Shown here: positions 1 through 25,764 of the stretch, piece by piece
How the letters are laid out: every line of letters begins with the position of its first letter
Numbering within the stretch: the first letter of the stretch is position 1
Virus genome (UHGV): UHGV-0116607
DNA length: 25,764 nucleotides
Strand: one strand, 5' to 3'
Source of the DNA: a virus
The notes under the pieces: model-generated
Database searches by the model: none
Told to the model about the DNA's origin: nothing
Seen by the model: the letters and a program-made list of their open reading frames with translations, nothing else
Made by a program: the position numbers and the translations under genes

Positions 1-55
1 GTTTCCTGGCATCCTTCCACTCTACACAAACAGCCCCCGTTTTTTCGGAGGTGAT

Positions 56-373
56 ATGGCTAAACGTATGCAAGATAAAGAAAGCATTGCCGGAGTGTCA
101 TGGCTGATAGTCCTTGCTCTGTCATGCTGGGGCGGCCTGGTCCGATACCTTATTGACGTTAAGCAGAACAAAGCCGCCTGGAGCTGGGTCAATGCGCTGG
201 CGCAAATTGCAGTGTCCGGCTTTACCGGTCTTATTGGTGGCCTAATCAGCGTTGAAAGCGGGCTTAGCCTTTACATGATCCTGGTTACTTCTGGTATCAG
301 CGGGGCGATGGGGTCCGTGGCACTGACGTACTTCTGGGAACGACTGACGGGGATGAAGAATGCAAACCAGTGA
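56..373 (+). CDS. Holin (class I-like, three predicted transmembrane segments)
   Basis: 105 aa; GGAGG ribosome-binding site 5-9 nt upstream of ATG; three hydrophobic stretches; N-terminus MAKRM has two in-frame Met separated by Lys-Arg (dual-start-like); sits immediately upstream of and overlaps the endolysin gene. Confidence 0.6.
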   Translation: MAKRMQDKESIAGVSWLIVLALSCWGGLVRYLIDVKQNKAAWSWVNALAQIAVSGFTGLIGGLISVESGLSLYMILVTSGISGAMGSVALTYFWERLTGMKNANQ

Positions 374-800
374 TAAAGGCATTGCCCTGATCAAGCAGTT
401 CGAAGGCTGCAAACTCACCGCCTACCAGGACAGCGTCGGTGTATGGACGATCGGCTATGGCTGGACTCATCCTGTAGACGGGAAACCAATCCGCGCAGGT
501 ATGACGATTAAGCAGGAGACTGCTGAGCGCCTGCTGAAGACCGGACTGGTCAGCTACGAAAGCGATGTGTCCCGCCTGGTAAAAGTTGGCCTGACTCAGG
601 GGCAATTCGATGCCCTGGTATCGTTCACGTACAACCTCGGCGCCCGGTCACTGTCGACATCTACACTGCTGCGAAAACTCAATGCAGGTGATTATGCTGG
701 CGCTGCCGATGAGTTCCTGCGCTGGAATAAAGCTGGCGGTAAAGTCCTGAACGGCCTGACCCGTCGGCGGGAGGCAGAGCGCGCTCTGTTCCTGTCGTGA
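360..800 (+). CDS. Endolysin, T4-type lysozyme (glycoside hydrolase family 24)
   Basis: 146 aa; N-terminal motif FEGCKLTAYQDSVGVWTIGYG with Glu/Asp/Thr spaced as in the T4 lysozyme catalytic triad (E-x8-D-x5-T); start overlaps the holin 3' end. Confidence 0.85.
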   Translation: MQTSDKGIALIKQFEGCKLTAYQDSVGVWTIGYGWTHPVDGKPIRAGMTIKQETAERLLKTGLVSYESDVSRLVKVGLTQGQFDALVSFTYNLGARSLSTSTLLRKLNAGDYAGAADEFLRWNKAGGKVLNGLTRRREAERALFLS

Positions 801-1183
801 TTACCGCGCTGCTAAGGCGTTACTGGCTGCAACTGATTGTGGTGGCGTTAATCGGCGTGCTGGCGCTCCTCGTGAACCACTACCGCGACAACGCCATTAC
901 CTACAAAGACCAGCGCGACAAGGCGACGGTCAGGGCAGACACATCGGAGGCGATCACCAGAAACGTGATCACCACGATGAACCTCATCCGTGACATCTCA
1001 CAGGCTACCCAGAATGCAAAGAACGAACTGGCCAAAAAAGGCGAGACACGCATTGTCTACATCAGGCAGGCGCTTGAAGGCGATCCGTGTGCTAACCAGC
1101 TTGTTCCTGCTGCCGCTGCTGACAGCCTGCGGGAATACCAAAACAGTTTACGTTCCGGCCCCGGTGGTGCCGATAAGCGCTGA
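797..1183 (+). CDS. Rz-like inner-membrane spanin (i-spanin)
   Basis: 128 aa; GTG start overlapping the endolysin stop (GTGA); N-terminal transmembrane helix (LQLIVVALIGVLALLV) followed by a charged, helical periplasmic region; position directly after the endolysin. Confidence 0.6.
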   Translation: MITALLRRYWLQLIVVALIGVLALLVNHYRDNAITYKDQRDKATVRADTSEAITRNVITTMNLIRDISQATQNAKNELAKKGETRIVYIRQALEGDPCANQLVPAAAADSLREYQNSLRSGPGGADKR

Positions 1184-1337
1184 CCTGACAGCTGACACGC
1201 CGATCCCCGGAATGACGGTTCCGTTCACGTGGCAGGCAAGTCTGGAGTTAAACGCTCAGCTCTACACGGCGCTGGGGCAGTGCAATCTGGATAAGGCAGC
1301 AATCAGGAAAATCGAATCATCAAGAGCCTCGCAATAG
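1074..1337 (+). CDS. Rz1-like outer-membrane lipoprotein spanin (o-spanin), +1 frame, overlapping the 3' end of the i-spanin gene
   Basis: Lipoprotein signal peptide with lipobox LLTAC|G (…KAIRVLTSLFLLPLLTACGNTK…), Pro-rich mature part and a C-terminal Cys. Start is uncertain: TTG at 1074 gives a canonical signal peptide; in-frame ATG codons at 1014 and 990 are alternatives. Confidence 0.5.
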   Translation: MKAIRVLTSLFLLPLLTACGNTKTVYVPAPVVPISADLTADTPIPGMTVPFTWQASLELNAQLYTALGQCNLDKAAIRKIESSRASQ

Positions 1338-1351
1338 CGGGGCTTTTTTAT
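1325..1351 (+). terminator. Putative intrinsic terminator after the lysis cassette
   Basis: Hairpin AGCCTCGC-AATA-GCGGGGCT (one mismatch) followed by TTTTTT; overlaps the Rz1 stop codon. Confidence 0.45.
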
Positions 1352-1389
1352 GCGTATCGTACACGCAAACCATCGAGAGTCTTTCAGTC

Positions 1390-1457
1390 GTGAGCCTGAG
1401 GAACGCCGTTAAAGGTGGCGACCTCTCTCGGGCGGCGTTCCTGTACGACAGGCTCAC
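1390..1457 (+). promoter_or_regulatory. Long imperfect inverted repeat (predicted stem-loop) in the leader of the orphan gene
   Basis: Arms GTGAGCCTG+AGGAACGCCG (1390-1408) and CGGCGTTCCT[gtacga]CAGGCTCAC (1433-1457): 19 paired positions with a 6-nt bulge and a 24-nt loop; ends 18 nt before the ATG at 1475; no U-tract follows. Confidence 0.35.
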
Positions 1458-1474
1458 ATCTAAAGGAAAACAGC

Positions 1475-2206
1475 ATGAAAGTTATCAAGTATTGGAAAGT
1501 TCAGCTTCTGCAGCTTTCTCAGCCTTCCGGCAAGCTTCCCGGCATTATCAACGCCCACAATCTGGTCGAAAGCCTGTTGTTTGAGGGGTACTCGAAAGAT
1601 AAACCGAAAATTAACCTCGGTTCCGGAGTAAATATTGAGTTGTTTACAGCGCCCGATTCGCTGGAAACCCGTATCTTTCGTAACCACCTCGTTGACAGTG
1701 TGCGTTGCTTCCCGGTGTTTGAATATGATGATGAAACTGACGGGACTCAGGAAGAGCAGACTAAGCCACCCTCACGCGAGGCCATGATTGAATATATCAA
1801 GCAGGCCATTGGGGAAGGCTATCAGCCTAAAATCTGCCATGAGCTCATTAGCAATCCTGATCTGCTTTGGCAGTTGCATGACGAGGCGGTCGATTATGAA
1901 TATCGCGCTTGTTGGCGCTGGTACCAAGAAGGCCATGGTTTTCATGAGACTTTTAGCGTCCCTGAGAAAATCCACGATCATTCCTGCGTTAACTGTTTTT
2001 CCGATAAAGGCCCATGCCTTGGTGACTGCCACGTTTCCGACGTTAATAAGGCTCGCAGCTCCTCCTTCGAAGACGTAGTGAATCCGGTAATCAAATGGCT
2101 TAACGAAAACGCCAACCCTCATACATCAGTGAGCATCGACGCAACCAGTGCTCAGCTGCTTACTGGTGAAATCGGCATTCACACGGAAGAGTTCATTAAG
2201 GACTGA
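1475..2206 (+). CDS. Hypothetical protein, acidic, Cys/His-rich C-terminal motif (putative moron / accessory gene)
   Basis: 243 aa from ATG with AAGGA ribosome-binding site; lower GC than neighbours; C-x2-C-x6-C-x3-C-H cluster (HDHSCVNCFSDKGPCLGDCH); lies between the lysis cassette terminator and terS; no family recognised by eye. Confidence 0.55.
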   Translation: MKVIKYWKVQLLQLSQPSGKLPGIINAHNLVESLLFEGYSKDKPKINLGSGVNIELFTAPDSLETRIFRNHLVDSVRCFPVFEYDDETDGTQEEQTKPPSREAMIEYIKQAIGEGYQPKICHELISNPDLLWQLHDEAVDYEYRACWRWYQEGHGFHETFSVPEKIHDHSCVNCFSDKGPCLGDCHVSDVNKARSSSFEDVVNPVIKWLNENANPHTSVSIDATSAQLLTGEIGIHTEEFIKD

Positions 2207-2271
2207 CCGGGCATTACAGGAGCCCTTCTCTATGAGGGGCTTCGATAATGTCAAACAGCAGGTGATTCAAC

Positions 2272-3315
2272 ATGGCAAAACCGGACTGGGGAGACCTCCA
2301 AAAACGGTTCCTGTCCGAGCATGCCAAAACCGGCATTTCTCCCAAAGAATGGTGCGAAGCGCAGGGACTGAATTACTCGACTGCAAAGCGCTATATCAAA
2401 ATTGCGAATGGTAGTGCGAATTCGCAAAAGAAAAGTGCGAATAAAACTGCGAATTCGCAAAAGGCGGATCATGCGAAAAGGAGTGTAAAGCCAGAGCCTG
2501 AGGCGCAAAAAAAAACTGCGTCAGAGTGCTCAATGCCTCCTCCTTCAGCTCCAGATGATTTCGGACTTTCCGACCAGCAGATGATATTTGCACAACACGT
2601 CGTCGATGGGAAAACCCGAGTAGATGCATATCGCCTTGCCGGTTATGCGGGGACGGGAAATGCCGCCTATGTGACTGCAAGTCAGCTCCTCAGAAACCCT
2701 AAGGTTTCACGCTACGTGCATCACCTGCGTAATGAGCGACAGAAGCGATACGCTGCAGAACTCGATGATGTGATCGGTCAGTTGACCGCAATCATTAACG
2801 CTGACCCAAACGAGATATCTCAATACCGTCGCGTTAACTGCCGGTACTGCTGGGGAAGCGATCACAAATATCAATGGCGAGATATCGCCGAGCAGCTATC
2901 CGCTGAGCGCAAGGCTGAATCGGATGGTACCGCGCCGCCAGATACATCCGGCGGAATTGGCTTTGTCGACAACGCCGATCCAAATCCTGAGTGCCCTCGC
3001 TGTAATGGCGAAGGGGTAGGAGAACCTTTCTTTGCTGACACTCGCGATCTTGAAGGTGACGCGCGCTATCTGCTGCAAGGTGTGAAGCTGGGCAAATTCG
3101 GGATTGAAATCCTGACTGCCGACAAAGACAGCGCCCGCAAAGAGCTGGCCAGACTAATCCTTTTGCGGAATACGAGCGAGCGTCAATCGCTGCTCGATGT
3201 AGAGCGTCTCGAGTTGCAGAACGAGAAACTACGTCACGAAATTAGTGCTCTGAGAGACGGCGACAAAGATAACGCGATCGTCGTACACAACACCCTGCCG
3301 ATACCTGGAAGATGA
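2272..3315 (+). CDS. Terminase small subunit
   Basis: 347 aa; AGGTGA ribosome-binding site; directly upstream of and abutting the large terminase; N-terminal region reads as a DNA-binding helix-turn-helix segment followed by a basic linker; C-terminal coiled-coil-like region. Family assignment not verified. Confidence 0.6.
   Translation: MAKPDWGDLQKRFLSEHAKTGISPKEWCEAQGLNYSTAKRYIKIANGSANSQKKSANKTANSQKADHAKRSVKPEPEAQKKTASECSMPPPSAPDDFGLSDQQMIFAQHVVDGKTRVDAYRLAGYAGTGNAAYVTASQLLRNPKVSRYVHHLRNERQKRYAAELDDVIGQLTAIINADPNEISQYRRVNCRYCWGSDHKYQWRDIAEQLSAERKAESDGTAPPDTSGGIGFVDNADPNPECPRCNGEGVGEPFFADTRDLEGDARYLLQGVKLGKFGIEILTADKDSARKELARLILLRNTSERQSLLDVERLELQNEKLRHEISALRDGDKDNAIVVHNTLPIPGR
2401..2466. 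repeat. 33-bp tandem direct repeat (2 units, about 25/33 identical), each containing the palindrome TGCGAATTCGCA
   Basis: Units 2401-2433 and 2434-2466; perfect 12-bp palindromes at 2415-2426 and 2448-2459; additional TGCGAAT copies at 2403 and 2436; encodes the duplicated peptide SANSQKK / TANSQKA within terS. Confidence 0.6.
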
Positions 3316-3316
3316 T

Positions 3317-4648
3317 ATGGCCGACATTTACCTCCCGACGCTGCATGACGGGCAGTTAAAGGTCTGGTCAGATTCCTGGGAAGGTCAACTGCACGCGGTC
3401 CGGTGTGGTCGCCGCTGGGGTAAGACCTTCATGCTTTCCAGCGCTGCGGTGACCTACGCTACAGCGCCGTTTAAGCGTCCGGGCATGGACATTGAACTCG
3501 GTGGCCGTGTCGGTATCTTCACAGCTGAGTACCGCCAGTATCAGGAGATCTACGACAAGCTCGAAGAAATCCTGCTGCCGCTGAAAAAGAGCTTCAGCCG
3601 GCAGGAAAAGCGCCTGCTGCTGAAGAACGGCGGGAAGATTGACTTCTGGGTCACCAACGACAACAAACTGGCCGGTCGTGGTCGTGAGTACGAAATTATC
3701 CTGATCGATGAGGCGGCGTTTACCAAGTCGCCTGAAATGCTGAAGGAAATCTGGCCGAAGTCGATTAAGCCGACGCTACTGACGACAAAAGGTCGGGCCT
3801 ACGTATTCTCAACGCCTGACGGTGTGGACGAAGAAAACTTCTTCTATGCCATCTGCCATAACAAAGACCTCGGCTTCCATGAGCATCATGCTCCGACGTC
3901 ATCCAACCCCTTCGTTCCTCCTGAGGAACTGGAGAAGGAGAGGGCCAACAACGACCCGCGCGTGTTCCGCCAGGAGTTTCTGGCCGAGTTCGTCGACTGG
4001 TCTGCCGCTTCGCTGTTCGACGTCCGCAAATGGTTCGAGGGTGAAAATCAGGATCAGCCTGTCGATTACCCTGAAATGTGCCAGGCCGTCTTCGCTGTCA
4101 TGGATACCGCCGTCAAAGGTGGATCAGAACATGACGGTACGGCTGTGGTGTATTACGCCGTCGACACCCGGCCCGGCATTCAGCGCCTCACCATTCTCGA
4201 CTGGGATGTGGTGCAGATTGACGGCGCACTGCTGGAGACGTGGATGCCGTCGGTGTTCGACCGCCTCAATGAGCTTTCCGGCCAGTGCGTTGCCATCAAC
4301 GGCAGCCTTGGCGTGTTCATAGAAGACGCCAGCATGGGCAGCATCCTCCTGCAGAAAGGCGAAAGCCTTGGATGGCCGGTCAACAAAATTGAGTCCGCCC
4401 TGACCAGCAAAGGAAAGGACGAACGCGCCATTATGGCCTCCGGTTATCACTACCGCGGGCTGGCGAAAATTTCCCGACACGCCTACGAGAAGACAGCCGT
4501 CTTTAAGGGCGAGACAGCAAACCATCTGCACAAGCAGGTTTCCCGATTCCACCTTGCCGACAAGAAAGCGCATAAGCGCGCCGATGACCTTCTCGATGAT
4601 TACACCTACGGGCTGATCATCGCCTTCGGCAGCGGCGACGCAATCTGA
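3317..4648 (+). CDS. Terminase large subunit (ATPase/nuclease)
   Basis: 443 aa; Walker A-like CGRRWGKT near the N-terminus; Walker B-like YEIILIDEAAF; immediately follows terS. Confidence 0.8.
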   Translation: MADIYLPTLHDGQLKVWSDSWEGQLHAVRCGRRWGKTFMLSSAAVTYATAPFKRPGMDIELGGRVGIFTAEYRQYQEIYDKLEEILLPLKKSFSRQEKRLLLKNGGKIDFWVTNDNKLAGRGREYEIILIDEAAFTKSPEMLKEIWPKSIKPTLLTTKGRAYVFSTPDGVDEENFFYAICHNKDLGFHEHHAPTSSNPFVPPEELEKERANNDPRVFRQEFLAEFVDWSAASLFDVRKWFEGENQDQPVDYPEMCQAVFAVMDTAVKGGSEHDGTAVVYYAVDTRPGIQRLTILDWDVVQIDGALLETWMPSVFDRLNELSGQCVAINGSLGVFIEDASMGSILLQKGESLGWPVNKIESALTSKGKDERAIMASGYHYRGLAKISRHAYEKTAVFKGETANHLHKQVSRFHLADKKAHKRADDLLDDYTYGLIIAFGSGDAI

Positions 4649-4659
4649 CGAGAGAACCA

Positions 4660-6078
4660 ATGAACGAAGACGATTTCGAAATCGGCAGCTGCTCTCCAGA
4701 GTTGATGGCATTGCTGGACAGCGACGATATTCAGCCTGGTTCCTCGGCTGGGTATCAGGCCTGCAAGACGATTTATCTCTTCCACCCCCTGGGCGGAAAG
4801 ATGGTGGATCGCCCGATTAAAATGGCGATGAATGAGCCGCGCACCGTGCATGTTGCCCAGTCGTACGGCCTTGAGCAGCGCCTGCGCGACGCGTTCGAGC
4901 GCGAATGGAAAGAGATGGGTGCGAACCAGCACATCGCCAACGCCGCGCGCATAGCCCGTATTTACGGCGTATCAGCGATCGCAATGCTGGTGGATAACCA
5001 GGAGCCGAATGAATCGCTGGACTACCGCACGCTGTACAAGCACAACGTCAGCTTTAACATTCTCGATCCGTTGAATACCGCGGGCAGTATCGTGCTGAAC
5101 CAGGACCCAAACGCCCATGACTTCCAGAAAGTCGAAGGCATTCGTGTGGCTGGCAAGCCATACCACAAATCGCGATGCATAGTCGCGCAGAACGAAGATC
5201 CTATTTATCTCGCGTACAACCCTGCGGCGTTCGGGTTCACCGGACGCAGTGTGTATCAGCGTGCGCTTTTCCCGCTGAAATCCTTTATTCAGACCATGCG
5301 CACTGATGACATGGTTGCGGTTAAAGGCGGACTGCTAATTACCAAAATTGCAGGCGCTGGCGCGGTTGTTAACAAAGTTATGCAGGCGCTGGGTGGATTC
5401 AAGCGCATGCTGCTGAAGCGGGGTAAAACTGGTGAGGTCCTGCAGATTGGACCGCAGGATGGTATCGAGTCAATCGATCTGAGTAATCTGGAAAAACCTC
5501 TCGACTCTGCGCGTAAGCATATTCTGGAGAACATAGCCGCCGCCGCCGACATGCCAGCGATCATCCTCAACTCTGAGACGTTCGCCCAGGGCTTCGGTGA
5601 AGGCACTGAAGATGCCCGTGCCGTAGCGGTGTACATCGACAATATCCGCGAGTGGCTGGACCCGCTTTACGCGTTCTTCATCCGCGTGTGCCAGTACCGC
5701 GCCTGGAGTATTGAGTTCTTCCAGTCTCTGCGTGCCGACCTCCCGGAGCTGAAAAACACCTACAGCGTTTATTTCGCGAGCTGGATAAACAACTTCGAAT
5801 ATCGCTGGCCGTCCTCCCTGAAAGAGCCGGAAAGCGAGAAGGTGAAGGTCGACGAGACGCGCTTTAAGGCGATCGTCAGCATGCTGGAAGTGGTGCTGCC
5901 GCAGCTCACGGCTGACCCGGAAAACCGCGCGACGCTTATCGAATGGGCGTGCGAAAACGCCAACGCCAACGAGAACCTCTTCCCCCAGCGGCTTAATCTT
6001 GATTACGACTCGCTGAAGGAAAACCCACCGCCGGAGCCGCCGAAAGCTGAAGAGCCAGGCGGCGGGATGATGCTATGA
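4660..6078 (+). CDS. Portal protein (putative)
   Basis: 472 aa; position immediately after the large terminase; size typical of portal proteins; no motif-level confirmation possible by eye. Confidence 0.5.
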   Translation: MNEDDFEIGSCSPELMALLDSDDIQPGSSAGYQACKTIYLFHPLGGKMVDRPIKMAMNEPRTVHVAQSYGLEQRLRDAFEREWKEMGANQHIANAARIARIYGVSAIAMLVDNQEPNESLDYRTLYKHNVSFNILDPLNTAGSIVLNQDPNAHDFQKVEGIRVAGKPYHKSRCIVAQNEDPIYLAYNPAAFGFTGRSVYQRALFPLKSFIQTMRTDDMVAVKGGLLITKIAGAGAVVNKVMQALGGFKRMLLKRGKTGEVLQIGPQDGIESIDLSNLEKPLDSARKHILENIAAAADMPAIILNSETFAQGFGEGTEDARAVAVYIDNIREWLDPLYAFFIRVCQYRAWSIEFFQSLRADLPELKNTYSVYFASWINNFEYRWPSSLKEPESEKVKVDETRFKAIVSMLEVVLPQLTADPENRATLIEWACENANANENLFPQRLNLDYDSLKENPPPEPPKAEEPGGGMML

Positions 6079-6899
6079 ACACTTTCACCCGAACAGTGAG
6101 AGACGCGGTGAAGTTCTTTCTCCGCAATGGCTACTCATCCCGGGAAGAGCTGGAACGCTGGCAGGCGATTATCCGCCAGGCGGCCGAAAGCGAAACCTCC
6201 GATGACTACATGGCGATGGTCACCCGCAACCTGACGAAAGCTTACGACCTGCAGGTTGGTCGCGCTGGCGCGCTGAAGCGCCACCAGGGCATATCCCGGT
6301 TTACGCTCAACTACCTTGAGCCGAAGCTGAGGACGGAACTCGACAGGCGGATCCTCGCCAGCGCTGACCTAATCCAGCTCAATCGCAAAAAAGCCATCGA
6401 CACTACGTTGTCGCGGTTTAGCGGCTGGGCCAGCAGCATTCCCTCAGCCGACAGCATTGCGCTGACCGGCATTCAGGGAACGATGCGGGAGACGGCAGCG
6501 CACATTCAGAAGGCCGCCGAGAAGGTGGACTATGAAGCGCGCCGGGTGATGATCGACCAGAACCATAAGCTGATAGCCAACATCGACAACGTGATCGCAA
6601 CGAGCAATAACGCGATTGCAGCGATATGGCACAGCCACTGGCGGCGGCCGGGTTATGACTTCCGGGAAGACCACAAGGAACGCGATCAGCTGTATTACCT
6701 GATTCGCGGGAACTGGGCGCAAAAAAACGGGTACGTGAAAGCAGGTCCTGCCGGCTACCTGGACGAAATCACTCAGCCAGGCGAAGAGGTTTTTTGCCAG
6801 TGCTACGTGACATACATCTACAACCTCCGAAGCATTCCTGAATACATGCTGACCCAGAAGGGGCAGAAGTTCATGGAGTCGATGAAGAAAGCAGCATAG
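6075..6899 (+). CDS. Head morphogenesis protein (MuF / SPP1 gp7-like, putative)
   Basis: 274 aa; ATGA start/stop overlap with the portal gene; conserved position downstream of portal. Confidence 0.4.
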   Translation: MNTFTRTVRDAVKFFLRNGYSSREELERWQAIIRQAAESETSDDYMAMVTRNLTKAYDLQVGRAGALKRHQGISRFTLNYLEPKLRTELDRRILASADLIQLNRKKAIDTTLSRFSGWASSIPSADSIALTGIQGTMRETAAHIQKAAEKVDYEARRVMIDQNHKLIANIDNVIATSNNAIAAIWHSHWRRPGYDFREDHKERDQLYYLIRGNWAQKNGYVKAGPAGYLDEITQPGEEVFCQCYVTYIYNLRSIPEYMLTQKGQKFMESMKKAA

Positions 6900-6908
6900 G
6901 AGCATTAA

Positions 6909-8531
<1,623 letters not shown>

Positions 8532-8546
8532 CGGGAGCTCTCAAGC

Positions 8547-9407
8547 ATGGCTAACTTATCTCTTAACCCGATGGCAACCACGAATGCGCTTGGCTCCTTC
8601 GGTGTGCAGTCCGACGGTTATATTCAGGGTGTGGCGCTGGATGACCCGGCCAACCGCTTTAACCTGGCGGCGGGTACCGTGGCGGCAACGGAAACCAAAC
8701 CACTGTGGGGCGGTCTGCCAGTTGCTGAGCTTCTGCCCGGCACCAGCTCAAGCCCGCGCGGTTCTTATATTCGTCGCGCTGTGTCTGTTGCCGAGCTGGA
8801 GGGCTTCACAGTCTTCAATCAGGCTCACAACGGCCTGACCACTCCGCAGTCTCCGGTCCCGCTGTACGCCTCCGGCATGAGCGTTTCGTACTACCGCCTG
8901 GGTTCTAACATGCGCGTTCCGCTGAAAGCTTCTGCGCAGGTTGTCGCGCTGGGCACTTCCGGCGCGTCGGTTAAAACGCCGCTGGCCTGGGATTTCGTGA
9001 ACAACCAGATTACCACCGCGGCGGCGGCCGGTTTCGCCGGTTCTGATATTGCGACAACCGCTGTGACCTATGCCAATGGTGTGGCGACAGCGGTAACCGC
9101 TTCAGCTCATGGCCTGACTGCTGGTCAGTACGTGAAAATCAGCGGCGTCGCTCCTGCTGCGTACAACGGCACTGTGGTCGTACTGTCAGTCGTTAACGCA
9201 ACAACCTTTACCTATGCACCGGCAACTGCACCGAGCGGCGCTGCAACCACGCAGGGCACCGTTGGCGCAGTTACGCTTTCCGACATCACGCTGCCGGTAA
9301 AAGTGCTCGCTATCGAATCAGGCAACTCCAAGACTGTCAGCTATGACAGCGCGACGGGCTTCCTGACCTGGAATAACACCGACAGCTGCGCGCTGGTCTT
9401 ACTTTAA
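8547..9407 (+). CDS. Head structural protein with C-terminal Ig-like domain (decoration/capsid accessory protein, putative)
   Basis: 286 aa; AGCTC-rich upstream region; C-terminal domain …HGLTAGQYVKISGVAPAAYNGTVVVLSVVNATTFTYAP… shared with the sheath and J-like proteins in this window. Confidence 0.4.
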   Translation: MANLSLNPMATTNALGSFGVQSDGYIQGVALDDPANRFNLAAGTVAATETKPLWGGLPVAELLPGTSSSPRGSYIRRAVSVAELEGFTVFNQAHNGLTTPQSPVPLYASGMSVSYYRLGSNMRVPLKASAQVVALGTSGASVKTPLAWDFVNNQITTAAAAGFAGSDIATTAVTYANGVATAVTASAHGLTAGQYVKISGVAPAAYNGTVVVLSVVNATTFTYAPATAPSGAATTQGTVGAVTLSDITLPVKVLAIESGNSKTVSYDSATGFLTWNNTDSCALVLL

Positions 9408-9423
9408 TCGGGAGCTGAATTAA

Positions 9424-10455
9424 ATGGCTGCAATTACCCCCAGCTACACCATCGTCAATCCGTCGTACATCGCGCCGGAAATGATCCTCGGTTACCAGCA
9501 GGCATCAGGTGCGTTTGAAACCATCGCCAGCGGTAACCCGCAAGTCCGTCTCGGCGTAGGCGACCAGTACGTCTACATGCGCCGCCTGGATATTCGCACC
9601 CAGACCACTTCCAGCCAGTCCGGTAACGGTAACCAGCTGCCGAGCGTGGCGCTGGATGCGAAGATGATTTCAACCCCAACCTACCTGTTCCGCTGCCGTG
9701 GTATCTACGATCACCATGACATGGCGGCTGCCGGTAACTGGAACTTTGCACTGCCGGAAGCCCAGCGTCTGGGTATGCGTCAGGGCATCTTCCAGCAACT
9801 GCGCTCTGCTCTGCTGTATGGCATGAACCCTGCTGGTGGTGAAGGCCTGCTGAACACCGCTGGCGCGACTACCGAGTCCCTGCCTCCTGACAGCAACAGC
9901 AACACCACCGTGCTAACCTATGACCACGGGCAGATGGCGGTATATCTTCTGGGCCACGTGCAGGCAGCACTGACCCGCACCATGCAGCTGGGTCGCCAGC
10001 AGCGTGTTGTTATCCTGGGGCCGCAGCGCGTCCTCGGTGCCATGGAGATTCAGCAGATCGTTCAGCTGACTTCTTACCAGCGTCCTGGTGGTGGTACTGA
10101 CACCGTCGGCGGCACGGTGAAAGAAGTGCTGAAAGGCGCAAACGTCCAGGTTGACTGGGTGTATGACGATACCTTGATCGGCGCTGGTGCTGGCGGTACC
10201 GATGCGGTGGTGATCACCATCCCTGAGGTCGAAGTGCCGATGGTCAACTCTACCGTGAACACCAACGAATTCGCCAAGCTGACCCCGTCTCTTGCCGCGA
10301 ACGCGCTGATGTTTACCGACATGGCCGCGCCGCGCGAAATCCCGACGCCGATCGCTGGTGGCGCCATCGATGTTCTGTCCGAAATGCGTTCAACCGCAGG
10401 CTGGGCAGTTCGTCCGGAAGCAATCACCATCCTGTCCATGGCGTACAGCGCCTGA
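9424..10455 (+). CDS. Major capsid protein (putative)
   Basis: 343 aa; position after scaffold-like genes; followed immediately by an intrinsic terminator-like hairpin, a common arrangement after highly expressed capsid genes. Confidence 0.5.
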   Translation: MAAITPSYTIVNPSYIAPEMILGYQQASGAFETIASGNPQVRLGVGDQYVYMRRLDIRTQTTSSQSGNGNQLPSVALDAKMISTPTYLFRCRGIYDHHDMAAAGNWNFALPEAQRLGMRQGIFQQLRSALLYGMNPAGGEGLLNTAGATTESLPPDSNSNTTVLTYDHGQMAVYLLGHVQAALTRTMQLGRQQRVVILGPQRVLGAMEIQQIVQLTSYQRPGGGTDTVGGTVKEVLKGANVQVDWVYDDTLIGAGAGGTDAVVITIPEVEVPMVNSTVNTNEFAKLTPSLAANALMFTDMAAPREIPTPIAGGAIDVLSEMRSTAGWAVRPEAITILSMAYSA

Positions 10456-10475
10456 TCCATTCTTTGAAGTGGTTA

Positions 10476-10512
10476 AGCCTCTGCCGGGGAAACTCAGCAG
10501 GGGCTTTTTTAC
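10476..10512 (+). terminator. Intrinsic terminator-like hairpin after the putative major capsid gene
   Basis: AGCCTCTGC-(12 nt loop)-GCAGGGGCT (one mismatch) followed by TTTTTT at 10505-10510. Confidence 0.5.
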
Positions 10513-10523
10513 GAGGGTAACCA

Positions 10524-11006
10524 ATGAAGCTCTATATCGCTAACACCACCAAACAGCGCCAGATTTTCGCCTATCGCAAGCTCGAGACCGGCCGCCTTAT
10601 TCAGATCCCGATTAACCACGGCGATCAGATGATGGTGCTGGATGGCACAACTGAAGAGATTGAAGCGGTGGTGCAGCACCACCAGGTTTATGGTCTGGTT
10701 GACTCAACCAAAATCGACCAGAGCCAGGCGTTTGTCGGCTTGTGCTACAGCCTGAACAAGCCTGTATCAGCGTCGGTAATCGAAAAAGCAATCCGTGATA
10801 ACGATATTCACCTGACCCGTGGCGCCCACGGCCGCCGCCAGGCATCTGTAGCGGCTCTGGATAGCGCGCTGCGTGAAAGCGGTACCGGCTATTCCGGCGA
10901 GATGGAAGTCAGCGCGGAGCAGGCGAAAGGCCGAGAAGACAACGAAGACACTCCGACGGTCAACGAAACAATCGTGACTGAGCAATCCGGGAGAAAGAAA
11001 AAATGA
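10524..11006 (+). CDS. Head completion / head-tail connector protein (putative)
   Basis: 160 aa; ATG with upstream GAGGG; position between capsid and tail genes; translationally coupled to the next gene (ATGA overlap). Confidence 0.35.
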   Translation: MKLYIANTTKQRQIFAYRKLETGRLIQIPINHGDQMMVLDGTTEEIEAVVQHHQVYGLVDSTKIDQSQAFVGLCYSLNKPVSASVIEKAIRDNDIHLTRGAHGRRQASVAALDSALRESGTGYSGEMEVSAEQAKGREDNEDTPTVNETIVTEQSGRKKK

Positions 11007-11431
11007 CAACGAGCCTGTCGGGATTCATCGAATTCGTTCGAACTGACATGGGCGTTACCGCCGCGCAGGTTCCCGACGACTCGCCGTCTTTCACCCTGGC
11101 GTATGGCGGCGCGGTTGAGTGGGTAAACCCTGATATCGCGTGCGTCACGCCGAATCTGTACACCGTTGCCGTGTACAACCTGGGCGCGTCATTCCTGGTC
11201 AACTATGGCACGGAATCGGTATTCGCCGAGTTCAGGAAAGAGTATGGCCTTAACAATTTCAAGGCTGGCGTGATAACGGGGGCCGGGGATAACTCAACCA
11301 GCGCGCAGCGTCTGGTGCCTGACTTCTTCAAAGATTTGTCTCTGGCCGATCTGCAAATGTTGCAGGACCCTTGGGGACGCCGCTATCTGATGATTGCCCA
11401 GCAGTTCGGTAGTTTGTGGGGGCTGTCATGA
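11003..11431 (+). CDS. Head-tail joining protein (putative)
   Basis: 142 aa; ATGA overlap with the upstream gene; position. Confidence 0.35.
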   Translation: MTTSLSGFIEFVRTDMGVTAAQVPDDSPSFTLAYGGAVEWVNPDIACVTPNLYTVAVYNLGASFLVNYGTESVFAEFRKEYGLNNFKAGVITGAGDNSTSAQRLVPDFFKDLSLADLQMLQDPWGRRYLMIAQQFGSLWGLS

Positions 11432-11862
11432 TCACCTTTCATCTTGGTGTTATCGACCTTCCCTACGAAGATGAGAACACCACGACAGGGGATGTTGCTG
11501 AATATCTGGAAGAAAAATACCAGATTATGCAGACCTTTTTTGACAGGTACGGAAACGACATCGCCGACCTGATGAGTAAAGACCTCGCCGCAAATCTTGA
11601 AAATATGCTGGCTGGCGCGCCGCCGTTAAGGGATCCGCTTGCGGAATCCATGTCACGCGTTCACGACCTGTTCGTGGCCTTTCTGGATAACGAAGAGATG
11701 AACGGCATGTCAGGTGTGCCAACCCGACGCGCGCTGCTGGGTATATCTAAGCGCTTTAAAAATAAGAAGGGCGATCCGCGGGCATCCTTTATCGATACAG
11801 GAAACTATCAGGCGGCAATGCGCGCCTGGGTAAGCGGGGTATTAAATGCCTTCCCTGAGTGA
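11428..11862 (+). CDS. Tail completion / neck protein (putative)
   Basis: About 144 aa from ATG 11428 (ATGA overlap with upstream stop); the ORF track's GTG at 11416 is an alternative start. Confidence 0.35.
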   Translation: MITFHLGVIDLPYEDENTTTGDVAEYLEEKYQIMQTFFDRYGNDIADLMSKDLAANLENMLAGAPPLRDPLAESMSRVHDLFVAFLDNEEMNGMSGVPTRRALLGISKRFKNKKGDPRASFIDTGNYQAAMRAWVSGVLNAFPE

Positions 11863-12787
11863 ACTACAGCAGAATGCAAAAACAGAGCTTAACGCGGCTC
11901 TGACGCAGGGGCTTGACGACCTCAGTCGCTTTCAGGTGGTTACGTTTACGAAGTATATCCGTAAGGTTCTCCCGCTTGATGGCTTCGTGTTCTGGGTGAA
12001 AGCCTCCGTCCTGTCTGATAACCCGGGCAACGAACCCGACACGGTAAACGTCAAAGGCTACCTTCATCTGACGACAGAAACCATCCAGGACGATGAACAA
12101 CTCTACGACCGAAACGTCGTTACGTTTACTGCGCAGGCCGATATAGACCCATTCAACGATATTGGATCGGACGTCCTGTACATCGGCGAGTTTTTTGGCA
12201 TTCAGTTTTCTTTCTCCCGTCGAACCGGACTGAACGAACCGGCCAATCTTTATCACTACACAGGGGAGGCGATCTATCCGCATATGCGGTCGCAGATTAT
12301 CAACTCTGCGGATGATATCGACCTGAGTGACGTTGTGGTTTCCAGTTCGTTGCCTGTATGGCTTGGGCTTAGTCAGTTTATGCCAATGTTTCCGGCGATG
12401 CTTTCCACGCAGAACCTGTCGCCTCCCTTCGCGACAATACGGTGCAGCAATGTCTCTCCGATCGCCGGGGCGTTTTATATCGATGAACGCGACAACCAGT
12501 ACCAGCTGGTTTCCGAGGATGTGACGATTTCGATTACAGGCCTCAGGAATGCCGTGGTTGAGGACTTTCTGCGATACGTTCAGCAGTACACCCTGCGCGA
12601 TGATGCAGAAATGGGCGTAATGAACATCCCCGTTGTGCAGGATGAGCGCGTTACGCAGAACGAACTGAACGTTATCGCCATGCGCAAGACCATCAAATTC
12701 AAAGTCAATTATTACCAGCAGCGGATGCGCAACGTAGCCCGCGGGCTGATCCTGTCTGCAATTCCGTCCATTTATCCGGAGAAATAA
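11846..12787 (+). CDS. Structural protein of unknown function (neck / sheath-proximal)
   Basis: 313 aa; overlaps the upstream gene by 17 nt; immediately precedes the sheath gene. Confidence 0.35.
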   Translation: MPSLSELQQNAKTELNAALTQGLDDLSRFQVVTFTKYIRKVLPLDGFVFWVKASVLSDNPGNEPDTVNVKGYLHLTTETIQDDEQLYDRNVVTFTAQADIDPFNDIGSDVLYIGEFFGIQFSFSRRTGLNEPANLYHYTGEAIYPHMRSQIINSADDIDLSDVVVSSSLPVWLGLSQFMPMFPAMLSTQNLSPPFATIRCSNVSPIAGAFYIDERDNQYQLVSEDVTISITGLRNAVVEDFLRYVQQYTLRDDAEMGVMNIPVVQDERVTQNELNVIAMRKTIKFKVNYYQQRMRNVARGLILSAIPSIYPEK

Positions 12788-12791
12788 TTAA

Positions 12792-14186
12792 ATGGCAATT
12801 GTTAACATTAACGTATCGGTGACCAATCCGCCGAAGCCCTCGCAGCTGCTTAAATCCGGCGCGATGATCTCCATGGGCGGGACGACTCTGGCGGCAGGCG
12901 AATATCAGTTGCTTACGTCAAAAGACGATCTGAAAGCTATCACCGCCCCGGGGAAAACGATATCAACCATTGTCTGGGCGGCCAATCTGGTCACTGTTAC
13001 CCTCGCATCGCCTCATGGCTGGACGAATGGCAGCACCGTGCCTGTTGTGATTTCTGGCGTGGCACCTGCGGCATACAACCGCTCTGCTGAGGCGACGGTT
13101 ACCAGCGCGACGGAATTTACTTATTCGCTGAGCAGCGACCCGGGGACGGCAACCACCATGGGCGTTGTTAAGACGGTTGTTGCTGGTGAAATTATCCAGA
13201 TGAACACCACGTACTGGGCGCAGGGTGCAGCTCGCGCGGTCTATGTGCTGGAACTTGGTGACATCACCATCCCGGCAGCCGTGGCAGCTCTGAGTGATTT
13301 TATCGACAAGGATATTTCCCTCGGCAACACGTACCAGAAATTCTTTTCGTATCTGGTACCTCGTGAGTGGGATTCTGAAGCGACTTTCAAAACGCTCACG
13401 GGTCAGTACACATCCCCCGGATCGCTGGTTTATTTCTTTGTCACAAGCACGATTGCCACCTATCAGTCATGGGTGACAACAAAGAATAAAACCGTATTTG
13501 CAGGGGTCGAAGCTCCGAATATTCCAGCTACTGAATTTTCGATGGCGGCAGCGTTCCAGTCCTCGCTGTCAAATGACCCCGGTTCGTCGAACATGGTACC
13601 GCCGATGGCGTTCCGCTTCATGTATGGGGTGACTGAATACCCGGTTGAGAACAACGGTACGTTGCTGAAAACGCTCCAGGAAAACCACGTCAACTACATC
13701 GGGTCATCTGCAGAAGGCGGCCTGAGCAACAAGATGCTGGTAGCCGGCCACATGCTTGACGGTAATCCGTTTAACTACTGGTATGCAGTAGCATGGGCCG
13801 CTATTAACCTTGAACTGGACCTGGCTAACGAAGTGATCAACGGGTCTAACACCACAACCAACCCACTGTATTACGACCAGAACGGTATTGACCGCCTGCA
13901 AAACCGCGCACTGAAAACGCTGCGTAATGGAATTAGCTATGGGCTGATTCTGGGCCGCGTTATCGGTACAAAACTTATTCAGTCCGATTTCAACACCGAA
14001 TACGAGAAAGGTTCTTACGCGGGTAATGCTGTTATCAACGCAGTGCCTTTTGCTAACTATTCCAGCCTGAATCCTTCGGATTACAAGGAGGGTAAGTACA
14101 ACGGGCTAGGTGCTGTTATCACGCCGCGCCGTGGCTTCGAGTCCATCACGTTTAACCTGAACGTTACCAATTTTGTAGGGGCATAA
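12792..14186 (+). CDS. Tail sheath protein (putative) with N-terminal Ig-like insertion
   Basis: 464 aa; followed directly by a 145-aa tube-like gene, chaperone pair and tape measure (canonical contractile-tail order); carries the shared …ISGVAPAAYN…FTY… domain. Confidence 0.5.
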   Translation: MAIVNINVSVTNPPKPSQLLKSGAMISMGGTTLAAGEYQLLTSKDDLKAITAPGKTISTIVWAANLVTVTLASPHGWTNGSTVPVVISGVAPAAYNRSAEATVTSATEFTYSLSSDPGTATTMGVVKTVVAGEIIQMNTTYWAQGAARAVYVLELGDITIPAAVAALSDFIDKDISLGNTYQKFFSYLVPREWDSEATFKTLTGQYTSPGSLVYFFVTSTIATYQSWVTTKNKTVFAGVEAPNIPATEFSMAAAFQSSLSNDPGSSNMVPPMAFRFMYGVTEYPVENNGTLLKTLQENHVNYIGSSAEGGLSNKMLVAGHMLDGNPFNYWYAVAWAAINLELDLANEVINGSNTTTNPLYYDQNGIDRLQNRALKTLRNGISYGLILGRVIGTKLIQSDFNTEYEKGSYAGNAVINAVPFANYSSLNPSDYKEGKYNGLGAVITPRRGFESITFNLNVTNFVGA

Positions 14187-14187
14187 C

Positions 14188-14625
14188 ATGGCAAACCCAT
14201 TAGTACCACAAGGATTCCTCAACCGCGTCCGTGGCGCGGTTTCCATCACTGATGTTCCGGCTCTGAATGTTACTGCATCTTATCTTGGTAAAGACGGGAT
14301 CAGCATGCGTCCGGACGGTCCCGCCACGGACATTCTGCCGACCATGACCGGCACCGTTGGCAGTCAGGTACCGTATCAGCAGGTTACCTTAACCGTCCAC
14401 ATGCTGCGCACTCAGGGTCTTGCCGCAAGCTATCAACAGCGCTTTACGACGGACACAGCGCTTGGCGAGGTGGTTGTTACCCCGGACGCAACCACATTTG
14501 GCAACTTCACCCTGCTTAACTGCTACCTGGTCAACTTTAACGAGATGCCATTTAACGGTATGGATGCCGGGTACGTGGTAACCATCAGCGGCTACCTCAT
14601 CACTAACGACAACATGTGGATCTGA
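14188..14625 (+). CDS. Tail tube protein (putative)
   Basis: 145 aa; position immediately after the sheath gene; size typical of contractile-tail tube proteins. Confidence 0.5.
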   Translation: MANPLVPQGFLNRVRGAVSITDVPALNVTASYLGKDGISMRPDGPATDILPTMTGTVGSQVPYQQVTLTVHMLRTQGLAASYQQRFTTDTALGEVVVTPDATTFGNFTLLNCYLVNFNEMPFNGMDAGYVVTISGYLITNDNMWI

Positions 14626-15203
14626 CCGTGAAAATCGATAAAAAACTAAATCTGGTCTGTTCGATCAGCCGTGATGACGGTGCTCTCATTTATGTTCACA
14701 CCTCACCTTTTCCCTATGAGGTGGTGGAAGAGCATTGCCTGATGCTCGGTAGCCTGTTTACCAGTTTCATTGCTCAGGTTGGTGGTCTTGGCGCGGCCCG
14801 GGTAGCGGCAATGATGCTTCGGAAGAAAATTAAAAAGGAACAGGAGGTAACCGGGCAGGATGGCCCAAACATTGTTGATGAAATCCAGCGCCAGACAACA
14901 GTCATTTTTAATGACAACGGTCAGTGGAAATCTGTGCCGTTAGATTCTGCGATGAAACAGGGCATTATTTCCGCTGACGAGTTTCGTGAGGTGGAAGGTG
15001 AAATCGTTTTTTTTATGGTTTCCTCTGCCATTCAGAAACCGGAACTCATCAAGCCAACGGTGGGGAGCGTGCTCGGTATGTTCGGTGGTCAGTTAACGTT
15101 ATCGACCGCTACGGAGTGGCGAGGTTCTTTACTGACGTCGAAAACGGATACCGATACCCCGAACCAGACTGCCCCGCAGGAAACGTCGTTTATACCCTCC
15201 TAG
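14616..15203 (+). CDS. Tail assembly chaperone (putative, G-like)
   Basis: 195 aa; located between the tube and tape measure genes; overlapped at its 3' end by a -1 frame ORF. Confidence 0.4.
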   Translation: MDLTVKIDKKLNLVCSISRDDGALIYVHTSPFPYEVVEEHCLMLGSLFTSFIAQVGGLGAARVAAMMLRKKIKKEQEVTGQDGPNIVDEIQRQTTVIFNDNGQWKSVPLDSAMKQGIISADEFREVEGEIVFFMVSSAIQKPELIKPTVGSVLGMFGGQLTLSTATEWRGSLLTSKTDTDTPNQTAPQETSFIPS

Positions 15204-15337
15204 ACTGGGCCTCTAACGAGGGGTTCAGGGACGTTGTAAGGGAAATAGCTGGCGAGGAATACGCCAGCCCATCCCAGTTCAGGCAGCGCTTTATCCTCTC
15301 CGCCTTAAAAGAAAGGGGTCATTTCAATGGCAGCTAA
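15116..15337 (+). CDS. -1 frame ORF overlapping the chaperone 3' end (possible frameshift extension, G-T-like)
   Basis: 73-aa ORF in the -1 frame relative to 14616-15203, ending at the tape measure start; arrangement matches the conserved chaperone frameshift locus, but no canonical X XXY YYZ slippery heptamer was found in the overlap. Confidence 0.3.
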   Translation: MARFFTDVENGYRYPEPDCPAGNVVYTLLDWASNEGFRDVVREIAGEEYASPSQFRQRFILSALKERGHFNGS

Positions 15338-17153
15338 ATCCATTATTGAAGTTGATGTAAATGACGAAAAGTTCTTGTCATTTATGGAAAAATTCAACGA
15401 ATACCAGGCTGCTCTTGAAGATCTTCCCGAAGCATGGCGGGCATCTGCGCAGGGTATTGGCGACACCGCCCGCGAAACGTCAAAAGCATCCTCAGAAGCT
15501 GAGGGGGTGACAAAGGCTTTTTTGGATGGCGTTGATGCTTTGAATATGATGGTGAATAACCTCGATCGCATCAACACCAGCCTTGACGATGCCAATAAGC
15601 GTCAGAGTGACCTGAATAAGAAAACTGCTGGCTCTTCCAGCATATTTGGCAAACTTAAAAAGGACTCAAAAGAGTTCGCCGGCCATATCAAAGACGCCAC
15701 AGTCAGCCTGCTGTCATGGGGCGGTATTGTAGGGTTGTTTACTGGTGTTCTCGGCGCTGGTGGGTTGTTCGGACTGAACCGCCTAGCATCCACCGCGAGC
15801 GCCCAGCGATTCACCTCTATGGGGTTGAATACCTCGATTGGTGCCCTGGATTCAACGGCCATTAACTACCAGCGTGCAGTGTCCAACCCAACCGCGACAC
15901 TGGGTGCCATTCGTGACACTCAGGCCGATTTATCCCAGCGCTGGAAATTCCAGGCTATGGGCATCAATAACCCTGACCGCTCCCCGGACCAGTTGCTGCC
16001 GGAGATGATTCGTGCCGCCAGGAGTATTTTCACGCAAACCGGCGGCACGTTGCAGGGGGCTAACGCCTACGGGTTGACCAGCTTCTTCAGTATTGATGAC
16101 CTCAATCGCTTTAAAAATATGAGCGATGCCGAGATCGACGCTATGGAGAAACGTGCGAAGCGTGACGCTCAGTTGCTGCAGATCACTGATGAGCAGGCCC
16201 GGCAATGGCAGGATTTCAATATTCAACTCGACTACAGCAGTCAGAGCATCAAAAACACGTTCATCCGTGGACTTGGCCCGCTTACCCCTGGACTGACAAA
16301 ACTCTCTGATGCGTTGTCTGGTGCTATCGATACCGTTATTCAATCTCCAGAACTTGGAAAATGGATCGACGGGCTCGCTGGTGGTATTCAGCGATTTGGT
16401 GATTACCTGGCCTCTCCCGACTTTAAAAATGATGTCGAAAACTTCATGGTAAAAGTCGAGAAGCTTGGAAAAGTAATTGGGAAGGTTGTCGACTGGATTA
16501 TTGGTAAAACAGACACCACAGGAATTATTGATGGTGTTAAATCAGAATCGACAATTCTTAATGCAAATCCAGTGACAGACCCTAAGACAGGAAAAACGTA
16601 TACACCTGGTAGCGAGGATGACCCGCATGTTTGGGGGTGGCTAAAAGGGGTAAAGCGATTCTTTTCTGGCGGAGACATTGCTCCTGTTGATCCTCTGCCA
16701 GCTAATGTCAACGCTAAAGGTCGCACGATTGCCGATCGGTTCAACAACCCCGGAAATCTGAGGTGGGCGGAAGGCTACGAGACTAGCAACACCAAAAGTG
16801 GGAAGTTCGCCGTATTTCCAACACTTGATGAAGGCGTTCTGGCGGCAACAAAGCAACTCCAGATATACGGCCAGCGCGGGACAAACACTGTAAGGGACAT
16901 CGTCAGTAAATGGGCTCCATCAAATGAAAACAACACGGAGGAGTATATCCGGCACGTTGTTCGCTCGACCAAATTTAATGAGAACGAAAAACTCAATCTG
17001 AACGATCCCTATGTGCTGGCGAAGTTAATTTCTGCAATAGCCTCAAAAGAAGGGGCAGGAAGCCGAGTTACAGAGGACCGGGTTATTCAGATTTACAACA
17101 ACACGGGGGGTAACGCGATTGTTACCGGATCACAGTTGGGGGCTATGGGATAA
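15327..17153 (+). CDS. Tail tape measure protein with C-terminal globular domain
   Basis: 608 aa; helical, Ala/Leu-rich N-terminal half; Gly-rich hydrophobic segment LSWGGIVGLFTGVLGAGGLFGLN; position after the chaperone pair; C-terminal about 170 aa (…FNNPGNLRWAEGYETSNTKSGKFAVFP…) looks like a separate folded domain. Confidence 0.6.
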   Translation: MAAKSIIEVDVNDEKFLSFMEKFNEYQAALEDLPEAWRASAQGIGDTARETSKASSEAEGVTKAFLDGVDALNMMVNNLDRINTSLDDANKRQSDLNKKTAGSSSIFGKLKKDSKEFAGHIKDATVSLLSWGGIVGLFTGVLGAGGLFGLNRLASTASAQRFTSMGLNTSIGALDSTAINYQRAVSNPTATLGAIRDTQADLSQRWKFQAMGINNPDRSPDQLLPEMIRAARSIFTQTGGTLQGANAYGLTSFFSIDDLNRFKNMSDAEIDAMEKRAKRDAQLLQITDEQARQWQDFNIQLDYSSQSIKNTFIRGLGPLTPGLTKLSDALSGAIDTVIQSPELGKWIDGLAGGIQRFGDYLASPDFKNDVENFMVKVEKLGKVIGKVVDWIIGKTDTTGIIDGVKSESTILNANPVTDPKTGKTYTPGSEDDPHVWGWLKGVKRFFSGGDIAPVDPLPANVNAKGRTIADRFNNPGNLRWAEGYETSNTKSGKFAVFPTLDEGVLAATKQLQIYGQRGTNTVRDIVSKWAPSNENNTEEYIRHVVRSTKFNENEKLNLNDPYVLAKLISAIASKEGAGSRVTEDRVIQIYNNTGGNAIVTGSQLGAMG

Positions 17154-17863
17154 TGGGGTTCACTCGTGAGATGTACAAGCTGGGGTTTGAAATATCCCCG
17201 GTTATCCTTTGTGACGGCATTGCCCAGGCAATACCAGGTGGCATGCTTCCGATCGTTGCCCTGACCCAAAGCGCCAGTTTTGTAACTGGTCTTTTGGGTG
17301 GCGCAATTAACCTCACCGATCTGGATAAATATTTTTGCCACTGGAAACCAGTTCAGGGCTCAACGCTTATTGATTACGACATTGCCCGCTACCCTTTTGC
17401 TAACCAGGTCGTGGCCGCCAATGCGTTACTGGCTCAACCTTTGCGCGTATCCCTGATTATGGAAGCGCCGGTGAATGAGAATACCGGAGCAATGACTAAG
17501 TTAGTAACGATCAGCGCACTACAGTCAGTTCTCCAGGCCCATGCCAGTCTCGGTGGAACATTCATCGTTGCCACACCGTCAGTTATCTATAACCGATGCA
17601 TATTGCGCACCGTGAAGGACATCACAGGCGGCAACGATGCGTTACCGCAACGGACGTGGATGTGGGACTTCGAACAGCCGCTGATTACCTTAACTGGTGC
17701 GGAGAAGGCAGTTAATAACTTCCTGAATAAGATTGGCGCTGGAGACGTGGTAACCGAGCCAGCATGGACAAACACGGTCAATGCTCTGGGCAACACCTCT
17801 CTTGGTGGTTCTGTTTCAGAGGCTATAACGGGCCTTCTTGGCAAACTTGGAATAGGCGCATGA
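17153..17863 (+). CDS. Baseplate/tail protein of unknown function
   Basis: 236 aa; start overlaps the tape measure stop (TAATG); position. Confidence 0.4.
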   Translation: MGFTREMYKLGFEISPVILCDGIAQAIPGGMLPIVALTQSASFVTGLLGGAINLTDLDKYFCHWKPVQGSTLIDYDIARYPFANQVVAANALLAQPLRVSLIMEAPVNENTGAMTKLVTISALQSVLQAHASLGGTFIVATPSVIYNRCILRTVKDITGGNDALPQRTWMWDFEQPLITLTGAEKAVNNFLNKIGAGDVVTEPAWTNTVNALGNTSLGGSVSEAITGLLGKLGIGA

Positions 17864-18135
17864 CAACTCAATATTTCCCATTCTCAGGTAATGAGCGTCA
17901 AAGCATAGCTTTTACGCCTGTTCTTGATGGTGCAGTTTATAACTGCCAGATTAAATGGAATATTGCCGCTCAGCGCTGGTATTTGTTTATTACTGATAAT
18001 TCAGAAAATGCAATTATTAACACAGCCTTGGTCGGATCGCCTGCCGCTGGTGGTATTAATCTCATCTCTGGTGTATTCAGATTCACAACTATGTACTGGC
18101 GGGAAAAGAACGGGCAAATTGAGGTAATAAGTTAA
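17860..18135 (+). CDS. Small baseplate-associated protein (hypothetical)
   Basis: 91 aa from ATG 17860 (ATGA overlap); AT-rich; the ORF track's 17764 start would overlap the upstream gene. Confidence 0.35.
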   Translation: MTTQYFPFSGNERQSIAFTPVLDGAVYNCQIKWNIAAQRWYLFITDNSENAIINTALVGSPAAGGINLISGVFRFTTMYWREKNGQIEVIS

Positions 18136-19154
18136 TGCGTTATTACGATATACAGATTTTCGATCCGTCAAAAGACGGAAAATCTGATGTGTTATTGAAG
18201 CAATATAGCAGCCACAAAAATGGAGCTTATAATCCCGGCGCATTAATGATTGAGTTTGACATTCTCAGGTTTGGTGAATCAACCCCACAGGGTGAAACGC
18301 ACCTGACTATATGGGGTATTGGACCGAAAGAAATGCAGCAGGCCAGACAGGACCTTTTCGGTAAAAGAATAAAAATCTTTCTCGGTATGAAGCAAGGTCT
18401 ACCACTAGCTGGGAACTTCAAAGCGCCAGGACTGGTGCTTGATGGTACGATTAATCAGGTTTTTGGTAACTGGCAGGGTACGGATTTAAGGCTGGATTTT
18501 GTGATTGTAACTGGTCCAGTAACGTTAAACCCTGATGAGAAACCAGCACCACTGCCGTTAACGTTTGACTGGAAAGTTGGGCAAAAATTATCTGTCGCCT
18601 TAACTAACTGCTTCCAGTTGATAGGCGGTTATACATTTAATATTAATATTAGTGATCGGCTGGTTCTTAATCATTACAGAGGGCTGTTTTGTCGCGATAT
18701 AGTTTCTCTGGCAAAGGACCTTAATGCCTTTTCTCGCTCATGGATTAAGGACTCAGGTTACACTGGTGTTGAAATGGCCATAGTTAACGGCAATCAAATT
18801 CGAGTCTGGGATAATGATGTCAATTACCATCCTGAAGGTTCAGAAGTTACAAGTATAACCGAGTTGAATTTTACTGATTTAATCGGTCAGCCGACATGGG
18901 TAGCCTTTAAAACCATTAGCCTGATGTGTGTTATGCGCAGTGATATTCAGGTTGGTGACCATATAAGCATGCCTAAAAAAACCGCCCCAGTAATAAGAGC
19001 CTCTTCATATTCTCAGTATCGGGATGATTCCGCTTTTACAGGTGAGTTTGTTGTTAGTTCAGTGCGTCTTATTGGTAATAGTCGGCAGCCAACTGCCGAT
19101 GCATGGGTAACAATTATTGAGGCATATCCATTTGTTAAGGCTGGTGGTAAATGA
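18135..19154 (+). CDS. Baseplate hub-like protein (hypothetical)
   Basis: 339 aa; TAATG overlap with the upstream gene; AT-rich relative to neighbours; located just upstream of the spike gene. Confidence 0.35.
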   Translation: MRYYDIQIFDPSKDGKSDVLLKQYSSHKNGAYNPGALMIEFDILRFGESTPQGETHLTIWGIGPKEMQQARQDLFGKRIKIFLGMKQGLPLAGNFKAPGLVLDGTINQVFGNWQGTDLRLDFVIVTGPVTLNPDEKPAPLPLTFDWKVGQKLSVALTNCFQLIGGYTFNINISDRLVLNHYRGLFCRDIVSLAKDLNAFSRSWIKDSGYTGVEMAIVNGNQIRVWDNDVNYHPEGSEVTSITELNFTDLIGQPTWVAFKTISLMCVMRSDIQVGDHISMPKKTAPVIRASSYSQYRDDSAFTGEFVVSSVRLIGNSRQPTADAWVTIIEAYPFVKAGGK

Positions 19155-19867
19155 GTATCGATCAAAAGCTTAATTTCGGCAGCAGCATGAATCGTTTTGC
19201 TGAAATAAAGGTCGAAGATGCCCTGCAAAAGGCGGGTAAGGTGCTTCCGGCCAGCGTGGTCAAACAGGACGGAAACATGATCACGGTGGCCTTTGAGTTG
19301 CGCGATATCCCTTATGTGCTTCCTCAGGTCACCGTTCCGTTATTTGGTCCGCAGTATATCCGCTATCCCATGCAGCCAGGCGACAAAGGCATTGTTATCC
19401 CGGCAGATACCTACCTTGGTGGTGTTAGCGGGCAGGGTGGCGGCATTGCTGACCTGACGCCGCCGGCGAACCTTAGCGCGCTGGTATTTTTGCCAATCAG
19501 TAATACAGAGTGGGAAGGCGTCGACGGTCAGGTTGTGACCATTTACGGGCCCGAAGGTGTCACCATTCGGGATGCTGGCAGCAACACAACGTTTTTACTT
19601 ACTCCTGACAGCATAACCATCGCCACTCCAACGCAGTTCAAAGTGACCGTAGGGTCAACAGTTTTCACACTTACGGACGGTATGTGGAATCTGACTGGTC
19701 AGGCAGGGAAGTTGCAGGACGGAACAGCCAGCACAAGCCCGGCGATCATGCACGAGGGCTGGAAGTCGCTTGTTTCCTGGTGCAACAGCCATGTTCACTC
19801 CAACGGAAACGGCGGCAGCAATACCGGGAACGCGACAATGCAATTTAACGGGAATATCACTGAATGA
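19151..19867 (+). CDS. Baseplate central spike protein (gpV-like, putative)
   Basis: 238 aa; ATGA overlap; Gly-rich beta-type sequence; C-terminal HVH motif (NSHVHSNGNGG) resembling metal-binding HxH spike tips; followed by W-, J- and I-like genes. Confidence 0.45.
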   Translation: MSIDQKLNFGSSMNRFAEIKVEDALQKAGKVLPASVVKQDGNMITVAFELRDIPYVLPQVTVPLFGPQYIRYPMQPGDKGIVIPADTYLGGVSGQGGGIADLTPPANLSALVFLPISNTEWEGVDGQVVTIYGPEGVTIRDAGSNTTFLLTPDSITIATPTQFKVTVGSTVFTLTDGMWNLTGQAGKLQDGTASTSPAIMHEGWKSLVSWCNSHVHSNGNGGSNTGNATMQFNGNITE

Positions 19868-20196
19868 GAACCTACGGCAGGAATTCAGATGGTAAGTGGA
19901 CTCTGGTCGAAACAGATGAGAATGGATTCAACGACGCGGTTTACCTGACTACTCTGGTGCAAAATCTTAAGCTTGCGCCGCAGGAGTCTCCGTTCTTCGC
20001 GAACAATGGTATTCCGGCTAACGGATCAGTAATACAGCAGGTATTGCCGACGTATTACGTTAACCGTCTGCAACAACAATTTAGTCCCTACTTTTCATCG
20101 CTACAAATTGCTTTGGTTAGTGATGATCCACCTGTTTATAACATTTCGGCGATAACCAACGCCGGTTCTAAAATTATCACAACGGTGAACGTATGA
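19864..20196 (+). CDS. Small baseplate wedge protein (gpW / gp25-like, putative)
   Basis: 110 aa; ATGA overlap; size and position between spike and J-like genes. Confidence 0.4.
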   Translation: MRTYGRNSDGKWTLVETDENGFNDAVYLTTLVQNLKLAPQESPFFANNGIPANGSVIQQVLPTYYVNRLQQQFSPYFSSLQIALVSDDPPVYNISAITNAGSKIITTVNV

Positions 20197-21611
20197 GTGA
20201 TTTGTCCGTTAGCTATGACGCAGCCGGGCCAGTGCCGAAAACATCCGAAGAGCTGCGCGCCGACTTAGTTTCAAGAGCCACAGAATTATCACCAGGCATC
20301 ACTACGGACCTCCCCGGATCACTTATCGAGGATATCGTCGGTACCGATGTTGGCGCGCTACTCATTGCCGATCAGATTCGTGTCGACCTCATCAACTCCG
20401 TAGGCCCGCTGAAAGCCAATATGTACATGCTGAACCTTCTGGCCCAGCAGTCAGGTATCAGCGAACAAAAAACTCAGGGGGCGACAACTGTACCTGTCGT
20501 GTTTGAGGGCCCGGTCGGCTTCGTAGTGTCACAGGGGTTTCTGGTCAGCGATGGCACGTATACCTACCAGATCGCCGATGCGACAGTGGTGCTGTCTTCC
20601 GGTGTCAGTTCGATGGTAACAGCCATTGCAACAAACACTGGTTCGTGGGCTGTACCGGTAGGATCGGTTAATCAGATACTGACCAGCCTGCCGTCTGGCA
20701 TTACTCTGACCTGCACCAACCCGGTTGCTGGCACCCCAGGTGGTGCGCCTGAAACTAACTTCGAATTTCGCGAGCGCGTCTGGGAAGCTCAGATGTCGAC
20801 TGTTCAGGGATATCCAGGCTTTATCCGCCAGAAATTGACAGACCTGAGTAATGTCCAGGCTCGTCTGGTTTCCGTTGTTCAGAGCGGTAATGCCTGGATT
20901 GTTATGTGTGGCGGCGGCGATATCTATGAGATGGCCGGGGCCATTTATAAGTCAGCCGGCGACATCAGCAGGCTAAAAGGGACTGACCTGAACGTCACCG
21001 GGATCACCAATGCGAACCCAGGAGTAGTAACGACCGACATCACGCACGGATTCAGCTCTGGCCAGGTAATTAATATCGCAGGTGTTACCGGCATGAGCGG
21101 GATTAATAACGTCCCTCTCACTATAACCGTGTTAAGTCCACATACTTTCTCAATAGGCATCAATACCACCTCGTCAGGCGCATGGACTGGTGGTGGAATA
21201 GTTACGCCGAACCTGAGGAATAATGTGGTTACGGTCAACGACTGGCCAGATAACTACCTGATACCGTTTGTTATACCATTTCAGCAACTGGTGACTATCA
21301 AGTTTCAGTGGGCAACCGAAAGCGCGAACTACCTGACAGACGCGACAATAGCCTCTCTGGTGACGCAACCGGTAATCAATTATGTAAACGGGATATTCGC
21401 AGGAAAGCCGATGAATATAAATAACGTCAAAGATGTCTTTCTTCAGGCGATTAACAGCACGCTCGATATGAGCCTGATTTCGACACTGAACGTTATTGTT
21501 ACGGTGAATGGTGTAATCACAGGAGTGGATGCCGGAACTAACATTATCAGCGGCGACCCTTACAGTTACTGGTTCATTGCCTCTGACGGGGTTATCGTGG
21601 ACGGGATATAA
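20193..21611 (+). CDS. Baseplate J-like protein with Ig-like insertion (putative)
   Basis: 472 aa; ATGA overlap; position in V-W-J-I order; contains the shared …HGFSSGQVINIAGVTGMSGINN…TFSIG… domain. Confidence 0.45.
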   Translation: MSDLSVSYDAAGPVPKTSEELRADLVSRATELSPGITTDLPGSLIEDIVGTDVGALLIADQIRVDLINSVGPLKANMYMLNLLAQQSGISEQKTQGATTVPVVFEGPVGFVVSQGFLVSDGTYTYQIADATVVLSSGVSSMVTAIATNTGSWAVPVGSVNQILTSLPSGITLTCTNPVAGTPGGAPETNFEFRERVWEAQMSTVQGYPGFIRQKLTDLSNVQARLVSVVQSGNAWIVMCGGGDIYEMAGAIYKSAGDISRLKGTDLNVTGITNANPGVVTTDITHGFSSGQVINIAGVTGMSGINNVPLTITVLSPHTFSIGINTTSSGAWTGGGIVTPNLRNNVVTVNDWPDNYLIPFVIPFQQLVTIKFQWATESANYLTDATIASLVTQPVINYVNGIFAGKPMNINNVKDVFLQAINSTLDMSLISTLNVIVTVNGVITGVDAGTNIISGDPYSYWFIASDGVIVDGI

Positions 21612-21612
21612 T

Positions 21613-22317
21613 ATGCTTGAAGATATCATTAAGTCTTACTTGTATACGCAGTATAACGACGATGATGATCTCCAGGCGTTCGTCACTGCGTATAACTCCA
21701 TGGCCCAGGAAATTTATTCATGGATGATTAACGCCAACCTTCCGATATTTGTCGGAGGGTATAATGCTGGTGACCAGTTAAAATGGATTGCCCGCGGGAT
21801 TTATGGCGTTAAGCCGCCGGTGCTGGTCAGTGGGAAGCGAACCGTTTACGGCCCTTACAACGCCGTCCTGTTCAACCAGTTACCATTCAATGGCAGAAAG
21901 GTAGTTAATCAGTCAGAGCAGGTTGTCGTTTCAGATGATCTTTTTAAGCGCATCATGACGTGGAATTTCTACAAAGGTGATGGGTATTACTTTACCATCC
22001 CATGGTTAAAGCGTCGGATAATGAGATTTCTTACCGGGGTTGATGGCGTTGACGTCGTTAACGATCAGAGGTGGAGTATTTCGGTTCTTTTTTCTGATTC
22101 TGGAGCGAGCATATCGATCATCAAAGGGTACAGGAAACTCACCGATGCCTCCATGTTCAATAACTTTTCCTACAATTCACAGACGCTTAATCAGAAGAAA
22201 AGCCTTCTGATAAAAAGTACGAACTACGAATATGCATCATTGTTCAAACAGGCCTTTGATAGCGGCCTGCTTCATATGCCATTTTATCAGCCTGTTACCG
22301 TAACCATTATCGGCTAG
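21613..22317 (+). CDS. Baseplate / tail-fibre-proximal protein (gpI-like, putative)
   Basis: About 234 aa from ATG 21613 (one nt after the upstream TAA); the ORF track's longer 21529 start would overlap the J-like gene by 83 nt. Confidence 0.4.
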   Translation: MLEDIIKSYLYTQYNDDDDLQAFVTAYNSMAQEIYSWMINANLPIFVGGYNAGDQLKWIARGIYGVKPPVLVSGKRTVYGPYNAVLFNQLPFNGRKVVNQSEQVVVSDDLFKRIMTWNFYKGDGYYFTIPWLKRRIMRFLTGVDGVDVVNDQRWSISVLFSDSGASISIIKGYRKLTDASMFNNFSYNSQTLNQKKSLLIKSTNYEYASLFKQAFDSGLLHMPFYQPVTVTIIG

Positions 22318-22555
22318 AGTTATCCCGGCGATCTATTGCCATGTCAGTGTAATACTTAAGACACTGGCATATAACAAGCAACATGATAATGGTAAAGAAC
22401 AGAGCGGCGCTGAACTTTATATTTTCAAATGGTGGGATTCCTTCCTGAATCCACATGTTGAAGATTAAAGCAATAAGGAAAGCCGAAAGCAAAATTGTTA
22501 TTGCGCTAACTGATGATAAAAGAAATTTTGTAATAGCAACTGACAGATTATTCAT
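22307..22555 (-). CDS. Small hydrophobic membrane protein (82 aa, two predicted transmembrane helices), opposite-strand accessory gene
   Basis: Only clear minus-strand gene outside the invertible segment; markedly AT-rich; GAGAGGG ribosome-binding site before ATG; hydrophobic stretches LLSSVSAITILLSAFLIALIF and ALFFTIIMLLVICQCL; extended -10-like TGgTAAAAT about 30 nt upstream on the minus strand. Confidence 0.5.
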   Translation of the reverse strand: MNNLSVAITKFLLSSVSAITILLSAFLIALIFNMWIQEGIPPFENIKFSAALFFTIIMLLVICQCLKYYTDMAIDRRDNSSR

Positions 22556-22583
22556 TCTGAAGCCCTCTCTAAAGTTTAATTAA

Positions 22584-22592
22584 TTTTACCAC
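22584..22592 (-). promoter_or_regulatory. Extended -10 promoter element (TGgTAAAAT) for the small membrane-protein gene
   Basis: Minus-strand TGGTAAAAT, about 30 nt upstream of the ATG at 22555; no good -35 hexamer, consistent with an extended -10 promoter. Confidence 0.3.
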
Positions 22593-22597
22593 TAAGA

Positions 22598-22621
22598 ACC
22601 CGCCTTGAGCGGGTTTTTTGT
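22598..22621 (+). terminator. Intrinsic terminator immediately upstream of the tail fibre gene
   Basis: ACCCGC-CTTGA-GCGGGT hairpin followed by TTTTTTGTT; about 20 nt before the tail fibre ribosome-binding site (GGAGGA). Confidence 0.55.
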
Positions 22622-22642
22622 TGCCCAAATCCCGGAGGATAA

Positions 22643-23593
22643 ATGGCACTCACACTTTTAGCTGCCAACAATGCGCAGACTGTGCTGGCGGCAGGAATTA
22701 GCGCATCAGCAACTTCTTTGACTGTTAACTCAGGAACCGGATCACTGTTTCCTGCGCCATCAGACGGAGTAAGTTTTTTTAAGTTAACCCTGATTGATGC
22801 GGCAACCGGGCAACTCACCGAAATCATGCATGTAACCGCGCGCACTGGTGACACCATGACGATCGAACGCGGCCAGGAGGGAACGACAGCCCGCGCATGG
22901 TCAGCGAATGATATCGCAGCAAACATGATGACCGCCGGCACTCTTAACTACATCCTGGACAATTTTCAACCCTTAGATGCAACCCTAACGGCATTGGCTG
23001 GGCTGGCAACCGGTGCAAATAAACTCCCGTATTTCACTGGAACTGATACAGCTGCGCAGACTGATTTAACTTCTGTTGGCCGTGACATTATTGGGAAAAA
23101 TACTATTGCTGACATTCTCACATACCTTGGTTTGGGAGAAGGTTCGGCATTACCCGTTGGTGTGCCTGTCCCGTGGCCTTCCGCCACTCCGCCAACAGGC
23201 TGGCTGAAATGCAACGGGGCTGCTTTTTCGGCTGAAGAATACCCGGAACTGGCAAAGGCTTACCCGACAAATAAATTGCCTGATTTACGCGGTGAATTTA
23301 TTCGTGGCTGGGATGACGGACGTGGTGTGGATGCCGGGCGACAATTATTATCTTCACAGGGGGATGCAATAAGAAATATTGAGGGATTCGCAGATGGCGG
23401 GATCGGCATGTCTTTTGATGCAATCAGAGGGGCTTTTTACGATGCAGGAACACGATCAGCGACAATGGCGAATAACACAACTGCTATAGGCAAAACCGAT
23501 GACCTTGGATTCGACGCCTCTCGTGTCGTGCCAACAGCTAATGAAAACCGTCCACGTAACATCGCCTTTAATTATATTGTGAGGGCTGCATAA
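22643..23593 (+). CDS. Tail fibre protein (constant N-terminal part + invertible C-terminal variable part with tail-collar-like domain)
   Basis: 316 aa; GGAGGA ribosome-binding site; C-terminal region has the tail-fibre collar signature (…GWLKCNGAAFSAEEYPELAKAYP…LPDLRGEFIRGWDDGRG…); a hix/gix-like recombination site lies within the coding sequence at 23115-23140. Confidence 0.8.
   Translation: MALTLLAANNAQTVLAAGISASATSLTVNSGTGSLFPAPSDGVSFFKLTLIDAATGQLTEIMHVTARTGDTMTIERGQEGTTARAWSANDIAANMMTAGTLNYILDNFQPLDATLTALAGLATGANKLPYFTGTDTAAQTDLTSVGRDIIGKNTIADILTYLGLGEGSALPVGVPVPWPSATPPTGWLKCNGAAFSAEEYPELAKAYPTNKLPDLRGEFIRGWDDGRGVDAGRQLLSSQGDAIRNIEGFADGGIGMSFDAIRGAFYDAGTRSATMANNTTAIGKTDDLGFDASRVVPTANENRPRNIAFNYIVRAA
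23115..23140. repeat. Left recombination site (hix/gix-like 26-bp site) inside the tail fibre gene
   Basis: TTCTCACATACC-TT-GGTTTGGGAGAA: two 12-bp half-sites around a 2-bp core; 15 bp (23127-23141) is a perfect inverted copy of 24944-24958. Confidence 0.6.
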
Positions 23594-24186
23594 TGAAACC
23601 TGTTTTTGATGAAAATGGGCTGGCTACAGTACCGGGTAATATGCGTTGTTTTTATTATGAGGCAGTTACGTATGAATATACTGGCTGGTCTGATGAATAT
23701 ATTAATACTGGCGTAAGTATGCCCGCCTGTTCCACTGGTATTGACCCGGGCGAATACATTCCGGGAAGAGTGGCAGTATTTACGGGTAAGGGATGGAGCC
23801 ATGAAGAAGACCATCGCAATGAGACTGTTTACTCAACAGAAAATGGCGTAGCTGTTACAGTGGATTATATCGGTGCCATCAAAGACGGTTATGTCACGCT
23901 TTCACCGTTAACGCCATACGATAAATGGGATGGTGAGAAATGGGTGACGGATACCGAGGCACAGCATAGCGCCGCACTAGACGCGGCAGAAGTAAAGCGC
24001 CAGTCGCTGATTGATGCTGCAATGGCTTCCATCAGTCTGATTCAGCTGAAATTACGGGCCGGGCGGAAGCTGACGCAGGCAGAAACCACCCGACTTAACG
24101 CTGTGCTGGATTACATTGACGCGGTGGAGGCAACAGATACCAGCCCCGCGCCTGATGTCATCTGGCCTGAACTGCCGGAGGCGTAG
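23593..24186 (+). CDS. Tail fibre assembly protein (U-like)
   Basis: 197 aa; TAATG overlap with the fibre gene stop; C-terminus …LDYIDAVEATDTSPAPDVIWPELPEA matches the conserved tail-fibre-assembly C-terminal signature. Confidence 0.75.
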   Translation: MKPVFDENGLATVPGNMRCFYYEAVTYEYTGWSDEYINTGVSMPACSTGIDPGEYIPGRVAVFTGKGWSHEEDHRNETVYSTENGVAVTVDYIGAIKDGYVTLSPLTPYDKWDGEKWVTDTEAQHSAALDAAEVKRQSLIDAAMASISLIQLKLRAGRKLTQAETTRLNAVLDYIDAVEATDTSPAPDVIWPELPEA

Positions 24187-24597
24187 GCCATTCAATATCT
24201 GGCGCACTGGAAGTATCGACCAGTTCCAGTGCGCCAGATAATCCAGCCACAAATTATATTGCACCAGTTCCTCACCTTTCAGGCGACCAATCGCCGCTTT
24301 ACCAGGCCATTGCTTACTGTTTATGTATTCGTTGACCTGATTAATCAATTGCTGCTTTTTCAGTTCGGCTGCGGCAATTTGTTCCTCATGAGTTGGCGGT
24401 GGAATATCAATCCATGCAGGCATTCCGTCGATGACACCTCTGTATTTTCCTTCTGGTGCTTCCTTCATAAATTCGGCGGCAACAGTGTCGTCAATTTCGA
24501 TTCCATCATCGGGCCATTCGCCGGATTCCTGATAAGCGATTTTAAGCTCCACAGGGAAAAACGCATTTTTATCGGCACTGAAAATATATTTCTGCAT
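24052..24597 (-). CDS. Alternative tail fibre assembly protein (U'-like); apparent frameshift near the 3' end (possibly a pseudogene or homopolymer sequencing error)
   Basis: ATG at 24597; as read the frame runs to 24052, but the conserved C-terminal signature LELVDTSSAPDIEWPTPP is encoded in a different frame (encoded at about + 24180-24225, stop near 24160); a single missing G/C at about 24234-24235 would restore a product of about 145 aa. Confidence 0.5.
   Translation of the reverse strand: MQKYIFSADKNAFFPVELKIAYQESGEWPDDGIEIDDTVAAEFMKEAPEGKYRGVIDGMPAWIDIPPPTHEEQIAAAELKKQQLINQVNEYINSKQWPGKAAIGRLKGEELVQYNLWLDYLAHWNWSILPVRQILNGLRLRQFRPDDIRRGAGICCLHRVNVIQHSVKSGGFCLRQLPPGP
24196..24240. repeat. 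17-bp perfect inverted repeat with 11-bp spacer at the convergence point of the two tail fibre assembly genes
   Basis: TATCTGGCGCACTGGAA (24196-24212) … TTCCAGTGCGCCAGATA (24224-24240); lies just downstream of the U-like stop and inside the 3' coding region of the minus-strand U'-like gene. Confidence 0.7.
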
Positions 24598-24599
24598 TT

Positions 24600-24958
24600 C
24601 TACCGTCCTATCGAAATATAACTGAATCTGTATTGCTGTGAGATATCACTGGTTGCCACACGCCACGCTGAATTACTGATATGTTCAAAATTTACAGACA
24701 AAACCTGCGGGGCAGGACTCGACGGGTCTGACTGAACGGCATCAGACATAACACTGACTGAAACCATCGGCTGATTAGGGAATGGTATAGGGAAGTGTCC
24801 ACTGATAAAGCGGGTCGTGTTTCCTGAAAAAGTGCCAAACTGAACAATATATCCACCTGGTAGCCTGAACCATCCCGAACCAGAAGCGAATGCTCCCATA
24901 TCCGGTATCTGATTATCTCCTGTGCCCACATCCCTTTTCGCCGCTTCTCCCAAACCAA
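24600..24958 (-). CDS. Promoterless alternative tail fibre C-terminal cassette (S'v-like), expressed only after inversion
   Basis: Minus-strand ORF in frame with the fibre constant region across the recombination site (…GLGE|AAKRDVGTGDNQIPDMGAFASGSGWFRLPGG…); stop 2 nt before the U'-like ATG; no start codon or ribosome-binding site of its own. Confidence 0.6.
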
Positions 24959-24970
24959 CCTTTTTTATAA
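24945..24970. repeat. Right recombination site (hix/gix-like 26-bp site) upstream of the invertase gene
   Basis: TTCTCCCAAACC-AA-CCTTTTTTATAA; from memory closely resembles the hixL-type consensus; inverted relative to the left site. Confidence 0.6.
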
Positions 24971-25000
24971 CCATCAAAAATCTGGTGATGCTTCGCCGTT

Positions 25001-25023
25001 TCTCCTGTTTTCATAACAGGAGA
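25001..25023 (+). promoter_or_regulatory. Hairpin / palindrome covering the invertase ribosome-binding site
   Basis: TCTCCTGTT (25001-25009), loop TTCAT, AACAGGAGA (25015-25023); the 3' arm contains the Shine-Dalgarno AGGAGA, 7 nt upstream of the ATG. Confidence 0.4.
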
Positions 25024-25029
25024 AATCCC

Positions 25030-25578
25030 ATGATTTACGGTTATGCCCGAGTATCAACAAACCACCAGGACACTGAATTGCAACTAACGGCGCTCAAGTC
25101 AGCGGGTTGTGAGAAAATTTTTGAAGAGCATGCCAGCGGGAGGAAATCGAATCGGCCGGTTCTAAAACGGCTGATCGCCACTATGCAGCCGGGGGATGAA
25201 CTGGTGGTCTGGAAGCTGGACAGGATAGGCCGCAACGTTCTGCATGCGCTGTTGATGTTCCAGCAGTTACAGGAAAAGGGTATCAACTTCCGCAGTATTA
25301 CCGATGGCGTGGATCTCAAAACAGCCAGCGGCCGCTATAACTTTCGTAACATCCTTTCCGCAGCACAATATGAATCTGATCTTAATAGCGAACGTACCTT
25401 AGCAGGGCTGGCCGTAGCCAGGGCAAAAGGGCGAGTTGGTGGTCGCAGGCCTAAGTTCACGGATGAGCAATGGCGGGAAATGGGGGAGCGGATGGCAACC
25501 GGTGAATCACGACAAAGCGTATCAAAAACGTATGGAGTAGGGCTCTCAACTCTGTATAAAAAGTTTCCAGCTAGCTGA
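25030..25578 (+). CDS. Site-specific DNA invertase, serine recombinase (Hin/Gin/Pin/Cin family)
   Basis: 182 aa; N-terminus MIYGYARVSTNHQD with the catalytic Ser in the resolvase/invertase motif; C-terminal helix-turn-helix (…SVSKTYGVGLSTLYKKF); adjacent to the invertible segment. Confidence 0.9.
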   Translation: MIYGYARVSTNHQDTELQLTALKSAGCEKIFEEHASGRKSNRPVLKRLIATMQPGDELVVWKLDRIGRNVLHALLMFQQLQEKGINFRSITDGVDLKTASGRYNFRNILSAAQYESDLNSERTLAGLAVARAKGRVGGRRPKFTDEQWREMGERMATGESRQSVSKTYGVGLSTLYKKFPAS

Positions 25579-25599
25579 TAACGGGAAAGAAACAGAGAA

Positions 25600-25640
25600 G
25601 GGCACAAATATTGTGTACTTTAATGTGCCCTTTAATTTAT
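25600..25640 (+). terminator. Putative terminator after the invertase gene
   Basis: GGGCACA-(17 nt)-TGTGCCC followed by TTTAATTTATT; long loop, so moderate confidence. Confidence 0.35.
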
Positions 25641-25764
25641 TGATTGGTGGTTGAATTGTTCGTAACTTTTTGATTTAAGTGCAAATTTCTAATAAATTAG
25701 AACACTTTCTTAAAAGACTTTCTCTTCCAGAACTTCTCTAACCTGTGTTATTATTAACACAGAT

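Follow-up and report, generated by a model that had tools for sequence, protein, structure and literature searches.

Conserved in-frame double start in a LydA-family phage holin gene, with a putative role in lysis timing

Comparative evidence from sequence strongly favours a functional dual start in the holin gene that lies at the beginning of the window, by which we mean the whole stretch of viral DNA analysed here (25,764 nucleotides of UHGV virus genome UHGV-0116607). A preliminary description of this DNA had recognised a dual-start-like motif of the lambdoid type in this gene, and the dual start itself has gained in weight from the comparison of homologues, in which the two ATG codons remain in frame at each of three spacings, a basic extension lies between them, and the second methionine, Met5, is never lost. 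The lambdoid attribution has fared less well, in that the protein is not a member of the lambda S family. By analogy with S107 and S105 of phage lambda, we consider it moderately probable that initiation at the first methionine (Met1) yields a 105-residue antiholin and initiation at Met5 a 101-residue holin.

Dual-start holins are a textbook means of tuning lysis timing in lambdoid phages, and the conserved double start probably represents a genuine, if unremarkable, device of this kind. On comparative evidence, it extends the dual-start device to a holin family whose namesake, LydA of phage P1, has a separate antiholin, and it leaves the general picture of phage lysis unchanged. The least ordinary aspects are an initiation region of the lambda type that is apparently common to holins with no detectable protein similarity, and a long distance between the Shine-Dalgarno (SD) sequence and the second ATG in the branch to which the window belongs. 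A search of the accessible literature yielded no report or test of a dual start for the PF16083/LydA family of the window holin.

Start region of the holin gene

The holin open reading frame (ORF; positions 56–373, plus strand) encodes 105 amino acids, and its translation opens MAKRMQDKESIAG. The 5′ end reads ATG GCT AAA CGT ATG CAA GAT AAA, corresponding to MAKRMQDK, and direct reading of the window places the first ATG codon (ATG1) at positions 56–58 and the second (ATG2) at 68–70, in the same frame on the plus strand. Both the octapeptide and the pair of in-frame methionine codons (starting at 56 and 68) had been noted before, but with two details that need adjustment: the octapeptide, which had been assigned to positions 56–75, ends at position 79, and the spacer consists of the three residues Ala-Lys-Arg, not of Lys-Arg alone.

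Immediately 5′ to ATG1, and abutting it, is the 9-nt SD sequence GGAGGTGAT (47–55, plus strand; read from the sequence), which is complementary over its 9 nt to the 3′ end of 16S rRNA (E. coli 16S), and which is kept in all type-A relatives. In the window, the GGAGG core is separated from ATG1 by 4 nt and from ATG2 by 16 nt, and no second SD sequence is present between ATG1 and ATG2 of the holin gene. The Met1 codon (56–58, plus strand) would begin the 105-residue product, the putative antiholin. The codons for Ala2-Lys3-Arg4 (59–67, plus strand) specify a basic extension with a net charge of +2 that is confined to this long form, and the Met5 codon (68–70, plus strand) would begin the 101-residue product (MQDKES), the putative active holin, the short-form tail of which carries a net charge of −1. 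Upstream of ATG1, the 18 codons that lie within the window contain no in-frame ATG, GTG or TTG. Of the 42 ORFs in the window that open with ATG and reach 100 amino acids, only one, that of the holin, has a second methionine at residues 3–6 with Lys or Arg in between.

Family assignment, topology and role in lysis

The earlier identification of the gene as a holin holds up well, and is now supported by matches to Pfam and PHROG families, by the position of the gene at the head of a holin–endolysin–Rz/Rz1 cassette, and by the amber mutation 13-am43 in an orthologue from phage L with 85% identity. The match to Pfam PF16083 (Phage_holin_3_3, the P1 LydA family) scores 76.2 bits (cutoff 28.4; E = 2e-21) and covers positions 1–78 of the 78-position profile, and the match to phrog_785, annotated as ‘holin’, has E = 1e-38. 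Features of the functional class are likewise present, i.e., small size, transmembrane domains (TMDs), a charged C-terminus, and adjoining genes for endolysin and spanins. The nearest named relatives are the gp13 proteins of the P22-like Salmonella phages ST64T, L, ST160 and PS3, which are 84–85% identical to the window holin over the full length. In phage L, the lysis-defective amber allele 13-am43 is a nonsense mutation at Gln50 of gp13, the 85% identical orthologue (PMC8022706). This allele constitutes the best available genetic evidence for a lysis role of the gp13/window holin family, and is indirect for the window gene.

Hydropathy analysis of the window holin reveals three hydrophobic segments at approximately residues 11–29, 41–66 and 68–94, and an AlphaFold2 model computed with 25 homologues has helices at residues 2–36, 44–67 and 72–98 (mean pLDDT 69). 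In the charge map, a net positive charge is seen in loop 1, and the C-terminal tail ERLTGMKNANQ is positive as well; because of these charges the positive-inside rule predicts an N-out, C-in topology.

Membership of the lambda S family was considered and ruled out. The window holin has no match to PF05106 (the lambda S family) at E <= 0.01, and no NCBIfam model matches it; TIGR01594, which matches lambda S at 127 bits, leaves the window holin unmatched. A BLASTP comparison of the window holin with lambda S returns E = 0.14, and hhalign assigns a probability of 0.2% to the alignment of the 25-homologue profile with lambda S.

The lysis cassette occupies the first 1.34 kb of the window. The holin gene (56–373, plus strand; PF16083/LydA family by Pfam, phrog_785) is followed by a gene for an endolysin of the phage lysozyme type (360–800, plus strand; PF00959 with E = 1e-50, phrog_7), the start of which overlaps the holin stop, and by a gene for an Rz-like inner-membrane i-spanin (797–1183, plus strand; phrog_214 with E = 2.5e-35). 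An Rz1/LysC-like outer-membrane spanin is encoded in the +1 frame (990–1337, plus strand; PF23793 LysC with E = 4e-14, phrog_456), with a lipobox LTAC at 1119–1130. The Rz1/LysC-like ORF begins inside Rz and runs 154 nt beyond the Rz stop, and the spanin pair is accordingly of the overlapped rather than the embedded kind.

Conservation of the two start codons

Homologue DNA was collected from bacterial genomes and viral contigs, and each start region was read from the upstream stop codon. The first scan of viral contigs gave near-identical loci only, and the diversity stems from two further scans with distant queries; the homologous loci represent 53 unique leader sequences of at least eight leader types. 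Two in-frame ATG codons are found in 205 of the 207 homologous loci with readable upstream DNA. The spacing between the starts amounts to 2, 3 or 4 codons, and the frame is always kept. The N-terminus is MKM in a Serratia-like lineage, MRM in Xenorhabdus and a related clade, MKRM in Erwinia, Tatumella and others, and MAKRM in Enterobacter, Klebsiella, Salmonella and the window. Except for one locus with a charge-neutral MAER, the extension has a net charge of +1 or +2 throughout, and the short-form tail carries −1 or 0 in all homologues.

The second methionine is retained in every one of the approximately 207 loci, and none of the 118 full-length protein matches lacks it. The residues beside it vary, with Gln, His, Asn or Pro at position 6, and variable residues also at positions 7–10. 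The first ATG is absent only in the distant relatives L008 and L019, and in P1 LydA. Loss of Met1 in a few relatives and of Met5 in none is what would be expected if the downstream start is essential, as for a holin, and the upstream start dispensable, as for a regulator.

A single start at Met1, which would give only the 105-residue protein and make Met5 a conserved residue of the N-terminal tail, is in our view unlikely. Initiation at this codon is well provided for by the strong 9-nt SD sequence that abuts ATG1 with a core spacing of 4 nt, while ATG2 is 16–20 nt away and lacks an SD sequence of its own, and phage records such as that of ST64T annotate the 105-residue form. Against this, Met5 is invariant among neighbours that vary, and those relatives that lack ATG1 (L008, L019 and P1 LydA) begin exactly at the Met5 position. 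Furthermore, a tail with a net charge of +1 in addition to a free amino terminus would be a poor substrate for the predicted N-out insertion.

It is improbable to a similar extent that both starts are used to make functionally equivalent products, with the duplication ensuring robust initiation and no antiholin being formed. Such equivalence is compatible with the one locus that has the MAER extension, and the sequences hold no proof of antagonism between the two forms. The extension nevertheless includes at least one basic residue across every spacing variant, with a net charge of +1 or +2 everywhere except at a single locus, and this kept charge is hard to explain unless it has a charge-dependent role; the same rule of an extra positive charge defines the experimentally proven antiholins of lambda and phage 21 (PMC9636201; PMC6116005). 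Lastly, a single start at Met5, giving 101 residues and leaving the upstream ATG as a non-functional part of the leader, is very unlikely, for while many RefSeq-type and other NCBI orthologue entries with start-region DNA identical to that of the window start at the second methionine, and P1 LydA starts at the aligned position, the SD sequence is positioned to serve ATG1 in all leader types, and ATG1 is always in frame 6, 9 or 12 nt upstream with Lys or Arg kept in the codons between, where an untranslated spacer would keep neither frame nor charge.

The double start, which we favour as the origin of a putative antiholin and holin, is a feature of an enterobacterial prophage clade and not of all PF16083 proteins, as judged from N-termini as called, because no more than 7 of 113 full-length proteins have the motif among the PF16083 cluster representatives (<50% identity), the called N-termini of which depend on the gene caller. 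Many of the distant PF16083 representatives open MP[DE]KDP, similar to the MPEKHD of lambda S105.

Database records annotate the same start region in two ways, either as a protein of 104–105 residues from the first ATG or as one of 101 residues from the second (P0032 versus P0049, and P0010 versus P0038; L214–L217, positions 289–303). The conflict in start annotation exists even for one Pseudocitrobacter genome, and no record gives both products.

A predicted hairpin over the Shine-Dalgarno sequence

In the window, the SD core is predicted to be buried in a stem-loop at positions 33–52 (plus strand), analogous to the sdi structure of lambda, which is the minimum-free-energy hairpin at −7.4 kcal/mol and is composed of a 5′ arm GCCCCCG (33–39), a loop UUUUUU (40–45) and a 3′ arm CGGAGGU (46–52). 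For each of the leader types, the structure predicted to have the lowest energy is an SD-occluding hairpin, with values from −7 to −20 kcal/mol. The arms are CACCCCG/CGGAGGUG in the close relatives of the window (−10.3 kcal/mol), UUCCCGAU/AUCGGAGG in Klebsiella-type leaders, CCCC/GGGG in several lineages, and CACCCCA/UGGGGUG in Xenorhabdus. Loop and upstream flank differ freely from leader to leader in the set of 53 unique sequences, whereas the non-coding 5′ arm does not change within a type. From one leader type to another, two pairs change in a compensatory manner, from CCG/CGG to CGC/GCG.

Statistical controls on single sequences are less telling. When the bases upstream of the SD sequence were shuffled, 617 of 1000 shuffles paired the window SD equally well or better, and the result is not significant for the window or for most lineages. 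This test has little power, since even the proven sdi of lambda is equalled or surpassed by 54 of 1000 shuffles. As a control within the window, the SD sequence is partly paired in 11 of 22 other genes. Folding of window positions 1–120 is no more stable than that of shuffled sequences (z = +0.74), and no Rfam family matches at the holin start. Taken together, the predicted SD-occluding hairpin is supported by the comparison between lineages, and the controls indicate that pairing of the SD is common by composition. A second hairpin, at positions 54–69, in which ATG1 would pair with the Arg4/Met5 codons, was rejected, being weak and missing in lineages of the MKM and MRM kinds.

The 5′ arm of the window itself, GCCCCCG, differs from GCACCCCG, which is present in nearly all other type-A leaders among the 53 unique sequences; in L105 the arm is ACACCCCG. 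Loss of one A in the window 5′ arm changes the predicted hairpin energy from about −10.3 to −7.4 kcal/mol, and could be either a real variant that alters start choice or a sequencing error.

Comparison with lambda S

Holins of the dual-start type include lambda S, P22 gp13 and phage 21 S. As for the window holin, lambda S has two in-frame methionines with a basic residue between them, and three TMDs in an N-out, C-in arrangement (S105; PMC6116005), which is predicted in the window holin. The tail of the short form is acidic in both (MQDKES in the window and MPEKHD in lambda), a hairpin formed by a C-run and a G-run, which in the window is a prediction, lies just upstream over the SD, and the gene is the first in a late cassette of the order holin–endolysin–Rz/Rz1. 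The extension is different, with the four residues MAKR and a net charge of +2 in the window, and the two residues MK and a net charge of +1 in lambda. ATG2 follows ATG1 by 12 nt in the window and by 6 nt in lambda, and the distance from the SD core to ATG2 is 16 nt and 12 nt, respectively. At the protein level, there is no detectable similarity between the window holin and lambda S.

In lambda, the upstream sdi stem-loop sets the ratio of S105 to S107, and a weaker stem leads to more S107 and later lysis. S105 starts at Met3 and S107 at Met1, and TMD1 of S107 is prevented from entering the membrane by the additional Lys and the free amino group of this form (PMC6116005; PMC9636201). S107 pairs with S105 and delays triggering until loss of the membrane potential allows TMD1 to insert, whereupon S107 joins in hole formation (PMC6116005; PMC9636201).

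The experimentally defined lambda leader is TCCCC-TTATT-GGGGG-TAAGAC-ATG-AAG-ATG-CCA-GAA-AAA. One leader from the homologue set (L104) is identical to the lambda S sdi/dual-start region at 32 of 41 positions (~78%; lambda L022 positions 265–305 versus L104 positions 577–617), and the leaders of L009 and L126 are similarly close to lambda. None of 300 shuffles reaches the scores of L104, L009 or L126, and all three loci encode holins of the PF16083/LydA family to which the window holin belongs. For the leader of the window itself, the similarity to that of lambda is not significant. Because the leaders are ~78% identical, yet the proteins are without detectable similarity, the alignment suggests that the initiation region, comprising the hairpin, SD and starts, has been shared or exchanged between lambda S and LydA-family holins.

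A more far-reaching proposal is that the region consisting of hairpin, SD and ATG-basic-ATG is a regulatory cassette common to, or exchanged between, holin families without detectable protein homology, and that it has been rebuilt in the branch of the window such that the holin start is now 16–20 nt from the sole SD. We regard this proposal in its entirety as tentative and rather doubtful. If it is true, and Met5 is the main holin start, start choice would take place through hairpin-gated initiation without the usual use of an SD; the 1-nt loss in the 5′ arm, which is unique to the window, would then be expected to shift the holin:antiholin ratio.

Comparison with other lysis systems

P1 LydA belongs to the same Pfam family as the window holin, and the two proteins are 27% identical over 102 residues (BLASTP E = 4e-7). 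Unlike the window holin, P1 LydA has a single GTG start, which aligns with Met5 of the window holin, and no basic extension. The P1 antiholin is LydB, a separate soluble protein with its own gene, lydB, whereas the window encodes no lydB-like gene after the holin, the endolysin being encoded there instead. P1 LydA has furthermore been described as a class II holin with two TMDs, while three helices are predicted in the window holin. As is predicted for the window, the leader of P1 lydA has a hairpin over the SD, in this case of the type CCTCC...GGAGG.

This P1 lydA hairpin (L213, approximately positions 884–925, minus strand) has 7 bp, CCUCCUG/UAGGAGG, and covers the SD despite the single GTG start and the separate antiholin. 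Since a single-start gene such as P1 lydA also has an SD hairpin, occlusion of the SD may be a general throttle on holin translation that is not specific to dual starts.

The gp13 proteins of ST64T, L, ST160 and PS3 have the same MAKRM start and leader type as the window holin, but are encoded in podovirus genomes, whereas the window has a late region of the myovirus type with a tail sheath gene. Their records each contain a single coding sequence, and we found neither a dual-start annotation nor a dual-start experiment for them. Similar to what is proposed for the window, phage 21 S21 has a dual start (S21-71 antiholin and S21-68 pinholin) in which the longer product carries an extra basic residue. 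S21 is, however, a class II pinholin with two TMDs that operates with a SAR endolysin, while the window holin has three predicted TMDs and a PF00959 lysozyme as partner.

Proposed mechanism

Based on the arrangement of the start region and the analogy with lambda, we infer the use of both starts, inhibition by the long form, and control of the ratio between the two forms by the hairpin. Initiation at ATG1 (position 56) would give the 105-residue form with Met-Ala-Lys-Arg at its N-terminus, and initiation at ATG2 (position 68) the 101-residue form beginning MQDKES, with the stem-loop that buries the SD setting the share of initiation at each codon. In the short form, the net-negative tail would cross the membrane and allow TMD1 to insert N-out, giving the active, hole-forming holin. 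In the long form, the two extra basic side chains would hold the N-terminus in the cytoplasm for as long as the membrane is energised, and the long form would thereby be an antiholin, which postpones triggering by pairing with the short form. Upon collapse of the proton-motive force, the long form would be expected to flip and add to hole formation. All the sequence features called for by the lambda mechanism are present in the window gene, with the larger extension MAKR (+2). The charge asymmetry required by the lambda mechanism (PMC6116005; PMC9636201) is found in the homologues, where an extension of net charge +1 or +2 is set against a short-form tail of −1 or 0.

Efficient initiation at Met5 is not to be taken for granted in the branch of the window, because ATG2 is 16–20 nt from the SD core, which is beyond the usual SD range, and there is no second SD; the largest value, 20 nt from the GGAGG core to ATG2, is found in Klebsiella-type leaders. 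One possibility is that Met5 is reached through initiation on the A-rich, unstructured stretch that follows the hairpin when the SD is closed.

If the dual start is confirmed, the homologues would provide natural variants in which the effects of charge and start spacing on the lysis clock can be tested. These variants comprise extensions of 2, 3 and 4 residues, distances of 10 to 20 nt from the SD to the second start, and different SD hairpins.

Genomic surroundings of the holin gene

The same holin and leader are found with different types of endolysin. The partner in the window is the PF00959 protein (360–800), in L214–L217 it is a Peptidase_M15_4 protein (593–906), and in Hafnia phage Meifeng (H32) the same holin is located beside an annotated glycoside hydrolase family 19 protein. 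Because one holin and leader occur with different endolysin types, the holin module is one that travels independently of the endolysin.

In close relatives of the window, a tRNA gene, either Arg-tct or Asn-gtt, precedes the holin gene (L028, positions 341–520; L001, 1249–1323; L023, 1164–1238). In L028, the sole relative scanned for terminators, strong terminator-like hairpins, two in number, lie on either side of the tRNA gene, the one nearer to the holin being ~80 nt before its start, and the window begins just after the position of that hairpin. At the other end of the lysis cassette, just after Rz1, the region at approximately 1323–1400 contains GCGGGGCTTTTTT and resembles an annotated terminator region of phage HK639 (H15, H16).

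The rest of the window is a late region of the myovirus type, with genes for the small and large terminase subunits, portal, tail sheath and tape measure. A 243-residue ORF (1475–2206, plus strand; phrog_16206, of unknown function) separates the lysis cassette from the gene for the small terminase subunit. Within the block of head genes, a 539-residue protein (6912–8531, plus strand; phrog_6216, of unknown function) has weaker matches to MutT/NUDIX hydrolases in its N-terminal part and to head maturation protease families in the middle of the protein, which is an unusual combination.

Follow-up and report, generated by a model that had tools for sequence, protein, structure and literature searches.

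Organization of the locus between the lysis genes and terS

The virus genome UHGV-0116607 was analyzed as one stretch of 25,764 nt (hereafter, the window), with positions 1325–2250, between the lysis cassette and terS, as the region of interest. Four features lie there in a row:

1325–1351, + strand: intrinsic terminator closing the lysis cassette, with an 8-bp GC-rich stem, an AATA loop and T6 (sequence and homologous annotations)
1352–1467, + strand: predicted leader RNA, about 115–120 nt (conservation, covariation and folding)
1475–2206, + strand: cargo open reading frame of 243 aa, from the ATG at 1475 to the TGA at 2204–2206 (translation and family searches)
2212–2250, + strand: predicted 3′ boundary hairpin, with an outer stem CAUUA/UAAUG and an inner 10-bp stem 2219–2228/2234–2243 (folding and comparison with loci L004, L006 and L007)

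The terminator was found where the first-pass annotation of this DNA had placed it (GAGCCTCGC-AATA-GCGGGGCT followed by T6). It was missed by a simple consensus scan; in the records of phages HK639 and phi80 its homologue is labeled a terminator, the tails of terminator-containing Rfam models match positions 1320–1352, and a terminator lies directly 5′ of the leader in most variants. The region had also been described as a lower-GC island, and GC content is indeed reduced (0.49–0.50 over 1351–2250 versus 0.56–0.58 for the lysis genes), yet values stay low as far as about position 2700, inside the next gene. The 3′ hairpin is kept, with compensatory changes, behind unrelated cargo and has no U-tract.

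What occupies the interval from the lysis cassette to terS varies, as had been suspected: one leader type precedes at least eight unrelated gene families, and such replacement at the same site in relatives is one mark of a moron. Among 120 loci, the cargo behind the leader core was Rha in 73, KilA-N in 19, a protein of the window type in 11 and HNH_3 in five, with T5orf172 and a membrane protein in two each and Bro-N and a small HTH protein in one each. A short leader variant precedes a glycosyltransferase gene (in mEp390) and phi80 gp49-like genes. The Cys-rich gene of the window is one of many interchangeable cargo genes behind a shared leader in lambda-like phages. The original paper on rha, the commonest cargo, is that of Henthorn and Friedman (1995), and the phi80 record describes rha by “DNA synthesis inhibition in IHF- hosts”. 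Several database records place the start of the rha coding sequence inside the leader, an annotation that is corrected here.

Distribution and conservation of the leader

An exact 24-mer from the leader core was found in at least 120 IMG/VR contigs, and the leader itself in 52 phage records (phi80, HK620 and HK639 among them) and in 639 of 5426 complete E. coli genomes (about 12%), where it carries no annotation of any kind. Scanning of 1352–1474 against Rfam 15 gave nothing near threshold (best score 16 bits versus a gathering score of 86), with C4, IsrK, pistol, twister, hammerhead, HDV-like and riboswitch families all unmatched, and a literature search returned no description of this leader.

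Leader identity is 83–92% between phages whose downstream genes are unrelated. Nucleotide homology ends at the ATG and resumes 3′ of the stop codon, with BLAST matches to phages carrying other cargo ending at 1475–1480. Leader copies differ by 1-nt indels and in the spacing between Shine-Dalgarno (SD) sequence and ATG; since these changes break any reading frame, the leader is non-coding. A leader peptide or N-terminal extension starting at an in-frame GTG (1415) was considered and rejected on the same grounds, as its frame is broken by indels and spacing changes among sequence classes. Two tandem leader copies, each before a different gene, occur in phi80, L028 and L029, and in phi80 and L029 the two copies carry different alleles of the first pseudoknot described below (PK1). 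Second copies in L067 and L119 are far more divergent.

Architecture of the leader RNA

An inverted repeat had been reported upstream of the ATG and was readily recovered: GTGAGCCTG-AGGAACGCCG (1390–1408) is complementary to CGGCGTTCCT (1433–1442) and CAGGCTCAC (1449–1457), forming 9 + 10 bp (19 bp in total) with a 6-nt asymmetric bulge, the unpaired GTACGA (1443–1448) between the two 3′ segments. From the 3′ end of the stem (1457) to the ATG there are 17 nt. The view that this hairpin lacks a U-tract and is regulatory was borne out: it is followed directly by ATCTAAAGGAAAAC, on which ground an intrinsic terminator at 1390–1457 was rejected, and the T6 belongs to 1325–1351 instead. The single hairpin originally described is thus real, but it is only one arm of a larger multi-helix RNA with two predicted pseudoknots (PK1 and PK2), whose elements are as follows:

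1352–1366, + strand: P1, a 4-bp hairpin (GCGU/ACGC) with a 7-nt loop (covariation and independent predictions in six sequence classes)
1357–1362, + strand: 5′ strand of PK1, UCGUAC, within the P1 loop (pairs with GUACGA at 1443–1448)
1374–1379, + strand: 5′ strand of PK2, the linker CGAGAG (pairs with CUCUCG at 1425–1430)
1380–1387, + strand: anti-SD strand of P2, UCUUU and then AG (pairs with 1460–1467 in MFE and partition-function folds)
1390–1398/1449–1457, + strand: P3 (five pairs with changes on both sides)
1399–1408/1433–1442, + strand: P4 (five pairs with changes on both sides)
1413–1416/1421–1424, + strand: P5, an optional apical hairpin (region deleted in mEp-type copies)
1425–1430, + strand: 3′ strand of PK2, CUCUCG, in the apical region (complementary to the linker CGAGAG)
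1443–1448, + strand: 3′ strand of PK1, the 6-nt internal loop GUACGA (complementary to the P1 loop)
1460–1474, + strand: 3′ strand of P2 and spacer to the ATG, with the SD sequence AAAGGA at 1462–1467 (alignments)

Folding of 1352–1480 gave −50.5 kcal/mol (z = −4.05), and because none of 200 shuffles was equally stable, the fold lies well beyond chance. Six sequence classes subjected independently to thermodynamic folding adopted one architecture throughout, with the SD sequence paired in 6/6, and by MFE and partition-function folding its probability of being unpaired was 0.005–0.32 across the six classes. These models show the base of the long helix, P2, sequestering the SD sequence through predicted pairing with the anti-SD strand. 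The sequence of P3 is nearly invariant across leader copies, and invariant unpaired or core nucleotides adjoin helices that covary.

Covariation and the two pseudoknots

Covariation was assessed over 50 distinct leader sequences against shuffles, using an alignment that was not fitted to the pseudoknots. The proportion of cells paired was 93.9% versus 87.5% in shuffles, pairs changing on both sides numbered 21 versus 8.5 ± 1.6, and the covariation score of 0.174 (0.074 in shuffles; ≤0.070 in slid controls) was reached in 0 of 500 shuffles, an excess to which phylogeny contributes in part because the aligned leaders share ancestry. All four P1 pairs showed changes on both sides, with 99.5% of cells paired. 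In PK1 this was true for five of the six pairs (95.7% of cells paired), and the P1 loop and the bulge occur in at least seven complementary allele pairs (TCGTAC/GTACGA, TCTCAC/GTGAGA, TCGCA(T)/(G)TGCGA, TCGCAC/GTGCGA, TTCCCC/GGGGAA, TTCACC/GGTGAA, TAGCAC/GTGCTA and CCGCA/TGCGG). Covariation is thinner for PK2, with 90.5% of cells paired but a single pair with both-side changes, in seven sequences, in the formal count; its matched alleles, some of them read by eye, are CGAGAG/CTCTCG, GAAAGT/ACTTTC, CGATA/TATCG and, by eye in a Providencia phage, CAAGAG/CTCTTG. G-U pairs are present in several helices, and a covariance model scored 137–150 bits on the + strand versus at most 19 bits on the − strand. 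Overall, covariation supports every predicted helix and both pseudoknots, and the comparative evidence shows the leader to be a functional RNA on the + strand, built of P1, a long helix with interruptions (P2-P3-P4, P5 being optional) and two pseudoknots.

Natural variants bear on the 5′ part of this structure. Klebsiella phage GZ7 has a mismatched PK1, and L076 is without P1 and the 5′ strand of PK2; either the 5′ domain is therefore not indispensable or these copies are impaired. Since PK2 brings together opposite ends of the long helix, its base and its tip, a sharp bend at the PK1 junction would be needed, or else PK2 and the extended helix may be alternative states.

The compensatory changes also weigh on a reading of the conserved sequence as a recombination linker, a mosaic joint or a DNA site such as cos or pac that has no function as RNA. 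Homology does break exactly at the gene borders, as a linker would have it, and GGCGACCTC and GGGCGGCG in the core match parts of the lambda cohesive end. However, a linker has no need of six helices kept paired by compensatory changes, the phi80 leader lies 2.4 kb upstream of the true annotated cos, phages with headful-type terminases are among the carriers, and a 9-mer shared with the 320-nt lambda cos region is found in 32% of random segments of the window. We regard this reading as scarcely credible. As a specific candidate, a lambda-type cos site or cos relic was likewise rejected, as only fragments of 9/12 and 8/12 nt match and the cos of phi80 lies elsewhere.

Composition of the cargo protein

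The protein encoded at 1475–2206 is acidic, as stated by the first-pass annotation (243 aa, pI 5.05, 38 Asp and Glu versus 22 Lys and Arg). Its description as an orphan holds for Pfam, NCBIfam and PADLOC but not beyond, as it matches phrog_16206, a family of unknown function, from end to end (E = 3e-59, residues 1–243 against positions 3–137 of a 137-position profile, the window protein having extra modules), and prophages of Klebsiella, E. coli and Raoultella encode 276 close homologues of it. Searches of Pfam and NCBIfam gave no match at E ≤ 1, zinc-finger families included, and the Rha, KilA-N and Bro-N Pfam domains that other cargos match are absent from it. An HMM search of PADLOC-DB returned 0 families at E ≤ 1, so the defence or anti-defence role once proposed for the gene draws no support from homology. 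Comparison of homologues suggests the following modules:

1475–1723, + strand: N-module, aa 1–83
1724–1936, + strand: acidic middle module, aa 84–154
1937–2032, + strand: optional Cys4 module, aa 155–186 (32 aa; missing in many full-length homologues)
2033–2203, + strand: linker and widespread C-module, aa about 187–243

The Cys cluster that had drawn attention to the gene is present (C171-x2-C174-x6-C181-x3-C185, flanked by H167, H169 and H186), though at about 70–76% of the length and not at the extreme C-terminus. Four Cys in CxxC...C...C spacing fit the ligand pattern of a zinc knuckle or zinc ribbon, with metal binding only predicted. The motif HDHxCxNCF...GxCxGxC is seen wherever the Cys4 module occurs, also at the N-terminus of other proteins, and is substituted in two aligned homologues. 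A zinc knuckle can nevertheless not be upheld as the hallmark of the protein: the module is facultative, and because many full-length homologues lack it, the Cys cluster cannot be the functional core. The protein is, by these comparisons, a mosaic of four small, widely shuffled phage modules, with the Cys cluster as a dispensable add-on.

The full-length AF2 model was unreliable (pLDDT 42.5), and a PDB sequence search with the family profile returned nothing at E ≤ 10. The C-domain was modeled with a pLDDT of 88.6, the last ~50 residues of the protein forming a small helix-plus-beta-hairpin domain. This model matched no PDB fold (best E = 2.3), and its matches in BFVD were limited to uncharacterised small phage proteins. 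The domain is widespread among small phage proteins whose genes lie at this junction of the genome.

Promoter searches and expression of the cargo

A scan of 1100–2400 for sigma-70-like promoters found none, and a weak or non-sigma-70 promoter would escape such a scan. In many variants P1 starts 0–3 nt after the T-run of the terminator, and the sequence 5′ of P1 is unconserved; because the leader abuts the T-run, no room is left for a promoter in these variants. A candidate within the leader (TTCACA-16-TATTAA) was rejected, being found in one variant only, unconserved and missing from the window. The expression in lysogens that had been suggested for this gene is unsupported, since no promoter was found and the cassette, preceded by a terminator, is read in the direction of the late operon, with its SD sequence predicted to be base-paired.

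These findings can be set against the view of the gene as a classical moron, with its own promoter, expression from the prophage and a role in defence, anti-defence or conversion, the hairpin then being a protein-binding or processing site. A moron would explain the hypervariable slot, a GC content below that of the lysis genes, the hairpins bracketing the gene and, behind the same leader type in one relative, a glycosyltransferase, a class of gene often used in lysogenic conversion. Yet the promoter that it calls for did not appear in 1100–2400, nor does P1 lie far enough from the T-run, or behind conserved sequence, in many variants. The gene points the same way as the late operon, its SD sequence is sequestered, PADLOC, Pfam and NCBIfam hold no match for its product, and the commonest cargos (Rha and KilA-N) are phage regulators and not conversion genes. 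We therefore judge a classical moron unlikely. The mEp390 glycosyltransferase is a cargo that normally needs expression in the lysogen, which would require a promoter, and none was found.

Proposed translational gating by the leader

We favor a reading in which 1325–2250 is a late-operon accessory cassette consisting of terminator, leader, swappable open reading frame and 3′ hairpin, whose leader gates translation of the cargo, and consider it probable. Q-modified RNA polymerase would read through from the late promoter and transcribe the cassette, the leader would hold the cargo translationally closed, and translation would require its fold to be opened or cut. Candidate triggers are cleavage by RNase III within the asymmetric internal loop, the action of a host or phage factor, and co-transcriptional kinetics. 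Such gating could set the dosage of proteins able to harm the phage itself, for instance Rha, and the conserved flanks would permit exact ATG-to-stop exchange of cargo by homologous recombination. With the SD sequence buried in a fold of −50 kcal/mol, it is a difficulty for this reading how the cargo comes to be made at all.

One answer would be that the leader is mainly a signal for RNA processing, an RNase III site or self-cleaving element that yields cassette-sized mRNAs, alters stability and frees the SD sequence; this could coexist with gating as its trigger. The geometry is of the phage T7 R1.1 type, with 9 bp and 10 bp (19 bp of helix) flanking a one-sided 0/6-nt internal loop, which makes cleavage a candidate activity only. 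The near-invariant P3 suggests recognition, a double pseudoknot is characteristic of compact RNAs that catalyze reactions or bind ligands, and tandem copies bracket single genes much as prophage hammerheads do (PMC3088659). However, a search of 171 nt against Rfam ribozymes and other families gave no match to the leader even at E ≤ 10, a cut in the internal loop would still leave the anti-SD strand held on the SD sequence by the 16 bp of P2 and P3, and with PK1 paired the internal loop would become a three-way junction, unlike a classical RNase III substrate. As the principal function of the leader, processing seems rather unlikely. A hammerhead was tried separately: CUGAGGA (1396–1402) resembles CUGANGA, but the other classes have CUGAGAA and CUGGGCA and there is no Rfam match, and the candidate was dropped.

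Alternatively, the leader could sense a host or phage signal, as a riboswitch-like aptamer or as a translational operator bound by protein, and so expose the SD sequence. Its invariant unpaired or core nucleotides beside covarying helices are consistent with this, conservation irrespective of cargo points to a regulator that all carriers share, and a pseudoknot together with a helix that sequesters the SD sequence recalls the layout of translational riboswitches and ribosomal-protein operators. Against a sensor, the cargo genes have no metabolic theme, no candidate ligand or protein presents itself, the P5 or apical part can be deleted, and the link between IHF and rha is genetic only, with the IHF consensus WATCAANNNNTTR not seen by eye in the leader of the window or of phi80. 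We hold a sensor of this kind to be very unlikely.

A bolder version of the gating model can be offered tentatively, as a possibility that we rate well below gating as such. The leader might represent a new class of riboregulator, a compact double-pseudoknot, riboswitch- or ribozyme-like RNA that senses a cue from host or phage, possibly one tied to the IHF-dependent state that matters for rha, and in the late phase of infection switches on self-toxic regulators (Rha, KilA-N and Bro-N) along with further accessory genes. The 6-nt kissing helix might then serve as a programmable address that guards against cross-folding of tandem or co-resident cassettes.

The notable find at this locus is the leader and not the protein, given its strong covariation and the fact that it is unannotated in textbook coliphages such as phi80, HK620 and HK639. 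It lies directly upstream of rha, and to our knowledge no mechanism has been offered since the 1990s for the toxicity of rha in hosts deficient in IHF. If translational gating by the leader holds, the way in which Rha, KilA-N and Bro-N are regulated could be tested directly, the precise ATG-to-stop swapping of accessory genes in lambdoid phages would be explained, and the leader would be a portable RNA part whose 6-nt alleles are orthogonal by nature.

Comparison with known systems

The cassette shares with lambda bor its position as an extra gene at the lysis-to-head junction that varies among relatives, but bor is transcribed from a promoter of its own on the opposite strand, whereas the cassette runs in the direction of the late operon, with no detectable promoter. 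The leader likewise recalls the RNase III signals of T7 R1.1 and the lambda N leader, in which a helix of about 20 bp with an asymmetric internal loop lies just upstream of an open reading frame in a polycistronic transcript. Unlike in these signals, the internal loop of the leader takes part in a covarying pseudoknot, a second pseudoknot is predicted, and cleavage is only a candidate activity.

In phages P1 and P7 (c4 antisense RNA) and P22 (sar RNA), ant is controlled by separate antisense RNAs. Here, too, short complementary segments lie near the ribosome-binding site of antirepressor-type genes, and the P1/P7 pairs vary compensatorily, as do the PK1 alleles. In contrast to c4 and sar, the PK1 strands are ~80 nt apart within a single leader, the 3′ strand lies 14 nt upstream of the SD sequence and does not cover it, and there is no match to Rfam C4; sar RNA is listed in PMC12197685.

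Prophage hammerhead ribozymes flank variable genes (PMC3088659), and the leader resembles them in that copies of a structured RNA bracket single, changing accessory genes in long phage transcripts, but it is without a hammerhead core and matches no Rfam ribozyme. Comparable in effect is IsrK of Salmonella Gifsy-1, which is flanked by the Q gene and the lysis genes, comes with a promoter and a terminator of its own, and is unlocked in trans by the short isoform of the same RNA (PMC4825925). As in the IsrK-orf45-anrP arrangement, a late-region lambdoid RNA would inactivate the ribosome-binding site of the first open reading frame and so gate a harmful antirepressor-like protein (PMC4825925). Unlike IsrK, the leader of the window follows the lysis genes, has no promoter that was found and no match to Rfam IsrK, and contains two predicted pseudoknots.

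The E. coli alpha-operon/S4, rpsO/S15 and T4 gene 32 operators are pseudoknotted and autoregulated by the encoded protein. The leader is similar in being a pseudoknotted 5′ leader that would govern how ribosomes reach the SD sequence or start codon. Because it stays constant in front of changing proteins, whatever regulates it must be shared by every carrier.

A conserved RNA fold buries the Shine-Dalgarno sequence

The cargo gene is preceded by a conserved plus-strand RNA fold that buries its Shine-Dalgarno (SD) sequence. This leader lies on the late-operon strand, immediately 3' of an intrinsic terminator, with exact recombination joints on both sides.

Elements of the leader and cargo gene in the window (all plus strand)
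1325-1351: terminator hairpin with T6
1352-1366: P1, 4-bp stem with a 7-nt loop
1367-1379: linker
1380-1384 (anti-SD) with 1463-1467, and 1386-1387 with 1460-1461: P2
1390-1398/1449-1457: P3, 9 bp
1399-1408/1433-1442: P4, 10 bp
1413-1416/1421-1424: P5, optional
1357-1362 with 1443-1448: pseudoknot PK1, P1 loop UCGUAC with the "bulge" GUACGA
1374-1379 with 1425-1430: pseudoknot PK2, linker CGAGAG with apical CUCUCG
1475-2206: cargo ORF (ATG 1475, TGA 2204-2206), 243 aa

The inverted repeat reported in the first-pass annotation was found exactly in its place, as P3 and P4, and its view that this is no terminator was upheld, the terminator reading being rejected as no U-tract occurs 3' of the 1390-1457 stem. 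On the 3' side between P3 and P4, GTACGA (1443-1448) is unpaired in the nested fold. For the 129-nt leader the predicted folding energy is -50.5 kcal/mol (z = -4.05), with 0 of 200 shuffles as stable. Independent folding of six sequence classes with ViennaRNA produced the same architecture, with an unpaired probability for the SD of 0.005-0.32 across classes. A covariance model detected a single copy in the window (1351-1473, plus strand, 136.7 bits); the minus strand gave no comparable hit. The lower-GC island described in that annotation was only partly confirmed: GC falls from ~0.57 to ~0.49 at the cassette, but the dip extends into the following gene.

Read from its sequence, the leader is non-coding, because the frame is disrupted by 1-nt indels and by differences in the distance from SD to ATG. 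Even so, an alternative start at GTG 1415 shares the frame of ATG 1475 and would give a 263-aa ORF. The HK639 and phi80 GenBank/RefSeq records place the rha start within the leader (noted for leader loci L001 at 3122 and L131 at 2593); these starts are probably mis-called, since the ATG following the SD is where cargo-class homology sets in.

A cos reading was rejected, as phi80 has the leader plus a true cos 2.4 kb downstream. Within the leader core (1417-1437), GGCGACCTC and GGGCGGCG are identical to positions 4-12 and 1-8 of the cohesive end of lambda and phi80, a likeness judged coincidental. No Rfam 15 family matched the leader in a search of 171 nt with the cutoff relaxed to E<=10. A sigma-70-like scan of 1100-2400 and comparison of leader variants found no recognisable promoter, and the earlier proposal of a moron, an autonomous prophage-expressed gene with its own promoter, fails on this point.

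Covariation within the leader

PK1 was first spotted by eye, as the P1 loop and bulge vary together (TCGTAC/GTACGA, TCTCAC/GTGAGA, TCGCA(T)/(G)TGCGA, TTCCCC/GGGGAA, TCGCAC/GTGCGA, TTCACC/GGTGAA, TAGCAC/GTGCTA and CCGCA/TGCGG). In a cross-matrix, cognate alleles always formed 6 bp and distant alleles 2-5 bp. PK2 alleles were CGAGAG/CTCTCG, GAAAGT/ACTTTC, CGATA/TATCG and CAAGAG/CTCTTG, the last read by eye from a Providencia phage sequence. Formal counts used a covariance-model alignment of 50 distinct sequences, fitted to nested helices only. As these sequences are related, shuffle statistics overstate independence in each of the following: paired cells amounted to 93.9% vs 87.5% in shuffles, pairs changing on both sides to 21 vs 8.5 +/- 1.6, and the covariation score to 0.174 vs 0.074, a value reached by 0 of 500 shuffles. 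Slid controls scored at most 0.070, and an earlier MAFFT-based count agreed. Changes on both sides were distributed as P1 4/4, PK1 5/6, P3 5/9, P4 5/10 and PK2 1/6, leaving PK2 with thinner support than PK1. Several helices contain G-U pairs.

Most P3/P4 covariation came from divergent second leader copies in loci L119 (57 bits) and L067 (45 bits). Two further leaders could serve as natural "mutant" test cases: in that of Klebsiella phage GZ7 (3125-3247) the P1 loop is TTCGCAT but the bulge is GTACGA, which is not its cognate, giving a mismatched PK1, and that of locus L076 (1013-1126) is without P1 and the PK2 5' strand, yet retains a window-type cargo gene.

The leader is shared by unrelated genes

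By megablast, 1323-1479 matched HK639, CobraSix and several Klebsiella phages at 83-92% identity, with Rha or an unrelated 142-aa protein as the next gene, which bears out the variable slot proposed between the lysis and terminase genes. All matches end at 1475-1480 and homology restarts directly past the cargo stop codon, so the exchange unit is exactly the ORF. It restarts in a hairpin at 2212-2250, which has a 10-bp stem inside an outer CAUUA/UAAUG pairing and lacks a U-tract. Sequence comparison identifies this hairpin, located just before the terS start, as the cassette's 3' joint; it recurs behind unrelated cargo genes, with changes that are compensatory.

In all, 52 phage records contain the leader, among them phi80 (ahead of the original rha gene), HK620, HK106, mEp237/213/043/390 and phages of Salmonella, Hafnia, Providencia, Aeromonas and Actinobacillus. 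Of 5426 complete E. coli genomes, 639 have a phi80-type copy, at which no feature is annotated; the window's own cargo gene was found in only 13 genomes. Exact matching to the invariant 24-mer AGGTGGCGACCTCTCTCGGGCGGC picked out at least 120 IMG/VR contigs, so this sample is selected by identity to the core. Among the 120 loci listed, the first gene behind this core was Rha (73), KilA-N (19), the window family (11), HNH_3 (5), T5orf172/MUG113 (2), a membrane protein (2), Bro-N (1) or a small HTH (1). A short leader variant lies ahead of genes for phi80 gp49-like mosaic proteins and for a glycosyltransferase, the latter following directly in mEp390 (2111-3568) and after a gp49-like gene in SaltyDalty (2675 onward).

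Tandem leaders precede different genes in phi80 (43646-43769 before rha, 45240-45348 before gp49) and in loci L028 and L029; L067 and L119 each carry one far more divergent second copy. In phi80 and L029 the PK1 alleles differ between copies (TCTCAC/GTGAGA, TCGCAC/GTGCGA). PK1 has many alleles while P3 hardly varies, a contrast that may stem from selection against cross-pairing of tandem or co-resident copies.

The cargo protein belongs to a mosaic family

As initially described, the 243-aa protein is acidic (pI 5.05) with a Cys/His cluster: four of its seven Cys form C171-x2-C174-x6-C181-x3-C185 with flanking His, by its pattern probably a small zinc knuckle. Orphan status did not hold. Although Pfam, NCBIfam, PADLOC and a sequence-profile search of the PDB gave no match, the protein matched phrog_16206 at 3e-59 and has 276 homologues (182-289 aa) in prophages of Klebsiella, E. 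coli and Raoultella, all named hypothetical. The gene is unexceptional within an uncharacterised family of mosaic proteins, in which entire blocks are present or absent in frame.

Modules of the cargo protein in the homologue alignment
N-module, aa 1-83: constant
41-aa insert: optional
Acidic middle module: absent from some homologues
Cys module, aa 155-186: absent from many homologues
42-aa insert: optional
C-module: last ~50 aa

The Cys4 motif is therefore an optional add-on. Among 1.8 billion representatives searched there were 419 relatives, and each module was also found singly or in other combinations. The C-module has 1337 relatives, mainly stand-alone 50-65-aa proteins throughout Enterobacterales; in a Yersinia prophage its stand-alone gene begins 10 nt past Rz, which places this domain at the lysis-to-head junction. 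It was modeled confidently as a helix plus beta-hairpin (pLDDT 88.6), with no solved or annotated structural relative in PDB or BFVD; the full-length model was unusable (pLDDT 42.5).

Short-leader cargo proteins (phi80 gp49, mEp237 gp62, SaltyDalty CDS0020, AsXd-1) are mosaics too, sharing a C-terminal PGGxIW motif and an N-terminal LSGAATDVLYALFFRGAL... module. As this module also lies inside window-family member P0123, module shuffling connects the cargo families found behind the two leader types.

Neighbouring genes

The terS-like ORF (2272-3315; 347 aa as the longest ORF) includes a ANSQKKSANKTANSQKA stretch of low complexity and, suggestive of a zinc ribbon, two CxxC pairs (CRYC and CPRC), and shares its MAKPDW N-terminus with HK639 TerS; the RefSeq annotation at this place is a "hypothetical protein" of just 246 aa. 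Three products of the near-identical E. coli KCJ3K291 prophage bear names odd for structural modules (window positions given): "anti-CBASS protein Acb1 family" at the portal position (4660-6078), a 539-aa "NUDIX domain-containing protein" among head genes (~6620-8239) and a 472-aa "ubiquitin-activating E1 FCCH domain-containing" protein in the baseplate region (~20095-21513).

Proposed mechanism and comparison with known systems

We consider it reasonably likely that Q-modified polymerase transcribes the cassette late in infection, while the leader would keep cargo translation off until the fold is opened or cut. Such gating would dose proteins such as Rha, noted in the phi80 record for "DNA synthesis inhibition in IHF- hosts". 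The glycosyltransferase, if a conversion gene, would need lysogen expression, challenging a late-only model. RNA processing is favoured as the trigger because P3, the internal loop and P4 are arranged in a way reminiscent of phage RNase III sites, the main alternative being a shared factor of host or phage origin. The cargo is unlikely to regulate its own expression, since it changes and the leader does not.

Overall, the leader looks like a cis-regulatory RNA, widespread and doubly pseudoknotted, that has gone undescribed; the literature searched gave no account of it, and it was assigned to the SD-occluding structured leaders. Ribosomal-protein and T4 gene 32 operators are likewise pseudoknotted but autoregulated. 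P1/P7 c4-ant shows compensatory specificity alleles like those of PK1, and acts via a separate antisense RNA. Prophage hammerheads similarly bracket variable genes (PMC3088659), whereas the leader is without a ribozyme core. The logic of the leader is most like that of the Gifsy-1 IsrK-orf45-anrP leader, which differs in its slot, in having a promoter of its own and in being opened in trans (PMC4825925).

Follow-up and report, generated by a model that had tools for sequence, protein, structure and literature searches.

The window analyzed here is the whole 25,764-nt stretch of the virus genome UHGV-0116607, in which a small terminase gene (terS) is followed by a large terminase gene (terL). 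The terS product was found to match the Pfam family Terminase_2 (PF03592) over aa 103-312, with an insertion (E 5.7e-13, 50.1 bits, cut-off 26.1), as well as the PHROG family phrog_51, 'terminase small subunit' (E 1.3e-56), which bears out a first-pass annotation that had placed a repeat inside a small terminase gene. The downstream terL shares 90% nucleotide identity with terL of the Klebsiella phages RothC, RothD and Chronis, and its product is presumed to be the nuclease and motor partner of TerS. Neither TerS nor TerL found a relative when its sequence was searched against solved structures.

In addition to its Terminase_2 body, TerS carries an extra N-terminal domain, predicted to be a three-helix HTH. 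The AF2 model, whose alignment was built from homologues of the N-terminal 64 aa that were short, mostly truncated fragments (44-111 aa), places helices at residues 6-20, 24-31 and from 35 onwards, with core pLDDT values of 80-86. The third helix, which is the predicted recognition helix, includes Lys-39 (codon 2386-2388), and DSSP assigned helical structure in it at residues 35-38 only. A Foldseek search of the HTH model against the PDB gave a best E of 0.46, which is not significant, with top matches that were all HTH domains, and Pfam HTH_23 was matched with E 0.16, as compared to 9.4e-5 for the N-terminus of P1 PacA. In the linker between the two DNA-binding modules, pLDDT falls below 50 at aa 47-67.

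Moreover, the N-terminal domain is homologous to PacA of phage P1. TerS aa 1-64 alone matched phrog_1711 (E 1.3e-7; 7.5e-7 for aa 6-79), which is the PacA family, as P1 PacA matches it with E 4e-202; reciprocally, P1 and D6 PacA matched the terS families phrog_370 and phrog_51. BLASTP aligned TerS aa 6-43 colinearly with P1 PacA aa 3-40 (38 aligned residues, 29% identical, E 6e-5), and tblastn retrieved PacA of the P1-like phage D6 (E 9e-6); P1 PacA was not among the matches when D6 PacA was itself used in tblastn. By BLASTP, the Terminase_2 body showed no similarity to the PacA body (E 0.38), and TerL was unrelated to PacB (E 0.26).

The repeat array lies directly 3' of the HTH coding region and encodes IANGSANSQKKSANKTANSQKA in TerS, in agreement with the duplicated peptides SANSQKK and TANSQKA described earlier. 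The first-pass annotation had reported two adjacent 33-bp units with about 25 of 33 positions identical in the register 2401-2433 / 2434-2466, each carrying the palindrome TGCGAATTCGCA, and TGCGAAT elements spaced 12, 21 and 12 bp apart. Palindromes and spacings read as reported (TGCGAAT starts at 2403, 2415, 2436 and 2448), and a recount gave the same identity in that register, with a better one at 2398-2463 (28/33). The TGCGAA at 2472-2477 was missing from the earlier description; it is also present in L001, a relative whose terS body is the same. Counting both strands, seven TGCGAA hexamers fall within 75 bp (2403-2477), four of them direct, two on the opposite strand inside the palindromes, and one at 2472. 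Further downstream, a repeat search pairs 2423-2439 with 2504-2520 (family D3), and we speculate that the degenerate half-sites there could possibly form a second, weak element.

Allowing one mismatch or fewer, the palindromic 12-mer occurs at only two places in the window, both in the array, where chance would give 0.11, and none of 100 shuffles reached two copies. TGCGAAT as such is not enriched window-wide (nine copies, 5.2 expected), and six of the nine lie within 57 bp. The motif contains no GATC, and the nearest is a single copy at 2467-2470. A promoter scan of 2000-3400 found no promoter-like site, and a terminator scan gave nothing meaningful, its sole match being one of the palindromes read on the minus strand. 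A literature search for the exact 12-mer returned only an unrelated NRF1 paper. Many frameshifted database entries are associated with A-runs near the array.

Table 1. Features of the terminase locus, in window coordinates
Feature	Position	Strand	Basis
terS, small terminase gene (347 aa)	2272-3315	+	ORF; N-terminal HTH, disordered linker, Terminase_2 body
Extra N-terminal three-helix HTH domain, predicted (aa 1-43)	2272-2400	+	AF2 model; PacA homology
Exchangeable specificity cassette, putative (helix 3 and repeat array)	2364-2463	+	Breakpoints on both sides
Predicted recognition helix YSTAKRYIK (aa 35-43)	2374-2400	+	Helix 3 after GLN turn in AF2 model
33-nt unit 1	2398-2430	+	Repeat search, family D1
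Low-complexity linker between two DNA-binding modules (aa 44-102)	2401-2577	+	AF2 pLDDT; start of Terminase_2 match
TGCGAAT half-site	2403-2409	+	Same position in 14 of 31 Lys-39 relatives
TGCGAATTCGCA palindrome 1	2415-2426	.	Two abutting inverted TGCGAA hexamers; most Lys-39 relatives keep it at gene nt 144
33-nt unit 2	2431-2463	+	Repeat search, family D1; 85% identical to unit 1 in the best register
TGCGAAT half-site	2436-2442	+	Sequence reading; motif scan
TGCGAATTCGCA palindrome 2	2448-2459	.	Sequence reading; kept at gene nt 177 in relatives
Extra TGCGAA hexamer	2472-2477	+	24 nt beyond palindrome 2; seventh counting both strands
Degenerate half-sites GGCGCA and CTGCGTCA, either side of an A9 run (2507-2515)	2502-2523	+	Sequence reading
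terL, large terminase gene (443 aa)	3317-4648	+	Pfam Terminase_6N (E 5.3e-8)

Constraint on the motif and its covariation with helix 3

The first-pass annotation had suggested that the array, as a set of phased repeats bound by TerS, might serve in packaging (pac) or regulation; it had added that repeat number should be compared among relatives, and that absence from close relatives with identical packaging behaviour would speak against the suggestion. The repeat was found in all 31 relatives with Lys-39, and its copy number differs among relatives. In these relatives, Ala-Asn in the linker is written GCG-AAT in 93 of 99 cases, as against 1 of 29 in the body-coding parts of these genes, and the preceding base is T in 96 of 99 linker cases vs 7 of 29 in the bodies, even though this T closes codons for eight different residues. 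Reading frames also vary, as TGCGAA is used in two frames and the TGCGCA of Arg-39 relatives in all three; in the relative L003, a third perfect CTGCGAATTCGCAAAA is translated as NCEFAK instead of SANSQK. Codon choice, the invariant wobble T and the copies in other frames thus indicate that the constraint acts on the DNA, and a repeat conserved at the protein level is ruled out on the same grounds. Among relatives, 20 distinct sequences of 200 nt have both 12-mers intact, and no compensatory changes were seen; between-motif spacers vary, whereas the motifs are constant, and motif density in relatives reaches 24-29 per kb at gene nt 121-330, as compared to 0.5-0.7 per kb elsewhere in the approximately 3-kb loci. 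The functional unit is the hexamer or heptamer together with the 12-bp palindrome, and the Ser/Asn/Lys peptide is duplicated only as a side effect of the DNA motif. The earlier suggestion of a candidate site gained comparative support, but the 33-bp duplication on which it had centered is not, as such, the functional unit.

The motif also tracks the identity of residue 39, in 128 of 128 distinct loci: Lys-39 was found with TGCGAAT (31/31) and Arg-39 with TGCGCA (97/97), the arrays of the latter class consisting of 2-10 direct hexamers in variable arrangement. In a divergent branch of Stx phages, helix 3 reads ARRYIK with TGCGCA (GER2 type) or ARTRIK with GATCAT in 4-5 copies at 12-nt spacing. 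P1 PacA has ARRYL, yet its motif is TGATCA, so that no simple one-residue code can be drawn. Moreover, only about 15 nt separate helix 3 from the repeats, and linkage alone could therefore yield much of the covariation. Sakai-type Stx phages have clusters of GATCAT and TGCGCA together, which a model of one helix and one motif leaves unexplained.

Exchange of the module and alternative explanations

Nine Lys/Arg pairs on 5-6 backbones were compared. On these backbones, the Lys and Arg versions agree at 95-99% across helices 1-2, and identity then collapses at the 5' breakpoints, which lie at gene nt 92-105, immediately ahead of helix 3. On the 3' side, E. coli prophages whose terS has another body are homologous only as far as 2463/2464. 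As breakpoints flank both sides, helix 3 and the repeats travel as a cassette of about 100 nt between unrelated bodies. Each of the two classes is present on three or more TerS bodies that are unrelated to one another and are paired with different types of TerL. In L084, the module is fused ahead of an Sf6-type TerS. Among loci with a palindrome pair, the module forms the N-terminus of a small terminase in 91 of 102, and within the sampled loci it was never a free-standing regulator. In six loci, the pair (20-34-nt spacers) lies in non-coding DNA, in either orientation. Three of these (L246, L278 and L271) are satellite-like elements in which it precedes small genes of packaging type; such elements, with non-coding TGCGAATTCGCA and TGCGCA pairs, may be pirates of the cassette. 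Literature on a link between DUF2280 and satellites was uninformative.

Constraint on the DNA and covariation with a helix speak for binding rather than for any one purpose of it, so the repeats could also be operators through which the TerS HTH, or another regulator of phage or host such as the Rha-type protein that is often encoded immediately 5' of terS, controls terS/terL expression by autoregulation or as a roadblock. Dimeric repressors typically have operators of this form, with 12-bp palindromes at a 33-bp spacing, and Rha-family genes lie immediately 5' of terS in L001 and L003. However, the upstream gene varies (a 263-aa ORF in the window, Rha or others elsewhere), while the motif follows helix 3 of TerS. 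Also against operators are the lack of a promoter-like site at 2000-3400, the persistent N-terminal position of the module in small terminases, and the fact that the homologous P1 domain belongs to a pacase whose hexamers are the pac site; we thus regard this alternative as unlikely. An RNA element, in which 2415-2426 would pair with 2448-2459 in terS mRNA and tune translation or stability, is considerably less likely: the predicted fold of 2390-2475 is stable (-25.1 kcal/mol, z -3.2), with z of about -3 to -5 for both motif classes across relatives, but any array of palindromic DNA sites scores alike. What is fixed in the perfect 12-mers is the sequence and not the pairing, the Arg-class arrays differ too much in number and arrangement to have a common fold, and the palindromes also occur, in either orientation, in non-coding DNA.

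The mosaic junctions at the end of the array (2463/2464) would fit motifs acting mainly as short homology patches for the shuffling of terminase-gene modules, and not as sites for protein binding. Nevertheless, the junctions on the 5' side fall ahead of helix 3, outside the repeats, and homology patches need neither covariation with a helix residue nor confinement to one place per genome. Recombination is better taken to result from the presence of conserved sites where two domains meet; as the primary explanation, we judge a hotspot even less probable than an RNA element. The least credible of the alternatives is a neutral, slippage-prone linker, at most a flexible Ser/Asn/Lys tether at the protein level. 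Predicted disorder, variable copy number and nearby A-runs with frameshifted database entries agree with it, but it does not account for codons and a wobble base held invariant across different amino acids, for motifs in other frames, for variable spacers between invariant motifs, or for the perfect covariation with helix 3.

A candidate packaging-start signal and its counterparts in known phages

The P1 TGATCA/G hexamers occupy pacA nt 194-380, starting just past the HTH, on either side of the annotated cleavage sites (pacA nt 276-285), and the array in terS takes the matching position. These P1 hexamers are experimentally defined pac elements, the synonymous mutation of which lowered packaging about 9-fold (PMC10028697). 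Taking this correspondence together with the PacA homology, the constraint on the DNA, the covariation and the exchange of the cassette, we consider it reasonably probable that these repeats form a pac recognition array of the P1 type, in which the motif is new and Dam and IHF sites are lacking. The extra N-terminal HTH of TerS probably reads the array to start packaging, with reader and signal being swapped together between phages.

In the mechanism that we propose, the array would be the recognition part of pac, where the terminase would first bind concatemeric DNA for headful packaging. TerS would have two DNA-binding modules, the Terminase_2 body and the HTH, tethered to it through some 55 disordered residues, and helix 3, with Lys-39, would read TGCGAA. 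TerS is expected to form a ring-shaped oligomer, as other Terminase_2 proteins do, which could dock several tethered HTH domains and so gain specificity by multivalency; TerL would then cut nearby, and packaging would run rightwards into terL. As the site sits in the DNA that codes for the tether, reader helix and signal travel together, and the cassette of about 100 nt would be graftable onto unrelated terminase bodies. The only data on termini that a literature search yielded for close relatives, PhageTerm calls on Nextera libraries (KlebPhaCol supplement), were ambiguous, being 'Undetermined; permutated' for RothC and 'COS (5')' for RothD; a paper on a Yersinia phage contained no analysis of ends. 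For the E. coli LF82 prophage Gally, a coverage peak was mapped inside an Sf6-type terS (PMC9928086); the mapped pac was considered as direct packaging data and set aside, as that TerS is without this module.

Choice of viral DNA by small terminases is poorly understood beyond a few model phages, and the pac site of ES18, for instance, is still given as unknown in a review-level source (PMC11260489). We tentatively propose, as a possibility worth weighing, that many temperate phages of enterobacteria owe their packaging specificity to a portable cassette, which encodes the recognition helix of a PacA-like HTH and, directly after it and in frame, contains the sites that this helix reads. Felixviridae-like myoviruses, many prophages of Klebsiella, Enterobacter and E. 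coli, and Stx phages belong to this large group. The natural variants (Lys-39 with TGCGAAT, Arg-39 with TGCGCA, ARTRIK with GATCAT, and P1 with TGATCA) would then make up a small recognition code for the choice of pac, in which Lys/Arg-39 would be a natural one-residue switch with matching sites for TerS-DNA recognition. If so, pac could be read from sequence in many gut and clinical prophages, including Stx-converting phages and relatives of Felixviridae (newly proposed), and predictions would follow as to which phages package each other's DNA or mobilise satellites, and in which direction lateral transduction proceeds from such prophages. A small cassette could moreover retarget packaging in engineered transducing particles, for which the recoding of P1 pac is a precedent (PMC10028697).

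With regard to known systems, SPP1/SF6 (G1P) resembles the present case in its Terminase_2 body. In SPP1/SF6, pac (pacL/pacR) overlaps the start of terS. In these phages, HTH motifs arranged in a ring contact DNA at several points, and the title of the source presents the contacts of the in-body HTH as sequence-independent (PMC4737164). Unlike SPP1/SF6, which uses the in-body HTH alone, the TerS described here additionally carries a PacA-like HTH on a tether, accompanied by a repeat array of its own. P22 and Sf6-type phages also have the packaging signal within the small terminase gene, and terS is mosaic among their relatives; however, pac of P22 consists of one asymmetric site and not of a repeat array, a 17-nt consensus being common to the sites in host DNA that resemble it (PMC11260489), and the P22/Sf6 TerS is unrelated to this N-terminal module.

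Stx phages (933W/VT2-Sakai and GER2) have the N-terminal module, with about 47% identity, and repeat arrays in the linker, but they differ in motifs, helix 3 sequences and TerS bodies. The GER2 type has TGCGCA 5-6 times in the linker. In the Sakai type, 4-5 copies of (C/T)GATCAT, spaced by 12 nt and each containing GATC, are followed by TGCGCA twice. Our literature search found no paper calling these arrays pac sites, and nothing useful on pac mapping in Stx phages.

The P1 pac site consists of two hexamer clusters, HEX4 and HEX3, around the cleavage region, with an IHF binding site beside the cleavage point and GATC in the hexamers, which lets Dam methylation control cleavage. The present array differs from it in its motif, TGCGAA or TGCGAATTCGCA instead of TGATCA/G, and, since this motif is without GATC, it offers no Dam sites and no methylation switch. 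It also differs in that the IHF consensus WATCAANNNNTTR, allowing one mismatch or fewer, has no match anywhere in terS. A second cluster is weak or absent, consisting only of the hexamer at 2472 and the degenerate half-sites, and in many relatives with a different terS body, one more site follows some 61 nt further on. Nevertheless, both systems share about seven TG..CA-type hexamers placed right after the HTH codons (terS nt 132-206 in the window), in which spacings of about 12 nt are common, at one site per genome.

Repeat element and its conservation at the DNA level

The first-pass annotation had placed a tandem duplication with two palindromes inside the small terminase gene, terS, and had proposed it as a candidate pac or regulatory site. 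Repeat searches and a Pfam Terminase_2 match (aa 103-312, E 5.7e-13) to the host ORF (window 2272-3315, 347 aa) confirmed the placement, and the peptide repeats SANSQKK and TANSQKA had been read correctly. The sequence of window positions 2401-2463 is attGCGAATggtagTGCGAATTCGCAaaagaaaagTGCGAATaaaacTGCGAATTCGCAaaagg, and the ORF is preceded by a lysis cassette and followed by a 443-aa large terminase and a portal gene. Allowing up to one mismatch, the 12-mer has no further site in the 25.8-kb window (0.11 expected by chance), and two such sites were reached in none of 100 shuffles of the window. TGCGAAT is not enriched across the window (9 observed vs 5.2 expected); six of the nine occurrences lie in a single 57-bp stretch, that of the repeats.

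Repeat features of the window and palindrome pairs in non-coding DNA of other elements
Feature	Location	Remark	Source
33-nt direct repeat, two copies	2398-2430, 2431-2463	85% identical	repeat search
Perfect 12-nt palindromes, two	2415-2426, 2448-2459		repeat search
Seventh TGCGAA	2472-2477
Non-coding pair	L246:4100-4520	minus strand
Non-coding pair	L278:10411-10454
Non-coding pair	L318:3743-3786
Non-coding pair	L271:9842-9884
Non-coding pair	L328:8986-9028
Non-coding pair	L331:2521-2578

Homologous 5' terS regions were gathered from E. coli genomes, named phages, IMG/VR contigs and GTDB genomes, giving 128 distinct intact sequences, 31 of which carry Lys at residue 39 of the predicted recognition helix (helix 3). 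Nearly all of these Lys-39 relatives have the two palindromes at gene nt 144 and 177, and many have the half-sites at nt 132 and 165, while the spacers separating them vary freely. Linker Ala-Asn is encoded as GCG-AAT in 93 of 99 instances, vs 1 of 29 within the corresponding gene bodies, and the linker Ala codon is preceded by T in 96 of 99 (7 of 29 in the bodies), this T being the wobble base of Ser, Ile, Thr, Gly, Asn, Ala and Asp codons. Moreover, a third perfect CTGCGAATTCGCAAAA is found 61 nt downstream in three loci (L003, L016 and L034), in another frame and read N-C-E-F-A-K, and TGCGAA in the 'CE' frame occupies the same position in several otherwise unrelated linkers. Motif density reaches 29 per kb at gene nt 121-330, vs 0.56 per kb over the remainder of these loci. 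Altogether, the codon, wobble-base, frame and density evidence excludes a protein-level or neutral-slippage account, and indicates that the constraint on the repeats acts on the DNA and not on the protein.

Several other features of the region were recorded. An A9 run is found at window 2507-2515, and long A-runs also occur in the linker-coding DNA of L094, L100, L150 and L160. Many database entries (proteins P0001-P0120) and several genomes are frameshifted or truncated directly after the repeats, leaving HTH-only products of 44-111 aa, which could result from homopolymer sequencing error, decay, or slippage giving a free HTH domain. In the head-gene block, a 539-aa ORF (6912-8531) has an N-terminal NUDIX hydrolase domain (Pfam E 1.2e-16) followed by an Ala/Glu/Lys-rich repeat region with tandem repeats at 7982-8046, and resembles a fusion between a NUDIX domain and a scaffold-like protein. 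Downstream of a tail-fibre-like gene block, a Hin/Gin/Cin-type serine invertase (24922-25578, Resolvase + HTH_7) adjoins oppositely oriented ORFs, and we read window 24052-25578 as a candidate invertible segment for host range, of the type found in Mu and P1.

The predicted N-terminal HTH domain and probable exchange of its helix 3 with the repeats between small terminases

Residues 1-43 of the small terminase, TerS, constitute an extra domain outside the Terminase_2 match. AlphaFold2, with a 30-sequence alignment, predicted helices at 6-20, 24-31 and from 35 (pLDDT 80-86), and a disordered stretch thereafter (pLDDT <50 at residues 47-67). A Foldseek search with this predicted HTH gave no significant solved relative, the top matches being HTH DNA-binding domains throughout. 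The first 64 residues alone match phrog_1711 (E 1.3e-7). This PHROG corresponds to the PacA family of phage P1, as its matches include P1 PacA (E 4e-202) and D6 PacA (3e-183); reciprocally, P1 and D6 PacA match the terS PHROGs 370 and 51 via their N-termini. By BLASTP, TerS 6-43 is colinear with P1 PacA 3-40 (e.g., NYSTAKRYIK vs NPNTARRYLR), and no similarity was found between the remainder of TerS and PacA, or between the large terminase (TerL) and PacB. An insertion in the Terminase_2 body (window 2839-3003), with two CxxC pairs (NCRYCWG ... ECPRCNG), looks like a zinc ribbon and splits the Pfam match, which spans aa 103-312 against a 141-position model.

In all 128 sequences, the motif can be predicted from residue 39. 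Lys-39 sequences (A-K-R-Y-I-K) have a mean of 3.0 TGCGAAT copies, 1.9 12-mers on average and essentially no TGCGCA, and Arg-39 sequences (A-R-R-Y-I-K) have a mean of 5.0 TGCGCA copies (range 2-10) and no TGCGAAT. TGCGCA is not confined to one reading frame (368, 108 and 19 occurrences in the three frames). In a divergent Stx-phage branch, GER2-type terS (ARRYIKL) contains TGCGCA 5-6 times, and Sakai/933W-type terS (ARTRIKM) contains 4-5 copies of (C/T)GATCAT spaced exactly 12 nt apart, which encode IDHEIDHKTDHEIDH, and then two TGCGCA.

Because helix 3 and the repeats lie next to each other, which could alone explain their co-inheritance, recombinants were sought. The first 99 nt of the gene (helices 1-2) do not sort by Lys/Arg class, and nine Lys/Arg pairs on five or six backbones are 95-99% identical up to gene nt 92-105, in the turn before helix 3, and only 31-42% identical from there through nt 190. 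On the 3' side, homology to E. coli prophages with different terS bodies ends at 2463/2464, exactly where the second 33-nt unit finishes. Both classes occur on at least three unrelated bodies (Terminase_2, 'PIRGSR...ALKHGGY' and 'ILKPQHE'), among which the partner large terminases also differ. Sf6 gp1-type small terminases normally have their own N-terminal DNA-binding domain and an internal pac; in L084 (IMGVR_UViG_2887857370_000002, terS from locus nt 1501), one is fused behind an Arg-class cassette consisting of the HTH and six TGCGCA. These patterns point to the repeat element belonging to a mobile specificity cassette. No breakpoint separating helix 3 from the repeats was observed, the moving unit being roughly window 2364-2463; such a pattern would arise if helix 3 recognizes the repeats and recombinants with a mismatched pair do not persist, but, with only five or six events, it could also reflect chance linkage.

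With regard to the large terminase, window terL (3317-4648) has ~90% DNA identity to its counterpart in Klebsiella phages RothC, RothD and Chronis. RothC (L006) and E. coli KCJ3K291 combine the same TerL type and the same N-terminal cassette with a wholly different 246-aa TerS body, so that a single type of TerL functions with two TerS bodies unrelated to each other.

Distribution of the palindrome pair and candidate roles

When IMG/VR was scanned for exact 12-mer pairs separated by 15-40 nt, 102 loci were retrieved, in 91 of which the PDWG...AKRYIK domain lies in frame directly upstream (spacer 21 nt in 89 of these). Of the other 11, five also belong to terS (a PDWG-to-SDWG variant, a copy with a frameshift and three reverse-strand cases), and six have the TGCGAATTCGCA pair in non-coding DNA, with spacers of 20-34 nt. 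In L246, L278 and L271, this pair lies ~120 nt upstream of a small 124-aa-type ORF, frameshifted by appearance in L271, that is followed by a DUF2280 gene and has only a GNxNAxKHG motif in common with one TerS body type. L246 codes for a putative integrase together with a putative MazF-like toxin, and its intergenic region also contains two copies each of TGCGCA and TGTTAAGGTT and three of GTACGCA; L278 and L318 encode what we read as a large primase-like protein. No large terminase was seen in these elements, which, as a lead, may be satellites with helper-type pac motifs of both classes.

Comparison with relatives and with P1 supports the proposed pac function, which we regard as fairly probable, while our confidence that the repeats are a protein-binding DNA site is much higher. 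Use of the same sites as an operator or in autoregulation is less likely, since the HTH is homologous to that of PacA and is tied strictly to small terminases. Low folding energy (z -3.2 for the repeat region, and -3 to -5 in both classes) would suggest that the repeats act as RNA, but it is an expected by-product of palindromic DNA sites, and it is sequence, not pairing, that is conserved. A purely recombinational hotspot, in turn, leaves the covariation of helix 3 and motif unaccounted for. As to packaging itself, PhageTerm on Nextera libraries disagrees between close relatives (RothC 'Undetermined; permutated', RothD 'COS (5')'), and the only well-mapped pac of an E. coli prophage that we found, in Gally of LF82, is accompanied by an Sf6-type TerS that lacks the HTH module.

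Comparison with P1, D6 and Stx phages

P1 pac is a 161-bp site with seven hexamers (HEX4 + HEX3) bound by pacase (PMC10028697; PMC11260489), and synonymous hexamer mutation lowers packaging ~9-fold (PMC10028697). P1 pacA, annotated from genome position 90529, has TGATCA/G hexamers at nt 194, 201, 213, 228 and 324, 336, 347, 375 of the gene, and primary cleavage sites are annotated at nt 276-285, beside an IHF site. P1 and the prophage therefore have in common a homologous HTH upstream of an array of ~seven TG..CA-type hexamers within one gene. However, the prophage motif lacks GATC, the second hexamer cluster is at most weak in the window and, unlike in P1 pac, no IHF consensus was found in prophage terS.

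The N-terminal HTH is also present in D6 PacA (L167:2001-2420), but no TGATCA hexamers occur in the 5' region of D6 pacA; TGCGGTCGCA lies directly after the HTH and GATC is scattered at gene nt 316-400, so that D6 pac elements may differ from those of P1. In VT2-Sakai terS (L168:2120-2300) and L172-L210, four (C/T)GATCAT, which are Dam sites, directly follow the homologous HTH (five in L207), with two TGCGCA ~70 nt downstream in the 933W/Sakai type. We found no description of this array in the literature, and it resembles the Dam-regulated P1 pac. Overall, judging from sequence comparison, the prophage element would be best filed as a new form of P1-type pac, in which a PacA-like HTH and its putative cognate hexamer array, with a 12-bp palindromic motif, are carried on a Terminase_2 TerS.

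Follow-up and report, generated by a model that had tools for sequence, protein, structure and literature searches.

Ig-like add-ons of phage virions include T4 Hoc and domains of the Big_2, I-set and FN3 types, and Ig-like accessory domains on phage virions were reportedly described by Fraser et al. in 2006. In siphovirus tail tubes a different small domain has been seen by cryo-EM: an N-terminal FCCH domain points outward from the tube, petal-like (PMC13576161), and serves within the same tail-tube family as an alternative to the Ig add-ons (PMC13576161). In these proteins (PF08813 family; NBD2 gp39, MED16 gp13 and the FCWL1 tail tube 9JLF_E) the domain is a terminal fusion and its host is the tube. 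FCCH stands for the 'first catalytic cysteine half-domain' of eukaryotic ubiquitin E1 (PF16190; 2V31/2LZJ, 4P22), which has the same fold and belongs to the same sequence family, and E1 enzymes combine it with adenylation (ThiF) and catalytic-cysteine domains. The barrel of the phage endosialidases (PF12195; K1F endoNF 1V0E/3GVK, phi92 4HIZ) likewise belongs to this fold and family and is a polysialic-acid binding site and a hotspot of host discrimination (PMC12632334). Searching the literature for the FCCH domain on a sheath, a baseplate J or a decoration protein, we came upon the tail-tube paper only, and on no description of it in any of these three. The locus described here differs from the tail-tube cases in that the hosts are a decoration protein, a sheath and a J-like protein, three at once, and in that two of the three copies are nested internally.

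Results

Genome context of the locus

The window, by which we mean the whole 25.8 kb stretch of DNA that was analysed, is the late-gene block of a tailed phage, which reads from left to right on the + strand. It starts with holin, endolysin and spanin, followed by the small and large terminase, the portal and a head-morphogenesis protein; next come a NUDIX-protease fusion, a 286-aa protein, the major capsid protein and several small head/tail proteins, then the tail sheath, a presumed tube and a tape measure with a lytic transglycosylase domain. The end of the window is occupied by a baseplate hub, a baseplate J-like protein, a collar-domain tail fibre, fibre assembly genes and a DNA invertase (Table 1). 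The closest annotated relatives are the Klebsiella phages vB_Kpn_Chronis, RothC and RothD, the Yersinia vB_YenM_06.16-1 group and Pantoea phage PdC23, and the closest protein cluster, 97% identical, is from Salmonella enterica. The window thus belongs to a temperate enterobacterial myovirus of the Chronis/RothC-like kind, which most likely is a Salmonella prophage. The Yersinia relatives are temperate myoviruses whose contractile tails were seen by electron microscopy (PMC9224151), and Chronis and RothC/D have been put in a proposed new family by a preprint (10.1101/2024.12.02.626457).

Table 1. Features of the window discussed in the text, with positions counted from its first letter.
Feature	Position	Strand	Family match or location
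NUDIX-protease fusion protein, 539 aa	6912..8531	+	PF00293; phrog_530
Predicted decoration/cement protein, 286 aa	8547..9407	+	directly precedes the gene of the major capsid protein
Module copy 1, head type	9039..9287	+	aa 165-247 of the 286-aa protein, nested in a loop
Major capsid protein	9424..10455	+	phrog_6671, E = 4e-182; phrog_264 major head protein, E = 1.7e-7
Contractile tail sheath, 464 aa	12792..14186	+	phrog_205, E = 8.7e-47; in the tail-gene block
Module copy 2, sheath type	12951..13193	+	aa 54-134 of the sheath, near the N-terminus
Tape-measure-like protein, 608 aa	15327..17153	+	phrog_873; phrog_7182
Baseplate J-like (wedge) protein, 472 aa	20193..21611	+	PF04865; phrog_6
Module copy 3, J type	20979..21221	+	aa 263-343 of the J-like protein, between its N- and C-terminal parts
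ORF downstream of the J gene	21529..22317	+	phrog_8212
Gene of the probable invertible segment	22643..23593	+	
Inverted repeat, 15 nt	23127..23141		inside the tail-fibre gene
Gene of the probable invertible segment	23593..24186	+	
Gene of the probable invertible segment	24052..24597	-	
Gene of the probable invertible segment	24922..25578	+	
Inverted repeat, 15 nt	24944..24958		start of the DNA invertase gene

Several neighbouring genes showed features of their own. The 539-aa protein carries an N-terminal NUDIX hydrolase domain (PF00293, E = 1e-16, aa 9-112), a head-maturation-protease-like region (phrog_530, aa 159-384) and an acidic or coiled stretch; this fusion is also kept in Chronis gp4 and PdC23 gp04, its relatives are labelled variously 'NUDIX hydrolase', 'TolA protein' or 'glycosyl transferase', and a NUDIX domain on a prohead protease/scaffold is unusual. 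The major capsid protein matches PF09950 weakly, below the cut-off. In the tape-measure-like protein, a C-terminal lytic transglycosylase or endolysin-like region (aa ~456-586) matches phrog_873 (E = 6e-35) and phrog_7182 (E = 1e-18), which points to a cell-wall-degrading domain. The ORF downstream of the J gene overlaps its end by about 80 nt; its true start lies probably further downstream since the phrog_8212 match begins only at residue 28, and its PdC23 homologue is annotated DUF2612. Finally, a perfect 15-nt inverted repeat, TTGGTTTGGGAGAAG, is found inside the tail-fibre gene and at the start of the DNA invertase gene (phrog_125, E = 2e-75), the pair flanking two opposed tail-fibre-assembly genes; the repeat-flanked region is a probable Gin/Cin-type invertible host-range segment.

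Three virion proteins carry a homologous module

The first-pass annotation of this DNA had noticed a motif shared by the head protein, the sheath and the J-like protein, and had attributed it to a domain of roughly 60 residues. The motif is borne out, the three segments lie inside real ORFs and they represent a homologous domain in three otherwise unrelated virion proteins, as seen by BLASTP, profile search and hhalign; its length is ~81-83 aa instead of ~60, and the sheath segment, which had been placed at 12965-13175, was in the right region with its limits 2 nt out of frame. By BLASTP, the head and sheath copies are 44% identical over 85 aa (E = 1e-9) and the head and J copies 35% over 79 aa (E = 1e-6), the match between sheath and J copies alone being weak. 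A profile made from the three copies, run against the six-frame translation of the window, gave exactly three matches (E 1e-33 to 1e-38) with the next best at E = 0.33, and the head+sheath-type profile aligned to the J-type profile with an hhalign probability of 92% (E = 6e-7, 72 columns). Pairwise and profile alignments thus support homology.

A, T, V and G are abundant in the modules, and ten residues, ISGVAPAAYN, are common to the head and sheath copies, so that a compositional artefact (Ala/Thr/Val/Gly-rich sequence), or else a recent in-genome duplication or gene conversion, had to be weighed. Composition-preserving shuffles never reached the observed score for head/sheath (z = 13.3) or head/J (z = 10.7), with 0 of 2000 in either case, and the similarity is therefore more than Ala/Thr/Val-rich low complexity; for sheath/J, z was 3.5 and 13 of 2000 shuffles reached the observed score. 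The independent fold prediction described below agrees. As for duplication, the copies are 36-52% identical at the DNA level, synonymous sites are saturated, third codon positions are randomised even within identical residues, and the shared ten residues are written with different codons in each gene. Besides, the copies of seven phages group by host protein. The likelihood left to an artefact or to recent copying is in our view practically nil, and recent duplication or gene conversion is ruled out by DNA identity and codon usage.

The module is an FCCH-type barrel

The module had been taken for an Ig-like domain, an assignment that did not hold. No Ig family (Big_2, I-set, FN3) was found at E <= 1 when the three full proteins were searched against Pfam, and the J copy instead matches PF16190 E1_FCCH with 54.5 bits for a cut-off of 29.5 (E = 1.3e-14, profile positions 2-67 of 70). 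In agreement with this, the J copy retrieves the FCCH of UBA1/UBA6 among PDB sequences (phmmer, E = 1e-7) and is 43-46% identical over 70 aa to metazoan UBA1 FCCH (PDB 2LZJ/4P22/9QGG). The head copy reaches 15.7-18.1 bits with E1_FCCH in Pfam, under the 29.5 cut-off, and its sub-threshold matches, End_beta_barrel (the endosialidase barrel) and E1_FCCH, span nearly the whole profile; the sheath copy has no Pfam match at all. Since a profile of the head and sheath copies only retrieved nothing relevant among PDB sequences (best E ~1, a lytic transglycosylase), the fold of the head copy was tested directly by structure prediction. The AF2 model of the head copy alone (pLDDT 88.2, pTM 0.78) has six strands forming a closed antiparallel barrel that is superposable on a solved FCCH domain, and Foldseek ranked endoNF, UBA1 and UBA6 top, with no immunoglobulin fold in the structure-search lists. 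The head and sheath copies would thus join the FCCH family through their homology to the J copy and this one AF2 model.

For an Ig-like beta-sandwich of the Big_2 / I-set type we observed noise-level matches only (Invasin_D3, E = 0.031, in 2 of 9 module sequences), and given the J copy above the E1_FCCH cut-off we consider such a sandwich hardly credible; it is ruled out by the Pfam results together with the fold comparison of the head-copy model. The fold assignment is corrected accordingly, from Ig to an FCCH-type barrel. The module resembles the Ig add-ons in being a small autonomous beta domain on several structural proteins that is dispensable for assembly and for which weak carbohydrate adhesion is proposed, and it differs from them in being a closed six-stranded barrel (FCCH) and not a two-sheet sandwich (Ig). 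That the three hosts all carry an FCCH-type six-stranded closed beta-barrel, with the insertion history described below, we regard as very likely.

The kinship with E1 concerns the barrel. According to Pfam the three phage proteins have neither the adenylation nor the catalytic-cysteine domain of E1 enzymes: the J protein shows FCCH and Baseplate_J only, the other two nothing E1-like, and the phage module is a stand-alone insert in virion proteins with the head and sheath copies under the Pfam cut-off. A 138-aa Klebsiella baseplate-J fragment is labelled 'ubiquitin-activating enzyme E1' and lacks the E1 catalytic domains, so that the label is an over-annotation. With the endosialidase barrel the module scores 20.3 bits for a cut-off of 35, and the module hosts are without sialidase beta-propeller or stalk. 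PdC23 pdc_05 (5303-6175) and the vB_YenM_06.16-1 homologue of the 286-aa protein are labelled 'endosialidase' and lack the catalytic domains; because propeller and stalk are missing, this name is a misnomer. The presence of the barrel thus accounts for misleading database entries, in which the decoration protein goes under 'endosialidase' and baseplate fragments go under 'ubiquitin-activating enzyme E1'.

The family is broad. The module profile retrieved 11,283 representative clusters at E <= 1e-3, the best cluster matches being giant proteins with up to 19 tandem copies; 38 of 46 sampled carriers were recognised as Pfam E1_FCCH, with Phage_tail_3, Baseplate_J, DUF2460 and NosD as co-occurring domains. 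Among PHROG families, the module matched those of tail fibre, major tail and large virion structural proteins, to name some. When a protein database was searched with the module profile, 20 proteins came up, all short and most of them fragments, and NCBI names some relatives 'ubiquitin-activating E1 FCCH domain-containing protein'. In the present case, an extensive accessory-domain family that had been catalogued before turns up together in three additional host proteins. The J copy is 24-26% identical to the other two copies of its own genome, below its identity to UBA1 FCCH, which raises the question of a shared origin; speculatively, on the strength of these identities, the FCCH of eukaryotic E1 and the phage virion domain may have a comparatively recent common origin by horizontal transfer.

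The hosts are a predicted decoration protein, the sheath and a baseplate J-like protein

The view that the three hosts are virion proteins held for each of them: a capsid-associated protein, a sheath (phrog_205) and a Baseplate_J protein (PF04865, above cut-off). By sequence, the host portion of the 286-aa protein resembles nothing in Pfam or PDB. Its full-length model, built from a 100-sequence alignment (pLDDT 87.0, pTM 0.80), matches outside the barrel solved capsid decoration/cement proteins, with the FCWL1 decoration protein on top (13.5; 136 of 142 residues), followed by Pam3 cement (11.8), BB1 decorator (10.1), HFTV1 capsid stabilisation protein (10.0), TW1 capsid-stabilising protein (9.6), XM1 minor capsid protein (9.3), E217 gp24 (9.3) and Sf11 gp40 (8.4). 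These fold matches, and a gene lying directly upstream of the major capsid gene, identify the 'head protein' by its predicted structure as a decoration/cement protein, one of whose loops holds the barrel. The solved proteins of this class (FCWL1 gp29, Pam3, TW1, XM1, E217 gp24) have 136-211 aa and no insert, whereas the 286-aa protein carries a ~83-aa FCCH barrel in a loop and its sequence similarity to them is undetectable.

Alignment with insert-free orthologues revealed conserved host sequence on both sides of the ~83-aa insertion. The insert-free decoration protein was compared with 120 diverse homologues, of which 110 have 190-203 aa; eight beta-proteobacterial ones reach 286-293 aa and hold, at this loop, a divergent version of the module (hhalign 92.6%, E = 4e-7). 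These divergent inserts were missed by the module HMM and by Pfam and were linked to the module by profile-profile comparison only. Insertion into this loop was thus either recurrent or ancient.

The sheath has no Pfam match and no PDB sequence match; it is recognised as a contractile tail sheath by its family match, and relatives have a contractile tail. The J-like protein matches PF04865 Baseplate_J with 26.6 bits (cut-off 21.1, E = 4.3e-6) and phrog_6, baseplate wedge subunit, with E = 2e-22. In one viral contig, whose sheath is 99% identical to that of the window, the J gene is present as two ORFs (17470-18177 and 19199-20242) separated by ~1 kb, and ~10 J residues are repeated where the gene is split, which suggests an insertion element or a homing-type insertion.

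Each site has its own history of gain or loss

Relatives without the insertion were found for all three proteins. In the following, presence (+) and absence (-) are given in the order decoration protein, sheath, J. The state +++ is that of the window itself and of 61 loci (57 viral contigs plus Chronis, YenM_29.18 and PdC23, the latter with two records); ++- is seen in nine close relatives with an intact module-free J; -+-, with a divergent sheath copy, in Rac-SA53 and Apl-pPE4; and --+ in Shewanella QDWS. These four states imply that each site has its own gain or loss history. The survey of viral contigs covered close relatives (sheath identity 77-99%), and it bears on fixation within the clade and not on deep history.

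In the sheath, Rac-SA53 and Apl-pPE4 have their divergent copy at the same site as the window, and the QDWS sheath has no module. Because the automatic alignment of window and QDWS sheaths was misled by two different insertions, the proteins were aligned after removal of the module, and they are then colinear. The other insertion is in the QDWS sheath (21343-22662) at about aa 120-200, where ~75 aa with two 'GSGYTxAPTVxFS' repeats follow an LVPxxWD motif; such a different insert at a different site indicates that the sheath lineage accepts different accessory domains at different sites. In the J-like protein, the copy is a clean ~64-aa indel when compared to Rac-SA53 rac63 and to the module-free J of the nine close relatives. 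Concerning the QDWS record itself, Shewanella phage vB_Sb_QDWS (OK094664) and 'Hujiaoplasma phage zrk29-1' (OP650936) are both 47,902 bp long and give identical matches, and the QDWS decoration protein has a match of 100% identity under the label 'MULTISPECIES Pseudomonadota' and is 94-96% identical to proteins from Burkholderia. Either the hosts given in the records could be incorrect, or the phage may come from a Burkholderia-like strain, as its contaminant or prophage.

All three copies are of ancient origin and have been passed on together with the genes that hold them. In the seven phages the head type is nearest to the sheath type (32-40% identity), and the head copy may derive from the sheath copy. 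The description of the three as paralogous copies is loosely true, provided that it is not understood as recent duplication within this genome, given DNA identities of 36-52% and the grouping by host protein.

We also compared the evolution of each module with that of its scaffold in 54-77 close relatives, where dS is saturated and ratios are accordingly rough. The dN of the capsid module is ~2.0x that of its scaffold (52 of 54 comparisons) and the dN of the sheath module ~2.5x (77 of 77), while the J module is slightly slower than its scaffold (0.86x). All three copies have dN/dS of 0.02-0.12, that is, purifying selection, and we observed no overall signal of diversifying selection on the module in this set and no frameshifted or decayed copy in the 61 loci with all three. 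The modules are thus maintained by selection and are not decaying.

Discussion

Taken as a whole, the data are explained best by surface barrels on capsid, sheath and baseplate that make up a low-affinity, multivalent polysaccharide-binding layer, an explanation that we hold on balance to be probable. The barrel sits in a permissive loop or N-terminal region of each host and leaves the assembly scaffold undisturbed, and insertion of this kind explains how orthologues with and without barrel can coexist. Extra sheath domains are generally known to lie on the outside. It is likely that the barrels stand out from the exterior of capsid, sheath and baseplate, by analogy with the tail-tube precedent, with exterior decoration proteins and with the general architecture of sheath and wedge. 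There would be several hundred of them per virion as an order of magnitude, a rough estimate, not a computed one, that takes a T=7-sized capsid, a tape measure of ~600 aa and 6-12 J subunits. They would bind host-surface polysaccharide (capsule, O-antigen) weakly and multivalently, keeping the virion near the cell, and the layer would be a non-Ig counterpart of Hoc-type or Ig-type decoration. We propose glycan adhesion as the likeliest function, if only tentatively: the endosialidase barrel, the closest relative characterised within a phage structural protein, binds polysialic acid and tunes host discrimination (PMC12632334), and the capsid and sheath copies outpace their scaffolds.

The barrels might have a structural role instead, binding no ligand but strengthening the capsid lattice, the extended sheath and the baseplate periphery through additional contacts between subunits. 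We regard this as possible but doubtful, and nearly as likely as glycan adhesion. Copy 1 is hosted by a protein of the cement or capsid-stabilising class, and extra sheath domains in other myoviruses often mediate contacts between neighbours. Against adhesion stands that FCCH in E1 enzymes is known to contact protein (ubiquitin) and not sugar. The invariant positions of the module are glycines and one asparagine, which look structural, and none is singled out as ligand-binding. Strong purifying selection in all copies also argues for contacts, and the lack of a diversifying signal, together with the stronger conservation of the J copy relative to its scaffold, is no less compatible with a structural contact than with adhesion. 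Yet all three proteins have working module-free orthologues (Rac-SA53, Apl-pPE4, QDWS; the J of nine close relatives), and since these occur in isolated phages, the barrel is shown to be dispensable for assembly. Capsid and sheath copies that evolve 2-2.5 times faster than their scaffolds are moreover unusual for an interface and as expected for exposed, non-assembly surfaces, and on tail tubes the domain stands outward like a petal (PMC13576161).

Likewise, the barrels could be promiscuous passengers that do nothing specific here and persist mainly because they fold by themselves and permissive loops tolerate them, as would agree with a mosaic presence and absence at every site, with other inserts taken by the same loops or proteins (the ~75 aa of the QDWS sheath) and with the very large and varied distribution of the domain. 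This we consider improbable, because purifying selection is strong (dN/dS 0.02-0.12 in all copies), no frameshifted or decayed copy occurs in the 61 loci with all three, and retention has been long and vertical within each host-protein lineage.

Returning to the polysaccharide-binding layer, the first-pass annotation had suggested that the whole virion surface displays a shared add-on; the architecture supports an add-on common to capsid, sheath and baseplate, and display over the whole surface, like carbohydrate adhesion, is suggested by analogy. A stronger form would be that in these temperate enterobacterial myoviruses several hundred FCCH barrels cover capsid, sheath and baseplate together and act as one multivalent glycan-adhesion layer, similar to Hoc and to 'adherence to mucus', which at present we consider rather unlikely. 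If it were true, the natural +++, ++-, -+- and --+ phages would form a series for measuring the share of each layer in adsorption. The practical value is modest, although the presence/absence series would allow direct tests of the function of accessory domains, and the permissive sites with their insert-free orthologues mark places for the display of foreign domains on capsid, sheath or baseplate. For phages of the Chronis/RothC/YenM/PdC23 type, the 286-aa protein, so far unannotated, can now be assigned from its model as a probable decoration/cement protein with a nested domain. Altogether, the FCCH barrel, documented so far on siphovirus tail tubes, extends to decoration protein, sheath and baseplate, sometimes all in one virion, a genuine if fairly unremarkable example of a common surface module that phages put to use again.

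Follow-up and report, generated by a model that had tools for sequence, protein, structure and literature searches.

The last part of the tape measure protein encoded in UHGV virus genome UHGV-0116607, of which we analyzed a stretch of 25,764 nt (referred to as the window), raises the question whether this part continues the helical ruler or forms a domain of its own, and what such a domain would do during infection. The analysis refers to the following features of the gene and its product:

15327..17153, plus strand: tail tape measure protein gene with C-terminal lysin domain (ORF, 608 aa)
15699..15782, plus strand: Gly-rich hydrophobic segment, residues ~125-152, TVSLLSWGGIVGLFTGVLGAGGLFGL (hydropathy, conservation)
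16467..16706, plus strand: variable linker from the body to the lysin domain, residues 381-460, holding the mosaic junction at ~16632
16722..17108, plus strand: Enc34/PHA02564-type muralytic domain, residues ~466-594
16743..16757, plus strand: NNPGN motif, residues 473-477, N-terminal signature of the family (conservation)
16911..16913, plus strand: W529, corresponding to the active-site aromatic Trp79 of Enc34 (alignment)
16944..16946, plus strand: Y540, corresponding to Tyr95 of Enc34 (alignment)
17049..17051, plus strand: E575, corresponding to the catalytic Glu131 of Enc34 (alignment; GAA codon read from the sequence)
17091..17144, plus strand: conserved extreme C-terminal tail, residues 589-606, IYNNTGGNAIVTGSQLGA (conservation)

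The original prediction described a compact C-terminal domain of about 170 residues at positions 16630-17153, which correspond to residues 435-608 (the in-frame start is 16629); the peptide quoted for it comprises residues D455-G518. An AlphaFold2 (AF2) model of residues 435-608 (pLDDT 83.7, pTM 0.75) showed a confident core from ~460 to 594 with five helices and a beta-hairpin (residues 485-496), and in the full-length model residues ~470-592 were again confident and preceded by a low-confidence stretch, the linker having a pLDDT <50 over most of its length. In alignment A2, composed of 39 distant full-length homologues, we observed an identity to the query of 5-17% and an occupancy of 33-86% for the linker, while for residues 461-600 the identity is back up to 24-57%. 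Both AF2 models and the conservation profile of A2 thus agree on a compact C-terminal domain instead of a helical ruler, and neither a helical continuation nor a lack of detectable homology, the two outcomes named beforehand as speaking against the prediction, was seen on checking. The predicted extent was slightly generous: the domain is separate, but its folded core comprises ~125-130 aa, with ~30 aa of linker before it and a conserved tail of ~15 aa after it. The predicted start, in turn, lies within a few bases of a natural mosaic junction (16632).

Residues ~466-594 belong to the Enc34/PHA02564 family of muralytic domains, whose biochemistry was described in 2020 and whose structure followed in 2022, so that the label ‘unknown function’ given earlier to this domain has to be corrected. 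[quoted passage not shown] The family phrog_873 (‘endolysin’) matches with E 4e-36, and tblastn extends the similarity to ORF39 of Hafnia phage Enc34 and to Chi-like endolysins. The predicted fold is mostly helical and consistent with the 7Q47 crystal structure; the Enc34-type fold consists of helices throughout and is related to the lysozyme alpha-lobe by circular permutation. Pfam and NCBIfam hold no model for the Enc34-type domain, and, scanned against both, neither the domain nor the whole protein gave more than sub-threshold coiled-coil or chance matches. With the domain as sole query, a word-indexed search for homologues yielded no more than 15 proteins, most of them fragments, so an exhaustive HMMER search was needed, by which >7000 cluster representatives were found to carry the domain. 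Among the 153 closest representatives, 92 are proteins of >300 aa that end with it. It is also present in tape measure proteins of Aeromonas, Serratia and Pantoea phages, it is the endolysin in Chi-like phages, and it forms the N-terminus of gp16-type ejectosome proteins in Kayfunavirus and Caroctavirus phages. For gp16 of Citrobacter phage CR8, detection by mass spectrometry is recorded in the GenBank annotation. The window domain is thus also homologous to the N-terminal domain of T7-like gp16-type ejection proteins. Literature searches on PHA02564 and on Enc34 together with tape measure gave no paper describing the domain in a tape measure protein, and the literature searched contained no experiments on the window protein or on other tape measure proteins with this domain; for PDB 9VVP we found only unrelated HPV-vaccine papers, and the entry was identified by sequence.

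Glu131, Trp79 and Tyr95 have been named as catalytically important in Enc34 (PMC8943055), in a numbering that is uniformly one lower for the three residues than the count from the initiator Met. We counted the conservation of the corresponding positions in 160 aligned homologues and consulted a further alignment, A1, in addition to A2. Glu occurs at the position of E575 in 154 of the 155 non-gap homologues and is invariant in A1 and A2, Tyr occurs at the position of Y540 in 151 of 156, and the residue at position 529 is always aromatic (W80/Y70/F7 among the 160 homologues). Judged from these alignments, the window domain possesses the putative catalytic Glu, in the last core helix, together with the Tyr and the aromatic residue. 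At least 90% of the 160 homologues share N474, P475 and N477 of the N-terminal signature, of which the first two are invariant and the third is nearly invariant in A1. The window protein deviates at two positions, with K549 at a site occupied by Gly in 149 of 158 homologues and F472 at a site that is Asn in most; neither is a proposed catalytic residue, and an effect on activity is possible. The conserved active-site residues, together with a sequence and a predicted fold homologous to those of the Enc34 domain, whose muralytic activity has been shown by experiment, bear out the earlier suggestion of a cell-wall hydrolase-type add-on.

The names given to homologues in GenBank, RefSeq and UniRef, ‘lytic transglycosylase domain-containing protein’ and ‘peptidoglycan lytic exotransglycosylase’, point to another chemistry, namely that of a lytic transglycosylase (SLT/GH23), which produces 1,6-anhydro-MurNAc ends. 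In a sister E. coli prophage the position of the Enc34-type domain in the tape measure protein is indeed taken by a true SLT domain, and it is also the place where T7 gp16 has its SLT motif. The Enc34 authors moreover describe a remote common ancestry with GH23, but the core helices follow a permuted order compared to GH23 (PMC8943055), the nearest remote structural matches appear to be GH73 glucosaminidases and not GH23 enzymes, and the products of M4Lys indicate a hydrolytic glycosidase activity (PMC7143992). Neither the whole protein nor the domain matches PF01464 at E<=1, compared to E 3.5e-21 for the sister protein, and for this reason the label ‘lytic transglycosylase domain’ is no family assignment for the window protein. 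A lytic transglycosylase is therefore improbable, and the names appear to have been transferred by position or analogy.

The relation to the sister prophage was recognized from a blastn match to E. coli assemblies that ended at query base 1184, which led to the observation of a cassette swap. The E. coli protein WP_000729221.1 (NZ_CM174221) resembles the window protein in residues 1-444 (93% identity), in the tail motif and in the gene neighbourhood; however, it carries at the same site a canonical SLT domain (PF01464, E 3.5e-21) that is unrelated in sequence to the Enc34-type domain and is followed by the same C-terminal tail. At the DNA level, the identity to this prophage (E. coli locus L002) is 96% up to window position 16632 and is then lost until 17150. 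When 5426 complete E. coli genomes were searched for near-identical DNA, only two assemblies gave coordinate-identical matches. The C-terminal tail (residues 589-606) is 78% identical in the E. coli sister protein despite the SLT lysin domain there; in A2, G594 does not vary and T593 and G595 hardly do, and ~45% of the 160 aligned homologues possess the tail, which would suit an anchor to the tail tip or hub. Comparison with tape measure proteins of related phages, one of the checks suggested for the prediction, thus revealed modularity, with an Enc34-type or an SLT cassette on a 93%-identical scaffold. This natural swap argues for an equivalent wall-cutting role of both cassettes. Conversely, the two may be non-equivalent, which we consider unlikely: the Enc34-type cassette would then cut a different bond (as a glucosaminidase that may also have endopeptidase activity, as claimed for M4Lys), which could allow entry through a transglycosylase-resistant wall, be it heavily cross-linked or modified or that of stationary-phase or cold-grown cells, and the choice of cassette by recombination near 16632 would set the infectable hosts or states.

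A lysozyme-like fold could also serve without catalysis, and the domain would then mainly be structural, as a tail-tip plug or a hub-binding module. It adjoins the conserved tail that probably docks in the hub, it has K549 in place of a nearly invariant Gly, and the reference list of a review (PMC6116005) points to some virion lysins that are also structural. However, the catalytic Glu, the Tyr and the aromatic residue are kept in the window domain and nearly universally in the tape-measure-type homologues, and the module can be exchanged for an SLT enzyme of unrelated sequence with the tail motif kept. That the SLT domain replaces it while the tail is retained argues that wall cleavage and not shape is the selected property, and we regard a mainly structural role as very improbable.

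The proposed role further depends on the identity of the gene, for which we analyzed the surrounding tail and lysis genes:

56..800, plus strand: lysis genes, holin 56-373 and GH24 endolysin 360-800 (Pfam profiles)
12792..14186, plus strand: tail sheath gene (phrog_205 tail sheath, E 9e-47)
14188..14625, plus strand: probable tail tube gene, 145 aa (directly 3' of the sheath gene, and by size; the assignment follows the gene order)
14616..15337, plus strand: tail assembly chaperone ORF 14616-15203 with overlapping -1-frame ORF 15116-15337 (phrog_11810 match)
18135..19154, plus strand: baseplate hub gene (phrog_196 baseplate hub, E 4e-35)

The ORF 15327-17153 is the tape measure protein of a temperate enterobacterial myovirus (prophage). 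It is located 3' of the sheath (phrog_205), tube and chaperone genes and 5' of the baseplate hub gene (phrog_196), it shows similarity to tape measure families, and its product is largely helical with a Gly-rich hydrophobic segment. The tube candidate matches phrog_6566, a family without assigned function. The arrangement of the chaperone ORFs, of which the -1-frame ORF ends 11 nt inside the tape measure gene, suggests a frameshift; on reading the sequence of the ORF overlap no slippery site was identified. The minus-strand ORFs 16403-16747, 16641-16856 and 16775-16996 were not regarded as genes; the plus-strand frame is strongly conserved at the protein level. In a PHROG search the whole 608-aa protein has phrog_7694 as best family (E 3e-200), while the tape-measure families phrog_2276 and phrog_1068 cover residues 294-586 (E 3e-26, partly due to the lysin domain itself) and 41-123 (E 1e-4), respectively, and the homologue in Pantoea phage PdC23 is annotated in RefSeq as tail length tape measure protein. 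The full-length AF2 model predicts a helical body, in which residues 150-310 form a compact helical region and not one long helix. This central region, although confidently predicted, had no PDB match in a Foldseek search of the full-length model, and residues 1-434 had no match to the PDB by sequence. The Gly-rich segment is the only Kyte-Doolittle peak of the protein (1.67 in a 19-residue window), and W131, G143 and G149 are nearly invariant among the homologues. The nearest isolated phages have contractile tails by electron microscopy (PMC9224151). The window furthermore contains a lysis cassette of holin (PF16083, E 2e-21), GH24 endolysin (PF00959 Phage_lysozyme, E 1.4e-50) and probable spanin spanning 56-1183. 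With its own holin and GH24 endolysin in the window, the tape-measure domain is a second lysin and not the exit lysin, most likely virion-borne and used for entry. That the ORF instead encodes a different virion protein, either ejected or internal, or a reserve endolysin for lysis, would be in line with phrog_7694 having no assigned function, with the NCBI name ‘hypothetical’ of an identical protein, with the compact region predicted for residues 150-310 and with the use of the Enc34-type domain as endolysin in Chi-like phages, but this deserves hardly any weight given the canonical tape-measure position (sheath, tube, chaperone with overlapping -1-frame ORF, ORF 15327-17153, baseplate plug, hub), the tape-measure PHROG matches and RefSeq name, the dedicated lysis cassette and the fact that no other ORF of the tail module could serve as tape measure.

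Taken together, our findings make it very probable that the domain is a virion-associated peptidoglycan glycosidase of the Enc34/PHA02564 type that acts at entry. From the homology and the gene context we infer its enzymatic activity, bond specificity, virion location and entry role as follows. The domain would reside at the C-terminus of the tape measure, towards the tail tip, tethered by the variable linker, with the short conserved tail probably anchoring the protein in the baseplate hub. Upon contraction the sheath would push the tube through the outer membrane, and the tape measure would then be expelled tip-first into the periplasm. There the domain would cut glycan strands locally, with E575 as putative general acid and Y540 and W529 lining the substrate groove; by homology the bond is most likely GlcNAc-MurNAc (N-acetylglucosaminidase). 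Such a local cut would let the conduit of tube and tape measure reach the inner membrane, into which the Gly-rich segment ~125-152, a putative membrane-inserting element, may insert. Points against this scheme are the fit of three folded domain copies of ~14 kDa in or below the tube lumen, the deviating positions K549 and F472 and the bond specificity, on which the published readings for M4Lys differ.

A local hole in the host wall at DNA injection is ordinary phage biology and will not surprise phage specialists; the practical value of our result lies mostly in annotation, where a gap is corrected. Hundreds of close relatives from prophages of Citrobacter, E. coli, Salmonella and Enterobacter, as well as an identical protein, go by the name ‘hypothetical protein’ or the loose term ‘lytic transglycosylase domain-containing protein’, and with the Enc34-type assignment these tape measure proteins acquire an enzymatic function that can be tested. 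The assignment also adds a Gram-negative contractile-tail case to the short list of lysin-bearing tape measure proteins and suggests a source of virion-derived lysin domains that act on Gram-negative peptidoglycan, while the natural SLT/Enc34-type swap offers a way to compare two chemistries in a near-identical scaffold.

Within the family, peptidoglycan degradation has been demonstrated only for Enc34 ORF39deltaC and M4LysdeltaTMD (PMC8943055, PMC7143992). Cells of E. coli, P. aeruginosa and H. alvei with a permeabilised outer membrane are lysed by the catalytic domain of Enc34 (PMC8943055), and muropeptide analysis of M4Lys points to glycosidase activity, the data being read as glucosaminidase plus endopeptidase, although one figure legend says muramidase (PMC7143992). 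The Enc34 endolysin ORF39 (Hafnia phage; PDB 7Q47; CDD PHA02564) and M4Lys of Salmonella phage BSPM4 are exit lysins of ~240 aa, in which the domain is N-terminal and followed by a two-helix transmembrane domain, whereas in the window it is C-terminal in a 608-aa tape measure, has a hub-type tail motif behind it and presumably works from outside at entry. The AF2 model of the window domain further differs by the beta-hairpin 485-496 where the Enc34 paper has a large loop. Gp29 (9vvp chain L), a gp16-type internal virion or ejectosome protein of Kayfunavirus, T7 relatives such as E. coli phages LS2 and Mt1B1_P3, is virion-borne and ejected at infection, as is presumed for the window domain, with Glu, Tyr and Trp conserved. 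Unlike the window protein it belongs to a podovirus and carries the domain N-terminally (residues 6-117) in a protein of ~1300 aa located in the capsid core and not in the tail tube. Precedents for wall-cutting modules in expelled proteins are peptidoglycan-cleaving tape measure proteins and T7 gp16 (review PMC6116005). The tape measures of T5 (Pb2), mycobacteriophage TM4 and S. aureus phiIPLA35 and T7 gp16 follow the same logic as the window protein. The enzyme families are others there: T5 has a peptidase-type domain, TM4 has Rpf-like as well as peptidase motifs, phiIPLA35 has a muramidase and T7 has SLT/GH23. Among these precedents the tape measures come from siphoviruses and gp16 from a podovirus, whereas the phage of the window is contractile-tailed.

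The gene of the 608-aa tape measure protein lies in a contractile-tail module:

12792-14186: tail sheath (phrog_205, E 9e-47)
14188-14625: probable tube protein, 145 aa
14616-15203: tail chaperone ORF
15116-15337: overlapping -1-frame ORF, reaching 11 nt into the tape measure gene
15327-17153, + strand: tape measure protein gene
3' of the tape measure gene: a 236-aa protein, then a small protein, then the baseplate hub
18135-19154: baseplate hub (phrog_196)

The small protein is named 'baseplate plug family' by PGAP in the sister prophage (E. coli NZ_CM174221), and the 236-aa protein matches phrog_7750, a family without assigned function. Compared with PHROGs, the whole tape measure protein matched phrog_7694, also without assigned function (E 3e-200), and partially matched two tape-measure families. 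An identical protein in E. coli and Citrobacter genomes is labelled 'hypothetical protein', and the homologue of Pantoea phage PdC23 carries the RefSeq name tail length tape measure protein. The nearest isolated phages (64% identity over the full length) are temperate Yersinia enterocolitica myoviruses of the vB_YenM_06.16-1 group, which show contractile tails in electron microscopy (PMC9224151). We accept ORF 15327-17153 as encoding a tape measure protein. The layout of the chaperone ORF and the -1-frame ORF (14616-15337) is that expected of a programmed-frameshift G/GT-type tail chaperone pair; no canonical slippery heptamer was identified in this overlap. At the 3' end the tape-measure stop codon overlaps the start codon of the gene that follows (TAATG, 17151-17155), which suggests that the tape measure and 236-aa genes may be translationally coupled.

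The original prediction placed at 16630-17153 a compact domain of about 170 residues, distinct from the helical ruler. This span corresponds to residues 435-608 (in-frame start 16629), and the peptide quoted for it to D455-G518. AlphaFold2 prediction of residues 435-608 (32-sequence alignment) gave a mean pLDDT of 83.7 and a pTM of 0.75, with a confident core at ~460-594 consisting of a beta-hairpin and five helices, and the full-length model recovered the domain at ~470-592 (pLDDT 81-96) after a low-confidence stretch. When 39 distant full-length homologues were aligned with the protein, they shared 25-48% identity with it over residues 121-380, only 5-17% over the gap-rich residues 381-460, and again 24-57% over residues 461-600. 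These three lines of evidence concur with the DNA mosaic described below that the C-terminus is a separate domain, as had been proposed, and the proposed start falls within a few bases of a natural mosaic junction. The size was overestimated: the folded core comprises ~125-130 residues, the rest of the C-terminal ~170 being linker and a short conserved tail.

Further upstream, the Gly-rich hydrophobic segment at ~125-152 is the only hydropathy peak of the protein. A second compact helical region was observed in the full-length model at 15774-16256 (residues ~150-310, pLDDT 82-97), flanked by low-confidence helices (residues 1-146 and 321-412). Within the tape-measure body this region is conserved best, and we found no PDB match (Foldseek or sequence) and no Pfam family for it.

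Pfam and NCBIfam hold no matching model for the C-terminal domain. The label 'unknown function' can nevertheless be replaced, since PHROGs and the PDB sequence search place the domain in the Enc34 endolysin-type family. The matching PHROGs are phrog_873 (endolysin, E 4e-36), phrog_2276 (tape measure), phrog_7182 (tail injection transglycosylase) and phrog_992 (head protein). In the PDB, the domain matched Gp29 of 9vvp (E 4.2e-15, residues 6-117 of 1295), a protein sharing 99% identity with the gp16-type internal virion/ejectosome protein of E. coli Kayfunavirus phages. The domain also matched 7Q47 'Endolysin' (E 7.4e-7), the catalytic domain of an endolysin encoded by Hafnia phage Enc34 (Cernooka et al. 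2022, PMC8943055). Its distant structural matches appear to be GH73-like, which agrees with the remote link to GH73 and GH23 that the Enc34 authors describe (PMC8943055).

The E. coli sister protein WP_000729221.1 shares 93% identity with residues 1-444 of the window protein; a canonical SLT domain follows at residues 454-548 (PF01464, E 3.5e-21), and the protein ends in the same tail motif, YNNTGGNA(I/V)VT..QLGA. At the DNA level, the window and the E. coli prophage share 96% identity over 12327-16632 (sheath, tube, chaperone and tape-measure body), no similarity can be aligned over 16633-17149, and 75% identity is seen from 17150 on, in the downstream baseplate genes; the junctions are 16632/16633 and 17150 in the window, and 4300 and 4884 in the E. 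coli locus. As the flanks differ in this way, the exchange was not neatly confined to the cassette. Two putative glycan-cleaving modules with unrelated sequences are thus interchangeable at a single position of the same scaffold, and we regard this as strong comparative evidence that wall cleavage is the function under selection. The comparison with related tape measure proteins bears out the modularity, and together with the homology to Enc34 and the active-site residues described next it upholds the proposed cell-wall hydrolase-type add-on.

The extreme C-terminal motif IYNNTGGNAIVTGSQLGA (17091-17144, residues 589-606) is kept whichever lysin cassette precedes it. It shows 78% identity to the SLT-carrying sister protein, and all of 44 full-length homologues have G594. 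The motif is probably what anchors the protein in the hub or plug of the baseplate.

Enc34 has Glu131 as its catalytic glutamate, with Trp79 and Tyr95 named as further conserved and catalytically important residues (PMC8943055). By HMMER and by MAFFT (window protein, Enc34 ORF39, Citrobacter phage CR8 gp16 and a Yersinia phage protein) these residues align with E575, W529 and Y540, respectively; the numbering of the Enc34 paper is initiator-Met numbering minus one for all three alike. The codons, read from the sequence, are:

16911-16913: W529
16944-16946: Y540
17049-17051: E575

Among 160 homologous domain sequences, Glu occupies the E575 position in 154 of 155 non-gap rows and Tyr the Y540 position in 151 of 156, the W529 position is always W, Y or F, and the N-terminal NNPGN motif is nearly invariant. 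The window protein deviates at K549 (Gly in 149/158 rows) and F472 (mostly Asn in homologues), both outside the proposed catalytic residues. On its own, the Enc34 domain lyses E. coli, P. aeruginosa and H. alvei cells whose outer membrane has been permeabilised, with an activity on P. aeruginosa similar to that of hen lysozyme, and its authors prefer a GH73-like beta-N-acetylglucosaminidase activity (PMC8943055). HPLC-MS of muropeptides released by M4Lys, the endolysin of Salmonella phage BSPM4, was read as N-acetylglucosaminidase plus inferred endopeptidase activity (PMC7143992). N-acetylglucosaminidase is thus the probable, but not settled, bond specificity of the family. Database names would instead indicate lytic transglycosylase chemistry. 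This is disfavoured, as the domain has no SLT profile match whereas the sister protein has a clear one, the helix order of its fold is permuted, its distant structural matches appear to be GH73-like and the M4Lys products indicate hydrolysis. A purely structural plug is likewise disfavoured by the conserved active site and by the SLT swap.

The window also encodes its own lysis cassette, followed 3' by the small terminase, large terminase and portal genes:

56-373: LydA-type holin (PF16083)
360-800: GH24 phage lysozyme (PF00959, E 1.4e-50)
797-1183: ORF without family match, a candidate that may be a spanin

Given this holin and lysozyme, the tape-measure domain would be a second lysin, physically within the virion; gene order and the separate lysis cassette speak against a back-up endolysin or a product other than a tape measure protein. 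The C-terminus of a tape measure protein is positioned at the tail tip. The tape-measure lysins of T5, TM4 and phiIPLA35 and gp16 of T7 are thought to digest peptidoglycan locally, which lets the tail tube or its extension cross the wall (PMC6116005). Because of this analogy and the position at the tip, we propose a role in entry: upon sheath contraction the tape measure protein would exit tip-first, the Enc34-type domain would then open the glycan mesh, and the Gly-rich hydrophobic segment may next engage the inner membrane.

An exhaustive HMMER search (E<=1e-3) found the domain in 7181 cluster representatives. Among the best 153 of these, it lies at the extreme C-terminus of proteins >300 aa in 92, internally in 33, near the N-terminus in 11 and in short proteins in 17. 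The window-type tape-measure body is present in ~45 of the best 153, with homology stopping near residue 395; in the others the domain is joined to unrelated bodies. Sequenced phages (701 records) carry it in several settings: tape measure proteins of Yersinia, Aeromonas, Serratia, Pantoea and Klebsiella myoviruses, the N-terminus of gp16 in T7-like phages (for CR8 gp16 the record notes detection by mass spectrometry), the P1-like 'tail injection transglycosylase' of phage D6, early structural genes of Mu-like Pseudomonas phages (~11 kb in the record) and endolysins of Chi-like siphoviruses.

The domain genes at ~11 kb in the Mu-like phages D3112, JBD69, MP48 and H70 (records H61-H64, H68-H73) and in phiV10 (H65) bear conflicting names ('endolysin', 'structural protein', 'capsid and scaffold', 'head protein'); their product may be a head-packaged ejection protein. 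The domain also occurs in ~14 kb Vibrio cyclitrophicus phage records (13-15 kb; 10N.*; H66, H76, H77, H80, H89), annotated only as hypothetical protein, and may for this reason be in use beyond the tailed-phage architectures examined here.

Our literature search found no paper explicitly describing a tape measure protein with an Enc34-type domain. The domain family has been characterised before, proteins of this architecture are common in databases, and names of lysin type, though imprecise, are already attached to close homologues; the useful outcome is a corrected annotation and a natural cassette swap rather than a new kind of system.

Follow-up and report, generated by a model that had tools for sequence, protein, structure and literature searches.

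The gene of interest belongs to a phage or prophage structural region, a stretch of 25,764 nucleotides from the UHGV virus genome UHGV-0116607 (hereafter the window). Terminase, portal and capsid genes are present in this stretch, and the tail can be classified as contractile because a tail sheath gene is encoded. The genes that bear on the tail are the following:

12792-14186, plus strand: tail sheath gene (phrog_205 tail sheath, E 8.7e-47)
15327-17153: tape-measure-like protein of 608 residues with a lytic transglycosylase module (PHROGs)
directly after the tape measure: 236-residue protein in the tube-initiator position, named by gene position only
17860-18135, plus strand: baseplate plug resembling Pam3 gp18 (PF22479 at E 9e-5, just under its cut-off; phrog_8737 from residue 33)
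18135-19154, plus strand: baseplate hub gene, 339 residues, immediately upstream of the spike gene (phrog_196 baseplate hub, E 3.6e-35)
19151-19867, plus strand: central tail spike (puncturing protein) gene, 238 residues (open reading frame, AlphaFold2 model, structural matches and family-profile homology)
19864-20196, plus strand: 110-residue protein in the sheath-initiator position (as Pam3 gp21, P2 gpW and Mu gp46), named by position only
20193-21611, plus strand: baseplate wedge protein (Baseplate_J-like), 472 residues (Baseplate_J match)
21529-22317: 262-residue open reading frame after the wedge gene, with its true start probably near 21610 (about residue 28), as judged from profile matches and phage homologues
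23593-24186, plus strand: fibre chaperone in the putative invertible segment
24052-24597, minus strand: alternative chaperone
24600-24977, minus strand: alternative fibre C-terminal fragment
24922-25578: serine DNA invertase gene (Resolvase and HTH_7; phrog_125, E 2e-75)

The resulting order, namely sheath, tape measure, tube-initiator position, plug, hub, spike, sheath-initiator position, wedge and, after the 262-residue protein, fibre and chaperone genes, is the same as that of Mu gp44-gp48. Moreover, it corresponds gene for gene to the cyanophage Pam3, where gp16 is the tape measure, gp17 the tube initiator, gp18 the plug, gp19 the hub, gp20 the spike, gp21 the sheath initiator, gp22/23 the wedge and gp24 the fibre (PMC9942802). 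The complete 'minimal myophage' baseplate order is common to positions 15327-22317 and to positions 12095-19135 of Pam3 (ON014755), with most of the proteins devoid of detectable pairwise similarity, which means that the minimal baseplate gene order of this cyanophage is also carried by an enterobacterial temperate phage. BLASTP found no similarity between the 110-residue protein and Pam3 gp21 or between the 236-residue protein and Pam3 gp17, and the assignments of both proteins are therefore based on gene position.

The spike gene is tied to its neighbours on either side. An ATGA at 19151-19154 contains both the stop codon of the upstream hub gene and the spike start codon, and a second ATGA at 19864-19867 contains both the spike stop codon and the start codon of the downstream 110-residue gene, by which the spike gene is coupled to each of them. 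Such tight coupling is usual in phage structural operons. Two of the listed frames, those opening at 17764 and 21529, probably start too far upstream: in the plug frame, listed from 17764, homologues and profile match alike set in at residue 33, whose ATG at 17860 overlaps the 236-residue gene at its stop codon. The plug homologue Chronis gp16 measures 279 nt, and PGAP uses the name 'phage baseplate plug family protein'.

Several further features of the module were observed alongside. Residues ~456-586 of the 608-residue protein match PHROGs families of endolysins and tail injection transglycosylases (phrog_873 at E 6e-35; phrog_7182), which suggests that this protein may deliver a cell-wall-degrading activity through the tail. 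The wedge protein carries at residues 275-338 an insertion matching the FCCH domain of ubiquitin-activating enzyme E1 (PF16190, E 1.3e-14, above cut-off), after which PGAP names the E. coli wedge homologues, so that their baseplate role is hidden. Downstream, 23127-25578 looks like an invertible host-range switch of the Mu G-segment or P1 C-segment type, as one copy of a perfect 15-bp inverted repeat (TTGGTTTGGGAGAAG, 23127-23141) falls within the tail-fibre gene (22643-23593) and the other, its complement (24944-24958), at the beginning of the serine DNA invertase gene. Besides the fibre chaperone, the alternative chaperone and the alternative fibre fragment of the minus strand are also located on this segment.

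Fold and homology of the 238-residue protein

The closest phages by amino acid identity of the spike are Klebsiella phage vB_Kpn_Chronis (81%), Yersinia vB_YenM (76-77%) and Pantoea phage PdC23 (62%), and the same spike family is found in many prophages of Citrobacter, Klebsiella, Enterobacter, Escherichia, Salmonella and Yersinia. In E. coli, related prophages with an identity high enough for megablast are rare, occurring in 6 of 5426 complete genomes. The PdC23 homologue is annotated as 'puncturing protein', the homologues in all other relatives as 'hypothetical'.

An AlphaFold2 model of the 238-residue protein, built on an alignment of 130 diverse family members, reached a mean pLDDT of 87 and comprises, in this order, an N-terminal helix (residues 9-27), a beta-barrel, short strands (137-195), a second helix (197-213) and a C-terminal coil. 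Confidence is moderate in the region of the second helix, before the HxH motif (pLDDT ~60-82), and low in the last 12 residues. Projected onto the gene, the domains are, all on the plus strand:

19175-19231: predicted N-terminal alpha-helix, residues 9-27 (DSSP on models)
19241-19495: OB-type beta-barrel domain with strands between ~31 and 115, the most conserved part of the family
19559-19735: short beta strands, residues 137-195, expected to form the intertwined beta-helical shaft of the trimer (AlphaFold2 model; paired with the gpV and gp138 beta-helix in the profile alignment)
19739-19789: predicted alpha-helix, residues 197-213 (PAIMHEGWKSLVSWCNS; two models from different alignments, ungapped heptad)
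19790-19798: HxH motif (H214-V215-H216), putative metal-cage ligands, equivalent to H197/H199 of P2 gpV
19799-19828: Gly/Asn-rich turn SNGNGGSNTG, closed by the conserved T-G (T225-G226) and corresponding to PGDSGGTTG in P2 gpV and RGDSGGTTG in Mu gp45
19829-19864: clade-specific C-terminal extension of 12 residues (NATMQFNGNITE) with a conserved [FY]-x-G-x-I, absent from the P2 and Mu spikes

When the 130-sequence model was compared with the PDB by Foldseek, all top matches were spikes, with E217 gp43 at 1e-6 and SN Orf41, Bas63, Pam3 gp20, the R2 pyocin spike and P2 gpV among the others. The values of the structure-match table are:

Pa193 gp44: 11.7
Pam3 gp20: 9.9 (second-best structural match)
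Bas63 gp021: 9.2
PhiTE: 8.9
A-1(L): 7.6
a CIS Vgr protein: 7.6
P2 gpV: 7.6
R2 pyocin: 7.5
phi92 gp138: 7.4
Mu gp45: 7.3
P1 gp5: 6.7

By fold similarity to solved spikes, the protein therefore shows the combination that defines the spike class, namely an OB-type barrel followed by beta strands that would form a trimeric beta-helix. Sequence homology to characterised spikes was detectable at the level of the family profile, which retrieved P2 gpV (E 3e-4), phi92 gp138 (5e-4) and the Pa193, E217 and SN spikes (~1e-3) from the PDB sequences, with Mu gp45 reaching an E of only 0.058. In the printed profile alignments, the HxH motif was paired with the HxH of P2 gpV, gp86 and phi92 gp138, and hhalign aligned the family profile to SN Orf41 from the OB domain through the HxH (probability 89%, E 2e-6). 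On the contrary, the single 238-residue protein had no match in Pfam, PHROGs, NCBIfam or the PDB sequences, megablast of the spike region against the phage collection gave none either, and a profile of close relatives retrieved only noise from the PDB (ribosomal L6, VP40). Profile comparisons made pairwise with P2 gpV and with Mu gp45 gave no significant score, the probability for gpV being below 1%, though the HxH motifs were paired in the gpV alignment. A link of the protein to known spikes thus needs the family profile or the fold.

Since fold, family-profile homology to solved spikes and contractile-tail gene order agree, the spike assignment, which a preliminary description had proposed from the letters and open reading frames, is secure; the gene lies between the hub gene and the sheath-initiator and wedge genes, in a module that includes the sheath. 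A function is thereby given to a family of the Chronis-, vB_YenM- and PdC23-like phages that has the status of 'hypothetical protein' in RefSeq/PGAP, Pfam, PHROGs and NCBIfam.

The HxH motif and its conservation

The protein encoded at 19151-19867 ends in ...SWCNSHVHSNGNGGSNTGNATMQFNGNITE, also written ...GWKSLVSWCNSHVHSNGNGGSNTGNATMQFNGNITE, and its translation runs to ...LVSWCNSHVHSNGNGGSNTGNATMQFNGNITE before the stop codon at 19865-19867. The HxH consists of H214 (cat, 19790-19792), V215 (19793-19795) and H216 (cac, 19796-19798), which places H214 25 residues and H216 23 residues from the C-terminus; the interval 19780-19867 opens on the third codon base of W210 and closes with the stop codon. 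The HVH triplet that had been noted in a Gly/Asn-rich tip is accordingly present at this site, with the Gly/Asn-rich tail following it. The whole protein contains three histidines (201, 214 and 216), all within its last 38 residues, and a single cysteine (C211).

Taken alone, one HxH arising from three histidines is only mildly unlikely (~2-3% by our own estimate), and it is its conservation that places the motif far beyond chance. A search of 5.8 billion proteins showed WxNxHxHxNGNxG in 120 of 120 close homologues, in which both histidines are invariant and the residue between them varies freely (E/V/A/Q/L/K/R/T/D). Over the last 100 residues of an alignment that covers 34-95% identity, no residue other than H214 and H216 is invariant. 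When 1.84 billion cluster representatives were searched exhaustively with HMMER, 658 relatives of the spike protein were retrieved, and the motif was counted in the best 150 of these 658, which represent clusters at 50% identity. An HxH within the last 45 residues occurs in 101 of the 150, compared with a chance expectation of 0.7% per protein from the His content of the family, and only 2 HxH are found in the remaining 28,453 residues. The motif lies at a median of 18 residues from the C-terminus (range 13-29) and is embedded in the consensus G-D-V-T-A-G-G-[VI]-S-L-x-T-H-x-H-s-G-V-q-t-G-g-g-x-T-G-p-P; in the 130-sequence family alignment, histidine occupies the H214 column in 109 and the H216 column in 102 sequences.

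The position of this motif has a well-characterised precedent. In the Apex domain of P2 gpV, a buried Fe ion is enclosed by an octahedral cage built from three copies of HxH (H197/H199), and an HxH near the C-terminus of a spike has been put forward as the mark of an Fe-binding Apex domain that dispenses with a separate PAAR-type tip protein (10.1101/2023.02.25.529910; PMC12407873). The expectation that several phages bind metal at the spike apex through His-x-His is hence backed by the Fe cage of P2 gpV (10.1101/2023.02.25.529910); the apexes of Mu gp45 and phi92 gp138 bind iron as well. The Pfam model of this domain (PF18946, 'GpV Apex motif') matches 28 of 130 family members, with a best E of 4.2e-9, and finds neither the 238-residue protein nor its C-terminal 53 residues, even at E values up to 10. 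A dedicated apex HMM was built from 93 other family members, with 8 sequences that have a helix-type lead-in, as recognised by a crude filter, left out. It scored 13.5 bits for the 238-residue protein, 14.1 for P2 gpV and 13.5 for Mu gp45, and the best of 200 shuffles of the 238-residue protein reached 2.6 bits. Residues 212-226 (NSHVHSNGNGGSN-TG) were placed on the columns of P2 LHTHKHPG-DSGG-TTG, such that H214 and H216 fall in the columns of H197 and H199 and the T-G columns are shared, at the cost of a one-residue deletion. Likewise, T225-G226 occupies the columns of the family T/S-G in the 130-sequence alignment; compared with gpV, gp45 and the consensus of the family, the spacing from HxH to T-G deviates by 1-2 residues. 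A bridging sequence, P0134, joins a lead-in of the type found in the window (WWNALYSWLSTHEH) to a classical continuation (SGVTAGGANTGYP).

The published rule, the alignment with P2 H197/H199 and the conservation thus uphold the reading of the HxH as a spike apex motif. It marks the apex, known for metal binding, at the tip of the central spike, which is a correct yet ordinary annotation; metal binding by the 238-residue spike itself, and the nature of the metal, are deduced by analogy.

Deviating tips were observed within the same family. In 7 of the 150 representatives (P0140, P0151, P0154, P0175, P0219, P0225 and P0247), H-x-T-[TS] replaces the HxH in an otherwise classical apex (e.g. LKTHLTTGV...GGxxSGPP), an arrangement that would leave only three histidines per trimer for a metal. 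Moreover, about 28% of the representatives, including P0159, P0174, P0182, P0236 and P0237 as well as P0166, P0186, P0213 and P0227, keep the N-terminal spike domains and end in unrelated, recurring, His-free C-termini (...TGTFTTPTGQTVTVQDGIIVNIF or ...LWNDLGTVKV), a few of them being much longer, up to 1238 residues. As these unrelated C-termini recur, the spike tip looks like an exchangeable module, and from the ~28% of representatives without HxH and the 7 with HxT it follows that the cage is not obligatory for this spike family.

The predicted helical lead-in and the proposed tip architecture

The segment preceding the motif departs from the solved apexes, in which the lead-in to the HxH is beta-structured. 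The 14 residues before the HxH contain neither Gly nor Pro and are predicted to be helical, as part of helix 197-213, which appears in the 130-sequence model and also in a model from a clade-only alignment; the latter is poor overall (pLDDT 55) and served only as independent confirmation of this helix. Along the helix, M200, W204, L207 and C/L211 form an a/d heptad with an ungapped 4-3-4-3 spacing in which H214 is the next d position, and hydrophobic residues are kept at these sites in 12 diverged members (M/L/I at 200, W/F/L at 204, L/F/M/V at 207 and L/F/C/A/V/I at 211). In a parallel three-stranded coiled coil, the a and d side chains point to the axis, and histidines at such core positions constitute the His3 metal sites of designed three-stranded coiled coils (Pecoraro-type designs). 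The conserved heptad with H214 at d therefore lends specific, if indirect, support to a location of H214 on the threefold axis. C211 (19781-19783) falls on a core (a) position of the predicted coiled coil, one turn before H214; among the 120 close homologues, residue 211 is Cys in 24 and Leu in 96, and in a trimer three Cys211 would adjoin the His cage.

The open reading frame at 19151-19867 is best explained, with a probability of roughly 0.8, as the trimeric central spike of a simple contractile tail of the Pam3/Mu type, the phage being temperate, enterobacterial and a member of the Chronis / vB_YenM / PdC23 group. On this explanation, the C-terminal 42 residues of the spike form an Apex domain with a putative His6 metal cage. 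The trimer geometry described here is derived from homology and from the heptad analysis. Upon trimerisation, the N-terminal helices and OB domains would dock in the hub, and the strands would wind into an intertwined beta-helix. Helices 197-213 would then associate into a short parallel three-helix coiled coil that takes the place of the usual strands before the HxH, with H214 as the last core layer. Each of the three chains would contribute its H214 and H216 to a site on the threefold axis, where the six histidines (His6) would surround a single metal ion octahedrally (Fe by analogy with P2 gpV), while the Gly/Asn turn that ends in T225-G226 and the 12-residue tail would wrap the cage into a narrow cone. 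During sheath contraction, this rigid tip would lead the tube through the outer membrane, and, by analogy with P2, the cage would stabilise a folded, narrow and rigid tip instead of having a chemical role.

Readings of the motif differ as to the contribution of the metal to this process. P2 lacking the Apex, or carrying Phe in place of the cage, infects like the wild type, and only an unfolded AA mutant shows an approximately twofold loss of EOP (10.1101/2023.02.25.529910). As the P2 apex and its His cage are dispensable for laboratory infection, 'metal-dependent piercing' would overstate present knowledge. The same observations, together with the many family members that have no HxH at all, favour the view that the HxH of the central spike acts mainly as a chain-registration or folding clamp, as proposed for HxH in tail fibres and tailspikes, without a specific role in penetration and with the sharpness of the tip, not the metal, being what matters. 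This view is compatible with the cage model, given that the metal would still be bound and the difference is one of emphasis; the extreme conservation of both histidines around a free middle residue argues, however, for selection on the cage itself, and a clamp as the main function is on balance unlikely, albeit of appreciable weight.

Far less credit can be given to a spike that is capped by a separate PAAR-like protein, with the HxH buried at the interface, or that ends in a disordered C-terminal tail, so that the HxH would not be the actual tip. The 12-residue extension after T-G, which gpV and gp45 lack, and the low model confidence in this extension speak for such an arrangement, yet no open reading frame of the tail module matches PAAR or any tip family, and spikes with a C-terminal HxH occur without a tip protein in the published analysis (PMC12407873). 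With the HxH present and a tip-protein gene absent from the module, a PAAR-capped spike was judged highly improbable. Lower still is the probability that the protein is not a spike but another trimeric protein of fibre-like or enzymatic nature, whose HxH would belong to a fibre iron site or to a catalytic HxHxD metal site. HxH iron sites do line many phage fibres (PMC12407873), and HxHxD is found in some family members (P0127, P0153), but the fold, the place of the gene in the module and the small number of residues that follow the motif rule out both the enzyme-type site and the fibre iron site.

Within the preferred reading of a metal-caged spike apex, a further proposal concerns the clade to which the protein belongs, which accounts for about 10% of those family clusters that bear an HxH and is distinguished by its helix-type lead-in. 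The apex of this clade might be a hybrid in which a short parallel three-helix coiled coil ends in the His6-cage core layer, formed by the first His, and is followed by a packed-back [FY]-x-G-x-I tail. No solved spike shows such a hybrid, which would connect the 'metal-free helical tip' of Pam3 with the beta-structured Fe apex, making the two tips versions of a single module in evolution; the odds of this proposal are put slightly below even. The gain beyond annotation is otherwise small, inasmuch as the HxH apex and its diagnostic use are already published and the P2 cage is dispensable in the laboratory, and the predicted helix-plus-HxH tip variant is the sole, mildly new point.

Comparison with characterised spikes

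The named spikes differ from the 238-residue protein chiefly at the tip. P2 gpV (PDB 3AQJ, 3QR7, 3QR8), to which pairwise sequence similarity is absent, lacks the N-terminal helix and has strands where a helix is predicted before the HxH; the distance from HxH to T-G is 12 residues in gpV and 13 in the 238-residue protein, which in addition bears the extra 12-residue tail. In Mu gp45 (PDB 3VTO, 3VTN, 9KI1), a helix before the HxH is likewise not expected. The Pbunavirus spikes of Pseudomonas phages, SN Orf41 (4RU3), E217 gp43 (8EON) and Pa193 gp44 (9B45), share ~16% identity with the protein and are set apart by a strand-like VVNGVNVNNHGH before the HxH and by a different tail after it.

In T4 gp5 and VgrG, on the other hand, a C-terminal HxH is missing and a separate PAAR tip protein caps the spike (gp5.4 in T4, PAAR with VgrG), whereas the protein studied here has an HxH and its module no PAAR-like gene, which separates it from the PAAR-capped class. 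The N-terminal helix has counterparts in the spikes of Pam3 and A-1(L), where it contacts the hub and the tape measure (PMC9942802, PMC10966104). Pam3 gp20 (PDB 7YFZ), for its part, is described as a distinct spike with a metal-free helical tip (PMC9942802). It carries two C-terminal helices in a distal bundle and no HxH, in contrast to the one predicted helix that runs straight into the HxH in the 238-residue protein, which is accordingly not of the gp20 type. Because gp20 ends in a distal helical bundle without HxH and the 238-residue protein combines a predicted helix with HxH, the latter looks intermediate between the Pam3 tip and the classical apex.

Follow-up and report, generated by a model that had tools for sequence, protein, structure and literature searches.

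Genes and signals at the baseplate-fibre junction

The window (the whole 25,764-nt stretch of viral DNA analysed, UHGV virus genome UHGV-0116607) carries a short open reading frame (ORF) on the minus strand, between a baseplate-module gene and a tail fibre gene that are both on the plus strand. The features of this junction are as follows:

21613-22317, plus strand: left flank, gene for a 234-aa baseplate-module protein (phrog_8212; DUF2612 in Pantoea phage PdC23)
22307-22555, minus strand: coding sequence of the small gene, 82 aa (ORF call and translation, homologues, hydropathy, AF2)
22563-22569, minus strand: Shine-Dalgarno (SD) sequence GAGAGGG, 7 nt before the ATG (from the sequence)
22583-22591, minus strand: predicted sigma-70 extended -10 element TGGTAAAAT, with no good -35 (from the sequence)
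22597-22619, plus strand: intrinsic terminator with stem AACCCGC/GCGGGTT, loop CTTGA and a T-run (folding and comparison)
22643-23593, plus strand: right flank, tail fibre gene, with its ribosome-binding site (RBS) GGAGG at 22634-22638

The small gene ends inside the left-flank baseplate gene: the two converge tail to tail, with the last 11 nt of the latter overlapping the 3' end of the former. Downstream of the tail fibre gene lie a fibre assembly gene, an invertible alternative fibre end and a DNA invertase.

Coding status and expression signals of the small gene

The ORF is intact, starts with ATG and encodes an 82-aa product (MNNLSVAITKFLL...DRRDNSSR). Ahead of the invertible fibre segment it is the sole minus-strand ORF without late-gene cover: plus-strand genes cover 4% of it, versus at least 82% of the other minus-strand ORFs of 60 aa or more, in line with the original remark that it is the only convincing minus-strand gene in roughly 23 kb of late operon. 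Its AT-richness, also claimed at the outset, is evident from a GC content of 0.365 (36.5%); the window as a whole has 0.519 (51.9%) and the genes on either side 0.44-0.51.

Homologues of the 82-aa protein fall into 95 protein clusters with 61-100% identity, and family members are 82-105 aa long. Across 43 unique homologous coding sequences, with identity down to 38%, the reading frame is unbroken, and start, SD and length are kept. Pairwise dN/dS values among these 43 sequences have a median of 0.18 (0.08-0.19), with all usable pairs below 1 and synonymous sites saturated. A chance ORF in an AT-rich intergenic spacer could have been suspected from the short length, the want of a database family and the missing functional annotation anywhere; that reading is now extremely improbable, being effectively refuted by a dN/dS of about 0.1-0.2 at saturated synonymous sites, and at odds with the frame, start, SD and length conservation.

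An SD-like site was found in 39/39 unique upstream regions of homologues, in agreement with the good ribosome-binding site claimed initially. The motif TGnTAnnnT, located 25-31 nt from the ATG, occurs in 24 of these 39 regions, whereas shuffled sequences averaged 2.0 and reached 8 at most; its -10 hexamer variants (TAAAAT, TAGTAT, TATGAT, TATTAT, TATAAT, and TAAGAT) always retain T1, A2 and T6. The predicted extended -10 element thus stands, with its coordinates corrected by 1 nt; a generic -35/-10 scan had missed it because the -35 is poor. On the small gene's own strand, our scan detected no hairpin followed by a T-run within 1 kb downstream. Judged by purifying selection together with the conserved SD and extended -10, the small ORF is a genuine protein-coding gene, and the view of it as a real opposite-strand accessory gene with its own predicted promoter is upheld.

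Predicted structure and similarity searches

The product is predicted to be a hairpin of two transmembrane (TM) helices in the inner membrane, in line with the two hydrophobic helices initially proposed: Kyte-Doolittle profiles (19-residue window) peak at 2.39 (residues 13-31) and 2.46 (residues 48-66), and the AlphaFold (AF2) model is a helical hairpin (H3-38 and H46-81; mean pLDDT, 80.5). By the positive-inside rule, both ends would be cytoplasmic (N-in/C-in). The predicted 14-residue periplasmic loop (M34-K47, MWIQEGIPPFENIK) carries an invariant PPFEN.KF motif and is the most conserved part of the protein; a CxC motif lies at the predicted cytoplasmic end of TM2 and is followed by a basic C-tail.

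Searches of Pfam, PHROGs, NCBIfam, and PADLOC with the protein or 25 family members returned only compositional noise from the TM segments. No holin Pfam match was obtained, 1 of the 25 members reaching E = 0.068, and the Pfam Imm family (Imm_superinfect) was not among the matches shown at E <= 10. A profile search of 1.84 billion representatives recovered 14 family members only and no link to a known family. A PDB sequence search gave no match, and Foldseek against viral structures gave no E-value below 0.68, the fold being a generic helical hairpin; this fold and the many other roles of small two-helix membrane proteins count against assigning an exclusion function. Neither megablast against complete Escherichia coli genomes nor tblastn of three family members against 50,697 GenBank phage records yielded a match, the sensitivity of the latter being possibly reduced by the low-complexity filter. 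A profile scan of genome contigs found at least 1 locus, and a viral-contig scan with the family alignment found 15 loci, mostly already seen.

Distribution of the gene and occupancy of the slot

The neighbouring baseplate protein led to 80 loci, 34 of which contain the small gene. Yersinia phage vB_YenM_29.18, Klebsiella phages Chronis and RothC, and Pantoea phage PdC23 all share the module and lack the gene, and no isolated plaque-forming relative carries it. This presence/absence comparison supports the claim that the gene is a moron and no integral part of the baseplate module. In relatives, the same slot is either empty (67-69 nt) or occupied by lipoproteins with lipoboxes, signal-peptide (secreted) proteins, or Arc/Mnt/Ant modules, and two loci (L056 and L070) contain the small gene together with Arc/Mnt/Ant-like genes. 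On this census, the interval separating the last baseplate gene from the fibre gene is a moron hotspot. Judged by its patchy presence at a defined insertion point and its base composition unlike that of its neighbours, the small gene is an accessory gene of the moron type in a myovirus-tailed lambdoid prophage; the minus-strand scan described above revealed no downstream terminator belonging to the gene.

All contexts retrieved through the protein itself contain the same lambdoid-myovirus tape-measure-to-baseplate module, with the gene in three different slots, and none of the contexts seen was a non-prophage one. The hosts include Enterobacter, Salmonella, Klebsiella, Citrobacter, Kosakonia, Kluyvera, Izhakiella, and others, in addition to marine contigs. 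An identical protein adjoins four different fibres of 291-408 aa. In the marine contigs (L018-L020), the homologue is encoded in sense with the tail genes, closely packed within their operon, an arrangement which implies late co-expression. In a single lineage, L011, an in-frame start lies upstream and gives MVKIMNN. Other conversion genes lie beside the fibre genes of related prophages, namely Acyl_transf_3, SASA, Lipase_GDSL_2, and a GtrB-like Glycos_transf_2 with Glucos_trans_II.

The plus-strand terminator

The terminator hairpin (arms at 22597-22603 and 22609-22615, T-run extending to 22619) has a predicted RNA folding energy of -13.6 kcal/mol (z = -3.3) and lies 23 nt before the fibre ATG at 22643; the original prediction of a strong plus-strand terminator just ahead of the fibre gene is upheld. 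A simple terminator scan missed this hairpin, probably because stem extension consumed the T-run, while our own scan found it. Of 71 related loci, 54 keep the terminator, irrespective of what occupies the slot and including the empty 67-69-nt slots, with compensatory stem variants (CCCGC/GCGGG, CCTCGC/GCGGGG, CCCAC/GTGGG, CCGCC/GGCGG, and CCAGC/GCTGG); these changes were read directly from the sequences, loops of different length putting the aligned 5' arms out of register. Because empty slots carry the terminator too, its arrival together with the small gene was rejected. It lies upstream of the small gene on the other strand, where it overlaps the -35 region of that gene's predicted promoter, and on comparative evidence is a conserved element of the baseplate/fibre junction, outside the small gene's transcription unit.

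A role of the terminator in insulating the fibre gene from late transcription, as originally suggested, did not hold: only an RBS separates it from the fibre ATG, no separate promoter serves the fibre gene, and late transcription must therefore read through the terminator. A more plausible role is to keep non-antiterminated (lysogen-time) transcription out of the fibre gene. Other intrinsic terminators are present in the late operon at about 1342 and about 10503, consistent with antitermination of the lambdoid type. A generic promoter scan found no plus-strand promoter-like site in 22318-22597, and an Rfam scan of 22100-22800 gave sub-threshold matches only, among them isrK (17 bits), which covers just the terminator.

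Comparison with known exclusion systems

A parallel in gene order is P22 sieA, which, like the small gene with its predicted promoter, lies on the opposite strand with its own promoter, converges on the last upstream virion gene, and is located upstream of a plus-strand terminator and a receptor-binding gene. In P22, the opposite-strand sieA sits between structural gene 16 and the mnt-arc-ant-terminator-tailspike segment, with immI and the tailspike gene as neighbours; the two loci L056 and L070 are similar, with Arc/Mnt/Ant-like genes before the fibre. The proteins differ, SieA having 162-164 aa and three predicted TM segments, compared with 82 aa and two for the small protein, and P22 is a podovirus with ejection proteins, whereas the prophage described here has a contractile tail and a tape measure. 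No sequence similarity to SieA was detected (hhalign probability, 0.27%), and function is assigned here by analogy.

HK97 gp15 is an inner-membrane exclusion protein expressed from the prophage, and exclusion by it depends on the tail of the incoming phage (PMC3594210). Like the gene described here, it encodes a small membrane protein on an AT-rich insertion (moron) in a lambdoid tail operon, with an intrinsic terminator about 12-23 nt before the next essential tail gene (12 nt in HK97). It differs in its size (62 aa), in being on the same strand as the tail genes while the present family is on the opposite strand in most loci, and in having chromosomal YebO-like homologues; again, no sequence similarity was seen (hhalign, 0.27%). 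T4 Imm, annotated in its record as leaving superinfecting DNA in the periplasm, is also a small membrane protein of nearly the same length (83 versus 82 aa), but is the product of an early gene of a virulent phage and shows no sequence similarity (hhalign, 0.29%). The lack of homology to all three proteins counts against an exclusion function.

In T5, the exclusion gene llp (with oad) adjoins the receptor-binding protein gene. The cor gene of phi80 and N15 is similarly placed beside the receptor-binding gene (PMC3594210, PMC11436027). Llp and Cor resemble the situation here in that lipoproteins occupy this slot in relatives of the prophage; they differ in being outer-membrane lipoproteins that mask a specific receptor, whereas the small protein is a predicted inner-membrane hairpin with no link to fibre type.

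Proposed function

Of the functional classes originally put forward (superinfection exclusion, abortive infection or toxin), all remain plausible, with exclusion favoured by the context. Our preferred reading, to which we give a probability of roughly 45%, is that the small protein acts, by analogy with P22 SieA, HK97 gp15 and T4 Imm, as an inner-membrane superinfection exclusion protein at the DNA-entry step. The promoter would fire without phage activators, so that the protein would be made in the lysogen, while during lytic growth late transcription, antiterminated and running towards the gene, would probably lower its expression. From the inner membrane, it would block the passage of DNA from incoming phages sharing the tail and injection machinery, its periplasmic loop contacting either the incoming tail-tip/tape-measure conduit or a host inner-membrane factor that this conduit needs. 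Counted in favour of DNA-entry exclusion are (i) the alternative cargo of the slot, which consists of envelope proteins (lipoproteins and signal-peptide proteins), (ii) the linkage of the family to the tail module and not to the receptor (four fibres, one protein), (iii) its accessory distribution, own expression signals and conserved periplasmic loop, (iv) the match between the gene order of L056/L070 and that of P22, and (v) the parallel with the HK97 gp15 moron, whose exclusion specificity is tail-dependent. The sense-strand homologue of the marine contigs counts against it, not being predicted by a lysogen-only model; late co-expression there would nevertheless be compatible with exclusion, because P22 sieA is also upregulated on induction. 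The missing own-strand terminator is a further point counted against exclusion.

The same expression logic, a predicted own promoter set against the late operon, would equally suit a lysogenic-conversion factor which alters the host envelope (O-antigen polymerisation or chain length, stress tolerance, colicin or peptide resistance) to the benefit of the lysogen, and the acyltransferase, SASA, lipase and glycosyltransferase-type genes beside the fibres of this prophage group lend themselves to such a reading, as do the small hydrophobic O-antigen polymerase inhibitors encoded near tailspike genes in epsilon15 and D3. We consider it unlikely, though the foremost of the alternatives: the family is confined to one tail module, yet its hosts differ widely in their surface polysaccharides; were the factor directed at the host, other phage types would be expected to have acquired it as well; and the identical protein is found with different fibres. 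Strict linkage to one module, across three slots, could instead reflect a role in the lytic cycle, which is itself counted against exclusion, and the sense orientation in the tail operon of L018-L020 would also fit an accessory of this tail type that prevents progeny ejection into debris or membranes, tunes lysis timing, or aids tail or fibre assembly. Such a lytic accessory is the least probable of the functional alternatives, since in most loci the gene is antisense to the late operon with a sigma-70-type promoter, is missing from more than half of the module-bearing loci and from all isolated plaque-forming relatives, and went undetected by tblastn in the GenBank phage records.

A holin-like membrane toxin or abortive-infection effector, which would make the inner membrane permeable once triggered or over-expressed and would be restrained in the manner of a type I toxin-antitoxin system by an antisense late-strand RNA ending at 22597-22619, ranks between these two and is also improbable. 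The two TM helices, N-in/C-in topology and charged C-tail, as judged by hydropathy and charge prediction only, are those of class II holins, a resemblance which also counts against exclusion; moreover, the AT-rich small gene would be wholly covered by any plus-strand transcript stopping at the terminator, and the upstream start of L011 recalls dual-start holins. On the other hand, neither a plus-strand promoter-like site nor an above-threshold Rfam sRNA was found in the intervals scanned, L018 and L105 do not have such an antisense arrangement, and a toxin would sit uneasily with constitutive expression from an extended -10 promoter. Type I toxins are typically smaller than 82-105 aa, and conservation in the family peaks in a specific periplasmic loop motif instead of generic hydrophobicity. 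Neither a lysis-cassette location nor a holin family match was found for the small gene, and its candidacy as the phage's holin was rejected, a canonical LydA-type holin and lysozyme cassette being already present at 56-800, 21 kb away.

Returning to exclusion at the DNA-entry step, a more far-reaching version is that the protein represents, as its founding member, a new family of tail-module-specific blockers of DNA entry, the invariant periplasmic PPFEN.KF loop jamming the tape-measure/tail-tip conduit of its own lambdoid-myovirus lineage, and that the terminator-bounded pre-fibre slot is a hotspot of exclusion cassettes where inner-membrane, periplasmic, and lipoprotein blockers are swapped. 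We put this forward tentatively, with less confidence than exclusion itself.

Significance

The family is common in prophages of Salmonella and of the Enterobacter group, where it occurs in hundreds of genome contigs. If the exclusion reading is true, it would constitute a new sequence family of injection blockers, acting against a lambdoid lineage with contractile tails, for which the present work revealed no exclusion protein. The short conserved periplasmic loop would then offer an easy handle for mutagenesis, and the portion of the tail traversing the inner membrane would be mapped by escape mutants. It would also be relevant to host-range prediction and to phage therapy against Enterobacter, Klebsiella, and Salmonella lysogens. 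Independently of what the small protein does, the slot census defines a clean moron hotspot of uncharacterised envelope proteins, which are ready candidates for exclusion screens.

Organization of the gap between baseplate and tail fibre genes

The window is a prophage late region with the following features:

56-373, LydA-type holin (lysis genes)
360-800, lysozyme (lysis genes)
between the lysozyme and Baseplate_J-like genes, head and contractile-tail genes
20193-21611 (+), Baseplate_J-like gene
21613-22317 (+), 234-aa baseplate-module gene (phrog_8212; named DUF2612 in Pantoea phage PdC23)
22307-22555 (-), small gene, an 82-aa ORF in the baseplate-fibre gap
22563-22569 (-), Shine-Dalgarno (SD)-like site GAGAGGG upstream of the small gene, read from the sequence
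22583-22591 (-), TGGTAAAAT, predicted extended -10 upstream of the small gene, read from the sequence
22597-22619 (+), hairpin plus T-run, an intrinsic terminator (dG -13.6 kcal/mol, z -3.3)
22643-23593 (+), tail fibre gene
23593-24186, fibre assembly gene
24052-24977 (-), inverted alternative assembly gene and fibre end
24922-25578 (+), DNA invertase

The original prediction's account of the ORF, its upstream signals and the hairpin was borne out, with positions right to within 1 nt. The gap measures 325 nt, and the small gene, whose 3' end overlaps the baseplate gene by 11 nt, is the sole non-shadow minus-strand ORF of at least 60 aa before the invertible segment: + strand genes cover 4% of it, versus at least 82% of every other such ORF. 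Its GC content is 0.365, compared with 0.519 for the window, and the terminator lies 23 nt from the fibre ATG.

Elsewhere in the window, residues 275-338 of the Baseplate_J-like protein match the FCCH domain of ubiquitin-activating enzyme E1 (PF16190; E = 1.3e-14), a match found again in all related loci. The invertible module carries alternative versions of the fibre assembly gene and of the fibre C-terminal segment, and the adjoining invertase is of the Gin/Hin type; as listed, its ORF has a GTG start, with the resolvase domain beginning at residue 38.

Coding status, distribution and expression signals

A search of 5.8 billion proteins returned 95 homologous clusters (61-100% identity), nearly all of 82 aa or 92-97 aa and all labelled "hypothetical", from Enterobacter, Kosakonia, Scandinavium, Citrobacter and Klebsiella. 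The range was extended by a profile search and a look-up of clusters to Salmonella (hundreds of contigs), Kluyvera and Izhakiella, and by a further look-up to marine metagenome contigs. Among 43 distinct coding sequences taken from the fetched loci, the reading frame was intact in all 43 and the median pairwise dN/dS was 0.18; for pairs below synonymous saturation, values against the window copy ranged from 0.08 to 0.17, with two outliers at 0.41-0.42, and no usable pair exceeded 1. On sequence comparison, the low dN/dS and the intact frames settle that the small gene is protein-coding, and a chance ORF, against which both observations speak, is very improbable.

All 39 unique upstream regions of homologues carry an SD-like site, and in 24 of them the motif TGnTAnnnT lies 25-31 nt before the ATG (shuffled sequences: mean 2.0, maximum 8). 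The -10 hexamers (TAAAAT, TAGTAT, TAATAT, TATGAT, TATTAT, TATAAT, TAAGAT, TATCAT and TACAAT) all keep T1, A2 and T6, and one further lineage has TTGACT - 17 nt - AAAAAT. Compared across homologues, these signals are good evidence for a predicted sigma-70 promoter that would need no phage activator. A scan for hairpins with T-runs over 1 kb downstream found no terminator for the small gene on its own strand.

An accessory gene linked to one tail module

Every context retrieved via the small protein contains a homologous gene run from tape measure to baseplate, within or beside which the gene occupies one of three positions: antisense between baseplate and fibre genes (window and most loci); in the sense orientation, packed tightly between 236-aa and 91-aa tail genes (marine loci L018-L020; 6001-6291 in L018); or, at the end of the operon, antisense and beyond the fibre assembly gene (Salmonella loci L105-L107; 10001-10294 in L105). 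In L105, a hairpin resembling the junction terminator again lies just upstream of the small gene's -10 region. An identical 82-aa protein adjoins four different fibres (291-408 aa), indicating that it is tied to the conserved tail/injection module and not to receptor specificity.

The small gene was present in 34 of 80 IMG/VR loci fetched via the neighbouring baseplate protein, antisense each time in the baseplate-fibre slot. Five phage isolates that share the module do not have it (Yersinia vB_YenM_29.18, Klebsiella Chronis, RothC and RothD, and Pantoea PdC23); it is therefore accessory rather than a baseplate component, upholding the proposal that it is an insert. Slots without it were empty (67-69 nt) or held + strand lipoproteins (187-256 aa; lipoboxes LLSGC, LVGC, IAGC), + strand signal-peptide proteins (e.g. 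the FAASFDC..KSFAEKTIC type of Klebsiella phage Chronis gp22), minus-strand signal-peptide proteins (133-149 aa), or larger inserts with Arc/Mnt-like and antirepressor-like genes. The slot is thus a clearly defined cargo hotspot. No function could be assigned to any alternative cargo protein tested.

The Arc/Mnt-like (ribbon-helix-helix) and antirepressor-like genes occur in slots of 2.1-3.0 kb (L022, L025, L028, L037, L056, L058, L070, L073, L078, L090 and L091), in L056 and L070 alongside the small membrane gene. In Klebsiella phage RothC (L006; 3717-4118, -), the record shows three tiny ORFs of 31-43 aa, and a single 133-aa minus-strand signal-peptide ORF (MKVIIRLLISLIFSSASVNAFA...) spans the region.

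The junction terminator

Of the 71 loci in which the fibre start was mapped, 54 have as the slot's right edge a hairpin with T-run followed by ATTGCC.AAATCCCGGAGGATAA-ATG. This junction is kept whatever the cargo, empty slots included (e.g. window 22597-22642; L094 4206-4274; L001, L006 and L007), and its stems vary by compensatory changes that keep pairing (CCCGC/GCGGG, CCTCGC/GCGGGG, CCCAC/GTGGG, CCGCC/GGCGG, CCAGC/GCTGG). Such conservation indicates that the terminator is an element of the baseplate/fibre junction and not of the small gene; it could serve as a cargo landing pad, block read-through in the lysogen or attenuate fibre expression. An Rfam hit to isrK (22576-22619, +), below threshold at 17.2 bits against a gathering score of 50 (E = 0.32), covers little beyond the hairpin and was treated as chance.

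Only a ribosome-binding site lies between terminator and fibre ATG, and the late operon has other strong + strand intrinsic terminators (~1342, in ~1320-1350, after the lysis genes; ~10503, in ~10475-10510, after a 343-aa gene at 9424-10455); late transcription must therefore read through. HK97 and P22 share this design, in which an essential late gene is closely preceded by a terminator. The related Yersinia phage vB_YenM_29.18 (L102; OM046621.1) is lambdoid, with cI, cro, cII, O, P, nin and RusA genes, and its 200-aa DUF1133 protein (18705-19307), at the lambdoid Q position, is a putative antiterminator. The record names this protein "class II holin", an annotation that is probably wrong.

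The small protein and its probable role

The protein has two strong hydropathy peaks (residues 13-31 and 48-66), and an AlphaFold model from 53 sequences (pLDDT 80.5) is a helical hairpin. Family mean charges (K+R and D+E, respectively) are 1.3 and 0 at the N-terminus, 1.0 and 1.8 in the loop, and 5.0 and 2.9 in the C-tail, a distribution that predicts both ends inside (N-in/C-in) and a periplasmic loop of 14 residues. Loop residues P41, P42, F43, E44, N45, K47 and F48 are invariant and W35 and G39 nearly so; a second cluster, in the juxtamembrane C-tail, comprises invariant K67, D75 and R77 and nearly invariant C63 and C65, and in longer relatives the C-terminus carries a basic extension. One lineage (L011, 1105-1383) has an in-frame upstream start (MVKIMNN...), giving the dual-start look of some holins. 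The family is uncharacterised and without a database family: Pfam, PHROGs, NCBIfam, PADLOC and PDB yielded no family match, and a fold search with the model was uninformative.

The element is of a well-known type, a prophage moron whose small membrane protein probably serves exclusion. The best-supported reading of the small protein is an inner-membrane block to DNA entry (probability about 0.45), since five lines of evidence agree: lysogen-type expression signals, a predicted inner-membrane hairpin whose periplasmic loop is conserved, lipoproteins and periplasmic proteins as the slot's other occupants, linkage to a single injection module, and independence from fibre type. Sitting in the inner membrane, the protein would stop DNA entry. 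We consider it unlikely that it acts instead as an envelope conversion factor; a holin-like toxin or abortive-infection effector is somewhat less likely again, and a lytic-cycle accessory ranks just below that.

Known parallels fit the exclusion of incoming DNA. The closest architectural match is P22, whose sieA lies on the opposite strand with its own promoter after structural gene 16; next come mnt, arc and ant, then a terminator and the tailspike gene. Gene order in L056 and L070 matches P22 sieA-mnt-arc-ant-gene 9. In HK97, a tail-operon moron encodes gp15, a small exclusion protein of the inner membrane with a specificity that depends on the incoming tail (PMC3594210). T4 Imm has 83 aa, against 82 aa here. 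The family shows no homology to P22 SieA, HK97 gp15 or T4 Imm. The small gene is a well-supported, testable candidate, common in clinically relevant Enterobacteriaceae.

Follow-up and report, generated by a model that had tools for sequence, protein, structure and literature searches.

A probable Pin/Gin-type inversion switch of tail-fibre specificity at the right end of a temperate myovirus prophage

In the viral genome UHGV-0116607 (25,764 nucleotides; this whole stretch of DNA is hereafter denoted the window), a tail-fibre gene carries a short sequence that recurs in inverted orientation ahead of a serine invertase gene, raising the question of whether the DNA between the two copies is a programmed switch or whether the repeat has some other origin. 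We consider it very probable (about 0.9) that the locus is a Pin/Gin-type programmed inversion switch of tail-fibre specificity, situated next to yciI, where a temperate myovirus prophage has its right end; the occurrence of natural variants in both orientations, together with homology to the P segment of e14, identifies it as a host-range switch of a known kind. The features of the locus are collected in Table 1.

Table 1. Features of the tail-fibre locus (window coordinates)
Feature	Position	Strand	Description
Sc, constant N-terminal fibre part	22643..23140	+	aa 1-166, ends ...LTYLGLGE; part of ORF 22643-23593; expressed in both orientations
Left crossover site (26 bp)	23115-23140	+	TTCTCACATACC-TT-GGTTTGGGAGAA; crossover dinucleotide 23127-23128; in tail-fibre gene
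Sv, variable tip now expressed	23141..23593	+	150 aa; phage tail collar domain PF07484, E=3e-15
U, tail-fibre assembly chaperone for Sv	23593..24186	+	197 aa; Pfam Caudo_TAP, E=3e-26, full profile
U', second tail-fibre assembly chaperone gene	24052..24597	-	frameshifted; Caudo_TAP to profile position 111 only
Perfect 17-bp palindrome, 11-nt spacer	24196..24240		just past U stop codon, within U' frame (minus strand)
S'v, silent alternative tip	24600..24944	-	114 aa + stop; Gp53-like_C PF21882, E=3e-9; predicted to fuse to Sc upon inversion
Right crossover site (26 bp)	24945-24970	+	TTCTCCCAAACC-AA-CCTTTTTTATAA; crossover dinucleotide 24957-24958
Invertase mRNA leader hairpin, 12-bp stem	24998..25026	+	pairs Shine-Dalgarno AGGAG; dG -16 kcal/mol, z = -4.0
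Serine DNA invertase (182 aa)	25030..25578	+	outside invertible segment; Resolvase + HTH_7

Two 15-nt arms (23127-23141, TTGGTTTGGGAGAAG; 24944-24958) form a perfectly complementary inverted repeat with 1802 nt between them, as a first-pass annotation of this DNA had claimed. Nowhere else in the 25.8-kb window does the 15-mer occur, not even when one mismatch is permitted, and no match appeared in 100 dinucleotide-preserving shuffles. The hix/gix-like site described inside the tail-fibre gene was recovered at the same position; both 26-bp sites consist of 12-bp imperfect inverted halves around a 2-bp core (12+2+12), lie in inverted orientation to one another, and have complementary TT and AA cores. 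The right site had been described as an inverted copy of the left, which holds for the inner half-site and the core but not for the outer half-site: beyond the inner half and the core the two sites have one further base only in common, and the outer halves (TTCTCACATACC on the left, TTATAAAAAAGG on the right) are unlike, that of the right site having the form …AAAAGG where the other half-sites have …AAACC. A degenerate outer half-site ending in GG is also found in hixR, which the right site resembles. The placement of the right site just ahead of a serine invertase gene was likewise correct, its end being 59 nt from the ATG of an intact reading frame.

The segment between the sites is laid out as two convergent tip-plus-chaperone gene pairs. 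In silico inversion of 23127-24958 yields an in-frame fibre of 280 aa with the junction ...LGLGE/AAKRDVGTGDNQIPDMGAFASGSGWF..., reproducing exactly the fusion that had been predicted. The two tips are, as had been proposed, unrelated: they contain different domains (collar and gp53-like, respectively), and BLASTP of Sv against S'v returned no significant alignment. The S'v and U' half-cassette is found fused to an Sc, at 97.7-98.7% identity, in two metagenome contigs (L094 and L097), and the protein P0095 is an Sc-S'v fusion, the S'v part of which is 82% identical. Sc itself has 855 homologues at E<=1e-20, and nearly all of the best 120 have variable C-termini after an LGLGE-type junction. The closest relatives of the window's Sc are mostly non-invertible fibres composed of Sc and a gp53-like tip, the nearest being without an invertase. 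Two candidates for a flipped isomer of the same prophage were rejected, the nearest relative (P0001) because it is non-invertible, and L013, which is invertible, because it has two gp53-like tips.

The invertase has the composition of a small serine recombinase, with a Ser catalytic domain (Resolvase, PF00239; E=4e-39) and a C-terminal helix-turn-helix (HTH_7, PF02796), and is collinear with the Gin structure 3UJ3 over residues 1-181 (E=1e-56). Ser9, Arg7, Arg42, Asp64, Arg65 and Arg68 are all present, and are essentially invariant across 114 members of the subfamily. The protein shares 100% of its residues with E. coli WP_000639140.1, and its identity to PinE is 54.9% and to Gin 51.1%; in NCBIfam no specific invertase family was matched, the matches to XisF, Mpi and Ccr being sub-threshold. 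A shufflon, with an Rci tyrosine recombinase and multiple sfx sites, was ruled out since the recombinase is of the serine type and there are only two copies of the repeat.

Both orientations of the segment occur in public genomes. In E. coli genomes the identical invertase adjoins cassettes of either orientation, beside yciI; a census of right junctions in complete E. coli genomes gave 41 in the window orientation and 27 flipped, and a census of IMG/VR prophages 17 and 8, respectively. The IMG/VR loci L023 and L025 have flanks that are 99.9% and 99.8% identical and an inverted middle, with breakpoints on the 15-nt repeat, and a second pair (L027 and L037) has flanks at least 99% identical, again with the middle inverted. 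Homology to the cassette begins and ends at the sites in E. coli (4453 of 5426 genomes) and likewise in phage SKA5 (OR670062), in which the match covers exactly 23127-24958 at 97.3% identity. An exact-pattern scan of GTDB genomes for the flipped left junction found none; the same pattern is present in six metagenome contigs. The two-orientation switch that had been postulated is thus borne out, both states being present and collinearity breaking exactly at the repeats, with inversion of the segment documented by natural variants beside an identical invertase rather than by this element itself.

These variants also bear on a different reading, according to which the repeat is a by-product of two fibre fragments that share an LGLGE coding motif, and hence a recombination scar and not a substrate of the invertase. 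The LGLGE motif is a common module junction among fibre genes, and the left-site sequence recurs in the Sc genes of relatives (L001, L010 and L006/L007), base for base in the non-invertible L006/L007, which lack an invertase; as the nearest Sc relatives are non-invertible, the left site alone is just conserved coding sequence. Homology to the shared cassettes nonetheless begins at the left site, and the right site, which lies partly in non-coding DNA, has its counterpart at the same distance from the invertase ATG in 65 of 80 IMG/VR loci, with a consensus equal to the window's sequence and a core TT to ATG spacing of 71 nt in most of the 65 (70-86 nt across all). The natural variants, moreover, are clean inversions ending at the repeat, and an identical repeat is the experimentally verified crossover of e14 (PMC12529663, PMC4272514). 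We regard a scar as scarcely credible.

If the locus is a Pin/Gin-type switch, it would operate by cut-and-rotate chemistry, which we infer from the Gin and Hin literature. Dimers of the invertase would bind the two 26-bp sites, which would be brought into synapsis; Ser9 would then cleave both sites at the central TT/AA dinucleotide, half of the complex would turn through 180 degrees, and the strands would be religated, leaving 1,832 bp (23127 to 24958) inverted. In the present orientation the late operon would express Sc with the collar tip Sv (316 aa), together with the chaperone U, whilst in the inverted orientation Sc would be fused to the gp53-like S'v (280 aa), followed by the chaperone U'. 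A lysogen population would then release particles of two receptor specificities. We infer that this element is currently active in inversion and that the host range changes as a consequence.

The U' gene departs from its relatives by a deletion of 1 nt, one A being missing between 24233 and 24234 in an alignment with L001, L002, L004 and L005; this A is kept in all 16 relatives that carry the U' motif. The canonical U' would stop at 24158 (146 aa); in the window, 60 unrelated residues stand in place of its 25 conserved C-terminal ones (DALELVDTSGAPDIEWPTPPAVQAR), and because of the frameshift the Caudo_TAP match is partial, extending over profile positions 2-111 of 131. Of the second assembly gene that had been placed behind the alternative tip, the presence of a Caudo_TAP gene is therefore upheld, but in the window contig this gene is frameshifted, and the two chaperone genes are not both intact, as would be expected of an e14-type cassette. 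The same deletion created the perfect palindrome at 24196-24240, the closest relative (L097) having the same arms with one bulged A.

This raises the prospect of a switch that is half-dead, in which the segment still inverts and only the collar/U state is infectious, the flipped state being a dead end or a decaying remnant; we give this reading a chance that falls only slightly short of even. Besides setting U' apart from all of the motif-bearing relatives, the deletion takes the sole bulged base of a quasi-palindrome, a pattern that points to a genuine template-switch mutation more than to a random error in the reads, and the conserved C-terminal domain of Tfa proteins mediates trimerisation and assembly (PMC9608196). 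The contig is, however, metagenomic with a coverage of only 4.4x, such that the deletion could be an assembly error, and the other parts of the switch are all intact, the invertase being 100% identical to copies beside both orientations. Unless the deletion is such an error, the flipped state probably gives a poorly assembled fibre here, and the alternative state may be non-productive in the window contig.

The control of the invertase may differ from that of the classical enzymes. Hin depends on Fis and an enhancer, which are contacted through Gln151, Arg154, Leu155 and the basic residues 47, 48 and 51 (PMC3798978). In the window's enzyme (in which a residue number equals that of Hin minus one, the Gin and PinE residues being from database records) K47 and R48 are kept, but Ala occupies position 51 (where the subfamily has A, T, G, D or S), and Q151/R154/L155, which are Q/R/L in Gin and PinE, are replaced by E/E/R and are variable across the subfamily; the set of Fis/enhancer contacts is thus incomplete. 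In helix E of Hin, Phe104-Phe105-Phe106-His107...Met109 lock the inactive dimer, and the F105N variant is reported to be Fis-independent and hyperactive (PMC4513852). The corresponding F104/F105/H107/M109/L112 are Y/N/R/I/A in the window's invertase, only Phe106 of the Phe104-Met109 set being kept, and this Y-N-F-R...I motif is invariant across the 114 subfamily members. As judged from sequence, the invertase is a member of a large enterobacterial subfamily without the Fis-contact residues that are conserved in Hin, Gin and PinE.

An enhancer of the known type, i.e. two Fis sites approximately 48 bp apart in the 5' portion of the gene for the invertase, was also sought. Degenerate G-N13-C candidates occur in the window at +22 and, 48 bp from one another, at +82/+130, and gin and pinE have comparable ones at the aligned positions; at the position equivalent to gin +71 both anchor bases are lost. 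The scan was set aside as evidence for an enhancer on account of the degeneracy of the motif and its overlap with conserved codons (IFE motif). Synonymous-site conservation in codons 5-45 gave no signal relative to the remainder of the gene (0.53 vs 0.55, p=0.35), in a comparison without a positive control. Searches of Rfam over 22000-25764 returned nothing relevant, and scans for promoters and terminators gave counts not above those in shuffled sequence.

The leader hairpin is missing upstream of gin and pinE; it is conserved in the leaders of the subfamily, with one compensatory change of a U-A to a C-G pair, and is a possible translational throttle on the invertase. The lack of a Fis-contact patch, the lack of a basic residue 51 and the Asn at the Hin F105 position are the points behind a tentative proposal, which we consider possible but rather doubtful, that these enzymes form an uncharacterised subfamily with pix-type sites and a control that may be unlike that of Hin, Gin, Cin or Pin; if so, the window's enzyme would be a natural Fis/enhancer-independent Din-type invertase. 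Its activity might instead be limited by the conserved hairpin, which sequesters the ribosome-binding site.

A reading of the switch as a host phage-defence device arises from a 125-aa ORF (24600-24977), which in the present orientation begins beyond the segment boundary and terminates with the gp53-like domain, and which would be the analogue of e14 StfE2, a protein reported to prevent adsorption of T2 once PinQ/PinR have driven inversion (PMC12529663). The architecture is e14-like, StfE2 has the same length of 125 aa and likewise a gp53-like domain at its C-terminus (PMC12529663), and the ORF has in-frame TTG/ATG starts in the region of the outer half-site. The ORF is, however, without BLAST similarity to StfE2 and has no Shine-Dalgarno sequence at a usable distance (the sole AGGAG is approximately 27 nt upstream), a consensus scan found no promoter-like site upstream of it, and the window encodes a full late operon (terminase, portal, sheath, tape measure and baseplate), which speaks for a functioning phage and against a cryptic remnant. 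A defence function is, in our view, improbable.

The switch is real but ordinary, as inversion of tail-fibre genes is already known from Mu G, P1 C and e14 P, and such switches have been systematically catalogued (PMC4272514, PMC9881135); with a cassette found in thousands of E. coli genomes, its discovery value is low. It is of use in annotation, where the silent gene fragments can be recognised as the off-state of a switch; in RefSeq, one record labels them incomplete ('missing N-terminus') and another lists them as proteins in their own right. Of specialist interest is the invertase subfamily without the Fis-contact signature of the classical enzymes. One and the same invertase/cassette module beside yciI ends at least four unrelated tail modules, from which it follows that the crossover site doubles as a junction for module exchange.

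Amongst known systems, the closest is the P segment of e14 (stfP-tfaP / tfaE-stfE, with PinE; PinQ and PinR also flip it), inversion of which has been observed directly in cultures (PMC4272514). Its repeat (TTGGTTTGGGAGAAGG), an experimentally inverted crossover, is identical to the window at 15 of 16 bases (PMC12529663); the two thus have in common the repeat TTGGTTTGGGAGAAG(G), the inner half-site and the TT core. Both segments are approximately 1.8 kb long (1797 bp in e14 and 1802 bp between the window arms) and comprise two convergent tip and chaperone (Tfa) pairs, one with a collar-type and one with a gp53-like tip (PMC12529663), and in both the invertase gene is just outside the segment, with a site 53-59 nt ahead of its ATG. 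Identity to the e14 proteins is 60% for Sv (against the variable portion of StfE), 61% for U (TfaE) and 47% for U' (TfaP). The two differ in that Sc is unrelated to the N-terminus of StfP, BLAST finds no similarity between S'v and the tip of StfP, identity between the invertase and PinE reaches only 54.9%, and the hairpin that sequesters the Shine-Dalgarno sequence in the window has no equivalent before pinE. Furthermore, e14 is a decayed element in icd, whereas the window has, beside yciI, what seems to be a complete myovirus late region.

The yciI-adjacent prophages of E. coli have the identical invertase, with a right site region and leader 96.7-100% identical, and phage SKA5 has an invertase of the same subfamily; both differ from the window in Sc and in their baseplate modules, and, compared with the window, SKA5, WEM25, 21AR0133 and ES5 have the flipped orientation. 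The G segment of Mu with Gin and the C segment of P1 with Cin have the same organisation of Sc/Sv-U versus S'v-U', a serine invertase downstream and 26-bp sites of 12+2+12, but the Mu segment measures approximately 3 kb, its repeats are of 34 bp and its core is GA/TC, and the invertase identity is 51%. Salmonella Hin/hix resembles the window in recombinase class and site geometry, although Hin flips a promoter, whereas the window switch would swap coding C-termini. The Hin/Gin-type assignment of the first-pass annotation therefore stands in that all of the structural elements are present and intact, and is modified in that no system is closer than the e14 P segment with Pin, Hin and Gin being more distant.

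The region at 23115–25578, which the first-pass annotation read as a Hin/Gin-type invertible tail-fibre host-range switch, very probably (about 90%) holds a functional switch of e14/Mu type, run by a serine invertase and setting a collar-type or a gp53-like receptor-binding tip on one constant shaft; repeats, in-frame fusion, and the occurrence of both orientations beside an identical invertase in relatives all uphold that reading. The 15-nt arms (table) are, as claimed, perfect reverse complements and lie 1802 nt apart; within the 25.8-kb window the 15-mer occurs at these two places only, also when one mismatch is tolerated, and none of 100 dinucleotide-preserving shuffles had any match to it. 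In silico inversion of 23127–24958 yields a 280-aa ORF that is unbroken and has precisely the predicted junction. The current (Sv) and silent (S′v) tips, described as looking structurally unrelated, indeed carry different domains and have no significant similarity by BLASTP.

Features of the switch region in the window
Feature	Position	Strand	Remarks
Tail fibre, 316 aa	22643–23593	+	Collar domain at aa 173–220
Left 26-bp site	23115–23140		TTCTCACATACC-TT-GGTTTGGGAGAA
Left arm, 15 nt	23127–23141		
U, chaperone for Sv	23593–24186	+	full Caudo_TAP
U′, second chaperone	24052–24597	−	Caudo_TAP profile matched only to position 111 of 131
S′v ORF	24600–24977	−	Gp53-like_C domain
Right arm, 15 nt	24944–24958		
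Right 26-bp site	24945–24970		TTCTCCCAAACC-AA-CCTTTTTTATAA
Leader hairpin, 12-bp	24998–25026		
Invertase, 182 aa	25030–25578	+	Resolvase + HTH_7

The two 26-bp sites have the inner half-site in common and their TT/AA cores are complementary, but their outer half-sites are unlike, and the right one is thus a second site rather than the full inverted copy of the left that had been proposed. Between its end and the invertase ATG lie 59 nt, against 54 nt in Mu and 53 nt in e14. The left site encodes a conserved ...LTYLGLGE junction. It is identical in the nearest homologue of the constant fibre part (Sc; 99% identity), which has one chaperone and no invertase, and almost all of the best 120 Sc homologues carry gp53-like tips; to judge from such relatives, the left site on its own is no proof of a switch, and evidently also acts as a module-exchange point.

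Natural variants point to inversion at these sites. Of 5426 complete E. coli genomes, 4453 match the cassette, the matches starting at window positions 23115–23127 and stopping at 24958–24965; that of phage SKA5 (97.3%) spans exactly 23127 to 24958. The window invertase is 100% identical to WP_000639140.1, which adjoins yciI in E. coli strains whose tail modules are of at least four kinds; beside it the cassette lies in the window orientation in EM18-18-42, PCP06171 and TC24, and flipped in 21AR0133, ES5 and WEM25. A right-junction census, using a 251-nt query across the junction and a synthetic flipped junction, found 41 E. coli genomes in the window orientation and 27 flipped. In IMG/VR, 65 of 80 loci of the invertase subfamily have the proximal site, with the core TT mostly 71 nt (range 70–86 nt) before the ATG; 44 have the partner site as well, usually 1.8–1.9 kb off, and 17 loci are collar-fused with a silent gp53-like tip, 8 the reverse. 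Two pairs of loci have near-identical flanks (L023/L025, 99.9% and 99.8%; L027/L037, 99.1% and 99.8%) around an inverted middle, the collinear and inverted blocks overlapping by the 15-nt repeat in both. What is silent in the window is expressed in other contigs: two from metagenomes, L094 and L097, have its S′v and U′ half-cassette (97.7–98.7% identical) fused to an Sc, and in L095 a window-like Sc is joined to the S′v start.

A second assembly gene does lie where inversion would bring it into play, as annotated, but it is frameshifted, in keeping with its shortened profile match. Between 24233 and 24234, U′ is short of an A that 16 of 16 relatives carrying the motif keep, so that the frame shifts 25 codons before the normal stop and the conserved DALELVDTSGAPDIEWPTPPAVQAR end is lost; the conserved C-terminal domain of Tfa has a proposed role in trimerisation and fibre assembly (PMC9608196). 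The lost A is the single bulged base of a quasi-palindrome, and its loss leaves a perfect 17-bp palindrome (24196–24240); in L097, the closest relative, the arms are the same and the bulged A is retained. The deletion looks like a template-switch mutation (templated quasi-palindrome correction), and because of this pattern it may be real, although error is possible too at the 4.4x coverage of this complete metagenomic contig (ERZ651884 NODE_981). That deletion decides whether this element has a productive flipped state.

The invertase aligns end to end with Gin (PDB 3UJ3; E=1e-56), which, together with its domains, bears out the serine invertase gene annotated beside the right site. With 54.9% identity to PinE and 51.1% to Gin, compared with ~78% between those two, it is by sequence no close Pin; its subfamily (at least 79% identity) is populous in Escherichia, Citrobacter, Klebsiella, Enterobacter, Salmonella, Serratia and Morganella. 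Residues of 114 members were compared in presumed Hin numbering (window residue = Hin − 1), those of Gin and PinE being taken from retrieved records. Helix E is invariant in the subfamily (Y104-N105-F106-R107...I109...A112), whereas Gin and PinE, and presumably Hin, have F-F-F-H...M...L. Position 51 is basic in none of the 114, and Fis-contact positions 151, 154 and 155 vary (E, E and R in the window), the subfamily being without the Q151, R154 and L155 of classical invertases. Fis/enhancer-dependent invertases reportedly conserve such positions (PMC3798978); those of helix E are described as locking the inactive dimer, Hin F105N being Fis-independent (PMC4513852). Regulation of the subfamily may depart from the classical Fis/enhancer scheme. 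As to an enhancer in the invertase 5′ coding region, raised in the first-pass annotation, candidate Fis sites can be drawn there but are unconvincing, and synonymous sites show no unusual conservation. Given these candidates and the differing residues, Fis dependence could go either way. In the leader hairpin (dG −16 kcal/mol, z = −4.0) the Shine-Dalgarno AGGAG, 7 nt before the ATG, is base-paired; the hairpin is kept across the subfamily, one U-A pair being replaced by C-G in a compensatory change, and in a few divergent members another hairpin takes its place. No such hairpin is present in the gin and pinE leaders.

A myovirus late operon (terminase, portal, head, sheath, tape measure, baseplate hub, wedge), ~80% identical in DNA to Klebsiella phages RothC, RothD and Chronis, lies 5′ of the cassette. 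Its baseplate J-like wedge protein (20193–21611) has an inserted E1 FCCH-like ubiquitin-activating-enzyme domain (PF16190, E=1e-14, residues 275–338), from which the TC24 homologue takes its RefSeq name. E. coli TC24 (NZ_CP171637.1) is the sole complete E. coli genome with this prophage type (92% identity); its tail-fibre gene (3348–4025 of locus L001) is annotated as a pseudogene with the N-terminus missing. The interval that separates the last baseplate gene from the fibre gene (22307–22640) contains an 82-aa ORF on the minus strand that matched no family; at this place the closest relative, L006, has a P22 immI-like arc/mnt/ant cluster. Beyond this ORF, a plus-strand GC-rich stem with a T-run (~22596–22620) directly precedes the fibre start codon; a consensus terminator scan did not flag it.

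The 136 nt directly 3′ of the invertase (25579–25714) match E. coli at 97–99%, into the yciI 3′ end, and are 97–99% identical across the four loci compared (L001, L002, L005, L013). The module at 24944–25714 (invertase, right site, leader) adjoins yciI-tonB in L002, L003, L004, L005, L010 and L013, and closes prophage tail modules of at least four kinds, among them an e14-like GP46/J/YmfQ myovirus, a DUF2612 baseplate type, a lambdoid TipJ siphovirus and the window's E1_FCCH baseplate type. Either these prophages share it as a right-end module, or it is a resident remnant with which incoming phages recombine. The last 50 nt (25715–25764) depart from E. coli yciI just 18 nt into the gene, and the contig ends in a short palindrome, TGTGTTATTATTAACACA; the divergence may reflect a further insertion, another host allele or an artefact of the contig end.

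By analogy with the family, Ser9 would cleave at the central dinucleotide and the subunits would then rotate; the tip swap would change host range, as suggested by Mu, P1 and e14. A defence role, as reported for StfE2 of e14, is possible but unsupported here. Tail-fibre switches are well known and catalogued (PMC9881135), and the window adds a further case. The closest comparison is the 1797-bp P segment of the E. coli K-12 prophage e14, which has the same convergent design and is bordered by TTGGTTTGGGAGAAGG, the window repeat plus one base (PMC12529663). BLAST found no e14 counterpart of Sc or S′v; amino acid identity is 60% between Sv and StfE, 61% between U and TfaE, and 47% between U′ and TfaP. 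Two studies have directly observed the e14 segment inverting in culture, one through read mapping and PCR (PMC4272514), the other through genome sequencing and qPCR (PMC12529663).

Follow-up and report, generated by a model that had tools for sequence, protein, structure and literature searches.

A perfect palindrome as the probable scar of a one-base deletion that frameshifts the silent tail fibre assembly gene of an invertible prophage cassette

The 25,764-nucleotide virus genome UHGV-0116607, analysed here at its full length and referred to as the window, contains genes for terminase, portal, capsid, sheath, tape measure and baseplate proteins, and its head and tail genes are approximately 80% identical to those of the Klebsiella phages RothC, RothD and Chronis. 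Its right end, comprising an invertase gene and the sequence downstream of it, is 99.9% identical to E. coli chromosomes beside yciI and tonB. These matches identify the window as the late-gene end of a myovirus prophage adjoining yciI in a host of the E. coli type. Across complete E. coli genomes the phage body finds matches of just 78-85% identity, and no close whole-prophage relative with an intact copy of the alternative tail fibre assembly gene, tfa', was found among the fetched loci and the complete E. coli genomes; the nearest constant part of the tail fibre, at 98%, belongs to a locus (L103) carrying a different tfa' cassette. The features of the tail fibre region are as follows.

22643-23593, plus strand: tail fibre gene, consisting of a constant part up to the left crossover site and, from there on within the invertible segment, the variable tip Sv (collar domain)
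23115-23140: left crossover site, 26 bp, TTCTCACATACC-TT-GGTTTGGGAGAA
23593-24186, plus strand: intact tfa gene in the expressed orientation, 197 aa, Caudo_TAP domain, annotated tfaE in some E. coli relatives
24052-24597, minus strand: frameshifted tfa' (alternative tail fibre assembly/chaperone gene), 181 aa, of which 120 residues are native and 61 out of frame
24158-24232, minus strand: displaced native C-terminal part of tfa', ALELVDTSSAPDIEWPTPPAVQAR, with its stop codon at 24158-24160, corresponding to Caudo_TAP profile positions 112-131
24196-24212 (TATCTGGCGCACTGGAA) and 24224-24240 (TTCCAGTGCGCCAGATA): perfect inverted repeat located by repeat scan, with 17-nt arms, 100% complementary, and an 11-nt spacer
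between 24233 (G) and 24234 (C): site of a 1-nt deletion located by alignments, where relatives carry T on the plus strand and A on the minus strand
24600-24957, minus strand: silent alternative tip S'v, gp53-like C domain, without a start codon of its own
24945-24970: right crossover site, 26 bp, inverted, TTCTCCCAAACC-AA-CCTTTTTTATAA
25030-25578, plus strand: intact serine DNA invertase of the Pin/Gin/Hin type, 182 aa (Pfam Resolvase, 3.6e-39; HTH_7, 1.5e-9)

The two crossover sites contain a 15-nt perfect inverted-repeat core with 2-bp centres, and homology to other prophages starts and stops exactly at them. After inversion S'v is in frame with the constant part of the fibre, with the residues GLGE shared at both junctions. 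Among relatives the segment lies in the same orientation with respect to the invertase as in the window at 39 loci and is flipped at 21, the flipped loci including one (L037) whose invertase is 100% identical. The switch is of the type of the Mu G (Gin), P1 C (Cin), e14 P and Salmonella H (Hin) segments (PMC4406740; PMC12529663). The inverted repeat of the e14 P segment of K-12 (stfE/tfaE/tfaP/stfP, PinE; also inverted by PinQ and PinR) is TTGGTTTGGGAGAAGG (PMC12529663), and the inverted repeats of the window are identical to it. Also held in common with e14 P are a segment of about 1.8 kb with an adjacent small serine invertase, both orientations among relatives, a constant fibre part outside the segment and, enclosed by it, a pair of alternative tips with two convergent tfa genes. 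Unlike e14, the segment of the window sits in a myovirus related (approximately 80%) to RothC and Chronis, and one of its two chaperone genes is frameshifted. An anti-T2 role has been reported for the products of the e14 inversion (PMC12529663). With every tested feature present, the cassette is assigned by sequence to the known P-segment and Gin/Cin/Pin family. An identical 1.8-kb cassette is common to unrelated prophages, namely one P2-like prophage, one of lambdoid type and the myovirus of the window.

The palindrome was recovered by a scan of the whole window as its only long perfect close-range inverted repeat, and approximately 9e-5 comparable repeats would be expected in 25.7 kb of random sequence, which bears out the claim of the earlier note that a repeat of this length is far too long to have arisen by chance. 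It starts 10 nt past the stop codon of the expressed-orientation tfa and, in the other orientation, lies near the end of tfa'. Folding of the window allele gave hairpin energies of -21.0/-20.2 kcal/mol as DNA and -31.9 kcal/mol as RNA; for the intact allele of relatives, which folds as a quasi-palindrome with a 17-bp stem and a 1-nt bulge, the values were -18.1/-17.3 kcal/mol and -28.1 kcal/mol, respectively, and the z-scores of both alleles were all approximately -8. The intact minus-strand arm, TATCTGG-A-CGCACTGGAA, consists of the 17 nt of the window plus one bulged A. An intrinsic (Rho-independent) terminator was considered and rejected: the stem is present, but no T-run follows it on either strand and a terminator scan made no call at the hairpin.

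Phage Tfa proteins (lambda Tfa, Mu U/U') are represented in Pfam by Caudo_TAP (PF02413), which both chaperone genes of the window match. The reading frame 24052-24597 covers profile positions 2-111 only; positions 112-131 (LELVDTSSAPDIEWPTPP) have to be read in another frame, at 24158-24250, as the earlier note had proposed for the C-terminal signature, so that tfa' holds no complete Caudo_TAP domain in a single frame. The intact orthologue, as seen in each of three fetched E. coli loci, has 441 nt and 146 aa and is annotated (WP_001174920 / WP_001174916) as a tail fiber assembly protein. Its C-terminus reads ...DTSSAPDIEWPTPPAVQAR (the longer C-terminal stretch being given as ...NLWLDYLDALELVDTSSAPDIEWPTPPAVQAR), and its reading frame stops at the equivalent of window position 24158, overlapping the convergent plus-strand tfa by 29 nt; in the window the displaced region 24158-24232 overlaps the 3' end of tfa by the same 29 nt. 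The orthologues carry the conserved C-terminal motif DTSxAPDIxWP in one frame with the rest of the protein, whereas in the window the motif is out of frame. The expectation that repair of the frame would yield a normal assembly protein was therefore correct, its length being 146 aa rather than the approximately 145 aa foreseen, and the 181-aa read-through product is not the conserved form.

That a single base is missing, and that the shift point falls inside the palindrome, was likewise borne out by the alignments, which place the deletion within the right arm. However, the base is not a G/C of a homopolymer at about 24234-24235, as had been suggested; it is an isolated T/A between a G and a C, outside any homopolymer, and forms the middle base of an Asp codon, GAC, on the minus strand, where CTGG-A-CGCA of the relatives has become CTGGCGCA. 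The frameshift exchanges the last 26 residues of Tfa' for 61 unrelated ones. The plus-strand tfa terminates with a stop codon at 24184-24186 and is unaffected by the deletion. In the passage of PMC9608196 that cites North et al. 2019, Tfa is described as modular, with a variable N-terminal domain for fibre binding and a conserved helical domain at the C-terminus that drives fibre trimerisation and assembly. The lost residues belong to this conserved domain, and the deletion allele probably leaves the chaperone for the alternative fibre tip dead.

For comparison with relatives, 80 viral contigs with Tfa' relatives, 13 viral contigs found by exact search with an intact 46-mer, and further loci were gathered; relatives of the region of approximately 1.4 kb number in the thousands among complete E. 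coli genomes, from which three loci were fetched. The extra base was present at 99 of the 99 homologous sites in the fetched loci. The relatives thus possess the intact tfa' for which the earlier note had proposed to look, but not the perfect palindrome, carrying the form with a one-base bulge instead. The invertible segment (approximately 23124-24960; 1.83 kb) is 100% identical to that of E. coli 1332KP save for the lost base, and beyond the crossover sites the window and 1332KP are unrelated in sequence. The lost base is the single bulge of the otherwise perfect hairpin of the relatives, and its deletion both makes the repeat perfect (17/17) and shifts the frame; the perfect palindrome and the tfa' frameshift are thus one mutation. 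A random 1-nt deletion would fall on the bulge with a chance of approximately 1/441 in the gene and 1/25,764 in the window. The suggestion of the earlier note that the silent cassette has decayed is supported; since only one change is found across the 1.83-kb cassette, this is not general decay.

The origin of this change was considered in the light of known quasi-palindromes, which are mutational hotspots at which a template switch to the opposite arm perfects the repeat and often shifts the frame (PMC7202029; PMC5941160). Precedents include T4 rIIB and yeast CYC1 (Ripley 1982), E. coli thyA (Viswanathan 2000; Dutra & Lovett 2006) and lacZ QP5/QP6 (PMC7202029), with which the window shares an imperfect repeat perfected by loss of a non-complementary base, with a frameshift as the result. 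The lacZ reporter is an 18-bp quasi-palindrome, and the stem of the window (17-18 bp) with its short spacer is similar to it (PMC7202029). Unlike the thyA and lacZ hotspots, the present case is known from comparison of natural sequences and concerns an allele of apparently single origin. In the tfa' family the codons for YLDALE and TSSAPDI pair as a 17-bp hairpin whose sole imperfection is one bulged base, kept there by the reading frame. In the proposed mechanism, the nascent strand would switch template during replication and copy the opposite arm of the quasi-palindrome, as in the Ripley model, and the bulged base would be lost, so that one template switch would produce both the perfect 17-bp palindrome and the -1 frameshift. 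By sequence criteria the mutation fits this known class, and we infer that a template switch deleted the bulge because the change in the window is exactly its predicted product.

The hairpin itself is a conserved property of the tfa' family. A count of pairs in a fixed register understates this conservation, as a GCG>GCT change in one arm merely shifts the bulge, and each allele was therefore folded individually. All 22 distinct intact tfa' alleles folded as a hairpin with a one-base bulge (-10.8 to -18.4 kcal/mol), the bulged base being A, or the neighbouring C where the other arm carries GCG>GCT. When synonymous codons for YLDALE and TSSAPDI were simulated, 9-10 of 17 positions paired on average and 17/17 had a probability of approximately 1e-5 to 4e-5, and the paralogous family of the plus-strand tfa reached just 8-11 of 17 pairs in the fixed-register count. 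Self-complementarity in the tfa' family far exceeds what the protein sequence demands. These observations favour the alternative of a selected hairpin element where the two chaperone genes converge, acting for example on RNA 3' ends, stability or attenuation or as a protein-binding site, with the perfect form selected and the frameshift either collateral or an advantage; its placement just past the tfa stop and near the end of tfa', two pairs altered on both sides, and the persistence of the frameshift allele in several samples and flank contexts point in the same direction. However, the T-tract and terminator call are lacking as described above, overall covariation scores for a selected stem were no better than those of shuffled controls among the tfa' alleles, common alleles hold uncompensated mismatches (e.g. 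TAT>TAC and GCA>ACA), and the perfect form is extremely rare and confined to the frameshift allele, which weighs against the earlier suggestion that a functional element is the reason for the perfect palindrome. Repeated template-switch homogenisation, which has been proposed as a builder of bacterial inverted repeats (PMC5941160), would moreover account for the excess complementarity without any function. The present data fit both a selected hairpin and one built by such earlier homogenisation. Selection for the perfect form is nevertheless considered unlikely as an explanation of the window allele, and we are similarly doubtful of its most specific version, in which the bulged hairpin would be a conserved, orientation-independent RNA 3'-end, stability or attenuator element of P-segment switches and the perfect allele a selected variant of it. 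If that version were true, the hairpin would restrict read-through towards the silent cassette and the invertase gene, the choice of codons would be under constraint to preserve it, and the single bulge would be imposed by the reading frame; the perfect allele would strengthen the element and lock the phage, or a host-domesticated cassette, in one fibre state, all of which would account for the persistence of the allele and its travel between phage backgrounds.

A template switch at the bulge, as preferred here, must also be weighed against an ordinary, non-templated 1-nt deletion in a decaying, unselected prophage gene, by which the bulge would have been removed by coincidence. Prophage genes do decay, and tfa' is silent in the orientation of the window. 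The site was searched for recurrence in 5,426 complete E. coli genomes: a 93-nt query found 3,124 places, none of them identical, and a 36-mer across the deletion junction found no match, the intact 37-mer serving as positive control with 2,062 places in 1,646 genomes. A hypothetical +1 allele, in which the bulge would have been copied to the other arm, was also without a match in these genomes. No evidence for a natural hotspot was thus obtained, the -1 and +1 alleles both being absent among approximately 2,060-3,100 copies in the 5,426 complete genomes, and this want of recurrence at the site agrees with a non-templated event. Against such an event, the palindrome would be perfected by deletion at only 1 of the 441 positions of the gene, one-base losses outside homopolymers are rare while quasi-palindrome bulges are documented hotspots, and the rest of the 1.83-kb cassette is without change, contrary to general decay. 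A coincidental deletion is on balance judged improbable.

Outside the complete genomes, a 45-mer carrying the deletion had no match in GTDB species representatives, in IMG/VR or in JGI metagenome contigs. An exact look-up of the 181-aa protein found five contigs in five different ENA metagenome assemblies: the window itself (ERZ651884, NODE_981_length_25764_cov_4.36, a low-coverage metagenome contig), two from human gut (ERZ917598, ERR1578677; ERZ919371, ERR2017777), ERZ27229554 and ERZ28577266 (FENG16-1, SAMEA4378286). Each of the five carries the perfect palindrome, on an invertible segment that is 100% identical among them. The low coverage of the window contig, the absence of the allele from all isolate and reference collections scanned, and the capacity of hairpins to disturb polymerases could suggest that a real base was dropped at the hairpin by the sequencer, by error correction or by the assembler. 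However, independent assembly of five samples from different projects gave the same allele, under three styles of contig naming (NODE_, k-prefixed and scaffold), and two loci from separate samples (L187 and L188) match one another at 100% over 3,985 nt. Every k-mer size given in the contig names exceeds the 17 nt of the arms, so that collapse in a de Bruijn graph would not be expected; the intact allele protein assembles normally on 700 contigs, which argues against a systematic artefact; and the homopolymer error proposed in the earlier note is contradicted by the lost base being a lone T/A. The five assemblies practically exclude a random sequencing error, and an error of sequencing or assembly in general is accordingly regarded as very improbable; the deletion allele is genuine and in circulation in human-gut metagenomes. 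Restoration of full-length Tfa' by programmed ribosomal frameshifting can practically be dismissed: a strong hairpin is present at the shift point, but there is no slippery heptamer at CTG GCG CAC, the hairpin contains the shift site rather than lying downstream of it, and every other member of the family uses a single frame for the protein.

The frameshift protein cluster consists of one sequence, and all five copies lie on one cassette haplotype, which is rare among isolates, only 1332KP being identical. Because of this one-member cluster and single haplotype, the allele apparently had a single mutational origin and is not the product of a recurrent hotspot; selection against the broken gene could equally explain its rarity. 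The surroundings of the cassette differ between carriers. The left flank of L187 and L188 is unlike that of the window and approximately 92% identical to the tail region of an E. coli Nissle 1917 prophage (host-specificity protein J, DUF6453), and a third locus (L189) shares the left flank of the window and differs on the right. The explanation is either transfer of the mutated cassette from one prophage to another or chimerism of some contigs across the 1.8-kb repeat that they share.

Taken as a whole, the explanation in which a template switch removed the bulge, breaking tfa' in a P-segment cassette and giving rise to a gut allele of single origin, is considered probable. No new kind of element is required, the perfect palindrome being the scar of the frameshift. 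The locus would be a natural example in which a reading frame holds a quasi-palindrome one base short of perfection and in which 'correcting' the palindrome kills the gene, and it illustrates that a perfect palindrome, however conspicuous, can be a mutational scar and not a regulatory site. For annotation, the label that the tfa' of the window should receive is frameshifted pseudogene, and neither terminator nor operator should be applied to the palindrome. As the segment now lies, tfa' is silent and the phage unaffected; after inversion, the alternative tip would be made without its chaperone, and the host-range switch would be left with probably one working state. The finding therefore suggests that the invertible switch of this prophage has only one working host-range state.

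Four features of the window to the left of the tail-fibre gene (22643-23593, plus strand) were delineated as follows.

6912-8531, head-module protein of 539 aa (phrog_6216).
20193-21611, baseplate wedge (gpJ-like) protein of 472 aa.
22307-22555, minus strand, hydrophobic open reading frame of 82 aa, for which no PHROG match was found.
About 22594-22622, plus strand, GC-rich stem followed by a T-run, AACCCGCCTTGAGCGGGTTTTTTGTT, directly upstream of the tail-fibre start.

The N-terminus of the head-module protein matches a NUDIX hydrolase and a later part matches a head maturation protease, both more weakly; the protein is apparently a NUDIX-protease/scaffold-like fusion, and Klebsiella phage Chronis has a protein annotated in this way. 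Relatives of the baseplate wedge protein are labelled 'ubiquitin-activating E1 FCCH domain-containing protein', an uncommon domain label for a baseplate protein; a Pfam PF16190 match is recorded. The 82-aa frame, on the opposite strand, separates the tail-fibre gene from the last gene of the baseplate region, and a 77-aa frame occupies the equivalent place in L187 and L188, two metagenome contigs carrying the frameshifted allele of the alternative assembly gene tfa'. Together with the stem and T-run, it could represent a moron-like insertion.

The phage body is only 78-85% identical to E. coli prophages and approximately 80% identical to Klebsiella phages RothC and Chronis. The invertase gene and downstream region (24965-25764) share 99.9% identity with E. 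coli chromosomes in which yciI and tonB adjoin the invertase. By sequence comparison, therefore, the window ends where prophage and chromosome meet, in an E. coli-like host.

Relative to the invertase, the cassette was oriented as in the window in 39 relatives and flipped in 21 (L037, L029, L050 and 18 others), including one locus (L037) whose invertase is 100% identical to that of the window. In the most divergent tfa' allele (L044:3349-3414, protein identity 88%), two synonymous changes, GCA>GCG and its pairing partner AGT>AGC, preserve the hairpin; they form the sole clear compensatory pair among the tfa' alleles seen.

With the exception of one base, the entire 1.83-kb invertible cassette (23124-24960) was 100% identical among unrelated prophages (the window, L001, L187 and L188). 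Three backgrounds are represented: in E. coli 1332KP the cassette lies in a P2-like prophage; in two metagenomes (L187 and L188) its carrier is a prophage whose lambdoid-type tail region is approximately 92% identical to a prophage of E. coli Nissle 1917; and the third is the myovirus of the window itself. Homology between the window and other cassette-bearing prophages starts and ends exactly at the crossover sites (23115-23140 and 24945-24970). An identical cassette in unrelated backgrounds, bounded in this manner, suggests that prophages may exchange cassettes at these sites.
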